A stretch of 63,180 nt of DNA, counting the filler, from Reticulomyxa filosa (lineage: Eukaryota; Protista; Foraminifera): the NCBI GenBank assembly GCA_000512085.1. It is 18 parts of 18 records of this genome, joined end to end, with 100 filler letters (N's around TTAATTAATTAA, not from the genome) between each part and the next. Parts side by side here need not be neighbours in the genome. Positions count along the whole stretch, not along the records: positions 51,936 to 57,702 come from ASPP01037964.1; 17 more parts are not named here. The stretch is one strand, 5' to 3'. A program made the position numbers and the translations under genes. Shown here in pieces: positions 1 to 63,180 of this stretch. How positions within the stretch are numbered: the first letter of the stretch is position 1; the number at the start of each line of letters is the position of its first letter. Under the pieces are notes generated by a model, which had not been told where the DNA came from, searched no databases, and saw nothing but the letters and a program-made list of their open reading frames with translations.

Positions 1-437
1 TTTAAAAAAAAAAAATAAATCAACTCACTCTGACTTTTTTTGTCGAAAGAGAAACTTACCATTGCCCAAGACGTAATGACGCCATAACATACGACGTTCT
101 CAAACTGTGGCTTCCCAGCGATGCTTGCTTGACCACTGTTCGCTTTTCTTTTTTCGAAACTCTTTCGTGTCTTGTCTACTTCATTGTCGCTAAACAAAAA
201 GAGCAATGGAACGTTGTCGCGTTTCACTGCAGTCAACTGCTGCTCTGTAAAATGCTCGGTCTGATACAATACTTGCTTCCCTGTCTTCTTTTTCGATATA
301 CCAAGCAAATAATCCGATACATTCATTACATTCCTCCTCAGCATGTATTCATCGTCTATTTCATCACAACAAATCTCGACACTTTTTTCTTTCCACTCCT
401 CCTCCACTTTGACAATTTCACAAATAATATCTATCAT
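1..437 (-). CDS. Hypothetical protein, 5' exon running off the window edge
   Basis: Stop-free frame MIDIICEIVKVEEEWKEK...PQFENVVCYGVITSWAM followed by a GTAAG donor near position 59. Missing from the ORF track because it has no stop. Divergent from the gene at 796. Confidence 0.5.
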   Translation of the reverse strand, partial: MIDIICEIVKVEEEWKEKSVEICCDEIDDEYMLRRNVMNVSDYLLGISKKKTGKQVLYQTEHFTEQQLTAVKRDNVPLLFLFSDNEVDKTRKSFEKRKANSGQASIAGKPQFENVVCYGVITSWAMVSFSFDKKSQSELIYFFFL

Positions 438-795
438 ATATTTCACTTTTCCTGGTTACCTCTGGCTATTGTTGCCATCAAAAAAGTATTGCTATTGTTT
501 TTTTTTGAACAGAATATAATGTTGCAAATAAAAAACCGAGATATGAACTAGTATCCCGTTCCTAAAAAAAGTTGGTTGGTTTTCATTTAGTCCAAAGTTC
601 CGAGCGTATGCAATAAACTTAACTTCACAATACACTTGTTGTAATATGATAAATGACAGTTAATACTTACATAAACTTTAATTTATCCAAAAGCACCTTT
701 AAAAAAAAGTTTAACTCGCTGGACAGAGTTGTGAAGCAAAAAAAAAGAACGTTGATATTATCATAATTTTTAAAATCATCTTCCTCCCTTCTCAA

Positions 796-1607
796 ATGCA
801 AATGTCTTTAAGAAGATGTCTAACCGTTGTTCAGAAGCGCAGTTTTCGAGCACGGGCAATAATCGAGCCAGCACTTCCTCCGCCTTATCAACCAAAGACG
901 ACATTTGATTACAGTCGTATAGAACCGGTGAAGAACTGGGAAACAGCGGTAGTTGACTTGGGAGCAAACTATGAAAAGCGCAATGACTTATTCGAGCATT
1001 ACGACACTCAAGAGTACTTTATGAACGACGAAACGAACTTTCCATTGTTTTATTATGGAATGTACGGTGAGTACTGGCCGGCAAATCACGGTGCAGGTAT
1101 GTTGAAGTTTCTGAGACGTCGCACCACTCGGCCAGGAGTTTACAAACACAAACGATGGTTCGTCAATTGGTATCAGCGCAAGTTGGACGAAAAAGGGATA
1201 TTTTGGGAATTTCCGCGAGGACAAGACTATCAGGTCGGGTCCATGTTGCACTTTTTTTTTTTTTTCTTTCTCCCCCTTTCTTTTTCCTCTCTTCTTCGCA
1301 AATTGAACTTTTAAAATGTAAAAAAAAAAAAAAAAAAGATTGTGATGAAATGGTTCGTTTATGCTCTGCTTAGTGGGATTTTGGCGAAACAATTGATTAA
1401 CATTTCCAACCACAGGAAAAATCATAAACCACTTCCACCACCTGACGATTACCCACCAAGGATCAGTTCAATTTTTATTTTTATTTTTTTGCTTCTGGCC
1501 CCCTTTTTTTTTTTAAAAAAATTTGATTCGTTTGTTTGTGTTCAGACTTACCGTTCTACGTTTATATATTACATTCGATTCCTTCACCGAACTTTGAGAT
1601 TTATTGA
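796..1607 (+). CDS. Small 3-exon protein with a mitochondrial-presequence-like N-terminus and one TM segment
   Basis: R/S-rich N-terminus MSLRRCLTVVQKRSFR. Introns at ~1234-1339 and ~1465-1545 give ...GQDYQ|IVMKWFVYALLSGIL...RI|NLPFYVYILHSIPSPNFEIY*. Confidence 0.6.
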
Positions 1608-2067
1608 GAAAATGGCATAACTGGCTCATTTGTGATCACTAAAAACAGGAGGAAGTCTCCTCAACCAGTTTGTTTCCTTGCACTTGCATTTTGTGTTTTT
1701 TTTTATTTATTTATTGTGTAGTTGATTCTCCCTAATAAGGATAAACGGGTAAAGAGACGGACAAACCCTCTTTATGTCTGTTTATTCAACATTTGATTGT
1801 TGTCAAAGTTTTAACTGACCTTTATATTAATTTTAAAATGTTTTGATATTTGTATTGTTGGAATTTTTCTTGCGTGCAACCAAACGCTACAGGTCAAAAT
1901 TCACATAACAGAAACAATTGCAGATTACATCTCTGTGAAATACTGGCAAAACAATTTTTCCTCGTTCAAATCAAACACACCTAATTTAAAATTTCATCTT
2001 AGCATGTGGCGCCATTTAGGTTGAGCAGACCCCTTTTTTTGCTCTTTTTTAAAAGCACTTAAAAATT

Positions 2068-2949
2068 ATGCAACCATTTGGAAGTATGACATACTCTTTG
2101 GAGGAAAGAGTGGTGTTTTTGCCCGAAGGCAAGAATGTATGGGGATATGGAAAAGTAACAAAGGTGTTGGACGACAACATGTACATTGTATGTTTCTCCT
2201 CGTACACGGAAAACGAATTTGTTGAAGAAGAGGTAAACCTTTCAGTTGAGGAAATGATGAAACCGCCCTTGTTGAAAAAGAACGATGAAGATCTAACAAA
2301 ACCATTATTGTACACACTATTCAATGGGAGTGACGACATGCAATTAGAAAGGGTATTCGAAGCTGTAAATAAAGCATTGCTTGAGCGTTACCTGGATATA
2401 TTGCAAGCATATGATGGAGAGGAGTACTTTGAATATAATTCATGCAAAAACACAGCAAATATGATGACTCTGCAAATTTTACCTTTCATAAGTATGCCAA
2501 CATATATTTGGAAAGTGCCGTGTTTGTCTTGCCAACAAACAATGAAAGATGCGCAAGCAAAATATAGTGTATTGTTGGTGAGGTTTACTCGTCAATGGAT
2601 ATTTGAACGAATCCATTTTTATCGGCATGGACTATTGTATGATACTTTATGGTACGGTAAAATGGCTTGCGTATTATGCTCTCGGTTTGTGTGCGACAAT
2701 GAATTAGTTTTTTCTTGCAGTTTGCAACGGCATGGCCTATGCTTTGAATGCTACAATGCTGTCATCTGTTATTTTACTTCTATCAATGCTTTGTTGCATT
2801 CTTTGCTCAACCAATGGCTGAACAAAGACTGCATTAATCCCATTGTCACTTTTGTTGCGGGAGACATTAAACTTCTTAAAAACGTTCCTAATTCTCTCCC
2901 TTGGACTGAAACTTTTGCTCAAGAATCCTCTTCGACACGAGAGCATTAA
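2068..2949 (+). CDS. Hypothetical Cys-rich protein, tandem paralogue 1 (Tudor/SH3-like N-terminus, CxxC clusters)
   Basis: Intact 293-aa ORF, highly similar to the ORF at 4204. Contains CLSC and CVLC...C..RH.LCFEC. Confidence 0.75.
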   Translation: MQPFGSMTYSLEERVVFLPEGKNVWGYGKVTKVLDDNMYIVCFSSYTENEFVEEEVNLSVEEMMKPPLLKKNDEDLTKPLLYTLFNGSDDMQLERVFEAVNKALLERYLDILQAYDGEEYFEYNSCKNTANMMTLQILPFISMPTYIWKVPCLSCQQTMKDAQAKYSVLLVRFTRQWIFERIHFYRHGLLYDTLWYGKMACVLCSRFVCDNELVFSCSLQRHGLCFECYNAVICYFTSINALLHSLLNQWLNKDCINPIVTFVAGDIKLLKNVPNSLPWTETFAQESSSTREH

Positions 2950-4203
2950 GAAAGAGCAAACAATTATTGAGGCTAAAAAAAAAATAAAAATAAAAATAAA
3001 AATAAAGCATGGATCATCCTCTTTTTGAGACTTTTTTTAAGACGACTGCGTTTTTGTTCCCCTTCAATTATCCGTTTGTGTTCTTCAGTTCGCAAGATTT
3101 CATCAATTCATATACAATTCACACTTGTGAGAAGGAATTTGTGTCTGTGGATGAAAAACCAAGGAAAGAATAAACTTATTAGAATTTGATGATTATCTTA
3201 AGAAGCAGAATGAAAGAAAATACGAGAATTAAAGCTTCTCTTTTTTTAAGGAAGAGTGTAACAACCTATATCAACTTATTGATTAAATCGCAATAATATA
3301 ACTATGCTGGATGGTTCTATGGAGGTGTTGGACTTAAGCATATTCAAAACAGAAAAATTTGAGTTGAAAGTAGAAAACACGTTAACACTCTTTCTAAAGT
3401 TTAAATAAGTCTCATTTACTGTATTTTAAATTTCAATTCTTACTTTTATCTAAATCTACCTTTTGTTGGTCATTTAAAATACATCTGATTTTAAAATATA
3501 AAGAGCTATTATTGTATGATCGATCACTGCCAACACAAATAATAAATAAGAAAAAATATTGACAAGTGGATCAGTGTCTTTTTAAATAGACGAGCGTTTT
3601 TGCTTGGTTTCCCAGGTGTTTGTAGAGAGATGCAAGAAAGAGAGCTCAGCTAAATTAAACGTATAAGAAAATTGAGAATAAAAAGATTGAGAGTTTGATG
3701 AGTTGAGTTATTACAACTCTGGAGTCAGTTATGACTCATGTATCACTACATGTTGTGTTGTAGTTAAATCTAAAATCAACAATTAAAAAAGTAGAAGTAT
3801 CAAGATTCTGCATTTCCTTGCAATTGCAACGCATTAATAATATGTTCACTCCAAATTTTTTAAAAGAACTCAGCGTCTCTTTTCGGCTTTAAGGTGGGCT
3901 GCCCAGTATTTCGTTTGCATGACATATAAATAAATACGTTTAAACGTAAAATAAAGTAATAAAACCTACGATAACGTTTCAAAACGATTGAAATAGCGTT
4001 TATCAATAATTCATTTTTAATCGATCAAATTTATCAAAATTATGTCACACGAGCAAAAATTTTGGAAATAAGATCTTACAAGAGCACAAAATATTATTTT
4101 CAGGACATAAAGAGAGCCCAATATCCACGTTTCGCTGATCTTATATGAAATGACAATAGAAAGATCCCTTTTTTAATTCTCCCTCAAAAAAAACTTGGAA
4201 ATT

Positions 4204-5058
4204 ATGCAACCATTCGAAAATGTGACATATGCTTTGAGTGAAAGAGTGGTATTTTTGCGCAAAGGAAAGAGTATATATGAATATGGATATGTAACAAAGG
4301 TGCTGGACGACAACATGTACAGTGTAAGTTTCTCCTCGTATTCGGCAGACAAATTTGTTGAAGAAGCAGATCTTTCAGTTGAAGAAATGATGAAACTGCC
4401 CTCATTAAAAAAAAACGATGAGGATCCAACAAAACCATTGTTGCACATACTATTCAGTGGGAGTGACGAGACACATTTAGAGGAAATATTTGAAGCAATA
4501 AATAGTGCACTGCACAATAATTATCTGGATATATTGCAAGAATATGATGGAGAGGAGTACTTTGAATATAATTTGTGCAAAAACACAGCAAATATGGTGA
4601 CTATGCAAATTTTACCTTTCATAAGTATGCCAACATATATTTGGAAAGTGCCGTGTTTGTCTTGCCAACAAACAATGAAAGATGCGCAAGCAAAATATAG
4701 TGTATTGTTGGTGAGGTTTACTCGTCAATGGATATTTGAACGAATCCATTTTTATCGGCATGGGTTATTGTATGACACTACATGGTACGGTAAAATGGCT
4801 TGTGCGTTATGCTTTCGGTTTGTATGCAACAATGAATTGGTCTTTTCTTGCAGTTTGAAACGACATGGCTTGTGTTTTGAATGCTACCATGGCATTGTCG
4901 AGTATTTTACTTCTATCAATGCTTTGTTGCATTCTTTGCTCAACCAATGGCTGAACAAAGACTGCATTAATCCCATTGTCACTTTTGTTGCGGGAGACAT
5001 TAAACTTCTTAAAAATATTCCTAATTCTCTCCCTTGGACTGAAACTTTTGCTTCATGA
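4204..5058 (+). CDS. Hypothetical Cys-rich protein, tandem paralogue 2
   Basis: Intact ORF collinear with 2068-2949. Similarity continues ~130 bp into the 3' flank. Confidence 0.75.
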   Translation: MQPFENVTYALSERVVFLRKGKSIYEYGYVTKVLDDNMYSVSFSSYSADKFVEEADLSVEEMMKLPSLKKNDEDPTKPLLHILFSGSDETHLEEIFEAINSALHNNYLDILQEYDGEEYFEYNLCKNTANMVTMQILPFISMPTYIWKVPCLSCQQTMKDAQAKYSVLLVRFTRQWIFERIHFYRHGLLYDTTWYGKMACALCFRFVCNNELVFSCSLKRHGLCFECYHGIVEYFTSINALLHSLLNQWLNKDCINPIVTFVAGDIKLLKNIPNSLPWTETFAS

Positions 5059-6402
5059 ACCCTCTTCAACACGACGACATTAACAGAAATCAAACAATTA
5101 TTAAGGACACAAAAAAAATTAAAACGAAGCATGAATTATCCTCCCTTTCTGAGATTTTTTTTAAGATGACTGCGTTTTTGTCCCCCTTTTAATTGTTTGA
5201 TATCACCCTTCAGCATTTCACACAATTTGTTTTTAAGTTTTATTTGATATTCAACAATTTTGGTAATAAATTCCAAGATAATAAAATTGAATATGACGGT
5301 CGTTATTTTGATAAAGATTCTATCCAATACGTTGATGTTCAAAATGGTCTAATTCTTTAAAGGTTCACAAAGATATACAATGCGGTCATTGGTAGGATTT
5401 TAAGAAGACGGTTGTGAATCATGTATTAAAGAATATCTGTTGTTTTCATAGTATTTCTATTAAATTATTGTCTTTTCGACCTATTCACTCAGTATGCTCA
5501 ATCTTTTCAGACCTGTATAGTCTTGACTGAAAGCAATCGCAATACTTCCTCCAAGTTGTTGTTTGTTTCTATTGCAATTTTTACAAGTCAAAAGTAGAGT
5601 TTTTAAAAAGTTTTTACTCCGATTTTAGTCTATAATTTTGAGAAATACTCCAATTTTTTTGGAGTAGGAATATTAAAAATTTAGGGTTCATAAAATTCTG
5701 CATTAGCAAAGACAAGATCCAATTTTTGATAAATGATTACGCAAAATCGGTTCAAAATACGACATAGAGTTTTAATAATTTATTAGACACTCTCTTCGTT
5801 TTTTATATTGGTTAAATTGTCGTCTTAATTGAAAACATTTGTTCTATCATTGAATACATGTATACGTAGTATCTCGATGATGTTTGAAAATCTTTGTGAT
5901 TTGATCAAATTGTCTTAGCTCAATATTTTCAATAGCATTTAATGATAACCCAATATAATTATCGCACTCATGCTTTTTCCATTTGTTTACTCGATTATTA
6001 TAATTATAATTGAATTAAATTGTCAATTATTCCAAAGCCATTCTATCCACATAAGGATATGAGGTCACTTCCACTTTTACAATGAATTTCTCTAAACAAA
6101 ACAGACTATTTTTTCACCTTTTTATCACAATTAACAGTTAAGAAATATTATATCTAAAAATATTCAAAATTATAATTCGATTTTTTGTTTTCAATTTTAT
6201 GGTTTGATTATCTATAGTATATTGCAAAAAAAGCTGCCATACCTAAATAGCACTATATGAAGAGAATCGATTTTCTCCATGAAAAATAAAGATTTAAACC
6301 TAATTTTTTAAAAAATATCTACTAATCTTGTAGTTTTAAAATATTAAATTGGTTTTATGATAAGTTTTTTCTAGGTTGATCAAAAATATGATTTTTTGAA
6401 AT

Positions 6403-6502
6403 NNNNNNNNNNNNNNNNNNNNNNNNNNNNNNNNNNNNNNNNNNNNTTAATTAATTAANNNNNNNNNNNNNNNNNNNNNNNNNNNNNNNNNNNNNNNNNN
6501 NN
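6403..6502. other. Artificial contig-joining spacer (first of 17)
   Basis: N44-TTAATTAATTAA-N44 with stops in all six frames. It recurs at about 19736, 24276, 31475, 32656, 35464, 37074, 38587, 39717, 42829, 45745, 46867, 48438, 51836, 57703, 59818 and 62008. Adjacency across a spacer is not biological. Confidence 0.98.
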
Positions 6503-6557
6503 TTTTTTTTTTTTTTTGTATCTTGCGTGAGTTATAAAACACAACTCTTCCAAATAG

Positions 6558-7442
6558 ATGAAGTATTTCAAGCCATTGAAAACATTGCATGTAAATTCGC
6601 GCGTAAAAAGTGTAAATTTTTCTCCAGATGGTAGCAAGATTGTATCGGCATCCAATGATGGGATCATTCGAGTATGGGATATAAAATTGGGAAAAGCGAT
6701 TCGAACGCTGAAAGGACATTTCGATTTTGTAACTGATGCAAAATTTTCACCAGATGGTACTATGATTGTATCTTGTTCAAAAGATAAAACAATTCGATTA
6801 TGGAATGGCAACTCAGAAACAGAATTTAAAAAATTTGAAGGACATTCAGACTGTGTTACATGCGTTCAATTTGCACATAATGGTCGGACTATTTTATCTA
6901 GCTCGATGGACAAAACAATCCGTCTATGGGATATGAATTCTGGAGAACAGATCCAAAAATTTGGAGAAAAAGCCTATGAAATAAATGATTTACATTTTTC
7001 ACCGAATGATCAAATGTTTGTATCTGCAAGTGATAACAGCATTGTTACATGGGATCTGAAATCAGCTGAACGAGTGATGACATTGAAAATCCATTATAAA
7101 ACTGTCTGCAAATCTCGATTTTCCCAAGATGGTCGTTTTATTCTAACTTGCTCAAGTGATAAAATAATTCGAATATGGGATGCAACAACAGGCAAACAAA
7201 TCCAATGGTTTAAAGGGCATCTAGACACTGTCACTGGTGTCCAGTATTCCCCAAATGGTCAAACCATTTTATCCTGCTCAGACGATAAAACAATTCGTCT
7301 CTGGGATGTGCAATTTGGAATGGAAATACAAAAGCTCCAAGGACATACCAACTTTGTAACAGGGGTAGATATATCACCTGATGGCAACACAATTGCTTCT
7401 TCTTCCTATGATGAAACAATCCGACTATGGGGACGATTGTGA
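6558..7442 (+). CDS. WD40-repeat protein (7-bladed propeller), probably lacking upstream exons
   Basis: Repeated GH...V..V.FSPDG..I.S.S.D.TIR.WD units. An AG acceptor precedes the ATG. Confidence 0.95.
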   Translation: MKYFKPLKTLHVNSRVKSVNFSPDGSKIVSASNDGIIRVWDIKLGKAIRTLKGHFDFVTDAKFSPDGTMIVSCSKDKTIRLWNGNSETEFKKFEGHSDCVTCVQFAHNGRTILSSSMDKTIRLWDMNSGEQIQKFGEKAYEINDLHFSPNDQMFVSASDNSIVTWDLKSAERVMTLKIHYKTVCKSRFSQDGRFILTCSSDKIIRIWDATTGKQIQWFKGHLDTVTGVQYSPNGQTILSCSDDKTIRLWDVQFGMEIQKLQGHTNFVTGVDISPDGNTIASSSYDETIRLWGRL

Positions 7443-8230
7443 TGTACATTTCAAAAAAAGTAAATAATACTTATAACCGACATTTCAGTAATTAAACTTT
7501 TCAAACTGTAAACGCTTTATTTTTTAACATTTTACATTTTCGTTGTCACTAATTTTTATACATTATCATAAGGCAATAACTTACTACAAATTTTGCGTAC
7601 ATTCAAGATTTCTAAAAAAAGAGATATCCAAACGCTAACTTGAGTGCACTTAGTTTGACAAAATAACTACTTGAATCAATAGGTAATACACATAATCTCT
7701 CTTTTCCTCTTTTGTTTTGAAATAGCAAGTTGCTTCATTAGATAACAGTAATTCAGCCAGTGATTAACTTAAACTTTTTTTTCTCACGAACGTTGGTTTG
7801 CACAGTTTTTGGAACGTGTAAACTTGAATTTATAGGTTTACCTTGCGTTTGTGTTCGCGCTTTCTTCAAAGCAGAAATAGCAGTTACCGCAAGCACAGTA
7901 AGAAAACTTGATTGTTTTTTAGTCACACAGTTATAAGATGCCATGAGCTATCAATTAAATACTTTGCTTCAATCAAAAATGAAGCTAAGGTCCGTGGCCA
8001 GTGGCAACATAGCCTCTGGGCCTTTTTTAAATTAATTTTTTTCCGTGGTTAACGAAAATAAAATGGCATGTTCGAATATTTGTTGTAAAAAAATAAAGGG
8101 CTCAAGTCAATACAAAAAATTTACACGTGTAAGAACAAAATTTTGTACTAAAATAACAAGCAGTATTTGAGATTCTAACCAAAAAAAAGGGGTCCTAGAG
8201 AGTAAAATTCGAAAACATAAAAGAGCAGGC

Positions 8231-9297
8231 ATGAAAGATCTCTCCGAGTTACAAAAGGAAACCCTCAGCATACTGATGACATTAGGGTCTTTATTTTCTT
8301 TGTTGGGTTCAGGATTCATCGTTTCAATATGTTGGAAAACCAAACCACTAAGAAAGATTACAGCATTTCGAATACTTTGGTTTGCATCAATATCTGACTT
8401 GATACGATCATTTGGTAACGCGCTTGGCGACTACAACTCTGGAGAATTTTTCTGCAAGGCGCAAGGCAAAAGACAACAACAAAGCAATTTTTTTTTTCTG
8501 CACATCACTCTGATCGATTTGTGAATAGAATTATAAAACCAAATTTTTTTTTTTTTTTATGAACAGCAACACTAAGTGTATTCGGTGGAACAGCATCTTT
8601 TTTTTGGATCGGGCTATTGTCTTATTCTATTATCATAGTCAACCTGAAAAGTAAATTCCTCTTTGAACGTATCATTTCTCAAGCTAGATTTGTTATTTTT
8701 CCGTTTTCGGCGTTGTTAGCAACTCTTCCACTCATTTCAAATTCCTATGGCAATATTGGTTATAAGTATATATATATATATGTATACGTATAACTCCATT
8801 CTTTTTATAAAATATGAAGTGTACGTATACGTACAGGTGGATGGTGTTTTTTTGCGTTGAATGAAGAATCTGAGTGGTGGGCAATGGGGTGCTTTTATCT
8901 CTGGTTATTTTTAATCTTTTGTATTGCACTCTTTGCGTCCGTAATTGTTTATTGGCACACCTCTCCGAAGAACGAAATCACACTTTCCCTGCGCAAACAA
9001 GAAAATATAAATGAAGAGAAAGAGAATGAAGAGAAAGAAAATGAAGATGGAGATGAAGAAACAGAAACCGAGGATCCTGAACATGAAAAAAAAATGACGG
9101 CAGCCCGAATGACTGTCTTTTTTCCAGTTGTTTTGATTTGCTGTTGGTTCTTTCCACTTGTTCGTCGCATCCTTATTTTCTTTGGTGATAATGTCCCTTT
9201 TCCTATTTTATGCTTGCGTGTTATCACGTCTTCTGTTTATGGATTTTGCAATAGTGTTGTCTTTGTTCTCGCAGCGTGGCATTATATTAATTCTTAA
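8231..9297 (+). CDS. 7TM GPCR, cAMP-receptor-like (Dicty_CAR/GCR1 type), 3 exons
   Basis: Motifs SLLGSGFIV, FRILWFASISDL, CKAQ|ATLSVFGGTASFFW, LPLISNSYGNI|GGWCF, FPVVLICCW and GFCNSVVF. Introns 8466-8566 (GC-AG) and 8759-8836. Confidence 0.85.
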
Positions 9298-9576
9298 ATT
9301 TTTTCCCCCTTCCTTTTCTGTCTCTCCTCAAGTTTCATGTTGTGTTAAGTGTCACAATTTGAAAACATGTCCTATGTAGAACAACAGAGACACTTTCTGT
9401 ATTTGTATTTTTAAGAAATAAACACTAAACTCCGCCTAGTAGTGTCTCGAAGTTGTATTATTTTTTTAAAAAAAAACTTGTGAAAAAAGTTCAGCCGACA
9501 TTCCGTTTTTCCCCTTTTTAATGTCATAACGATATAGATAATAAAATATCTCGTCTAACCGACTATATATTCAAAA

Positions 9577-11052
9577 ATGGAAAAGAAGGAAGTAGAAATG
9601 AGTTCAGTATTGGAGAATAGTGAAAAGCCAAAGACCCTCTCTCCAACAGACTTTACAACAGAAAAAATGTTTCAAGACTACTTAAACAGAACGAAGCCAA
9701 AATCGGAGGAATACGTTGAAGGGTTATACGAATATGCAAATTGGTTATGGCAAAACAAACGATACAAGACGAGCGAGTGTTACTGTCGAGAGGTAATAGC
9801 AATGGACCCTACCCATTACAAAACCCACAACCGTTTGGCAACCAATCTGAAATCGATGGGAGATCACGAGCAAGCAGAGAAGCATTATCTGTTGGCAATC
9901 GCTTGCAGTCACGGTCAATTCGCAATTGCGCAGTTTTTTTATTACACTTAAAAAAAAATAAAAAAAGAGGGGGGGAGGGACGAGAGGAGGAAAAAAAAAG
10001 GGGGAGCAGTGGTATTTTTGTTTTAAAAAAAAAAATGAATAAATAATTTTTTTTTTTTTCCAAACCAATCAAAAAAAAAAAAAAGTAATAATTTGGGAAA
10101 CTTGTATTCAATGAACCAAAAAAAGATTGAGCAAGCAAAAGAGTGTTATGAGCAGGCACTAAAATTAGACCCGAATTATGCTGGAGCACACGTGTGTGTA
10201 TATGCGTGTGTGTGTGTATTGGAAACCCCTGCGAATAAAGCAAAGCAAAATAAACTTTATTCTAATAGGTGAATTACGGGGTATTGTTGCGCGAAATGGA
10301 ACATTTTGAAGACGCGAAGGTTCACTACGAACGGGCGTTAGAGATCAATCCAAATGACGCATGGGTGAGTCCTTTTTTTTTGTTTTTGTTTTAATTTAAA
10401 AAAAAAAAAAATTAACCCCCTTTTTTTTTTTGTTTTGTTATTTTTGTAGGTTCGATTGTTGTGTGTTTGTATTGGAGACTTGTTTTGTTTTGTGTTGATA
10501 AAAAAAAAAATTTTAAAAATGGGACGATGATGAGACGCAAAGGTTCATTTTAACATGGCAAATTTGCTAGATGAAATGGGGAAGAGTGACTTGGCGATTG
10601 TCCATTATGAGAAGTCATTGTCGTTGAACCCTACGTATGCGGCAGGCTTTCATAACTATGCGGTGACGGCACATCGCAACGGCAACTTGAAACTGGCCAG
10701 GAAGTGCTACATCAAGTCCTTGGAGTTTGACAATAGCAGCAGTCTGACACATCGCAATTATGGCTTGCTACTCTTGAAGTTTGACCAAATCTCCGAAGTT
10801 TTTTATCACTTCAATTTCGCCATTGATGTCGCTCAACAATTTGAAAAAGATCTCGAAATGGTCGATTCTTTGCAAAAATTGAAAGTCCAATTGTGTCAAG
10901 CCAATTCAGTTTTGATTTTCTTTTATCTTTTTTTTTTTTGTTTGTCTTTGCTCTGTAATATGACGCTTTTGTATGCTGTATTGTTTCTTTTTTATATCTT
11001 TCTTTAGGACATTTATACTGACGTCGTCGAAGAAAAAGATATTCTTTCATAA
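9577..11052 (+). CDS. TPR-repeat protein, ~5 exons
   Basis: Spliced TPR units, e.g. HNNLGNLY...AKECYEQALKLDPNYAGAH|VNYGVLL...YERALEINPNDAW|VHFNMANLL...YEKSLSLNP. Confidence 0.9.
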
Positions 11053-11729
11053 AATCAATTCTTATTTTTTTTATGAGAGCGAGTAAAATAATAATTGTCT
11101 TGTTTTGGCTTTACTTTGGGTTTTTTTTGGCAAACACAAGGGGACGGATGAGTACCCAATAACATCACTTGTAAACTCTCCAGGGATGTTCAAGTTGCCC
11201 ACAAAATAAATGTTTTTCAAATTCTCAATTTTTATGAAACTTGTCGATTCTAAAAAAAACCATTCTCTCACGTTTTGCCCACTTTGAGTTCTGATCTCGA
11301 ACACTTTCCCTATTTCAGGAAAAAAACTTTGTGCCTTCCGGTTTTGCTTTTGAGAGGTAAAAAAAGAAATAGACGTCTTGTTCTAGAAAAATTGATGAAA
11401 CCAAAAAAAAAAATCCAATCAGTATGAGATAAGGATGAACTGTTATTCCAATTTGAGAAACTGCTTTTCACTTTATTTTGTTTCTTTTTTGGGAGCATTG
11501 AGTTAAAATATAGTATCAAAACGAAATGTGTTGTTATTAGAACAATTAAGAAAAAGATGAGAAGGACAAATAAATGAATTTAAGACAAGTATTTGGATGA
11601 TAGGCAAATTTTATTAGCATTAGCATTATTATTATTTATAAGTTTGGAGATAGGGAGGGGGGGAGGAAGAGGAAGAGGAGGAAGGAGATGGAGTAGAGGG
11701 TAAGACAAAGTCTCTCTGCATAGAATTCT

Positions 11730-12357
11730 ACGTATATGTTAACAGCAAAACAATAATGGCCAACAAGACGGAGAGTAAGACAATCCACCGGCAAGTGCTG
11801 ATGCCAGTTCCTCGCAGTAACTCGTCCATTTGTTTGCTAAATACATCAATGCGATTTTTGGTTTGGTCCAATTCTTCGTTACACTCATCAATTAACCTAT
11901 ATGTTCATTGTGATAGATATCTCCATCGCATATGTACATATACATATATATGGATATATATATGCATATAGGATACCTATGCATAGTTTCGAAAAAAAAA
12001 TAAATAAATAAATAAAATAAAAATAATAATAAAGACAAAACTCGTTTTGCTCCTCCATTTCTTGTTGTATAGTGTGGCTCATGACTCCTAAGCGTTGCAA
12101 TGCCTTTTCCATTTCGGTGAGGATTTGGTCTTGTTCCCCGTGTTGAATATGTATTTGCTGTTGCCAGCTTGGTCTATTGGCCACAGTAATCTGCGTGGCA
12201 TTGGAAGTGGAAGTCGAATTGAGTTGCGATGGCAGCAAGTTGCTCGCACTTTGCGAACGATTGGGTGCCTGGCTATTGTTTTTTGAAGTTGGGATTAGTT
12301 GACTATGCGTTTTTGCTTTTGTCAAAAGTGCATTATTATTATTATTATTATCACTAC

Positions 12358-12405
<48 letters not shown>

Positions 12406-12724
12406 TATTGTTATTTGGCATTGTATTGATAGAATTGATATTTCTTTGAACGGGACTCATATCCAAACTTGTTCTATTTGCGCTTCCCCCCATATGCAGC
12501 TTTCGCTTACCAGGATTGAAGTCATTCAATTGTGACAATTCATTGAGTTCCAAAGATGAAGATTCTTCACTCGATATTGACCCGTGCGTTTTTTCTTTTT
12601 CTTTTCCATTTGCATTGGCTTTGAGAATCGGCTTTGAATCGTCCGATATACTCTCGTCCGATGAATCAAAACGCATCTTCTTTTTATTACGCTCTGTTGT
12701 TGTTGCCGCACTACTTTTGTCCAT
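11730..12724 (-). CDS. Qc-SNARE (syntaxin-6/8-like) with Asn-rich N-terminus
   Basis: EQDQILTEMEKALQRLGVMSHTIQQEMEEQN|LIDECNEELDQTKNRI followed by a C-terminal TM segment (WIVLLSVLLAIIVFAV). Intron ~11898-12041. Ends approximate. Confidence 0.8.
12333..12414 (-). repeat. (AAT)n microsatellite encoding poly-Asn
   Basis: Visible tandem ATT/AAT run inside the SNARE exon. Confidence 0.9.
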
Positions 12725-13198
12725 CCATCCGTTTGACTCTTGTGAAGACCTTGCTTTCTTGTTGCTGAGCTCACACACACAAAGCATAACAATACGCTTT
12801 ATCAGAGTGCTTGCGTACACTGTCGTGTGGGACAATGTATTGTCTTTAGTCAACACAAAATTTATATTAAAAAATATTAAGCACCGAACGTGGCTAGGAA
12901 ACTTCCAAAGTCTGAGGCAATTGCTTTGGTTATATCAAAATGTTGAGAACTCATCTCTCTTTAAGTTTTTTTTGTTTTGTTTTTTGCCCTGCTTTTTTTC
13001 TTGCTTGAAATATTAGTAATCCGGTTATTGCGTTTTTAAGAGAATTTTAAATAAGTTTCACCACCGATTATAATTTATGCAGATTTAAGAAGTTTTAAAA
13101 CAAATAAATACGAACAAGAAAAGGGAATATCCGTAGTGATTTCAAAAAAAAAAAAAAAGCAGGTGCTCATTATTTGCAAATCGTATTTAAAAGAGAGA

Positions 13199-14392
13199 AT
13201 GATAATTGAGTTTGTTTATACTTGGTTGGGCCTGTGGTTATTGTATATAGCCCTTTCTTATTTCAGTCGGAATTATTTGATTGAATCATTGAACAAGAGA
13301 GTGGTTCTTGTGACTGGCTGTGACACCGGGTTTGGAAATTACATCTGTCGAAAATTGGATTCGATGGGAGTGCATGTTATTGCCACATGCTTGCTGCACA
13401 AGAGTACAGAGGAATTGCAACAGCGGTTATCAAAAAAATGTCAAGTGTACGTAATGGACGTAACAAAGAAAGAAGAGATTAGTCAAATATTGGAAAAAGT
13501 GGAAAACTATATGAAAGAGAATAAACAGCTAATGTTTTGGGGGATTGTGAATAATGCAGGGATTGTGGATTATTGTGCATTTGAATTGGAAAGCAGTTCA
13601 ATGTTTGAAAAAGTGGTGGAAGTAAACTTATTGGGATGTGTAAACGTGACTCGGTTTTTTTTGCCATTGGTGCGAGCAAACACAGTCCGTCCGCAAAAAA
13701 AATCGACTGGCTCCACCAAAATGTGGAGTCGCCCCTTTTGCAAGTTAGTCCAAAATTACTTTTGGAACTGCGGCGGGGCTGGGCGAGTTGTAAATATCGC
13801 AAGTGTTGCAGGTCGCATAGCGGCTCCATATTTGGAGTCCTATCATTGCTCGAAGTTTGGAGTCATCGGTTTCACCGACAGCCTCCGTCACGAAATGTGG
13901 CCACATTGGAACATTTGGTTAGTATACGTTCCAAAAAATTTTTAAAAAAATATAGAGGGACAAAAAAAAAAAAGGAGTCAATAAAGAGACTGTACTTGTT
14001 CAAAAAAATACAAGCACAGGTGTAGCACGGTGGAGCCTTCGTTCACACGCACTCCATTGTTGACAAATGCATGTGATTTGAATGCGTGCGGGACAAAGTT
14101 TGACTTGATTGTCAAAGACAATCCTAAGTTAAGTCAGAGTTATGACAAGTCCAAGTGGCTGTCTGTCAGTAAAAATAATGACTCGCTTATGCAAACCTAT
14201 ATAGCGAGTGACAACATTGATCAGGTTTATCAATGTGTGTTTCATGCTTTGTTTGACAAATATCCTTCCAAGTCTTATTACCCAAATTGGCAAGCTCTTT
14301 TCTTAGGCTATGCACACAAATGGATCCCTTCTATCCTTCTTGATTGGGTTGTTGCACTGATCTTTGACACTGATATTTTGTATACTAACTAA
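13199..14392 (+). CDS. Short-chain dehydrogenase/reductase (retinol dehydrogenase/17beta-HSD6-like), 2 exons
   Basis: TGCDTGFG, NNAG, catalytic YHCSK. Intron ~13918-14019 joins NIW|CSTVEPSF. Confidence 0.92.
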
Positions 14393-15379
14393 GTCATTTT
14401 CTTTTTTACTTACTTTGTGATGATAATTTCAAAATATTCGCTATTCAAGCCCATCTTACATATGTTTCAAAACAGATCAAAAACATAGTCAGTGATAAAA
14501 TTAATTTCTTCACATTTTCTTTAATTGAGTTCCAATATTCTTTTTTTTTTTAAGTTTGATATCTTACCTTTTATTGAATTTGCTCAAAACGGTGCATTTG
14601 CGTTTACTTTAAACGACATAGACTTTTTGTATGTTTTAATAACAATAAAAAATTTCAAATTTGATAATAGCGTATTGACATCACTTTGTTGTCTCTTTGT
14701 CAGCATTCGACACAGATTCATCTCTTGCGAAAACCCGAAGAGATTTAAAAATTTGGATTTGTTTTCCTTTTGAAAATATGTCAACGTAACACACAATATT
14801 AGTCTTTAGAAGATACAATTCGCATTCAAATATAAAAGAAAATTTATAATTAATAATTGCATATCAAAGCTACTAAAGATTTATATAACATTTTAAAGAT
14901 TACATCAGATTTATTGTTCAAATCATTGGAGCTGTAATTATTAAATTGCTAGTTTCCATAATGTAACTCACTGTTAAATTACAACATCTGCAAACAATAT
15001 TTGCGAATACAATTGATAAAACAAGCGTAATGCATACTAACAGTTTTTTGAATAATTTAAACATTTCTGATCTGTGGGTAATGACAAAGACATAATGTTT
15101 TTTGCATACGATGTCATTTATTCATGGAATGGTAGTCGCCAATTTATTTTTTAAGTTGATTGTTAAATTTGATTCTAATTTGGGCCAATAAAGGAAAATC
15201 TGCAAACAACATCCTCAACAATCAGTAAAATTTTAAAAACCTACTTTAATTACAAGTCGTGATAATTATTCAAACAAAGCTAAGTAACAGTAAGTAGTCA
15301 TGAATAAAAAAAATTTCATGAAACCCTTTCAAATCTTGATGATATAGCCTATTGTAAAAAAAAAAGATCAAAACAGTAA

Positions 15380-16739
15380 ATGGCTTTGGTAGAAGTTGGC
15401 ATTTTTCCATTACCTGGTCTTCTAAACGAGACAGATACTCTTTGTCTCTCTCTCTGCGAGACCTCTAATGGCACAGAAAGCTCGAAATTGCGGCCAAGTG
15501 ACGCACCCGACGTGTTTACTCTTGGGCCATGTACCGAAGCGCCACCAAAATATGCCATGGAAGTGAGGAGTGAATTGGGTTTTGGCAAAGTCGAAATGCC
15601 TTCTCCTAATCCGACAAACAACGAATATTCGAAGCATTTCGACGAGCCGCTTTTGAAAAAACAACACGAGAACAACAAGAGTGATGTCGAAAATGTAGAT
15701 AACATCGCCGTTTCAAATCAGGAATCAGCTCGAGACCATAAAAAAGACTCTCGTGAATGGAAATGCAATATATGTAACGCTGTCTTTACTAAAGCGGTGA
15801 AATTGAAACGTCATTTAATATGTGTGCACTCAGGTTTTGCACCTCTTTTTTTTTTTGTTTGTTTGGGAGAGAAACACATTTTTGATGACAAAGCAAAAAA
15901 AAAAAAAAAATCGATTCCCTTCTTTCTTTTTTCCCTTCCTCTCTCTCTCTCTTCCCCCCCTCACCCTTTTTTTTTTTTATGGTAGTTAAATATGTAAATT
16001 GTATACTGTAGATGAACGACCTTACAGTTGTACGTATCCAGATTGCAAGAATACCTATAAACGTGCAGACCATTTGAAAAGACATATATTGACACATACA
16101 AAGGAGAAAAAATTTGAGTGCCATTTTATGGGTTGTAGACAATCCTTTTTTTTGAAACACCATTTAAAAAGCCACATTAATTACGTACACTTACATCTGC
16201 ACTGGAATACTTGCAAAGAGTGTGGTCTTCGGTTTGCAAGGAAAAGAGATTTGGCCAAGCATACGCTGGAATGCCACGCTGAAAAGTGCACAACCATAAC
16301 GCATCCTTGTTGTCATATTTGTCACAAATTGTTTTCTTGCCAAAGATTGTTGGCAAGGCATTTGAAACGACATTTTTCAGAACGCAAAAAAACAGAACGC
16401 ACTACCAAAAGACGTAAACCACAACGTCAATTACAATGCAATTTTTGTCAACACAAATTTGTCGTTTTGCACGACCATCTTAAAAAAGAGCGAAAACTCC
16501 AGCATATTGCTGCATTTCAAAAGCGCTTTGCGTCCGAGTTTACCGATCGTCCAGAATTACTCAAACGCTTCACCAAAGCATTGCATTATCAAGAAATCGA
16601 TGGAAAACCCTCCTTCTCAGTTAATGTCAAGATTTCCAAAAAAGAGACTGACGTCCTTGGACCTTTTGAGTCTATCGACGTCGCTTATGAAAAGTGCCGC
16701 TTCTACGTCGATCCGGTCCTTGTGTCTTTGTTTGCATGA
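15380..16739 (+). CDS. Multi-C2H2 zinc-finger protein (TFIIIA-like fingers), 2 exons
   Basis: CNICNAVF...HLICVH|ERPYSCTYPDC...HILTHTKEKKFECHFMGC and further fingers. Intron ~15833-16010. Confidence 0.9.
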
Positions 16740-17100
16740 AATGGACTTTGTTCCATTTTGTGTTGATATTTTAGTTTTGGTTTTGTTTGTTTTTTTTTTC
16801 CCTTTTCCGATTTGATTTATTCATTTTTTTTTTTGCACTCCAAAGGAAAAGGGAAAAAAAAAACAACTGCCTCCAATTTTTATTGTCATTCACATGAAGT
16901 ACATTTTGAACAGAAACAAAAAAAAAACCTTTCAATCATTTCAACAAAAAAAGAAAAAAAACAAAAAAAAAAGCAACGCATTTTTTGATAACCAAATATC
17001 AATGATGTAAACATTTTTTTTTTTTTTGTTTCCTCCCTCGCTATTTGATGTCATTATGTTTGAAGAAAGAGGAAAAACAATTATCTAAAAAAAAAAAAAA

Positions 17101-18670
17101 TTAGACTTGTTTGTATCCAGTCAAAAGTTGGGAATAATCTTCACTCCTGACGGACCAAGTCAAAGGTTTTCTAACAAAATTGAAGGAAAAGTCGTACTGA
17201 TAAGCCAGGAAATCATTCCAAACGTAAATGGATTTGTTCAACAAAGCGACTAAATAAAACACTTCAAAATCTTGCAAGCTGAGGCCATTGATAAGATTGT
17301 TGAGGTAATGAGTTCCAAACTGATGCAAAATGGACACCAATCTGCTAAAGCTAACATGTGGACTCTCCGCATCGACTCCACAACTGATGAAATAGAGCCT
17401 CAGTTGTTCCATGCCAATGTGTCCAGTGGTCGGATCTTTGTACGAGTCAAAGGCATTGAAGACAAACGTGCACAGCGGTGGGATTAACAACAACTCCAAC
17501 TGCATAGTGGGTGACTCCGACAAATGGCAACGTATAACCGGAATTGGAAATCTGGAGTCCACTTTGATTAAGTTAGGAATATCGAGCGCAGTCATGTCCT
17601 CTTTCAAGCGTTCGCCGTGGCAATGCAAATAATACTGGCGGAAGTTGCTACTTATTTCCTTTTGGATCATATTTTTGAAGGTAAACACACTTGACACATG
17701 CATTTCATTCTGGAACATTTTGCCCTCCAAATCTGTTTTTTCGATGGGAGGACTAAACATAAACAACGAATGCAAAGGGATGTCCATGTGGTGAGCCAGC
17801 TGCAAGTGGATCAACCCATACCAATAATCTGCAAACTCCAGTATCAATGTCAACACGTTCACGTCCACATGTGTTTGATTTTTTTGTAACACTTGGTTCA
17901 ATGCGATCCGAGAATTCGACTGATTTTTTTTTTTTTTTTTTAAGTTGATTAATTTTTAAAAAAAAGAAAGCACTCGCGTACGTATATATATACACACAAT
18001 ACTTGTTGCTCGATACTTTGTTCTCGGTGTGTGATTATGAACTTTTGCATGTCGTCCAACCATGATTCAATGGATGAATTTTTTAGTTGCAAAAAGTTCA
18101 TAAAGGGCACCATTTCGAAGTTGAACAAGTGACAAAATTTTTGCGGCAGTAACACCTCGAACCACAACGCTCGGTAAAATTCGTAGCTGTTGCAGGCGTT
18201 TATTAGGCAATCGGCTGACCCAATGCACAATTGCTCCAAACTTTGCTCAAATCCGCTGCATAATACCTTCCAAAGGGATATCGCTGCATCTGTCGACAAA
18301 GTATAATATGTGTCAAAGTATTGATCAAATATTATTTTCAGGGTTCGTATTTGCCCTGAGAATCTGCAAAATGATGCTATTGAATGGTTGACTTCTGACC
18401 ACGCTTTAATATTTTCATGTGTTGTCTGGATTACCACTTTTAGTTCCGTGATATTCGTGAATTGAAATTTGTCTTGGCTGTGACTATTTTTCTCGTTCAC
18501 TTCCTCTGTGTCCACTGGTTTATGTTGATATTTTTCTCCTGACAAGAGCAATGTAGCAGAATAATCTCGGAACAATAGGATGAGGAAATTATCATTCGGG
18601 GATGATTCTGATGACATAGCTTGAATATTAAGCAAATGTTCTTTTATGTTGTTGCCCCATGTCCAATCTG
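17101..18670 (-). CDS. Hypothetical protein, at least 2 exons, C-terminal EF-hand-like region
   Basis: ORFs 17949-18635 and 17101-17901 join in phase across an intron at ~17920-18003 (EQQ|SNSRIALNQ). Contains FNAFDSYKDPTTGHIGMEQLRLYF. Confidence 0.6.
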
Positions 18671-19206
18671 AGAAAAAGATTCTTCTTTAAAAGATAATTT
18701 CATGTGTTTTTATGTGTGAAAAATTTTAAAATTATCATTTCAGCATATCTTCCGTTAGTTTTAGTCTGGACTTCAATTAATTCCTTACCACGATTACAAA
18801 AGTTAATTTTTTTAGCAAGTTGAACATTTTCATACGATCAATTTTATTTAAATCTAATTTCGTGTGGAAAGTTTTGACTATTACAAAGCAGTAGATTGTC
18901 GAAATTTGAGATACCAAGTTTTCTTTGCTCAAATGATATTACAAAACAACAGATCTTTAAGTAATAAAAAGTAAATAAGCATTTACTAAAAATAAAAAAA
19001 TTAAAGATTGTCATTGACGAACAATATTGTATGTTTTCGAATATATAACCATAGTTACATCTAACATACACTATTTTCTAACGTGATGCAACTTTGGAAA
19101 ACACAGTTCAACTACATCAAATTACTAAAACTTCGTTAGTCCTGAAAGGATCTTATTTTATTTATATCCGTCTCTCACGCTCTCTTCTCAATAGATCTAT
19201 AATAAG

Positions 19207-19698
19207 ATGAATGTCTTTATTGATCATTTTTTGCTTGTATTGTGGCAAGATTTCTTATTGGATAGAACATTTCAGTGGTGGTCAGCGTTTTTTGCGATCT
19301 ATTTTGTGTTGGGAACACTGGCGTTGATCGGCTATTATGCATGGGTGAACAAGCTGTTGGGAAGACCTCTGAATGTGAAGCAAAACGCCCAAAGCGCGGT
19401 CCGATCGGTGACGAAGCTGGTGTCACTGTCACACGCGTCGTTGATGATATTGCGTAGTTATATATTGGCAAAAAGGTACAACTACACATTTAATGACGTG
19501 TTGATAGGTTCGCACGTACGGAATGATCGAAGGTTCTATGGGATTTTGGACATGAATATGAGTTACTTCATCATGGACTTGTTGCACATGCTCATTGTGA
19601 CCCCTTCCATTTCTTTCATCGTCCATCATTTCATCGGAATGTTAATCCCTTTTTCTATCAAGGCATTTGACATCGGTGCAGTTTCATGGTGTTACGGG
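19207..19698 (+). CDS. TLC (TRAM/LAG1/CLN8) domain membrane protein, partial
   Basis: LVSLSHAS...SYFIMDL...FIVHH motifs. Truncated by the contig end. Confidence 0.8.
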
Positions 19699-19704
19699 TA
19701 CGTA

Positions 19705-19735
<31 letters not shown>

Positions 19736-19895
19736 NNNNNNNNNNNNNNNNNNNNNNNNNNNNNNNNNNNNNNNNNNNNTTAATTAATTAANNNNNNNNN
19801 NNNNNNNNNNNNNNNNNNNNNNNNNNNNNNNNNNNTTATTCATATTATTATATACTTTAAAAAAAAAAAAAAAAAAAAAAATAAGAGGCTCTAAA

Positions 19896-20432
19896 TCAAC
19901 ATACAGGCGGCTTTTCTTGTGCAAGTGCAATGACGGTTTTCATGGCCAAAATTTTAGATATTGCAGTGGCAATTTTGGTGTCGATATGTTTTTCATTAAA
20001 TTTTTTATGGATATATCCTTGGTCAATTAGATACTGCTTTTCCTTTTTACTTATGTTGCGACCGTCGTATCCATCCATCACCACGCACTTGACTCCGTTT
20101 CGATCGAAATATTCACATATGTCCAAACTATTCTTGCGCCGCACTTCGTTCCATTTGGCACTCATTACTACGGCTATCACCTCTCTCGATGGGTCCAATG
20201 TTGCTGTCGTATTCTCACTCAGTCGTATCCCACTTTCTCGAAATAAGTGCGTGGAAGACATGTACATATAAATCGCCATCAAACATAAAAATACATTCCC
20301 CACCCCACACCATAACACGTATTTTCTCAGCAGTACTTGCGATCTAAGCTTTTCTTTTTCATTTTCAGGGTCTTCTCGTTTTTCTTTTCGTGTTATATGC
20401 GCTATATTCAATATTTGCCAACTGTTTGACAT
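19896..20432 (-). CDS. Type II membrane protein, glycosyltransferase family 25-like, partial
   Basis: N-terminal TM segment, then VVMS...RR, MDGYDGR and IATAISK, resembling GT25 (D.vDG; eigC.lSH). Truncated. Confidence 0.5.
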   Translation of the reverse strand: MSNSWQILNIAHITRKEKREDPENEKEKLRSQVLLRKYVLWCGVGNVFLCLMAIYMYMSSTHLFRESGIRLSENTTATLDPSREVIAVVMSAKWNEVRRKNSLDICEYFDRNGVKCVVMDGYDGRNISKKEKQYLIDQGYIHKKFNEKHIDTKIATAISKILAMKTVIALAQEKPPVC

Positions 20433-20975
20433 TTGTATCTATTCATTTATTGGAAAAAAAAAATTATTTGCCCCTTTGCACCCTTCTCCTCCAACACGCC
20501 GTTCAAACGTTTGAAACTTTCTTTTTTTCCCTGATCTGTAAATAAAAAAGGAAACTCTGAAAATATCTTTTGTTACTTTTATTTTCCTATAAAAAACCCA
20601 TGACAAATGTATCAAATCTTCAAATTGTTTTGCCCAAAATCAAGGGTTATCCTGTTTTTTTGGCTAATCTTTGAGCCTTTTTTAAAACATAAATTATTGG
20701 GAAAAGTATGTAGAGATACAAAATGTGCGTCCATCAATCAAATGGACAACAGCAAAAAAATTTCGCAATTACTATTCGAATAAAAGGAATAAAATAATGA
20801 AATAACAGTAACATAATAACAATAAAAGATGAATGACTTTTGTTGATTTTTTGAAAAAAAAAAAAAAAGAATATCAGACAAATTATCTCCATTAAATTCA
20901 AAAAAGAAAAGTTAAAGAATGAGTACAACTAATACAAATAAAAAAAGAGCAACAATAGAGGGAGGATCATGACTG

Positions 20976-22728
20976 TCATGGGATGTCCTGAACAGATGCC
21001 AAAGCGTGAGGCTCCACGATACAGTTTTTGCGCCTGTACCAAAAGATGAGAGTTAAAATGACTGTGTCTTGAAGAAAGCACAAAAAACTAGAAATGATCC
21101 AAGGCAACACGGAAACAAGCAAAGAGTTTTTTAAAAAAAGGTCTGGTATAATCAACATCGAAAAGCACTGAGCACAATTGCCACAAAGAGTCAATGTAAA
21201 AAACAGAGGGTTTAGTCCAAACGATGTTCGACTTCGTAGCATTAGATCCAATTGCGGGAAGCGACTGGCGATATAAATGACCGCACTAATCCAGCCAAAG
21301 ACGATACCAATCTTATTCAGAACTTTCCATGAACTGCTTTTTTGTCATCTTCCGTCAGCAAATATCGCGACTCATTCATTTGCCACTGTGTTATTTCGAT
21401 CAAATTCATCAAGGTAATTAGCGACAGCATTGTGCCAGCCACCTGTTTTCTCGAACTCTTTATTCTAATAGAGTCGTCGGCTGTCTCTTGACTCTCCACC
21501 ATTGTGCAAACTTTTAATTACATTGTCCCCCCCCCCCAAAAAAAAAAACAGAGTGTGAAATGAAAAAGAAGTGAAGGAGAAAAAATTAACTCAAACAAAT
21601 AAATTTATTATACATACAATTTTTTTTTTTTTAAAAAAAAAAAAGTACTTTTGTTTTGGGGCTGTGCATCAGATTCGCCATTTTTTGCATAAGTCTTTGC
21701 ATTCTGACAATTTACCAACGGCTGTTTCTCTCCTTGCACAAATTTACTCAGGCTGTTAACACGAGGCAAGAACCACAACGATCTGAACTTTCTCGAGTGA
21801 TCGTATTGCGCATCGTTACTCGTTATAACTGTCGGAGTGCCGTTGTGGAATACGTTATTGTTATTGTTATTGCTGTCGCTGCCGATTTTGAATTTTCGCC
21901 TACGTCTCACTGGTATTAACTCCGCTGCTGTCTTGGCACGTCGGTCATTCCGCCATTTTTTCAACTCGACTTTCAAGGGATGTTCCAGACACATGTCCAC
22001 ATTGAACATACGCGGAGTAACGTGAGCCACCTAAAAAAAAAAAAAAGAGCTCTATAATTTTTGGATTTTTTTTCAATTAAAAAGATGTGCTCACTTGTAA
22101 GGCCATTTTCAATTGTGGTACCATTGCCTTGACGAGTGGCTCCACTCTTTCTTGAGGTTGAGGTATCGAAACGACAATATTGTCTTCTGAAATAACTTGT
22201 TGCTTCTTTTCGAGACTTGGAGAGGGGAGACTCTTTTTCTTTTCTGTACATATTTCATAATGCACAAACTGCAAAAATGCGATTAATGTAAATACCAAAT
22301 ATGCCATCGCCAATGCAATGTTGGTTATTAAATTTTGTGTAAAAAAGCATCCGAGCAAGTTGCATATATCCCCTAATAGCCACAAGAGCCAAAACCAAAA
22401 AGATTGGGACTCCGCACTTTGATTTTTAAAATTGCTGATGATTTGAGGCAACAACGCAAAAGTCCATACAACCACTGAAAACCACCCAACGACGAACGAT
22501 ATCTCATCGTATATCTACTTTCCTCAATTTGTGTAATTTAATTGTGTGTTTACTTTCCTCGCACGTTTCTTACGAAGCAAGATTAGAGGCAAAGAGAGAA
22601 GAAAGAGGACGGAAAAAAATGCACTGGCTCACATTATAGATGCACACTCCAAAACGCTCGGTAAATCTCCAACGCAAATGCTCTCCTGATTCATTGATTG
22701 GAAGACAAGATCCGCTGAGAACTGTCAT
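20976..22728 (-). CDS. PQ-loop lysosomal/vacuolar cationic amino-acid transporter (PQLC2/Ypq-like), 4 exons, one 1-bp frameshift
   Basis: Two PQ loops: WTFALLPQIISNFKNQSAESQSFWF...GDICNLLG and GWISAVIYIASRFPQL...GLNPLFF. Frameshift in the T6 run at 21338-21343. Confidence 0.88.
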
Positions 22729-23170
22729 TCTATTTTACTTGCCAGACAGGAATTTTTTCTCGATACCAAGCTGTATTTATTCGCCCCAAACGACTTTTTT
22801 TTGATAAAACGGCAGTTTACTCTTACAATCAGATTGCTTCAGTTTTCTAAATCCAATGATAGTTTTGAATCAACTTATGCAAAAATAAGGGTTAGGAATT
22901 TGCAATAGTTTGAAGCCAACTTTGCTTATCTTAAGGAGATGATGTTAATGAAATATTCGAATTAATGTGATGTGAAGTAAAGGTAAAACTAAGTTTAATT
23001 TAACAAAAGCCCAAAAGTAGCAACCCAGAGGATAACTTTCAGTACATTTGACAATAACCTCCGCTTTGCTGTTTTTGGAAAAAGACAAAAAAAACGAAAC
23101 TTGGTCTAGATTTTGGTTGCAGGTACTTGTCAAAGTATTTTTTGTGCATTGTAATCATATCCGATTCGCT

Positions 23171-24195
23171 ATGTCAGAATCCAAAGAAAAGTTTTGTTGG
23201 TTGCAAGTTTCTGTGCTAATGTTGAAATAGAAAGGATACTCATAAATGTGTGGGATGCCACAGGCGTCAAGGAAAATACCGCCACGTGTACGGTGAACCG
23301 GCAAAACCGGAAAATCAATTTTTGGATTTAAAGAATCCTTTTTGTAGCGGTGAGGGTAACTATCTCAAATGCAATACGCGATTTTTTGCCGTAGCAAAAG
23401 CAGGTGCGTGAGTAGTTGAAATATATTAAAGGGTTGAAGTATCAGTTGTTTGATGTAGTTGTTTTTTAAAAAATGAAAAAAACTTTGAAAATCACCGAGG
23501 AAAAAAAAAAAAAATCGACATTTTTGAAATAAAGGTGGTGGTGGCCCATTGTACATCCGTCGATTGGACGACCCTGGCCGATTTGGCGTGACGGTACCAA
23601 CGTTAAGTGTTCACAAAGGCACAACATGGGACTTTGACTTTCACCCATTTTTGGTGAACATGGTCGGCACTGCTTCGGAAGATTGCCATGCAGCAATAAC
23701 ACAATTCCCAGAGGAGGGTCTTACAGACAGTGTTGAGTCGAATTTTATTTTTTTTAAAGAACAAATGAATGTCTACTATTCATATGCACTTACATTTCTT
23801 TATTTCTATTTGTGATGAGATGGATCAATGTGTATGGGCTATGTACAAATATGTATATATTATATGTGTGTGTGTGTGAATTGCTCAGATAATGACACCA
23901 ACAGTATTGTTAGAAGGACATCAAAAGAAGGTGACATTTATCCGCTTTAATCCCAGCGCAAACAACATTGTTGCCACGGGAGCGTTTGACCGAACGGTCA
24001 AAGTGTGGAACATTGAGACAGGATCGTGCGTGAGCACTTTTGACCAATGTCAAGATACGGTTATGACCATGGAATGGAATCACGATGGATCTCGCATCGC
24101 TTGTGGAGGCAAGGACGCTGCCATTCGAATCTATGATCCCAGAAACATTGATCAAGCACAAACGATTTCAGATACCTTTGATGGTTCCAAAGGAA
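23171..24195 (+). CDS. Coronin, 5' part
   Basis: RQGKYRHVYGEP, GGGGPLYI, HKGTTWDFDFHPF, LEGHQKKVTFIRFNPSANN, EWNHDGSRIACGGKD...YDPR. Confidence 0.93.
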
Positions 24196-24422
24196 GGTTA
24201 AACTTTATTTTTTTTTTTTCATTTTTTTTTTTTTTTAATCTCATTTCCTCAACTTTTCTACCAAAAAAAAAAAAAANNNNNNNNNNNNNNNNNNNNNNNN
24301 NNNNNNNNNNNNNNNNNNNNTTAATTAATTAANNNNNNNNNNNNNNNNNNNNNNNNNNNNNNNNNNNNNNNNNNNNTATATTATATATATATATATATAT
24401 AATATATATATGTATATATTAG

Positions 24423-26153
24423 ATGTAGCTGGTCAATACCAAACGAAACTCCAACCGACTCTAAAGAAGGACTTGCAGGCGACCAATGGCACTAGTATAA
24501 ACACGGAGATAGTATTCGTTGGCGCATTAAAGTACTGCAAGCAAAAGGCGATGCAATACTTCACGCAACACCATATTGACGTGGACGAGGAGAAGATTCA
24601 GTGGGTGATCACGGTGCCGGCGATTTGGAGTGAAGAGGCGAAAGGACTGATGAAGCGATGGGCGAAGCAGGCCAGCTTATGGAGTCCCTCCATCCCCAAT
24701 CAATTGATGATTGCATTGGAGCCGGAATGTGCAAGCATGTGTGTGATGCTGGAGATGAAGGACAACCTAAACACCACTCAGTTCAAGACGGGAGATTGTT
24801 ACATGATGATGGATTTGGGAGCAGGGACTGCCGATATGGTGTGTCATGAGATCATTGGACCGTTTGAAGTGAGAGAAATGATTGCCTCGTTTGGAGGACC
24901 TTGGGGAGGGTCTTATATTGATCAAGATTCATCGTCATCTTCCAACACATCTTTGGCGAACAAAGGATGCACGACTTCCGTGCAATGCATCCCAAGTTCT
25001 ATCTGCGGCTGTTGGAAAACATTGAAAATAGCAAGCACAGGTTCTTCTCCAACAAAAAGACTACAGGCGTTCATCGCATTGAAATCCCTTACGAGTTTGA
25101 TCAATACATGCAAGAAAAGATTGGCGGCAATTTGGAAGAAGTGGTTTCTAATTTTGAATATCTTGGAGAATCTGGGTTTGTTTTGTTTATATATATATAT
25201 GTATATATGTACATATATATACACACATATATGCATATATACATATATAAAAAGATTTGGTTTGAAAAAAAAAAAATTGCCATTCATATGACGGCGCAGA
25301 CTTGTCACTATCTTGCAAATTGTGGGTGAAATTATTCGACTTGAGAATTGACCCAATTATTAAACAGATGAACGATATGTTAAATAAGAATGAAAAGATA
25401 CTGAATGAAAATTAAAGTACATGTGCTTGGTCGGTGGGTTCAGCCAGTCTCGCTATTTGCAACACAGACTCAAACAGCACTACGAATCGAAATACACATT
25501 TGTGATCCCCCAAAGACCCATCTTGTCCGTAATCGAAGGCGCCGCGCAGCTTGCGAGAATCCCTTCGTTCATCGCCTCCAGAATTGTCAAGTGCACGTAC
25601 GGAACTAGTTGTGGCAAATCCATCGGGTATGCTCGAGATCGTCCAGACAAATTCAGTGATGACCATATCAACAAGTACAAATATATCAGTGATATTAATA
25701 ACAAAGAGTATGTCAGTAATTGCTTCCGTACTTTCGTCAATAAAGATGAAGAAGTAAAAGTGGGACAAGTTTAATTTTTTTTTTTAATATTGTAAATTAT
25801 ATTAAAATGTTATCTTTCACTTTTGATTTTATTCACCTTTTTTTTTTTTTTTTTTACAGATGGTTCAACATAGCTATAACAAATCTCAAAAGAATCAAAA
25901 AAAAGCACATGCGGCAATCTTTTGTAGTGAGGAAAGGGACCCCGGAATCACAAACGGATGCAGGTGTCTTGGAAGCATTGAGGTCCCATTTCCTGAAGAT
26001 TTCGATGATATCAAGGACTCTCTTTTTGTTCGCTTTTATTTTGGCGAAACCATAATTCGAGTCACTATCATAATCAAGGGCAAAGAGTATCTTGAAAAAG
26101 AAATACAAATCAAATATGAATATGGCAGTGGCCAGTCAAATATGGTCGAATGA
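24423..26153 (+). CDS. HSPA12-like atypical Hsp70, paralogue A (5'-truncated, two 1-bp frameshifts)
   Basis: WVITVPAIW, ALEPECAS, DLGAGTAD, GGPWGGSYID, LVGGFSQS. Frameshifts at ~24929 and ~25410 relative to paralogue B. Confidence 0.85.
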
Positions 26154-26556
26154 TATGCCTTTTTTCTTTTTTCTGAGGCCAAAAAAAAAAAAAGTTTAAA
26201 TCTAGTTTTTTTCAGACACATTTAAGTTCCTCATTTTGTGCCACGCTTTTCTTCGTGGTCAATGCTTTGAAGTCTTCTTTGACTATAACTAAACATTATA
26301 CATTTCCTCCAATTTTATTTGCTAACTTCGGCAAAGGTTAACAATGATGCCATACACCTATTTTTATAGGTAATCGCTATTAATAAAATACAACAGCTTC
26401 TTTTTAAAAAAATTTTGTTTGCTTTTTTCTTTTTGTGCTGTTTTATTCTTTGTCGTACAACAACTGACCAAAGGTAGGCAGTGTTACAGTCAAGTAAAAT
26501 TTGTCGAAGTTCACATTTTTTGCTTTGCATTACATTTTCAGCTGAAAGAGCAAAAA

Positions 26557-28892
26557 TGTTCCAGGATCACAAAGAAGATGAGCAAAAACGGTTGAGTATT
26601 CCCTTTCAAACTCTAACAATTCAGATCAAATCAAGATTTTCTGTTTGTTTAGTCCGTCCACTCTTCAAAACAAACACTGACTCCATTTTTAAAAAAGGTC
26701 CGCTATTCCGTGGAAAGACACAGAAAATTTCGATTGCATAATCGCAATTGATTTTGGAACAGAAGGGACAGCAATGAGTATTAATATGAAAAAATCGAAA
26801 GGGGCTCATCTCATAACAGATTGGAACAGTAGTGGAATATCTGATCGAGCAGAATTAAATGGAAAAACAAAGACAGCATTGTTATTGGATGAAAATCATA
26901 ATGTCATTGCTTTTGGAAATGAGGCCTGGCATCAGTTTCAAATCTAAATTTTAAATTAACATCATACACAAACAAACAAAAACAATTGAATTTGTTTTTA
27001 TTTGTTCTTGAAAGATATCAATCTCCAAACAACAAAGATACCAATAAACGATTGTTATTTCATCGATTCAAAATGTATTTATATGGTTGGTTTTCATTTT
27101 TATTCTTTTATTTTTATTTTTATTCAAGAAAAGAGAGTCATTATATGCATAAATAAAAAATAGATGTAGCAGGTCAATATCAGACAAACAAACAATCAAC
27201 TATTAAACAAGAATTGCAATCCATGAATGGTGTCAATGTCAAATCTGAAACTGTGTTTGTTGGTGCTTTGAAATATTGCAAACAAAAGGCAATGCGATAT
27301 TTGGAGCAAAATAATTTGATTGTAAATGAAAATAAAATACAATGGGTACTAACTGTTCCAGCAATTTGGAGTGAAGAAGCAAAAGGATTAATGAAACAAT
27401 GGGCAAAACAGGCAACTTTGTGGAATTCATCCATTCCTAATCAATTGATTATTGCACTTGAACCTGAATGTGCAAGTGTTTGTATGATGCTTGCAATGCA
27501 AGATAATCGAAGTGGAATACAATTTAAAACAGGAGATTGTTATATGATGATGGATTTGGGAGCAGGGACTGCTGATATGGTGTGTCATGAGATCACAGCA
27601 CCATTTCAAGTCAGAGAAATGATTGCTTCATTTGGTGGACCTTGGGGTGGTTCTTATATTGATCATAATATTGAGACAATCTTTAAACAAATATTCGGAG
27701 AAGAGAGAATGAAGAAATTCCAAATGATATGTCCTAAACATTATTTTCAATTATTGGATAATATTGAAAAAAGTAAACAACGTTTTTTTGTAAATAAAAA
27801 AACAACTGGAGTTCATCGTATTGAAATTCCATATGAATTTGACCAATTTATGCAAGAAAATATCATTGGTGAGTTGGAAGAATTAGTTGCTAAATTTAAA
27901 TACCTTGAAGAATCTGGGTTTGTTTGTTTTAAATGTATTAAAAAGTTTTTAGTTATTTACAAAAAAAAACAACTGCTGTTCATTGCTTGATGAAACAAAT
28001 AAAATAAAAAAGACATTCATATGATGGTGCAGATTTATCACTTTCTTGTAAATTGTGGATGAAATTATTTGATTTAAGAATTAATCCAATTATCAAACAA
28101 ATAGATGAGATGTTGGTGAAAAATGAAGAAATATTGAATGGAAAATTGAAATATATGTGTTTGGTGGGTGGATTTAGCCAATCTCATTATCTGCAATTCA
28201 AACTCAAACAACATTACGAATCGAAATACACATTTGTAATTCCGCAAAGACCTGTTTTATCAGTAATTGAAGGAGCTGCGCAATTAGCAAGAACTGCTCC
28301 TTTCATCACTTCCAGAATTGTTAAATATACTTATGGGACTGGTGCTGGCTGGCCAACTGAAAGAGCTCAATCTCATCCGAAAATTAGTGAAGATCATATC
28401 AACAAACACAAATATATTAGTGATATTAACAATAAAGAGTACGTTGATGGCTGTTTCAATGTATTTGTGAATAAAGATGAAGAAGTGAAAGTGGGACAAG
28501 TTAATATTTGAATATTTGTTGTGATCAATTGTTATGTTTCAATAATCAAATGTTGATATTATTTTTTTCTGTTGATTTTTTCATTATTTGATTATTTACA
28601 GATGATTGAAATGAGTTATTCCCCAAGAAGTAAAAATAACAAAAACGCATATGTCCCAATCTATCGTAGTGAGAAAATAGATCCAGGAGTGACAACAGAA
28701 TGCAAATGTTTAGGAAATGTTAATGTTCCATTTCCGGAAGATTTTGACAATATGAAAGATAGCTTTTATGCTCGTTTTTATTTTGGTGAAACAATGATTC
28801 GAGTGACAGTGACAATCAAAGGAAAAGAATATGTTGAAAAAGAAGAAGAAATAAGATATGATTTCACTCAGTTTTTAAATATTTTGGATTAA
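26557..28892 (+). CDS. HSPA12-like atypical Hsp70, paralogue B, multi-exon
   Basis: IAIDFGT at ~26742, KTKTALLLD...FGNEA, WVLTVPAIW, ALEPECAS, DLGAGTAD, LVGGFS and FYFGETMI. Confidence 0.9.
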
Positions 28893-30583
28893 TTTTGTTT
28901 AGATTCTTGGAAAAGGCTTCTAAAGATTCAATGTTTCAGGAGATTTGATGTAGATTATAGCCGGAACTTTAAATATAAATTTGCTGGTATCAAATAACTA
29001 AACATTTAAAAATTTGACTTTTAAAATTTGTTCAAATAGAGACTATAAAATCAATCTAGCAAATTGAAGTGCACTGTTCGATAACCTTGATACAATAGGC
29101 ATGCATTATTCAGCAAAGATAAACCGCTGGTGTCGAATCCTTTTTTTGGTATACTAGACATTAGAGCTGTGATCACGTTTTTTAGAAAAGAGGTGAAGGA
29201 AGCATAGAAACAAAAAGAGTAATTGAAAATGAACACAGACAAATGAGAAGTTGCATCAAAAAACGAGATGAAGCTATGTCGATATTGCAAAGTGATTTGT
29301 CTTTATGACTTAATAAATCAAATGAATTGTCAGAATTCTCTTCCTTACTTTTAAAATAAAAAAAGTAAAATTTAATCATTTTTGCCATGGCTATTGTTTT
29401 GATTTTGCTTAGGTTTCTCCGGGATATTTTTATTATTTCCCTTCTTCTTTTTTTTTTTTGGATTGATTTTCAGTACCATTTGATTTGTTTTGTGGCGAGT
29501 CTGTTTCATCTTTTTTCAAAGATGAAGCTTTGTCTGTATCCTTTGATTTTGAAGGTGACGAAGGTTTGTCAAACAACGCAAGGTAATGTTCCTTCTCTTG
29601 AGCCTTATTTACCGTTAGTAACCATTGTTCCTTTCATTGCCAATAACAAACAATGCCAAAAATATTCATACTTTTTCCTTCCCTCTCAAGAGTATTGTCC
29701 CAACAAATCAATTCAACAAAAGAAAAAACTAAACAGGGTTTCTACTGAACCATGGCCAATCTGGGGTAGTCAAAAACGCTGCGAACAAAAATCCACCAAT
29801 GACTCCGTACGTTGTGTAAGGAAAATAACTGGCCTTAAACGCGTATATTATGCTGCCGAGCTGTTATTAGGTGTATTTGCATTTCGTTTTTTTTACCTTT
29901 TCTTTCCTTTCAGACAAAATTGGAACATAAAACATAAAGTTTGGTATAATCCACCTAAACGGAAAAAAGAATTAAAAGAATTTGAGCTAATCTCTCCGCC
30001 AACTTAATTCCAGCCCAGTCCTGTGTACGTCAGTCACGTTTTTTCTCAGATACAAAATTTTGATGGCAGTAGCCAACCAAAATAAACAAAAGATAAAAAG
30101 ATAATAGATTTATTTCAATCCAAAATTAATTACCATAATATTTAGTTTTTCAGGAAGAACAGTTTTATGAACAACCCCAAAAGGGTGCGTTTTAAAGTAT
30201 TTTTCAAAACGACATAACTGTTAATTCTCTTGTGCTCAAGAACTTGTTTTAAATCACTAAAAAATGCTGTATTTTTCTAAAAATGTATGCGGAAGGACAG
30301 GCTTAGACTAGAACGATAATGACTTTCAGGATAAAAGTGCTGAGCCTTCAATACAATTACATTGAGACTGCAATAAATAAATTTGAAATTTCACCCAAAA
30401 ATAATAACTAATGGCATTACTGTAATGCAATTTCCTAGAATAAATTTGTTTTCTTTTTTTGTGGGGATTTAAAAAAGGCGTTTCCAAACATAATAAGCAA
30501 CTTGGCAAAAGTCTTGTAGGTCAAATTTTGGGTGCTAAAGAAAAAAACCAGAGGAGAAAGCAATAAATCAAAAAGTGATAATA

Positions 30584-31335
30584 ATGTCATCGGGAAACAA
30601 AAATGCAGAAAGAGGAAAGAGTGAAGGTGACGGCGTAAAGAATTTGGGAATAAAAGACTGCCACTACGAGAAATACACAGACGAGAACTGGCCGGAAAAG
30701 GAATGTTACAAACTGACAAAAGACGGTGAAGTGCGCAAAATAATATTGAAAAAGTCGTCCTCAACACAGACCCCAAAGGCATTAGGACGTATTTGGAGTT
30801 AACCTAAAAACAATAATGAGCAAATGAAATTGCATATACAATTATATAATACATATACATATGTGTGTAATGTGTATATGTATATGTATACAATGAAAAA
30901 TGAAGCAAATTTTATATAATGAAAAAAAAAAAAAAAAAAAGTGAATGTGAAAGGGAAGACGAGTAAAGGGGTAGTATTTGAGGATTTGATGTTTGAAGAG
31001 CGAGACATAATATTGGGACAAGGCGAGCATTGCAAGGGCGTGGAAATGGCGGTGGTGACGATGAATGTCGGCGATCATTGCGTTGTGGAAATTGGCAGTG
31101 CGGAGTACAGCTATCGAAACGAAAGTTTGCCGCGCAACTGTCCAAAGAACAATGATCAAATGGACTTTCCATTGACGTTTGAGGTCATACTTGTCGACTG
31201 CATGCTACCGCTAAAGAGTCTTTTGGGAACCTCTTTCGAAGAGCAATTCCAATCGGTTCAATTGTTTCGAGAAAAAGGCAATCAACGTTATGAGAAAAAG
31301 AGATATCTCACGGCCATGAAATTATATGAAAAAGT
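30584..31335 (+). CDS. FKBP-type PPIase with TPR (FKBP4/ROF1-like), partial
   Basis: LTKDGEVRKIILK; GVEMAVVTMNVGD...EYSY...LTFEVIL; REKGNQRYEKKRY..AMKLY. Confidence 0.85.
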
Positions 31336-31437
31336 TGAGGTTTTTTTGTTTTTTTTTTTTTAAATCTATTGATGAACTTTAAAAAAAAAATTTTGAAGTT
31401 CGGACCCTTTTTTTTTTTTTTTGGAATGAAAGAACTT

Positions 31438-31475
<38 letters not shown>

Positions 31476-34400
31476 NNNNNNNNNNNNNNNNNNNNNNNNN
31501 NNNNNNNNNNNNNNNNNNNTTAATTAATTAANNNNNNNNNNNNNNNNNNNNNNNNNNNNNNNNNNNNNNNNNNNNTTAAAATTTTTTTTGAGAATGGAGA
31601 AGGTAGTAACATGATGATTATGTATGACATAATTGTATGCAAATGACGAGTTTGACATCACTGAACCAGTGCGCGTTTTTTTTTAACTCCTTTATTTTCT
31701 TAGTTTTATTAATGACCCAAATTTTTTTATTATTTTAATTGTCCTGTCAAATAGTCCCTATTTTTTTGACAGACGAACCCTCTGAAAAATCTGCGAACTT
31801 ATTCCGTCAATATCACTGCAACAAGATTGAGAGCCAGACAAAAAGTATTTAAACAGTACTTTGAAATTTGTGAATATAACGAACAATTACAGCAGATTAC
31901 AAGCTGTTTTCCTCGTCAAAAGCGAACATTTTTATCCTTTAAAAAGCCATAAATATTGATTATTCGATTTGGCTTGTTTTGGATGAGTATGCTGTTTTTG
32001 CGGATTTTCGTTCTCAGCTGTTATGAAATGGCCTTTTTTCTAACAAAATATCGGTAGGCCTTGTGAGAAAAGAGATTTTTGTTGTTAATTTTTTTTTTGG
32101 ACTAGTCAAAACTCTTTGTTGAGTAGTCAAATTTTTTTCTTTTGACTAGTAAAAATTCTATCATACATTTTCTTCTCATGTATACGTGCATTACCCTTTG
32201 CATTTTTTTTTGTCGCTTGATGAGACGACAAAAAATTATCAACAGCACAAATTTTCACTATTCATTTATTTCCATTTATCTTTTTTTAAATTAAATTTGA
32301 GGTATTGCTTTATAGACAATTTTTTAAAAATTGGACGGTCGCCAAAAAAAATTCGCTGTTCGAAACACCGTAAATCTATTTGTTTTTATTAATTTTGTGA
32401 ATAAGAATTTATGAAAAAAATATCCTTCCAATGTAATCAAAAAAAATTATTTGTCATTTTGACTTAATTGTAAACGAAAATATTCTCACCAAAGAAAAAA
32501 ACAATTTAACGAAAATAATACGTTACCTGAATTGCACCTGCGTTTCCGCAAAAACCAAATATTTAAAAACATATGACTAAGGATACGGGCTTGTCCTTGT
32601 CAGTACAACTGGTTGTAATAAAAAAAAACAAAAAAATTGTTAACCATTTAACAAANNNNNNNNNNNNNNNNNNNNNNNNNNNNNNNNNNNNNNNNNNNNT
32701 TAATTAATTAANNNNNNNNNNNNNNNNNNNNNNNNNNNNNNNNNNNNNNNNNNNNAACACAAATTTAAATAAAAAACGGAGTATTTGCATGTATAAGATA
32801 CAAATTTCGGACATTCAAACGCATTATCATTTTTATTATATCCAACATGAAATTCTCAATTGTTATAGAACAACATCATTCCTTTTTTTTTGATCATCTA
32901 TTTTGCTCCATTTCAGATTTGAATAAAAATTAGGGACATTTATACCACAGGACTGATAAAATGGCGTGTTTCATAAATTGAAATTGATCTAATTGAAATA
33001 CATTAACATTGTCAATAAGAGAAGTGATAAATGGCAAATGATGATTGCTTTCACTTACTTACATATTTCATTATCAATGTGTGAGTTGTGAATTCCTCTG
33101 TACAGAAGACAACAACGTAATTTTGCCAACATAAATTTCCCAAACTTATTCAAAGCATCAAAGAAATTGATCAGAAATGGATTTTTTTATGTTGATACTT
33201 TGTGTTTGACTGTCAATTGATCTTGATTCCTTTGATTCGAGGTATAGATTATATGCTTATTGTCACATTCTTAATTTATTTTGCAAAAATATTCTCGCAG
33301 ATGTCTCGTAGGACAATATGTCAAAACAATTTGTTTTTGTTAGTAAATTTATTGCACTATATTACTTGCAAATGATATCAAAACAATTATTGCTCTTTCA
33401 CTTCTGCAAGATGTTCTTTTTTTGAAAGGAAATTAGACATATTGTCAAAAATTAGCTGCAAAACAACAACTTAACAAAAGATTCAACGTAAAAAAAGGCC
33501 AATAATGACAAAAATGTAGATTGGATTATTCTTTTAATTGCGTTTCGAGAATCAAACCTTTTAAGTTGCTTCTTTGATTTAAATAAGACAAGAAAACAGA
33601 AAAAGAACTCACCCTTTTTAGGGACACTTTCGTTGATATTTTCAGAATAAAACAATTACAATCGATTCTATAGCGAATTTCATAGTTTCTTTTAAAACAT
33701 TGCTTTTGCATAGTACTTTTTAAATTAGTCGAATTTTAAAAAATATACGACTTAAAAAATGTGTCTTGGGTGTGCTTCTTTATTTAAAATAAGTAGATTA
33801 TTCATAAATGTTTATATTACATTTACACGTGAATAACTTTATAAAATATAAAAATCCATTCAAACTTATTTTTTTCTTCAATATTCATTGCATATAATAA
33901 ATTGATGACAAGAAAAAATAGAATAAATGAAAACATCGAATTTGTCTTTCTTTTTACATTATTAAATTATCAACAATAATAGGTATTCCACAAGTACAAA
34001 CGTCACAAATATCACAAGCAATGATACGTTGCGATTGAATTACAAAAAAATAAATTGCAGAAAATAAGTGAATAAATACAGCAAAAAGATACATTTTAAT
34101 TGAGTTGATGTAAATCACATTACAGATTTTTCTCTGAAGTAAATTCAACAAACGATGCTAATAGACCTTTCCAATCAATTGTCTTCTTTTTTGGGATAAT
34201 GTTTATGTAACCAGAAGATGAATACAAATGGGTTATACAAATAAAATCATGTAGAAAAAAGGATATTTGTTATTCTTTCAAACAAAAGAAGTGAGTTGTT
34301 TACTTTGTCCAACATACAAAAAATTTACTGATATCTGGATACTTTTATTTCGAATAATGTTTTCGCAAAGATAGAAAAAAATCCTTTATGACGTATATTC

Positions 34401-37173
34401 TTTGCATTGTCAGCGTTTTTCTGCTGACACGATATTATCATATCAATTTTCGCTATTTTGTTATTAAAGCTAAATAACAAATACTTCGATTTTTTGTAAT
34501 GCGCATATCCTTCTGAAAGATTCAAAAGATGTTTTCATTTACAATCCGAAAATGAATAAGTCCGTTTCTCGGGTAATTCCGCGGACAATAGATAACGCAT
34601 TGTGTATTGCAATCAAATGTTATCATGTTAAAACGAATAATTACTAAACAAATATTAAATAAAACAACACATAGTCATTGCAGATATTGTAATTGGTGGA
34701 ATTAGTTTGATTTTTTCTTTTTGATGATACTTGAAATTAAGCTTTTTTGAAAAAGAACAATTGCTTTTTTTCACAATGGAAAATTCAATATTTGAAAACA
34801 TAATATTAAAATCATTACAGATGAAAGTATTGACGATAAAATTAACAAATTGACATACGATTTTGTTAATTCAAAATTTTCATTCGGCTCTGGGATTTGC
34901 CAAAAAGTTTTAAACGACGGGGAAGCAGAATGCTAAAAAAAATCTCTACTTTTATAATAATAGTGGCAATTCATCCACAAACCTTGAGAATGACAAGTTG
35001 GGAAATAGGAAATGTCTGTAGTTTTACCAAGTCAAAACCTAACAATCAAACAGGACAAGGTCGTGGATTACGTTATGAAAACTACAGACCTGAAGAAAAT
35101 GAAAATGCAGTTATTTATAACACTAAAGCAAACCTTTTCATAAAAGAACTTCTAATGCATATTAACATACTTCGAGTTTTGATTATCGTCAAGTTCAGAA
35201 CAGAGGATATTTTAATCACAAACAAGATCCAAAAGAAATTGTATTCAATCAGCTGACAAAAAAATATGATTGAGATTATAAACTCAAACTGGATCTATGT
35301 CGAATCAGATGTCATGGAATGGAACATGCAAAAGATCATATTTTTCAATTGTTGCATGTTTGAACAAAATGTGGTTTCTGAAATTTGCGAAAGGAGTCCA
35401 AAAAAAACATCAAACAAACAAAATAAATTTGTTGACAATAACTATTACTATTTTTTGTCGTTCNNNNNNNNNNNNNNNNNNNNNNNNNNNNNNNNNNNNN
35501 NNNNNNNTTAATTAATTAANNNNNNNNNNNNNNNNNNNNNNNNNNNNNNNNNNNNNNNNNNNNTGCAAAAAGTGAACAGTAGCAACGGGGGAAAAGGTAC
35601 ACACGTAGAAACAGTGGAGCAAAGAGGTGGGAAAATTGCAAAAAGAAAAAAAACCAAGAAACAAACGGGAAAGTATCTGGAATAATGACAATACCACTAA
35701 TCGATACCATAATCTCCATAATAACTCCATATCAATCTATTTACAAAAAAAAAGCACTAAATTAGTATCAATGAAATGCAAGTATTAATCAAACAGAAAT
35801 AACTTTGAGATTCGGATAAATGTCGTATGACGGCCGTCGTCAGCCCAGTAGGCGCTTTTATCGTCCTCGTATGGCCTCTACATCCCTCTGTTAGCACGGC
35901 GCACTGCCGGCAACACCAAGGGGGAGACCCGATCTTATGTCCATCCACAGATGGACATCGCCACACCAGTTCTGCAAGCATGATATTTTCGGTGATGCAT
36001 TTCATGCAAACACCGATGCGCCTGTGTCGCACGCATTTCTTGCGATAATACATCGCAAATTTGGTATGCGCTGCAATGCGCTGACGGCTGACTGGCTCCG
36101 TCCAAGTAAATAAAGTAATCCACCACCAACACCACCAATCAGCACAATATCCATCTGCAATCAAGTTAATACTGGAACCCAAAACTAAAATCACGACGTA
36201 ATCCATCACCAAAATCACGCCGGGCCCACAACTGAAATAACACTGGAACACACGATTTAATCTTAATTCGAACAATCTTCGACTTCTTTTTTTTTTTTTT
36301 TACAGTATTTTCTTAGCTCCAAACTTTTAACATTTTAAAAAACAAAGAAAAAAAGCAAAAAGCTGTTTGTCTACTTTCTTCGATACGAAATATACGAGGG
36401 GATCAGCAATATTTTCTCCACCGGCGCTGGACACTGGACAAACTGTTGAAAAACTGTAAAAAAAAGGGGAGAAAAAGTTCCTCACCAACAACAAATAAAA
36501 TTTCTTTTTTATATTCGCAATTTGATGTAGAATAAATGCAGAAAAACTGACTCTGTTATAGCAAAGACTTTTTGAAAAAACAAAGTTGAATATTTAATAC
36601 AACTAACTATTATTTCATGAATTTAAGAATCAAAATCAAGATTAATGTTTAAATTTTGTCTTTTTTTTTTGATAATTGCAAATTTGCTATAACTCTTTAA
36701 TTTTTCCTTTGAAAAATTAAAACCTTTGAGTCATAAAAAAAGTACACATGATAACTGACTTTTATCAAAATTAAGTACAAGTATATGTTGTCCTAGAGAA
36801 AATCATGTAATGCAGTACAAAAATTGTTCTGCTAGATATTCTTTGTGAAATACGTAAATAATAATCAAAAACATATTGAACAGTGGGATTCGTAAAAGAG
36901 ACTATGTGCATTATTGTCCCATATACACAAAATATTCCAATTCATACACAAAAAAAAAAATGTTTGGAGGGAATATCTCGCTATCTCTTGCTTTCAAGAA
37001 ATAGTGTTTGTCCATTTCTGTGTCGGTAATGTTCTTGCAAATAGTTTTGAAAACAAAAGTTATATTTTTTATCNNNNNNNNNNNNNNNNNNNNNNNNNNN
37101 NNNNNNNNNNNNNNNNNTTAATTAATTAANNNNNNNNNNNNNNNNNNNNNNNNNNNNNNNNNNNNNNNNNNNN

Positions 37174-37213
<40 letters not shown>

Positions 37214-37215
37214 AA

Positions 37216-38553
37216 GAGTAGAAAAAATTGCACAAATATAACAGATATTCGCAAGGAGTGGAAGAAGATTCTTATGCTGCTATCTGTACTTTGGTAGGAG
37301 CCTTAGAAGAAAATACTTGCTGTTTTGAATACAGAACCAAAGATCAGAGCTACGAACAAAGTGAAAATATAGCTGAAAACATGTTCGCACAGATATGCAA
37401 AAAATCAGAGGTTGCATCTATCTTTGATGGAATAGCTCTAGAAGAAGTTTGGAGTGTTTTTTTTTTTAAAAAGGAGCCTTTTTTCCTTTTTCTATATAAC
37501 TGTTGCTAAAATTCACAGGAGCACTGTCTTTCTTGTGGCACTACCGGCCAGCATTATCAGTCTTTTCGCAACCTAACATTACCTGCGACCAGCTCCAAAT
37601 TAATGATTACAGTGTACGTATTCAAAGACGTCGATGATGCCTATTCTCCGGTGATGGTGGAAGTGCTAGCATCTTCGAAAATATGTGTGCTAAAGCATCG
37701 GCTAAAGGAAATATTAAAAAACACAGAAGAGGACAATTTGTGCCTCGGATATGTGAATGTAAGCAATAAATTAAGCGAGTTAGTAACCGTTGTCGATGAT
37801 CAGGAAGATGTAAGCAGTTTTATTTTTAAGAAACGCGGCTTTTTTTATGCAAATCAAGTAGTAGACATACAAGAATGTTCAAACTACCTTGAAGAAGAAA
37901 AGACGGACCAATTTGTAATTTTTCCAGTGTTACAATGCATAGCAAAGCGTCAGTATTATCGTATCAATTTTTGCAAGGTGCCTAAAAAAAGTCAGTACAA
38001 GAGCATGGAAATCGTGAACAATTTTAAAAGTTTTAATACGGATAGACGTACCGCATATGTTGCAGCACTTTTCCAAGGAGACGAATATATCAACGTCGCA
38101 GGGGATTGGTTGATTGATTTTGACAAGCCGTTATCTTTGACAATTGTCTTTTATCAGCACCAGTTTCAACAGGTGGACAATATATTTTTTTCAAAGTTTT
38201 TAATATTTGTGATGGTGTATAAACTTTTAAAAAACAAGTCAAGTTTAACAGTTAGCGATTTTGTTTCGTTATGTTGTCTCCACATTTGCAATTGTATATC
38301 GCGTCTTTGCGATTGGATATCGCGTCTTTGCAGCAAGATATCGCATTCTTGCAATTGGATACCGCATTTTTGCAGCAAGATATGGTATATTTGCAGCGAG
38401 ACGCGTAGAAATGCAGCTGACACTGACGAATCCAAATTAATGGAGGATCAATCACATAATAACCGTGTTGAAGTGCAAGAACCGATCACTTGTGAAGTGG
38501 AATATTCAAAATTCAATGGTCATCACTCCAGGATTTTAAATGAAACCTTTCAG
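37216..38553 (+). CDS. Ubiquitin-specific protease (USP4/15-like) internal fragment, divergent
   Basis: EEDSYAAICTLVGALEE (QQD box variant), SEVASIFDG, CLSC...FRNLTLP, then a Ubl-like insert. Confidence 0.55.
38288..38402. repeat. 21-bp minisatellite, ~5.5 copies
   Basis: tgcaattgtatatcgcgtctt / tgcgattggatatcgcgtctt / tgcagcaagatatcgcattct / tgcaattggataccgcatttt / tgcagcaagatatggtatatt. Confidence 0.85.
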
Positions 38554-39843
38554 GTACCTTCCATTTTTTCTTTCTCTTTATTAATCNNNNNNNNNNNNNN
38601 NNNNNNNNNNNNNNNNNNNNNNNNNNNNNNTTAATTAATTAANNNNNNNNNNNNNNNNNNNNNNNNNNNNNNNNNNNNNNNNNNNNAAATATTCCTGCAC
38701 TTTCAATTTGTTGAGATTTCGTTTCTATTATAACATCTGCGAAAGTTAGTGTATCCTAGTTTTTGTAATATTAGATAAAGAAAACAACATCAATTAATTT
38801 AAATTGCTTAAAAAGACAACAGTAATAAATGTTTAACTGCAATGAATTTGGAAAGTTTTGCTCTTGATCAATTTCGATAACGCATATATGGGCTTGATAA
38901 AAAACGCGACGCACATCCAAGGGATTATTGTGTCGTCATCTTCATTCACATTGTCTCCGTGTAGACGTGGACATATGACTTGCTTATCACAATAGGTTCA
39001 TACTTCTTTTATCGATACGTTGTTATCGTTGTTTCACTTCCATAAGATTTATTGCAACTTCCACATTGTCGCTATTTATCGATACTTTTGCCTCTTCTCT
39101 TTCGTTTCTTTTTCCCTTCTCACTATTTAAAGCAAAAAACTTCACAATGAAAGAGTCCATGTTTGCATCGTATATTATAACCACTAAAAATAGGATACAA
39201 ACAACATACATCAACACCAACCTTCAAATAGAGCTGATATCCTTCACTTCTGATCTCTTTCTTTTATTTTCTTTCTATTTCCTATGCTTTTTCTCTCTCA
39301 TTGTTCTGGATAACGTATATATGTATATATTCATTGTTTGAATTTGAATAATTGCAGGATTGCATGCCCAAGGAAAGTTTCAACCCATTGAATATGCATC
39401 CACTTGAATATTTCCATCATTGTCTAAAGGCGTATCCACTACAACAACTCTGGTACAACTGTTCTCTCGTTCCTTTCTTTGATTGTGTAATTTTATCACA
39501 AAATACACTTTTGATATGTAATTGTGATAAGCATCAAGAAAAGACCGATTTGGGTAACGACACGATTGCGCTGCGTTCTGTCGACATATATGGATTCATG
39601 TCACTTCCTTCACCTCGATGTGGCAGCAATATAATTGTTACTTGCTCCCAAGCTACAAATTGGCTAATTTGTTAAAATTGCTTTGCCTGATTTCGATCCC
39701 TATGTTCGCAGGACGTNNNNNNNNNNNNNNNNNNNNNNNNNNNNNNNNNNNNNNNNNNNNTTAATTAATTAANNNNNNNNNNNNNNNNNNNNNNNNNNNN
39801 NNNNNNNNNNNNNNNNAATACTTAAAACATGTATGATGGATAC

Positions 39844-40230
39844 ACACGTATATAACATAGATCTCAACAAATACAACCATGTCAATTGAACATTAGAAAG
39901 TGGTGGTTGCGGTGCCAGAAAGTAAGGTGAAGTCAAATAATGCCAAATTTATGGCATATTCGATTGCAAGTATTTGCCTCAAATTTTGTTTGTTTTTGTT
40001 TCTTTTGATTTTTTAAAATAATTTCGACATCGTTTCTCTAGCTCACCTAACATCTTTCACCAAATTATATTCATTGTAAAAAATTTCTAAATTTTAATAT
40101 TCAAATCTAAAAGAAAGTCAAAATATGCAGATAGATTCGATTTGGGTTTTCACTTATGTCTTTGAAAAAACTGATAGTTGGAATTAATTGCAGTAATGGA
40201 ATATGCTCTTATATTGTTTAGAGTTGGTGC
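39844..40230 (+). repeat. Interspersed repeat, copy 1
   Basis: Collinear with 56037-56445. Shared blocks include cacacgtatataacatag, tggcatattcgatt.caagtattt, aaatctaaaagaaag, ggttttcactt.tgtctttgaaaaaa and tattgtttagagttggt. Confidence 0.8.
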
Positions 40231-41945
40231 TAGAAAAAAAAAACATTAGATACTTCAATTCATATCAAGTGCTTCACGCTTAAGCGTCAATGTGCAAAAT
40301 AGGAATTCATTCTTGCTGTCAAGAATACGTATTAGAAAAAGGAACAAAAAGACGATAAAGAAAAAGAGGAATAGTGTCTGAATCCAATAAAGCCAATGAT
40401 AACAAAAATAGCAGTAATATTGGTGATTGGAAGTTGGGCAAGTTCTTTGGCCATGAAAATGAACTCTGAAATTCTAAAAGAGCAGAAGAAGATGATAAAA
40501 TATGAATAATAAAACAAGAGTAAAAAAAAAAAACGATGCTTGTGCTTTTGAAATTCCACTTTCTAGAATATTGTTTTACTGATGACGGTAATATTGTTAA
40601 CTAAGTTGAACAAGAAATGGTTCTTCCACCATTTTTTGAAAGTTTGAATAATTATTTAATAGTGTTCAATCATTATTATCACCAATCTTTTTCTTCCATC
40701 ATATCCTACATGATCGTATGAACGCTCTCCGTTGGATAATTTCCTTGATCCTCACCATGTTGCATTTCTCTCACAAGTCTGTCATTGTTTCAGTGTACAT
40801 GATTCATCAGTTGTTCATCTTTATATGCAACGCATCATTTCCTCTTTAGCCTATGTGATCACAAGGACAATCACGTGCGCACAATAAAAAGAACGACCGA
40901 CTCGTGTATTTATTATTCATCCTATCACATTAATTACATCTTGATTATATATTCTCCAAATAGTTAATTCTTTGGTTGCTGTAATTATTATTATTATTTT
41001 CTTTTTTTACTTCAAGGTACGTATAATACACTCATATATGTCATCTCCAAAAAAAAAAACTCACTAATTATGCACGTGCTCTTTCCTTTTTTTGAACCTC
41101 GTCCAAAGTAATCTGTCTTTTTAATTGACCCCAAGTTGACAACAGTGCCCACAGAACAATGAATTCCTTTATGTAGACGTTCTTTATTATTTTTTTGTAG
41201 AGCCAAACAATAATTTTTCAATTTGCAAATCCCAATGTTTGGAAACTTCGCTTTGACAATAAAGTTTGTCATCCACCACTCTTAATCCCAAATACTGCAA
41301 TTGCAAGTGTATTTGATGTGTTCTTGACGTTTCCACGTCACAATTAATATAAGAGAATACATGCTTTCCTCCATGCTGTGATAATTGATGGAGCAGATCA
41401 TCAGCTTTTTTTTCATTTCCTTCAAAGGCATTAATACATGCACTGCAATGATGATTGATATTTCATCATGTCAATTTCAAAATTTTCTAACCTTGAAAAA
41501 ACTTAGTAAACAGAATGATAAGGATTGACAATATGTTTCAAGTTTTTATTGAGTTTTTGTTTTTCCATCTTCCACGCGAATCATTTTTGTTTAATTTGAG
41601 CCAAATGGTGCATGAGGACACAGCCAATTTTATTTTCGTTAAGAAAATCCTGTTGAAAGCCAATTTCTTTCTTCTTGGTGCCACGTGATATATATATTTT
41701 TGTTTTTGAGATGCTTGAGATCAGAATCAGCGCTTGTTCCATCATTTGGAAGTCGTTGCATTATTTTTTGATTTTTTTACAAACCTTTTTTTTTAATTTT
41801 ACCCCCTTGCAATACATGATCGATGTTAACAGATTTTAGTGTTGTGTATGATCACAATGAAGAAATGTGTAAACACTAAAAAAAATATATTATGCACAAC
41901 TGGCCGACATTGACTAATTCAATGAGCAATTCAGTAACCTCGTCG

Positions 41946-42596
41946 TCAATATTTGTTGGTAATATAATTGAGACAGTTGTTAGTAAGAAGCGCGTTTGGC
42001 TGCATCAAAATGTAGCGAATTTTGTCGGCGTATTGCAATGATGTGAGGGATCCATGGCAAAGAATAAAACACTCCCTACGCAAGAAATTGTTGTTGTTAA
42101 AGTTGTTCCATTGATTGAGTAATTCTTTGATAGAAAGTAAAGATTTACCAAACACCATCAATCCACTCGCTTGACGGTCCATACGATGAATTAATCCTGG
42201 TGTCATTGTAAAATTGAATGCATTTATGTGCGGAGGCAACATTTGCGCCTGCTACTCTAACGTAAATGCATTGTTTTGTATACACTTGTGCATTGTTTTA
42301 TTTTACAAAGTTTTAAAATATTTGAATCTTTCACGTATTTTTGGTGGTCTTAAGTTTGCAATTTGAAAATAAATGTTCTCCAAAAGCTCAAAAATGTAAC
42401 AAAAAAAAAAACGATGGAAATAGATATGCCAAATCATCCCATAATCGAGGAAAACAAGATGCAAGGTCTTATACAAGATAGAGTGAATCATAAAATTGAA
42501 AATGTCTCCTATAAAACGTATGAAGTGAGCAAATTTTTTTAGGCCGATGGAAATGACTTTTTCCCAAATTTTTTTGCTCGAAATTTTTTTGAACAA
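41946..42596 (-). pseudogene. RluA-family pseudouridine synthase remnant
   Basis: PGLIHRMDRQASGLMVFGKS matches the HRLD..TSG motif; upstream YGMIWH is in another frame. Flanks are disrupted. Confidence 0.6.
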
Positions 42597-43440
42597 ACAA
42601 AATAGTTACAACCGACCTCCACAAACAAAAGCAGCTAGAACGGACGAAAATGGAAATAGTATCTAGTAGTTGTGCAGGTGCTAGATGTGATTTTTGTTGT
42701 TGTTGTTGTTGTTGTTGTTCTGTTCTTTTCACATAAGAAATTTCGAATCAGACACAATAATGCATGAGAGGAACTTCCAACCTCAATTTTTTTTTTTGCT
42801 GAATAATAGGACTTATTAATAATAATACNNNNNNNNNNNNNNNNNNNNNNNNNNNNNNNNNNNNNNNNNNNNTTAATTAATTAANNNNNNNNNNNNNNNN
42901 NNNNNNNNNNNNNNNNNNNNNNNNNNNNCTTGACACAACAACTTGCAAAGTTGAGTGATAATGCTTTGCCTTTTTCACTTCTTCATTTATTAATCCATCA
43001 TCTGGTGTCCTTTTTGTTGTGTTTCTTTTGATGTTATTATTATCAACATCTATCTTGTTCTGCTGCTTTGCCGTTCCATAATCTTAGGAATTCGATAGCC
43101 TGGAATTTGAAATATCAATCCCATGATTAATTCCAATTCCAATGCCACCATGCATACCAGCAGCAATTGATTTACTAGTGGCAGACATGTTCGGAAGTGT
43201 AGTTAACATGTCTTACCATTAGAGCGGATGCTTGAACCAATTCCATGTTGTGTATTTTGTGCAATCATGGCTTGCAGTAGAGACGATTGGGGTCCGGATC
43301 GCCTTGTTATCAGCGAGTGGGTTTCGGTTTTGCCCGAGGTTGGTATTTGCCTCGAGATTGTCAATTTCACGGAAGGCGTCGAACACCCTTAAGGTTAAGC
43401 TAGATCGATACCCTCTCACACAAGCCGCCCGTTGCCAGTG

Positions 43441-43735
43441 TATGAGAGATGGATTGAAATACAAAATGAGACATGAATTTGGATTAAAAGGTAAAATGTA
43501 TTGTTGGTTGGATAGCTTCCTATCTGATAGATTTGGACAAGTGGTACTGAATGGAATGAATTCAAGCATTAAACGATTTGATACAGGTGTACCACAAGGA
43601 TCATCTTTATCTCCTTTGCTATTCCTATTATACATTAACGACATCACACAAGCAGTTCAACATCCAATCCAATGTGGAATGTTTGCAGATGATGTTGCAT
43701 TATGGACATCCATTTATACCAGTGATGAAGAAGAG
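43441..43735 (+). mobile_element. Non-LTR retrotransposon RT fragment (domains 3-5)
   Basis: WLDSFLSDR..., GVPQGSSLSPLLFLLYIND and MFADDVAL. Confidence 0.92.
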
Positions 43736-44579
43736 ATTAACTTCGAAGTTCTTTCAGATACTGCTAGATGTTGAAGTAGCTAGTTGTTCTATCTTTGCCT
43801 TCCTTCAAAATCAACTTTTTTTTCAAAAGTTTATCTCGATGATGAAAAAAAGTATTTTTACTTTGAAATTTGAATAGAAATATTGATCAGGTTAGCTGCA
43901 AGTTGTGATTGTTGGTTAACCAACATTGTATGCAAAGCCTATCTCTAATCAAATATCATTTCAAAATCCAAATTAATTAAAATGTCTACACAAAACACAC
44001 AATATGTAACTATAATCAAAAACTCTTCACTAACAACAAAATAAAATAACAAGAAATCTTTTATTTAAGAAAAGTTAAAATGAAAAATAAAAAGTATTAA
44101 AAAAAAATAATTTTATTTTAGATCTCCCTTGTACGAAGATAAAAGGCATTCTCAGTGGAGTGGCTGAGTGTCGCGTTGTGCTAGAATATGATGTGTCCCC
44201 CTCTCTTCATTCTGCTGCAACACCCCTTTCTTCTTAAGGATAAAAAAAACTTTTTTCTTATTATAATTTAACCCCCAAAATAATTAAAACTCAAACAAAA
44301 AAAATTTGAAATTTAAAAAATTGCAGGTGCTTTGTCGTTGCTCAGGGCAGTTGAAAGATGTTTCTCGCCCTGGGGGCGACCACCCTAAGGGTTTCTTTTT
44401 GTCCGGTTTCACTGGGCTGCGCTTCTTTGGCCTAATCTTATCCTCCATGTCGAGATTAGCGACATGGACAGCATGTCCATGTAGGTTGCTTGGGGCTTTA
44501 TCTCCCACTTTTCTTAAAATCTCCCTTAACCACTTATTTGAGTTGGTCTTTGATGATGGGAGATGTTGTTTTTTTTTTC

Positions 44580-45160
44580 ATACTTGAATTACAAGCCCTG
44601 CGCCTCCAATGCCAGGATTTGAATATGTGCTTCCATCACAAAATATCGCAATACAATCATTGTCCAACGATACCAGAATCTGATCTAGAGCTGTTCACTG
44701 AAGATTAAAAAAGGTGATTTATTTGAATGTGGCATCATTGCAATTTGCATTGGTGGAACATTTGGTATTGTATGAGAATGGTTCAACTATCGGCACACCA
44801 GCCTCATCTGCATGGATACATCCACGAGATAATGCTGACAATTTACCAATCCATGAGATATAATTCAAACGAGTCTTTGGTCTCGATTCATTCCAAATCT
44901 TGTTGCCAGCACAAGATTATGATCATTGAATCGACCTGACCATCTGATGCACTTGTGATACAACTTCACCTCTTCTTGTCTTCGTCGCCATTCAAGAAGA
45001 GGAAGTTGTGAAATAACGTTGACTGTGTCATAAGCAGCCTGGTTTATTGCAATCCTTTGTATCCTTTTCAATCGTCTCTTATGAGTGTCTGCTGCACCAT
45101 TCCAAATGCTGATGCATACTCTAGACTGGTCTTGTATATGGATAAATTTGGTCTGATACC
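44580..45160 (-). mobile_element. Non-LTR retrotransposon fragment: RT thumb plus start of RNase H
   Basis: SLEYASA(F)WNGAADTHKRRLKRIQRIA...LEWRR across a frameshift, then IAIFCDGSTYSNPGIGGAGLVI (RNase H motif) at ~44585-44665. Confidence 0.82.
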
Positions 45161-45371
45161 TGAATGAAGATTGTAGAAAATGAAATATAATTCAAACAAA
45201 CAATGAAACAAACATCAAATTTACTTCGGTTAAAAAAAAATTTCGGTATTTGTGAGTCCTAAAGGACAATAATTAATTCACTAGAGCATGAAAGCTCTGT
45301 ACGATTGTATGACGTGTTTGATGAATCCCCGGGGGACACAATAACAACCATTTATTTCTTCTTTGGGTTTT

Positions 45372-45490
45372 GAAGAATGTAATCATATAAAGTATCTTGG
45401 ATTGTTTCTTAATTCACATGACTTATTCCAAGCATGTTAATTACATCTATGGCAAAGCAGCAAGGAAACTTGGATATTTGACATTCGTAC
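45372..45490 (+). mobile_element. Non-LTR RT fragment (domain 7)
   Basis: HIKYLGLFL, frameshift, then MTYSKHVNYIYGKAARKLGYL. Confidence 0.75.
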
Positions 45491-45844
45491 AAAGCACATA
45501 TTAAAGTTTTTGCGAATGCAGCATGTTGGATCAAAATCCGCTATGTATTTCCTTTTTTGAATTGTGAGTTCTGGATCTCTCCAGGAGATTTGGAGACTTG
45601 TGATACCATCGGTCTGATCAAAATTTACATTGGTATTCCACAATTTGAGAAAGAAATATTAATATGTTTTTAGTTATTGTTTTGTGTTATATTTTTCTTT
45701 CAGACTTTAATGCTAAATCTTTTTTTACTTTTGGATTAAAGATCNNNNNNNNNNNNNNNNNNNNNNNNNNNNNNNNNNNNNNNNNNNNTTAATTAATTAA
45801 NNNNNNNNNNNNNNNNNNNNNNNNNNNNNNNNNNNNNNNNNNNN

Positions 45845-45886
<42 letters not shown>

Positions 45887-45889
45887 AGG

Positions 45890-46783
45890 CACGAAAAGAA
45901 CACTCATTATTGGAAGCGCTGCAAGCAGTGGACGACATAAGCACGAACGCAATGGACGACGAGAAACTGATTCAAGACATATTGGTGGACAGTATCCACG
46001 TAGGACAGCCTACGGTAATGGAAAAGACGAAACCTCGGGTAATAAATGATGGCAATGCGCTTACTGTAAATACGTTTAGCGGCAATAACCACATGGTCAT
46101 TTCTCAAGGAAATGCACTCACTTCTACTTCCACTACGCCATACAACTCCGGTAGTCGTCAGTCCATAACAATATCTGGAGGATTTCACAATTCCAATTCC
46201 AATTCCAATTCCAATTCTAATTCTAATTCTAATTCTAATTCCAATTCCAATTCTCATCGAACGCCCGCCACACAATCCACGTACAGCACCGATATCAACG
46301 CAAGCTTTTTCAAAAATGCCGCCACTTCCAATCGTCAATTGCAAACGCAGGCCGGAAATTCCCTTCCTCTTTCCTCCTCGTCACTCAAGTCGCAATCAGG
46401 AAAAGAAAAACAAATGGAATTCTTGTCCAAATCGTTGGCGTCCGATGTTGCAAAAAAACAAGATGTTTTGTATATACATATTCATGTACATATACATATA
46501 TATACGTATATATACGTATATATACATATATATACATATATGTATATTATATATTATATATGTTTTAGGCCATTGTAAATTTGGAGATGGCAAATTCAGT
46601 GCTGGGAAAACAAGTTGCTGATTTGCAACGCCAATTGCAAGATATGCGACAACCCGCGCGCGTTAATGCAACTTCTTCTCCTGCACCTCAAGAAAAACGT
46701 GACAACGCTGAAGAACGTGTCAACAATTCGCGAGGTGACAATCAGACTAATCTTATGTCGTCTGTGTCCATTCGTTTGCCATA
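45890..46783 (+). CDS. Low-complexity Ser/Asn-rich hypothetical protein fragment with (NS)n repeat
   Basis: Long ORF 45910-46460 containing (AATTCC/AATTCT)n at 46188-46254. A TA-rich intron-like segment precedes a coiled-coil exon. Confidence 0.5.
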
Positions 46784-46829
46784 AATGCCAGTATGGTAAT
46801 CTTATTTTTTTTTTTTTTTTTTGGTTTTT

Positions 46830-46866
<37 letters not shown>

Positions 46867-46966
46867 NNNNNNNNNNNNNNNNNNNNNNNNNNNNNNNNNN
46901 NNNNNNNNNNTTAATTAATTAANNNNNNNNNNNNNNNNNNNNNNNNNNNNNNNNNNNNNNNNNNNN

Positions 46967-47655
46967 AGAGCCTGGGCCGACAGGTTCGCACGATCCCAGT
47001 CGAAGAACACCATGAACGACGGCGGGGCGACGACCGGAGCCGGCGGCGGCGGAGCAACCGGAGCCGAGCCGAACTTGAACTGCAGGCCCAGCATCACGCT
47101 GAAGTTGTTGTTCGTCCAACCCACGCCGTTCACGGTCGGGTTCGACGTGCCGTAGTAACGGCCGTCCAGGTTCACGCGGAAGTTCGTGTCGGCGTTCCAG
47201 CCGAGACCGATGATGCCCTGATAGGCGAACACCGTGCTCGACAGCGACGAGTTGCCGTCGACCAGGCCCAGACCGGCGCCAGCGCCGATGTACGGGGTGA
47301 TCACCGAACCCGGCATGAAATCGTACAGCAGGTTCGCCATGATGCCCAGCTGGCCGACCTGGTTGTTCACGGCCGTGCCCGGGACGCCGACGTTCGTCGG
47401 GTTCCAGCGATAGATGCCTTCCAACTCAACGCGCGGACCAACGAAGTCGTAGCCGATCACGCCACCAGCCATCCAGCCCAGCTGCGGGGTCACGCTCACC
47501 GTCGGGAACGCCGGGATGTTCGTGTTCGCCGTGAAGTTCGTCAGCCAGTTGATGCCGCCCTCGGCACCAATGTAGATGCCCGGCTGCGGAGCCTGCGCCT
47601 GCGCAGCAACCGGCAGCGCGACAATGGCGGCGGCCGCCAGAAGAGCCTTCTTCAT
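46967..47655 (-). CDS. Alphaproteobacterial OmpA-like outer-membrane protein, C-terminus truncated
   Basis: Signal peptide MKKALLAAAAIVALPVAAQA, beta-barrel PYIGAGAG/FAYQGI, Pro linker, then FMVFFDWD. AAGGGAGA Shine-Dalgarno upstream; GC-rich and intronless. Confidence 0.92.
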
Positions 47656-48129
47656 CAGATATCTCCCTTACTTGCACAGCCCGTCGCCAAGAGGGCGAGG
47701 GCGAAAATTCGTCGTGATAACGAGTGGAATGTACCCGACCTCCTGCAGATAACGCCACTAAGTTAGGCATCGCAGACTCATTGTTGCCGCGACTGTGGCG
47801 CCTCAGCCACAGCGGCGCGCCCCACGCATCATAAGTTTCACAATAGGACTTTATAAAAACACATATAAAACAGACTGTTATCGGTTTATCACAGCGGATG
47901 TCACATGCACCGGCAATGCAGTCAATTCACACCCTGAAATCCTTCGGCCGTGCGATTTAGTTGCAAAAGCAGACCTATTGGAGCCGAGGAATTTGACTCC
48001 ATGCAAAGCGAGGCTCGACATGGCTGCGTCTATCGCTGCCTCGGAAGGCCTCCTCGGCTGGTCCCTTGGCAAGGAACGCTGACGAACGCGCCACGTTGAG
48101 AGGGCCCTTCCCTCAACGGAGTTCCCCGC

Positions 48130-48437
48130 ATGCGTACCCTCCTCGCCACGGCTGCAGTCGCTGCGGCCACTGCTCTCGTCGTGCCGGCACTCGTGTTCGC
48201 CCAAGGCACGCCGCAAACCGTCCAGCTCGTGAAAGTCGATGTCGTCAAGGTTTCGACCGGATACCGTGCCAGCAAGGTACTGGGCTCCTCGGTCGTCAAC
48301 GAGGCCGGGGACACGGTCGGCAAGATCGACGAGATCATCGTCGGTCCCGACGGCAAGGCGCCGTTCGTCGTGCTCTCGGTCGGCGGTTTTCTGGGCGTCG
48401 GTGACAAGCTGGTCGCCCTGCCCTACGAGCAGATGAG
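48130..48437 (+). CDS. PRC-barrel domain protein (bacterial), truncated
   Basis: Signal peptide, then YRASKVLGSSVVNEAGDTVGKIDEI...VLSVGGFLGVGDKLVALP. Confidence 0.92.
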
Positions 48438-48539
48438 NNNNNNNNNNNNNNNNNNNNNNNNNNNNNNNNNNNNNNNNNNNNTTAATTAATTAANNNNNNN
48501 NNNNNNNNNNNNNNNNNNNNNNNNNNNNNNNNNNNNNTG

Positions 48540-49702
48540 TATCAAAATCGTCGATCCATCCAAATTTTATTTGTAAAATCTCGATCCAATGTTGAATAAT
48601 ATGTTTCATTTCACTTTTTACATGTTTAGTGTAATTTATTTATATTTCATAAAAACAAAAACAAATCATTACCAAATGTGAAAGATTAAATAAACTCAAG
48701 TTAATCTTCATATGATTTGATATTGCTTCATTTTTATCATTTAATCTTCCGATTATATGTATATGATCATCGTCTTCACTGAATAATGCAACACAATATG
48801 TCAATGGTATATATAAATTATTTTGAATATCAACATATTCATTATTTCTAATTACAAATTTATATATTTTTGCCGAAGCAATACTAATATAAGTACATAC
48901 ACCAAATAGTAATATCATGCTATCAACATACACGTACCCATAATTGCCTGATTTTGATAGTTGATCAGATATTTTAATATGATTAAAATAAAATTTATTA
49001 TTATATTAATCATATTTAATTAATATACATGACTTATAATAAAAAAATAACATTTCTTTATATGATATTCTTATAATACAATGATCAGATATTGTTTCAT
49101 TGTCTTTTAATTGGTAGATTGTCATCTTTTATAAATTGATATGTATTTAAATCAAATACAATAATACAATGTGGATAATAAGTGATAAATAACAAATTAT
49201 TATTTATTCCACCAAGTACTGCAAGCACTACATAATAATTATTAGAATCTTTTTCAATCTTAATTATATTATTATTGTCTGTGAAAGGGGTCCATTTATT
49301 TTGATTGTTTTCTTTACTTAAATTATCACAAACTCTTACATATTTCATAATTAATGTATGTTTGAAATGTCCACCAAAACACAACAAATTGACTTGATTA
49401 CTGTCTTTGTTGTTATATACTAATTTCACTACACAGTGTCCCCATAATATAACATCATTTGGAAAATCACAAATAAACTTATATTCATTTTTAATTTTAT
49501 GATAAGAATAACAAGAGTTTTGGTCGTAGCCTCCACAAATGAGGATTTCATGTTTATGCAACACACATTGAGATTTAATAAATGGAATAGTCAACTCCTT
49601 CAAAGTTTGAAATATCTGGTCAGTCGTTGCCATTGTCGTTGATGTTGTTGGTGTCGGCGTTGGCGTTGGTATTGGCACTGTCGCAGTCGTTGAATTTTTC
49701 AT
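48540..49702 (-). pseudogene. Kelch-like beta-propeller family member, disrupted
   Basis: FQTLKEL..., SQCVLHKHEILICGG, GHCVVKL, LLCFGG. Several in-frame stops at ~49000-49100, then it resumes with ILLFG and HIHIIG. Confidence 0.75.
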
Positions 49703-50280
49703 ATCTTTGTTTCACATTCAAATATTGACATCATGTGCTTGTCAAATCCACTCTCACCCTCTTCTCAAAGTCAAAGCAATGTCATTGACTTTTTTTAATT
49801 ATGTTTGATATAATCACAAAATATTCAAAAATGACACTTTTTTTAAATTATTATTATTATTATTATGTTTATTTGTACATGCTGTATTGCACCAAAAATC
49901 GTCCAAGAGATTGAGTTGATAATCATAGTCGGTCCACTGGTTATCTTCGTTATGTTGGGCTTGCAAAGGAACATTGGACGATAACAGCGGCAACAGCAGC
50001 GAAGACGAAGACGAATGTGACAATAACGATTTGAAATCTTGCTATTTCCTTTCAACTGCAACTGCAATTGCAGTGACATCATCGTCGTGATTATTGTTGT
50101 TGTTATCATTGTTATCGTTGCTCTGCACGTCCATTATTGCCACTAAGGCGTCGTTGTCACTGACCACTTGAGTATGCTGCTCCGTTGGCTGTTCCTTGTC
50201 TTTGATATCTTTCAAATCGATGTAGCTATGACTGTGATTGTTGTCGAATGGTACCAAATGCGAAAATAAATCATTCATCT

Positions 50281-51180
50281 TCAATGAGGACTCTTTTTGT
50301 CATTGTTCAATTTTTCCCAGAGTTCTTCTTGTGTTAACATTCCATATTTACCATGTCCAATGTTATGAAGTTTTTGGTTTTCACTGACTCTTTTCATCAT
50401 TGACTCCTTTAGTATAGTTTTTTGTAGAAGTTGTTGATCAAATGCCTGGTTTTTGTCAAAGTCCATTTTATCGTTCATATCAAATGTTTTTGGCATGTTA
50501 CGCACAAGATCTTGTAACAGCATTGCCAGTTTTTCTTTTGCTATTTTTGTTTTGTTTAGATAGCCCAATGACTATTACAATATTGATTAACAAATTTAAA
50601 AAAAAATGACAAAAACATTTATCTAAAGAATAACAACAGAAAAAAGAAATCATTACATTGTTTGGAGGGTCGCTGGAGATCAAATAATTGCTCTACACTT
50701 GTTTCAAATTTGTCCATTGCTTCTTTTAGTGATGGATCTCCAAAAACGATATCACATTTATGCTGTTTCGCATATTTCAAGCCATATGCATACTCACGGC
50801 CAAATAATATTCCAAACAATTCCCACGGTTTTATTACACCTTGAGAACGACTGAACAATACATATGATGATGGACATTCAGTTTCAAACCATTTCAACGC
50901 TACTTCATGGGCGGTTGCTTCCAACAAATTGTCTTCCAATCTTTTGTTTTAATATAAACCCATGTCTTTTCATCTTCCCTCCTCTTCTCTCCTCTCTTTT
51001 CTTTTCATTAGAGTTGGAATCAAAAAGCTTGGAAAAACAAGAAATTTCTTGAAGTTTACGCACTTCGCAATAACTCAACTTTTCAAGTAGATTTGCTCTA
51101 CTCTTACAGAGTTGCAAGAACACTGTATCCGGTTTTATTGTGGTCATCACTTGTTGGATTTTTTCTAGACCAAAATTTGA
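50281..51180 (-). CDS. TraB/TraBD-domain protein, multi-exon or disrupted
   Basis: IKPDTVFLQLCKSR and GREYAYGLKYAKQHKCDIVFGDPSL match TraB motifs (P+.V.+ELC..R; G.EF..A...LGDR). Confidence 0.55.
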
Positions 51181-52049
51181 ATATTGACTACCAATAAGAA
51201 ATACATTTTTCTCTTTGTCTCACATTCAATAAGAAAGAGCAATTGCTATGTTGAAACCTTTCAACATTCAAGACATTGCTTTTCAGTGATGAAATTGCTT
51301 CCAGCAGATGATTTATTTTCATTATTGCAACACAAATGATTTGAAAAATGCCATTTGCAAAAATGAAAAAAACTAACAAACTTTCATCATTTTTTTTAAT
51401 TCAAAGTCGATAAAAACAGCAAGGTAGCCAAAATATTATATTTTATGGAAAGTTTGTTGAAATAGTGACTGGTAATAGAAGAGAAGAAAAAAAGTGTGTA
51501 ATTCCCTTTCAAACACAAAACCAAGATTTGTCAGATTTCCAAGATTATTCGATGTCAAGACCAAACACAACAACTTCCCCTTTCCATCATCTTTCACAGA
51601 TACAGGATCTATTATCTTTCCAGAATCATTCTATAGCCTCATCCCTTGTTCAAGGGTGTCCATGCTCCAATGCGAATCAACTTTTGGGACATTTTGCAAA
51701 CATTGGCAAAGCTGTAAATATTGGGAATGTCCCAATGTATGGGTTGAGTCAGAGTAGTCCACCATCGACATTTGTGCAGTCAAACAGCGGTATGGTTAAT
51801 CATTGTCCCGTGTCATCTTTGTCATATGTTGGCAANNNNNNNNNNNNNNNNNNNNNNNNNNNNNNNNNNNNNNNNNNNNTTAATTAATTAANNNNNNNNN
51901 NNNNNNNNNNNNNNNNNNNNNNNNNNNNNNNNNNNAAAAAATAAAAAATGACAAATGGAAAAAAAGATTGAAAGAGAAAAAGAAAAAAGAGAAAAAGATA
52001 TAGAAAAAAATAAAAAAGAAAAAAAAAAAAAGCAATAACAGTAGCAAAT

Positions 52050-54880
52050 ATAATTCCGATGCTACATCATTAATTTTTTTTAAGTTGTAATGGCTCTCAC
52101 TCGAGAGCGATTTTGCGCGTTTCCAAACGTTGACGAGCTTCACATCTCGCGCCATAATGGAAGATTGTGGAAATGTCAATCTCATTGTCAACATGAGCAT
52201 TAGAAGGACTTGTGTGATTACGTTTACGGCGAACAAGTCTTTACATATTGTTATTGGAGTGGCAAAGAATCAAAGATGGCGCCTGCGAACAATAAAAAAG
52301 TGATCGTTGTGGAAATTACGCCTTTTAAACTATGAACAACAGATGAATGGAGACTGGTCGATACCAAAACTTACGGTATACTTGCGCATACTCACAACTT
52401 TGGATTTTGGTTCATGAGTGTGCTGATGATATGAATCGTGAGCTCGCGAGGCATTGGCATTGATGATAGGTGAAGATAGAGCTGGCTGCATTTTTTAACT
52501 CACTCCTGCTAGAGTCGTGTTCCTTGTGTGTATCGATCCAGGAGACAATTTAGCAAAGATAATTGGCGCTTGTTCGACTATGGACTACAGGCAACGTGTT
52601 AGATGATAATCAATACTTTGTATTCGCCGCATTATCATAGCACTTCGTGAAAAATAAATTGTATGTTACCAATTTGTGTTTGTTTGAGTAGAATTCGAAT
52701 AATCAATTTTGAATTGTAAAGCCATAGGGACCGTTGGCGTACTCAAAAATCACGTTCAATCATCGCATGCAAGAAAGGAAGAACAAAGAATACATCCAAT
52801 AATAAAGAAAAGAATCATTGGATCGCTAATTCAAACATTGTCGAATGGGACACATGGCGATGATGCGAGCACTTCCAATAGCAAGCTTTATCCAAGGTCA
52901 AGGTGTGTCTGTCATCACAAGGGCGAAGAGATTGGGTGAATTTTGTAGTTGGAAGAAGTCTATTATATGGTAACACTAGAACAATGGAACAAAATTATCA
53001 CAGATTAATAACAAACAATCTAGATCTTGGTGCCTCCAAAACATAAAAACAAGTTCGCCAAGAAGAACATAAAAGAAGACGGGTGAAAGAGATTTCAACG
53101 CTATGGTGTAGCAACGGCTGCAGCGATAGAAGTTGTCATAAAATATCCATTGATGGCGATCGAGCAAACGACTATCACCAGGAGAATTGCTCAATGTAAA
53201 AGTGATCCAATTCGGTGGAGGAGTTGTCTAAGACACCAGAAGGCAAGAAGATAGCAAAAAAAATTTCGAGCATATGTATATCGTGTTGGATTTTTTTTTT
53301 ATTTATAAAAATAGCACAATTGGTCGGCTTTGTTAAGTTTGTCCATGTAATCGTTTTTCATGTCTGGAAACGCGCAAAGTCGCCACTCGCAGGTGTCGAC
53401 TAAATTTCAATGTCGCGACCCAATGGAAAATTATAAATGAATGCGGCAATTTCAAGCAGTAGTAATCCAAAGTATCGTAAAGAACGTTTACAATCAACAT
53501 ATGCGCATTAAAGTCTCTGCGGATAATTGTTGGCGAAGCAAGGCGCTGATAGATCGCAATTCGACGACTTTTTTGGTGCTACTGGAACAAGGGAACACTA
53601 GTCGTTATGGAAATTGCGCTAATTTTGTTAACGTAGAGATTAAGCACTCGTGCCGAAACTAGTCGTATGCGTGCGCACATGCACGACTTGCATTTTGAAT
53701 CGTCAGCTCGTGATACATTGAGCTCTATCTCTTTCTTCATGCCTGTAGCATTTTTCGGCTCCATCGCTGCAAGGGTTGTGTGCATTGCGTTTGTCGAACA
53801 AGCGCCTATTATATTGCCAAACTGTCTCCTTGATCGGCTATGGACTACTGTCGACGTATTGGACGGCACTCAAGAAAGAGAGAAAGAAGAACAGCAGCGA
53901 ATACGTCCAAAAAAGAAATTACAAATGATAGCCTCATTCATTGTATCGCCAATCCAAAAATTGCTGAATGAGTGCATTTGTGATATGTGCGATAATTGCC
54001 AACAACGACCATTATCCAAGCTCAAAGTGTGCATCTCGTCACAAGGGCAATAAGAGCAGATGCATTTCGTATTTCGAAGATATCAATTATATATGACAGT
54101 TGAAAAAAATTCTCCAAGTTCAATCGCAGACATTCTGGACCTTGGTGCTGCCGGAATGTAAAAGCAAAAGAAAAAAAGGAAAGTGAAAACGATGTCCACA
54201 TTATGGTGTAATAACGACGGCAGCGATTGGACCGACGAAAAAGTGGAAGACGATTAAGAATAAACAAAATAATCGATATTGCGATCGAGCGAACCACTAC
54301 ATCTAGTGAATCATCACATGTGAGAGTGGTTCAATTTAGTTGTGCGAGACTAACAAGGCACCAGCAAGCAAGAAAAAGATTACGAAGATAAATAGTGTTC
54401 CGAAATTATACCGCGTTGGACTTGTTTAAAAGGAAAGTAAAAAAAAAAGCAAACAATCAATCGGCCGGCTTTATTGAAATCTGTTATGGACTTGCTCTTT
54501 ACGTCTCGAAACGCGCAAAGTCGCCACTCGCGGGCGTAGACTAACTTCCAATAGCACCACATACCAATGGAAAATACCAAATATGGCAATGTCTAGAAGT
54601 GGTACCAAAGTATTGCAAAGGACTTGTTTGCTATCAACATATATGCACACAAGTCTCTGGCGCTGTGCCAAGCCGACAATTATCCGCAAAGATGGTATCC
54701 GACGGCGATCTACTGGCGCCAAAGAGCAAGGGAAAATCCGTCGCTATGGAAATGGCACTAATTGTATAAATGCAAGACAATAATCGAAACACACATATTG
54801 GGCACCCGTGTCGAAACTGGTCGTGTGTGCGCAAATTTTTGCGCGTGCTCATGGGAGGAATCGTAAGCTCCCAGGCGACA
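52050..54880. repeat. Three tandem degenerate ~1.2-kb paralogous units (A ~52050-53310, B ~53310-54455, C ~54455-54880, partial)
   Basis: Shared collinear blocks: aatggaa, aagtct, tcg.t.tggaaat, gaatcgt.agctc, tatggactac, cacaagggc, cttggtgc, tatggtgta and gcgatcgagc. Third-position-biased divergence suggests a coding origin; many stops. Confidence 0.8.
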
Positions 54881-56036
54881 TCGACCATTGCGCACTTGCA
54901 AACATGGACGAATTTCACATAGTGCGCTCAATGGAAGTTGCTGCACGGGTGTGAATGTCAAACGCAGTCCAATGGCGACAACGACGAAATGCAGTCCGTT
55001 CAATTTTTTACTCATTTGTCAATTGTTAACCATCGGTCTGTGTTGTGTGCGCCAATATTTGGATGCCGATGCTTTATTCCACGATTTGATTTTTGGTATG
55101 CGCGGTAGAGCTAATGTTCTTTCATCTCAAAAACGTAATCGCTGTGGATTACCAAAAACTGAATCATTTGGATTCGAAAAGTGGAAGTGTCTACCATTGA
55201 CAAGACCGCCACTCAAAAAATGGTGCTCTAGAAGACATACCTTTCAATGATATCAATTTCCCCAAGTATGTCAATCGTCTAAAATAACGGAATACTTGAC
55301 GGAAACAATGTCATTGAAATCGAAGCGACATTCGCAAGACCTCAAGGAGTTGCTGTTATTTGATTGATCGTTTGTGCTCCTGTCCTCTTTCCAGTACCTG
55401 ACGATATAATTCGTGCTGGTCCATTACTTAAAAAAGTTTTTATATACATTTTTTAAAAAATATATGTACATATTCAAGAACTAACAGCAACACAACATCT
55501 TTATACGTACATTGATTATTCATTTATGTGTATATGATAGGTGTTACTTGAAATTTTGATTAGACATTTAAAGGTGTATCAATAAAGTATTGGAATGCAG
55601 ATGGACATGTTTTGCTGTTTACACTGTCATTAGTGCTGAAGCGAGTTCCCAGCGACAATTGTGACAACAACGGCAATGAAAGTAAATAGCAACCTCATGG
55701 TTGAATTGTTGCTAATAGAAACTCAATATGTCGCCGAATCATGGAGACCACACTACAACGTACGCGCCTGTCATTTTTCCAATAAAATATATTTGTTCAT
55801 TATTGAGCAAATATCTATTAGCAACGGCATGTATCGAATGTGGATCATAGTATTGCGTTTTGGATGACGTATAATTGGAAAAAAATTGAAGGTCCATATC
55901 TTGTAATGTGGTCCATGACGGATTGAAAGTAAGTCGAACAATTGAAAGGTGAGCTGATGATTATGGTGACTATGTGTGCGGCCTATAATCCAAGTTAATG
56001 TTATAATGTGACTGGAGAATAGCTGAAACATTATAA

Positions 56037-56445
56037 CACACGTATATAACATAGGTCTTCAAAGAATACAATCATATCTATCGAGAAATTGGAAAGGGGG
56101 TTGCGTTGCCAGCAAGAAAGGGTAAACCAAATTGGTGGCATATTCGATTACAAGTATTTGATACTTGCCTCAAATTTTGATTGAAAAATTTTTTGTTGTG
56201 AATTGTGTTTCTTTTGATTTTTTTAATAATACTGCCAATCCTCCTCCAGTTCATCTGATATTTCCTATCAATTATGCTCATCGTAAAAAATTTCTGAACT
56301 TTAATATTTTAAATCTAAAAGAAAGCAGAAAACATGTAGATAGATTTGATTTGGTTTTCACTTTTGTCTTTGAAAAAATGGATAATTGCGGGTGATAATA
56401 TGCAATAGATTGGTTTTGCTATTTTCTATTGTTTAGAGTTGGTAA
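56037..56445 (+). repeat. Interspersed repeat, copy 2
   Basis: Homologous to 39844-40230, which lies on a different contig. Confidence 0.8.
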
Positions 56446-56791
56446 CAATTTGAGTTATCAAGTGTTATAATAAGTATAAACAATTGTTAGAGTCAGATGA
56501 ATAAAATAAATTGTGTTGAAGTACAGATTATCTTTCAAAACAAAAATTCGTATAATTTTCAGCCAAATTTTGAAAGTTCGAACTAATATCACCACCTTTT
56601 TAAATTTGGGTGCTTTATTGATGCAATTATCGAAGGAAATACTTTTTTGTTTTAAAAGGCTATTTTGTCGAAGTGTTTTTTTCCTGTAATAAAAATGTGG
56701 AATCTTATATTAAAAAAAAGTTATCACCTACGAAAAGACGTCTTACTTAGAACAATCTCTTGGAGACAATGAATTCCAGTTGAATTTTACA

Positions 56792-57700
56792 TCAAATTTC
56801 CAGTTTGCGGTAACTGTTTTGATTTTGGTGTAAATTCTTTCCGTAAAAGTTCATGGCGCCACGGAAGGAGTTGTTGCCGGCGAAAGAAAAGAACGTCAAT
56901 GGGACAGTGATATGAAGATTAATTCCGACTTGTCCCGCTTCAATTTTGCGTTCGGTACAATCTTGCAGCAGTTCCACTGGTAGTGAAAATGGCAGTGTCA
57001 TTACCATAGGCATTAACATCAGTAAAATTAATAATCTCATCCAAGGTGCCACATCTTTGACTAGCAACACAGGACCAAAGATTTCTTCATATGAAATCAA
57101 ACAATAATTTTGTTCAACTCTCTTCTTCCCGGGCATGATCAATAAATAGTGATTTGCATTGCTTGCTAGATAATGTAACTTTGTATCAAGTCATGTGGTT
57201 CTATTCCAGTGATAATAGTAGTCCAACGAAGTTGCCTTTTGGATAATCTTTGACTTTGCAGTTTCTGCCATCTAATACTACTTTTATGCCTTCATCAATA
57301 GCAGACTGAATAATATCATTTACGCGTTGTTTAGCTTCAGGTGAGATCAAATGTCCAACTGACGTGTTTGGTTTGTGTCCTGTGTTTACATCATACGTCT
57401 TTCTAATTTCAATCAATCCAGATCCTGTTTTGCTATTTATCCGAGGATATATACATTATATGGCGTCCATACACGACATTACATAACATTTTTTATAGTA
57501 ACAAAGAATTTAAAGAAAAGGAAATTAAATATATAAATACAAATATAAAAAATATATGTACATATATAACATATAAAAGGTGCTAACCAGTTGCTGCTTT
57601 CTCCGACCAGTAACACCAGGCAAAGCGATACACCTCTAACCAGCGGACCCAAACAACGCTCATGCACAACTTGGAGCAAGCCCTTTGGGAAGTTGGCACG
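56792..57700 (-). pseudogene. ALDH6A1: Methylmalonate-semialdehyde dehydrogenase (ALDH6A1/MmsA) pseudogene
   Basis: FPKGLLQVVH, LISPEAKQRV...VVLDGR...YPKGNFVG, EEIFGPVL, YGNDTAIFTTSG, IEAGQVGIN and SFRGAMNFYGK. Frameshifts, a TGA at a conserved Cys, and a large internal deletion. Confidence 0.85.
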
Positions 57701-58759
57701 ATNNNNNNNNNNNNNNNNNNNNNNNNNNNNNNNNNNNNNNNNNNNNTTAATTAATTAANNNNNNNNNNNNNNNNNNNNNNNNNNNNNNNNNNNNNNNNNN
57801 NNGATCTCGCTTGTCTCGGCTGCTTTGTCGAATCGAAAATACGAGTTACCATCAGCTTCATTGTGAATACAATCATTAGGAGTTAAAATCTCAGCTCGGA
57901 TACGACGGAACCAGTTATTTTTATGAGTATAAAAACTCGATGCACAGTTGGGTCCCTCTATTAAAAATACAATAATATAAATAATGGTCGTACTTAAAGT
58001 TAAAAAAAATGTTCACTTGCTTAACTTTTAATGGTATCGTCCAAAATCAGCAAATTTTTTGTGATGTTATCGTCGTTTGGATTGGAATCTGTCGTCATCT
58101 TCCTTAACTTTTTTATTGAGCGCAATGCTCCAAATGGGAGAAAAATGGGCTGGCCCTTTTTGAAGTAGCTGTTAGCTAGTAGTTCTTAACATTTTTCCAA
58201 GCAAACGTAAAGTTAACAAAAATATTAAATACTGACTCTAAATTGATAATTTTATGTTATCAATATGCTTTGTACAGTATTGATGCAAAAACATGACCCC
58301 AACTGTTGAACTTAGTATTAATGATATGTAATGCAAAAGTTTAGGCTAAAACAAAAATTTACATGATTTGCGTGCACAATTTAGCTGAACATTTATGCAA
58401 GTTTTTTTGGCACTTGCCGTAGCAAGGAATCAAGCTTTTTTTATTGCAAGAGTTCTTTCATACGAAGAAAACGAACTTAGTTTTTGTAACTAGAACTAAC
58501 AAAAAATCAAGAGAAATTGTTCACTACGACTTTAGAAGCGAGAGATTTAGCCTGTGATTAAAGTTACCAAAGGCTATTAAGTGAATACTTTGACACACAA
58601 ACTATTGTTTGCGTTGTTTTGTTTTCCCAATATTAGAATCCTTCTTTAATGGAAATGTCTTCCTCATGAAAGAAGTACTTGATCGTGTTCAAGCTAGGTA
58701 CAAAAAAAAATTGATCAAATATCAATTGTCTGTGTATTCATTCACTGCGTTTGTTTTTC

Positions 58760-59690
58760 CGTTTTGTTTCAAATTAAAAAACGCAATTCCATTGGGAGAA
58801 GATGTCGTTTAAATTCAAAGTATTATTATGTGGATGAACAACGGCTTGTAAACGCTGAAACATGGTTTTTTTTGCAAACTGCTATAATTAAATGTCCCAC
58901 TGGTTCCAATTGATAAGAGTTTGAGTAGATTGCTCACTCACTGCAAAATTTTGACCAAAGTTTTTGTCATTCACATGAGGCGGGAAAGGCATACTCATGT
59001 CTCTTAAATGAGGAAATACCTTCAAAGAGTCTTTGAAGATTCTTTTCCGACAAACAACATATCACAAAAGTGCTCAAATCGCATATCATCTTTTTTCATT
59101 CAAAAGATAGAGCCACAATATATATTCATGCACAATACAGCCAAATCAATATCTATTTCTATCGTCTTACAATATATATGATATGTACATATATGAAGTG
59201 GTAAAACAAAACTTAGTCACTCCGTAACAAAAATCATTTCAATATTAAATAATAGCTGAATTGCTTTTTGCAGTTGTTTGGAGCCATCCAAAACCTTAGT
59301 GCCAGGTTCTCTTGTTTTCATTCCGACCAAACATTTGGAGGCATCACAAGTTAGAGCCCACAAATGATGATTTTTTATTATAGTTTCAATGTCATATAAA
59401 ATCTCAAATTTGTCATTGTGTGAATTGTCCTCTTGAAATGCTTTCGAACGTTGATGCCAGGGTTGTTCACGTACTCGTTTTTTACCGTCTGTAGATACGT
59501 CACTTTTTCAATCATTTCAATCAACTTTTCCATCGAATAGTGTGTATACTTCTCACTCCATTTTGAGTACTCCATATCAATCCATTCTTTTGGATGGCTC
59601 TCAAAATATTTCTTCAACTCGTTGTACTCCAAACCAATATCATAAGGTGCAAATGGCGAACCACGTTGTCCACATCAACGCCACTCCTTT
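58760..59690 (-). pseudogene. Possible sulfotransferase-like gene remnant
   Basis: C-terminal PPHVN...LINWNQWDI*L*QFAKKTMFQRL resembles the N..D..LY.+A...F..R end of Golgi sulfotransferases. NHHLWALTC lies upstream. In-frame stops. Confidence 0.35.
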
Positions 59691-60006
59691 TTTTTTTTAC
59701 AAAAATATTTGTAAATATAAAAATAATAATAATAAACTAAACTATTGTTAGTTTTCGTAATACGAATAGTTCATTCACCAAGAATAGTATTAAAGCGCAC
59801 AAAAAGAAAAGATTAAGNNNNNNNNNNNNNNNNNNNNNNNNNNNNNNNNNNNNNNNNNNNNTTAATTAATTAANNNNNNNNNNNNNNNNNNNNNNNNNNN
59901 NNNNNNNNNNNNNNNNNGGGGGGGGGAAAAAAAAAAAAAAAAAAAAAAAAAAAGGAGATAATGAACGAAGGAAACAAACAATGTTGTTGTTGTGATTGTG
60001 GTGTAA

Positions 60007-61600
60007 GATGGCGAGAAATATGGGCGCCCAGAACACTTTGATGAAGAACTAGCGACAGGAATTAATGGGGAGTTGAACCATGCTAATGTGGACACAAATG
60101 ACAATATTGAGGAAATGCAAAGGAGACAAATGGGCGATTGGATTGGAAATGATGGGGAAAATGAATACAAGCATGAAGAGAGAGATGATGGGAATGACGA
60201 TAATAATGATAATAATAATAGCTCAGATAACATTGATGATGACAATGCTTTAAATGAACAAAATCAATTAGAGACTATTGTCGAAGAAGATGGAGATGAT
60301 CACAAAATTCATGTCAAAGACATATCAAATTCACAAACTAATCATCAAAATGAAAGTCAAAAAAATAAAAGAAAACATAAAAAAAAAAAATAAAAACAAA
60401 AATAAAGACAATACTAATGATAATGTCGATAATACCAATACTAATGCCAAAAACAACAACGCTGCAAATGGCACCGTGGAAGATCAATCTCCTCCATTTC
60501 CAGATGTTGTCAAACCTGGCGCTGGTTATATGCCCAGAGTCAGTGCTTCTGATGCTTGGAATGGTGAATGGGCGACACCCGAAAACTACCAGTCAATTCG
60601 ACCTCCTAGAGATTATAACAAATCGAAACACATTCTTGAGTTAAGGAAATGTCTTTATAGTCATGTCTTTTTTTTTTCTCGTATGTGTGATGAGTTGGAT
60701 ATGAATGTTTATAAAATATGTGCATAATAATAATATATACCAACAGGAATATCTCAGAGACAAGCGACAAAAAATCTTCTGTTGTTTGCATCACTATTGA
60801 TTTACGCATGCAACAACTATTGATTGATATGGGCTTGCGAGTAATGTCACTACGAAGCGACCGTATCACCAAAATGAAAAATCATTTGACAAGAGGCTAC
60901 GAAAACGATGAGATACTAACTCAACAATATATTGAATGTGGAGTTTGCTTTCACAAATATAATGATATGAGAGTCGACCGAGTCAATTGTACTGCAAGCT
61001 GTGGAAACAGTGTGCTATACATTGTCAAGAAGTACTTGAAATCTAATGGCAGAACACGCGTTTATCGACGCTTACTGGTAAGCGTGTTTATTTTATATTG
61101 CGATATTTAATACTGCCTTTGTTACAATATGCTTGTATTGCTTTGAATATAGCATAACCGAAGAGATGGAAAAAAAAAAGAAAGGCAAAAGGATCAACTA
61201 CAAAAAAGACTTGCCCGAACAAAAAACAAAGGCACAAAAAAGAGAATTGCACTAAGGGGTGCTGACGGCAAGAAATTTGAGAAAAGGGGGGCCAACTTGT
61301 ATCGTGAATAAACCGTGGTGAACAACTTTCTATTTGCTTTTATTTTTTTTTTTTTTTTTTTGTGATGAACAAGTGCCCTTTGAGGGAGAAGAGCGAGAGC
61401 GGTACTAACACAAGACCAGACATGATTTTTCAAGCCTGCGCTCTTTTTCTCTTTTTTTTTCCTTTTTTTGCTCACAAGAGTGAAATAAGAGAGGAAAACA
61501 GAGAAAAAAGGGATTTAATTTATGTCACCGTCTGTCTTGCAAGTGAACAAATGTGCCAGGTTCCATTGGGTGATTGTTTCAAGTTGAATCAAGGTCTCTT
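60007..61600 (+). CDS. Acidic/Asn-rich protein with a degenerate RING (RBR/Ariadne-like?) fragment
   Basis: ECGVCF...CTASCGN...KKYL followed by a downstream VCLASEQMC exon. Structure uncertain. Confidence 0.35.
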
Positions 61601-62109
61601 AATGTTTAAAACAACTCACTTTTCGAAAAGTATACTGTCCTTCACCAAGACTTGCAACGACTAAATATCAATAAAGAAAAATAAAAAAAAAAGGTACATT
61701 AACACTTAATTAAATTAATATTAGTACATTGTTAGTACCTCTATTATAATAAAACTAATATATTATCAACTAGTAATCATAATAAGTCATAGAGTCGTAA
61801 ATGTAGGTCAACTTTATGTGGATCCTTTCATAGAGAGGTTTTTGCATAATGCAATAATCTTGTCCGAAGGTAATGTATGATTTATTATATATTGAAAATG
61901 ATTGTCAATGATATAACAGAAGATTATGTTCATTTTAAGGTTAAATATAGACGTCGATTTACTATATGTAATTGAGTGGATGGGTGTGTCTAATTGAATC
62001 TTAATATNNNNNNNNNNNNNNNNNNNNNNNNNNNNNNNNNNNNNNNNNNNNTTAATTAATTAANNNNNNNNNNNNNNNNNNNNNNNNNNNNNNNNNNNNN
62101 NNNNNNNAA

Positions 62110-62420
62110 GGAATGAAAGACTATTGTAAAAGATTCAAGCAGATTATGGTGTGATTTTAATCAGGCATTTGATATTGGATGATTTACAATTTTATGTGAT
62201 AACCCTACTAAACTACAAACAGCACTTGCAGTGATGAAGAAAGCATAGCAAATAACATTCTATTGGAACTAAAATATCAAAATCACAAGTATATGAAGCA
62301 TTTAATGAACAACGTATTGATATTCATGTGAAAAATATTTCAAAAAAAATCAAATTAGCTTTTCAACAATATTATCAAGATTTGGGATTTGAAATGTTTT
62401 TTCCAAGGAAATTAAGTTTC
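62110..62420 (+). mobile_element. Degenerate non-LTR RT remnant (domains 5-7)
   Basis: Across several frameshifts: AF..DD.TILCDNPTKLQTAL..., LEL.ISKSQV..., QYYQDLGF, paralleling YADD...L.+N..K+...KYLG. Confidence 0.5.
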
Positions 62421-62969
62421 AACCGAAAATAATGATATAAAATTTGGCAAGATAAAATCTTGGACAAATTAGGTCCAAAAATAAAAATATAGATTAAAAG
62501 TTTAAATGAAAAAGCAGACATGAAGATGGATGAAAAATATTATGCAGCACAGAAAATTATATTTTATATCATTTTATGGAAACCAAATGTTAATGACATT
62601 AATCATAACAATTTGAAACATATGATCAGAAATTTCTTATCAATCGTAAATTATTAAATGAAGAAGTGGGAATTATACAATTCATTGTAGATAGAATTTA
62701 TGATAACAATTTGATATTTGTAAATTTAAAATCAAGATTATTTAGGCTCATTCAATCGTCAAAAGTGCATATTGCAACAAATATAGCAACAATAATCAAT
62801 GTAGCAAGATTTATCATGAGTTCCAAAACTGGGATAAAATAAATAGGCGCTCCAGCTTAAAGAAAAAAAAACGATCAACGTATATCAAGACAAATATGCT
62901 AACATACAACACAATATAAAATACAACATATATACAGACAATAGTCCAGTAAGATCGACATTATACCAT

Positions 62970-63180
62970 GTTCAAGGTCCGGGTTATTCCTTCTTGTTAT
63001 GCCTGCTGATATTCCAGAAACCTTGAACTAATGGCTACGTACAAAGCGTCCGGTTTATGAATGTATGATATTCCAGAAACTCTGAACTCCTGGTCCTGGT
63101 TATCATAGTTCAGAGTCCGGGTTATTCCTTTTTGTCATGCCTGTCTGATATTCCAGAAACTCTGAACTCCTGGTCCTGGT
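62970..63180 (+). repeat. ~80-bp tandem repeat (at least 3 units) with internal inverted repeats
   Basis: TGATATTCCAGAAAC at ~63007, 63066 and 63146. GTCCGGGTTATTCCTT at ~62977 and 63115. Confidence 0.85.

Follow-up and report, generated by a model that had tools for sequence, protein, structure and literature searches.

Organization of the tandem array

The window analysed here is a stretch of 63,180 nucleotides, filler included, of Reticulomyxa filosa DNA, in which one piece (ASPP01037964.1) carries a decayed tandem array at 52040-54966. Its units follow the order X_A-Y_A-X_B-Y_B-X_C(truncated)-X_D(fragment) and recur every 1.14-1.26 kb; identity between copies is 71-77% (~25% divergence). 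A poly(dA:dT) tract is located at every unit border, and the neighbour of the array on the same piece is an MMSDH pseudogene with introns. The setting is nuclear-type eukaryotic DNA, a pseudogene-bearing stretch in which a non-coding tandem duplication is decaying. The units are listed below; no strand is assigned to them.

52040-52613, X copy A; collinear with B 53313-53873, and with C up to A 52445
52614-52764, A-only stretch of ~150 nt between X_A and Y_A, from the A/B global alignment
52815-53283, Y copy A, the flip-free control region; collinear with 53938-54429 at 73% ungapped identity
53313-53873, X copy B; ungapped identity 77% versus C after seg2 is flipped
53938-54429, Y copy B, from the alignment to Y copy A
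54458-54870, X copy C; cut short at the position corresponding to A 52445
54867-54966, copy D, a ~100-nt fragment of a fourth X, from the alignment to copy A

Once the flips described below are corrected, X_A shows an ungapped identity of 74% with B and 71% with C. In copy B the end of X (53873) runs straight into the homologue of A 52765. The junction between C and D lies in GCTC microhomology, near 54862-54870. Copy D aligns forward to A 52093-52163 over 54867-54937 (70.8%, E=4e-4) and matches A 52167-52184 at 54949-54966, and the sequence downstream of it has no further match to the repeat units.

Segments inverted in place within the X units

Four segments of the X part, 23-45 nt long, are reverse-complemented in place between copies with no net change in length. 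These are the four internal flips between collinear copies that the initial annotation had reported, and each was recovered with coordinates within 1-3 nt of those given there. In the list, the strand sign denotes orientation relative to copy A, not transcription.

52097-52128, strand +, seg1 copy A; reverse complement of B (26/34) and C (25/33)
53362-53392, strand -, seg1 copy B; flipped versus A and D
54503-54533, strand -, seg1 copy C; flipped versus A and D, bracketed by TACG..CGTA
54870-54901, strand +, seg1 copy D; A's orientation, forward match to A 20/34 (P=0.004)
52245-52270, strand +, seg2 copy A; forward versus B 14/27 (P=0.034), reverse complement versus C 14/27 (P=0.003)
53520-53546, strand +, seg2 copy B; A's orientation, reverse complement of C
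54660-54686, strand -, seg2 copy C; flipped, bracketed by TCTCTG..CAAAGA
52457-52483, strand +, seg3 copy A; reverse complement of B 53721-53743
53721-53743, strand -, seg3 copy B; flipped versus A, imperfect flanking arms TGATACA / TGTAGCA
52534-52578, strand +, seg4 copy A; reverse complement of B 53793-53836
53793-53836, strand -, seg4 copy B; flipped versus A, ends within TCGA/TCGG tetranucleotides
B 53284-53312, no strand assigned, seg0, a tentative fifth flip of poly(A)/poly(T) at the Y/X border; T-run versus A-run in A 52012-52040 and C 54430-54457

Read as reverse complement, the flipped segments share 71-87% identity with their counterparts, versus 36-55% when read forward. Between A and B, seg1 matches at 26/34 positions as reverse complement versus 16/34 forward, and seg3 at 20/28 versus 11/28, a value reached in 0/2000 shuffles. 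The longest segment, seg4, gives 39/45 versus 28/51 for the same pair, and its local score is 31, where the null did not go beyond 16. For seg2 the comparison of B with C gives 21/27 as reverse complement versus 10/28 forward. In B and C, seg1 is identical forward at 29/31 positions, i.e. it differs by 2 substitutions. Segment lengths in the two states are 32/31, 27/27, 27/23 and 45/44 nt for seg1 to seg4 respectively, and the offsets of the segments are those of the collinear flanks, within a few nt. The divergence of the flipped segments (13-29%) is comparable to that of their flanks, which are 71-77% identical; the flips are therefore old.

When the segments were flipped, matches in the A-B alignment rose from 341 to 371 and mismatches fell from 155 to 128. 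In ordinary alignments such flips pose as clusters of mismatches and inflate divergence; here 27 of the 155 A-B mismatches became matches. For seg0 the reverse-complement match is 18/21 and 20/31. It is regarded as only tentative because the sequence is of low complexity and a shuffle null is unfair to strand-skewed runs.

Significance of the inversions and the Y control

Local scores were compared with 300 dinucleotide shuffles per pair, in which the maximum was 16.5. Reverse-complement scores of at least 18, as obtained for seg1, seg2 and seg4, did not occur in the shuffles. An in-place sliding scan was carried out with a 27-nt window. Across the 366 windows of the Y control the score was never above 5, while in X the four segments scored 9-17 (seg3 = 9) and a hairpin next to seg2, termed hairpin 1.5 (see next section), scored 13 (A-C). 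Y copies A and B gave no reverse-complement match above the null, despite equal divergence. None of seg1 to seg4 is self-complementary, so they are not palindromes. The four flips thus lie in place, are significant, and are spread over the copies of the array.

Sequences at the segment edges

The initial annotation had described the segments as flanked by short inverted repeats. Such repeats, 3-7 nt in length, are present at every segment edge (e.g. TACG..CGTA, TCTCTG..CAAAGA, TCGA..TCGA), but they are no stronger than those at random positions in the same units when searched within 14 nt of the edge (mean 4.09 versus 3.69, P=0.16). Longer elements are found around seg1 and beside seg2, as listed below without strand.

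53328-53348, left arm (U) of an imperfect inverted repeat around seg1, copy B; complementary to arm W
54902-54922, right arm (W), right flank of seg1, copy D; complementary to arm U
52206-52244, hairpin 1.5 copy A, directly left of seg2; stem AAGGACTTGT/ACAAGTCTTT, loop 19 nt
54618-54657, hairpin 1.5 copy C; stem GACTTGT../..ACAAGTC

Arms U and W, ~20 nt each, are reverse-complementary at 17/21 positions (P=1.5e-4, 20000 shuffles). This pairing is across copies, B with D; arm U also pairs, more weakly, with the seg1 right flanks of A and C at the same positions. Hairpin 1.5 has a conserved stem of 8-10 bp and abuts seg2, which is itself bracketed by TCTYTG/CAAAGA in copies A and C. The hairpin was considered as an extra flip (A 52207-52242 versus C 54618-54655) and rejected: its signal is that of the conserved stem, and the orientation of the loop gave P=0.078.

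The X units as a whole are not hairpin-prone (DNA folding z-scores of +1.1 and -0.3 versus shuffles), nor are they enriched in short inverted repeats. The present sequence therefore gives no reason for four flips in X and zero in Y. The ~25% divergence accumulated later may have eroded the inverted repeats of the other segments.

Orientation states among the copies

The states are divided differently for each segment. For seg1, A and D stand against B and C, and for seg2, A and B against C; seg3 and seg4 differ between A and B, and the tentative seg0 sets B apart alone. By majority, C is the odd copy at seg2 and B at seg0. Such copy-specific patterns call for events on no fewer than 3 branches in the genealogy of the copies. 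The state of seg1 common to B and C, with its 2 substitutions, was inherited. Three observations go beyond the initial annotation: seg1 has the same orientation in copy D as in A, seg2 is oriented in A as it is in B, and seg0 is a possible fifth flip. The best reading of these data is that the flips are fixed, inherited mutational scars, made neither by a recombinase nor by a programmed rearrangement.

Origin of the inversions

The segments were probably inverted by ordinary micro-inversion, through template switching or microhomology-mediated repair, since the copies originated or during their origin. Both the molecular mechanism and the timing are inferred. In an error of replication or repair, the nascent strand would switch briefly to the complementary template and then back. 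Two routes are conceivable, microhomology-mediated break-induced replication or template switching at inverted repeats that are short or imperfect. Inverted microhomology of 3-7 nt at the segment edges would prime the switch, as would the ~20-nt imperfect inverted repeat around seg1. In this way, on three or more separate occasions, after the copies arose or as they arose, segments of 23-45 nt in X would each have given way to their own reverse complement.

The arms of seg1 with the spacer between them form the inverted-repeat-with-spacer layout which template switching inverts, and this supports template switching. Inversion of such spacers at inverted repeats by template switching has been described in yeast (PMC8604942), and the imperfect arms and inverted spacer at seg1 match that arrangement. 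Hairpin-mediated template switching had been among the causes first suggested for the locus; it fits the length-neutral, in-place nature of the flips, the microhomology at their edges, the ~20-nt arms of seg1 and the hairpin beside seg2. The GCTC microhomology at the C/D junction and the poly(dA:dT) tracts at the unit borders also favour the micro-inversion reading. Against that reading stand the chance-level strength of the short inverted repeats at the edges, the unremarkable folding of the X units and the high density of the flips.

A variant of this explanation, differing in timing, is that the flips were born with the duplications, in low-fidelity MMBIR/FoSTeS-type synthesis with frequent template switches in the first kilobases. 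Different copies do carry different flips, the truncated C joins D via a short microhomology, and A has a copy-specific indel of 150 nt, both in keeping with replicative rearrangement; moreover, flips are seen only in the duplicated array, with none in the neighbouring collinear MMSDH pseudogene. Against such a coupling, the flips are confined to X and are absent from Y, which was duplicated together with it. Also, seg0 (B alone, tentative) and seg2 (C alone) could not both be birth marks under the order A->B->C without a reversal. The divergence of the flipped segments fits birth or later events alike. On this evidence an origin at duplication appears unlikely.

Chimeras from whole-genome amplification, or the assembler, could also have produced the flips seen in the assembly; for seg2, seg3 and seg4, a single assembled copy carries one of the two states. 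Each state of seg1, in contrast, is present in two diverged copies (A and D; B and C). Unlike amplification chimeras, every flip returns to the original strand precisely at the homologous base, nothing being lost or gained. At 3-7 nt the flanking inverted repeats also fall well short of any assembler word size, so that an ambiguity in the graph would not account for the flips. An artefact is thus improbable.

The clustering of invertible-looking segments in ~500 bp, in combinations that differ by copy and with short inverted repeats at some edges, had raised the idea of a programmed system, either a shufflon-like inversion module or segments re-oriented during development as in ciliates. In a shufflon the same inverted recombination site (~19-31 bp) stands at the borders of every segment; the edges of the four segments here have no common motif and no common recombination site, and the inverted repeats in their flanks are at chance level. 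Comparison of the units by tblastx showed all six frames to be about equally similar, with stops throughout and no conserved frame; the repeat units are non-coding. Pfam, run on the ten longest ORFs of this piece, detected no recombinase, only fragments of aldehyde dehydrogenase that lie outside the repeats. With the 128-aa ORF as query, phmmer returned 0 matches among 1.84 billion representatives, and Rfam gave no match at an E of 1 or less. Further copies of the family were also sought: a protein collection contained none of ten ORFs looked up exactly, and the 28-nt seg1 pattern had no match among metagenome contigs.

Flipping in silico to restore a long ORF had been proposed along with the scrambling idea. 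The longest stop-free stretch is 83 aa in A, 138 in B and 101 in C, and 0 of the 36 flip combinations tried in these three copies lengthened the open frame; the stretch was either unchanged or shorter, and no long ORF was restored. One state was inherited by two copies, and since the segments are 13-29% diverged from their counterparts, like the flanks, they are frozen. A shufflon-like diversifier and ciliate-like scrambling are both, accordingly, highly improbable here. Chance or conserved palindromic motifs imitating inversions, for which the score-18 match between A 52207-52242 and C 54618-54655 (mostly from the conserved hairpin stem) could be cited, is refuted for seg1 to seg4 by scores of at least 18 that are absent from shuffles, by the Y control without in-place reverse-complement signal, and by segments that are not self-complementary and align poorly forward.

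Density of the flips and comparison with known inversions

Micro-inversions are a known, rare class of mutation, for which both template switching and microhomology-mediated break-induced replication are under debate as the mechanism. Between human and chimpanzee, 59 (strict) to 2,377 have been counted per whole genome at ~1.2% divergence (PMC3227671, PMC8755829), while in the present array there are 4 in ~560 bp at ~25% divergence. The X part has ~4 flips per 220 substitutions. The density is put at ~1 per 55-90 substitutions, which is ~150-250x the human-chimpanzee figure per substitution and bears out the earlier impression that four flips in ~500 bp are far above ordinary expectation. As the density is far above that reported in hominids, the ordinary rate is no explanation. 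In-place micro-inversion in this genome or in this repeat family at a frequency ~2 orders of magnitude above hominids per substitution, through strand switching that is hyperactive in this lineage or through a local inversion hot spot, is a possibility put forward with considerable reserve. If true, it would be measurable genome-wide and would constitute a new mutational signature for Rhizaria. Should the density hold across the genome, the organism would be a good one in which to measure and dissect micro-inversion. The array provides a compact natural example: ~560 bp contain four or five flips, each independent and length-neutral, beside an equally old, flip-free control. The flips have no known bearing on gene function, since the units are non-coding.

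In plastid non-coding DNA, small inversions of hairpin loops are recurrent and homoplasious. The conserved 8-10 bp stem adjoining seg2 resembles them. The present array differs in being in nuclear-type DNA, with stems of 3-7 nt at seg2 to seg4; a plastid-type stem of ~8 bp or more flanking a flipped loop was not found at the segments, and the loop of hairpin 1.5 is not clearly flipped. Shufflons and invertases, and the scrambled genes of ciliates, share with the array the presence of several short invertible-looking segments at one locus, but here these come without conserved sites or pointers, without coding sequence and without a recombinase having been found, and their states are fixed and diverged.

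Short-range template switches (Loytynoja and Goldman 2017, PMC5453318; Walker et al. 2021, PMC7954356) are like the present flips in that one event, in which the nearby complementary strand is copied, explains a cluster of mutations. Poly(dA:dT) tracts are reported as enriched at template-switch sites (PMC7954356), and the array has such tracts at its unit borders. Among hominid gold-standard template-switch events, only 5.5% are length-neutral, whereas 4/4 are so here.

The micro-inversions of hominids measure 5-125 bp, and those of the strict set 17-33 nt (Hara and Imanishi 2011, PMC3227671; Potapova, Kondrashov and Mirkin 2022, PMC8755829). Like the flips described here, they are short reverse complements in place; their edges have short and often imperfect inverted repeats. 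Flanking inverted repeats in the strict set are 3-75 nt long, and in 36/59 they do not exceed 7 nt (PMC8755829). Every event of that set has a convincing repeat of this kind, whereas here one is seen at seg1 only and the other segments are at chance level. Pure A/T inversions are common among the hominid events, and the tentative seg0 would be their parallel in the array.

Organization of the array

A decayed tandem array adjoins the A-rich tract of the piece at 51936-57702, each unit consisting of two parts (X and Y); copies are designated A to D.

Features of the array, in window coordinates
51936-52035 (~100 nt): A-rich low-complexity tract, purine-rich and A-dominated, at the left edge of the piece
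52040-52613 (A), 53313-53873 (B), 54458-54870 (C): X, ~560 nt; copy C ends at the equivalent of A 52445
52815-53283 (A), 53938-54429 (B): Y, ~480 nt
54867-54966: copy D, a fourth X copy, ~100-nt fragment in forward alignment to A 52093-52184
53284-53312 (B, T-run), 52012-52040 (A, A-run), 54430-54457 (C, A-run): homopolymer of the Y/X border (seg0)

Start-to-start spacing is 1.26 kb from A to B, because A carries ~150 nt extra at 52614-52764, and 1.14 kb from B to C. Copies C and D are joined (equivalent of A 52445 to equivalent of A 52090) via a GCTC microhomology at ~54862-54870, a deletion or duplication junction of the microhomology type. No unit-like sequence was found downstream of 54966. 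With flips corrected, the ungapped identity of X is 74% (A-B), 77% (B-C) and 71% (A-C), and that of Y is 73% (A-B). Each unit border also has A/T runs, shorter than the tract at the left edge.

The array units are non-coding. In tblastx comparisons between copies the six frames were about equally similar, with stops throughout. Pfam searches of eight ORFs of the repeat region returned no significant domain (top match PLAC8, E=0.036, below its cut-off), and the longest ORF (128 aa, 53667-54050) had 0 relatives among 1.84 billion representative proteins. An Rfam search of the units gave no match.

Four segments of X are inverted in place

The four reverse-complement matches reported in the initial annotation were all recovered by a repeat finder, word-7 self-BLAST and Smith-Waterman alignment.

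Inverted segments of X: position, bases matched as reverse complement versus forward, length in the two states, edge motif
seg1: A 52097-52128, B 53362-53392, C 54503-54533; 26/34 (A-B) and 25/33 (A-C) versus 16/34; 32/31 nt; TACG..CGTA in copy C
seg2: B 53520-53546, C 54660-54686; 21/27 versus 10/28; 27/27 nt; TCTYTG..CAAAGA in A and C
seg3: A 52457-52483, B 53721-53743; 20/28 versus 11/28; 27/23 nt; TGATACA..TGTAGCA in B
seg4: A 52534-52578, B 53793-53836; 39/45 versus 28/51; 45/44 nt; TCGA..TCGA/TCGG

Best reverse-complement local scores were recorded for 300 dinucleotide-preserving shuffles per unit pair. These averaged 11.4-11.8 with a maximum of 16.5, against observed scores of 31 (seg4), 19 (seg2) and 18 (seg1). 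A 27-nt window was also moved along the collinear alignment and scored against the reverse complement of the homologous interval. In the co-duplicated Y, the internal control, the score never exceeded 5 in 366 windows; X gave peaks of 9-17 at seg1-seg4 and one extra peak (13) at a conserved hairpin. The four segments show no self-complementarity, so conserved palindromes do not account for the signal. Length is kept between states, and the flipped segments are 13-29% diverged from their counterparts, like their flanks. Segments seg1-seg4 are true in-place inversions.

At seg1, copies A and D share one orientation and B and C the opposite one, with 2 of 31 bases differing between B and C. At seg2, C is flipped relative to A and B. 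At seg3 and seg4, A is opposite to B; C is without that part of X. To give these states, at least three branches of the copy genealogy must each have had an event, and at least one state (seg1) was passed on when a copy was later duplicated. It follows that the flips are old and fixed and have recurred; they represent neither a single catastrophe nor an ongoing flip-flop. The seg0 tract is a possible fifth micro-inversion of the pure A/T kind, the commonest class in a human-chimpanzee survey (PMC3227671); this assignment is tentative and statistically insecure, and seg0 was left out of the flip count because it is of low complexity.

Segment edges and flanks

Inverted or palindromic microhomology of 3-7 nt is present at every segment edge. 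The initial description of the segments as flanked by short inverted repeats is accurate, but by itself uninformative, as the same search at 3000 random unit positions scored alike (mean 3.69 versus 4.09 observed, P=0.16). When 40-nt flanks were compared across copies (37 tests), the sole significant match paired 53328-53348, left of seg1 in B, with 54902-54922, right of seg1 in D, the two being reverse-complementary at 17 of 21 positions (P=1.5e-4, ~0.006 after correction for the 37 tests). Weaker matches were seen at the same positions in B/A, B/C and C/B. It appears either that seg1 is the spacer of an old imperfect ~20-nt inverted repeat, or that the flip event made that repeat; the layout fits the expectation for template switching under either origin.

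The conserved hairpin lies directly left of seg2 in A and C (stem GGACTTGT/ACAAGTC, 8-10 bp; loop orientation ambiguous). Single-stranded DNA folding of X was no better than that of shuffles (z = +1.1, -0.3), and likewise for Y. Compared with shuffles or with Y, X showed no enrichment of short inverted repeats (loops of 10-60 nt). The present sequence gives no cause for four flips in X and zero in Y.

Elsewhere, 55242-55319 holds an imperfect hairpin whose 28-nt arms are 75% complementary and stand 22 nt apart, and in the unique region after copy D (54970-55420) short inverted repeats are in mild excess (P ~0.04-0.07 versus shuffles).

Origin of the inversions

The flips are probably products of strand switching during replication or repair. 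One route would be short-range template switching at inverted repeats that are short or imperfect; another would be microhomology-mediated break-induced replication, as proposed where arms are very short (PMC8755829). The array's flips agree in size range and flank pattern with 59 strictly defined human-chimpanzee micro-inversions of 17-33 nt, whose flanking inverted repeats span 3-75 nt (36/59 at most 7 nt) (PMC8755829). Poly(dA:dT) tracts are reported as a context of template-switch sites (PMC7954356), which fits the tracts at every unit border here. The C/D microhomology join and the 150-nt indel of A suggest replicative rearrangement at the locus. A variant of strand switching, in which error-prone break-induced synthesis made the flips during the duplications themselves, is rather unlikely.

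An artefact is improbable, though less firmly so for seg2-seg4: each seg1 state is present in two diverged copies, each flip switches back, at the homologous base, to the strand it left, with no gain or loss, and the flanking repeats are much too short to mislead an assembler. Of the origins proposed initially, inversion through template switching or hairpins is supported. A shufflon-like system is not supported, the edges having no common site and the array no coding sequence, with no recombinase among the ORFs tested. Gene scrambling is likewise unsupported: across 36 in silico flip combinations in A, B and C the stop-free stretch never became longer (at most 83, 138 and 101 aa, respectively). 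The locus is a fresh example of an already known kind of mutation, and its local density is remarkable.

Density of the inversions

Mismatch fractions of 0.257, 0.229 and 0.288 correspond to Jukes-Cantor distances of ~0.32, 0.27 and 0.36, and the three-copy tree to ~0.48 substitutions per site, or roughly 220 substitutions in X and ~145 in Y. Counted over X alone, four flips amount to ~1 per 55 substitutions; over X and Y together, to ~1 per 90. Human and chimpanzee differ by ~35 million substitutions (divergence 1.23%). With 2,377 ultramicro inversions between them (PMC3227671), the rate based on this general figure is ~1 per 14,000. The excess in the array is ~150- to 250-fold, a value from tiny numbers and differing detection methods, at a locus chosen from a very large scan for looking odd.

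Apart from the array, the piece has one decayed sequence, a broken gene:

56800-57702, minus strand: methylmalonate-semialdehyde dehydrogenase (MMSDH; aldehyde dehydrogenase family), extending past the right end of the piece

The gene has two AT-rich introns (~57420-57585 and ~57110-57200) and is a pseudogene: at least three frameshifts spread its parts over different frames, and at least four in-frame stops replace the G, Q, K and C of relatives. It contains no inverted bits and is collinear with its relatives over ~650 coding nt, a weak control for flip density. An AT-rich element of ~34 nt with the palindrome ATATGTACATAT occurs in two copies, 82% identical, at 55454-55487 and 57546-57579, the latter within an intron of this pseudogene.
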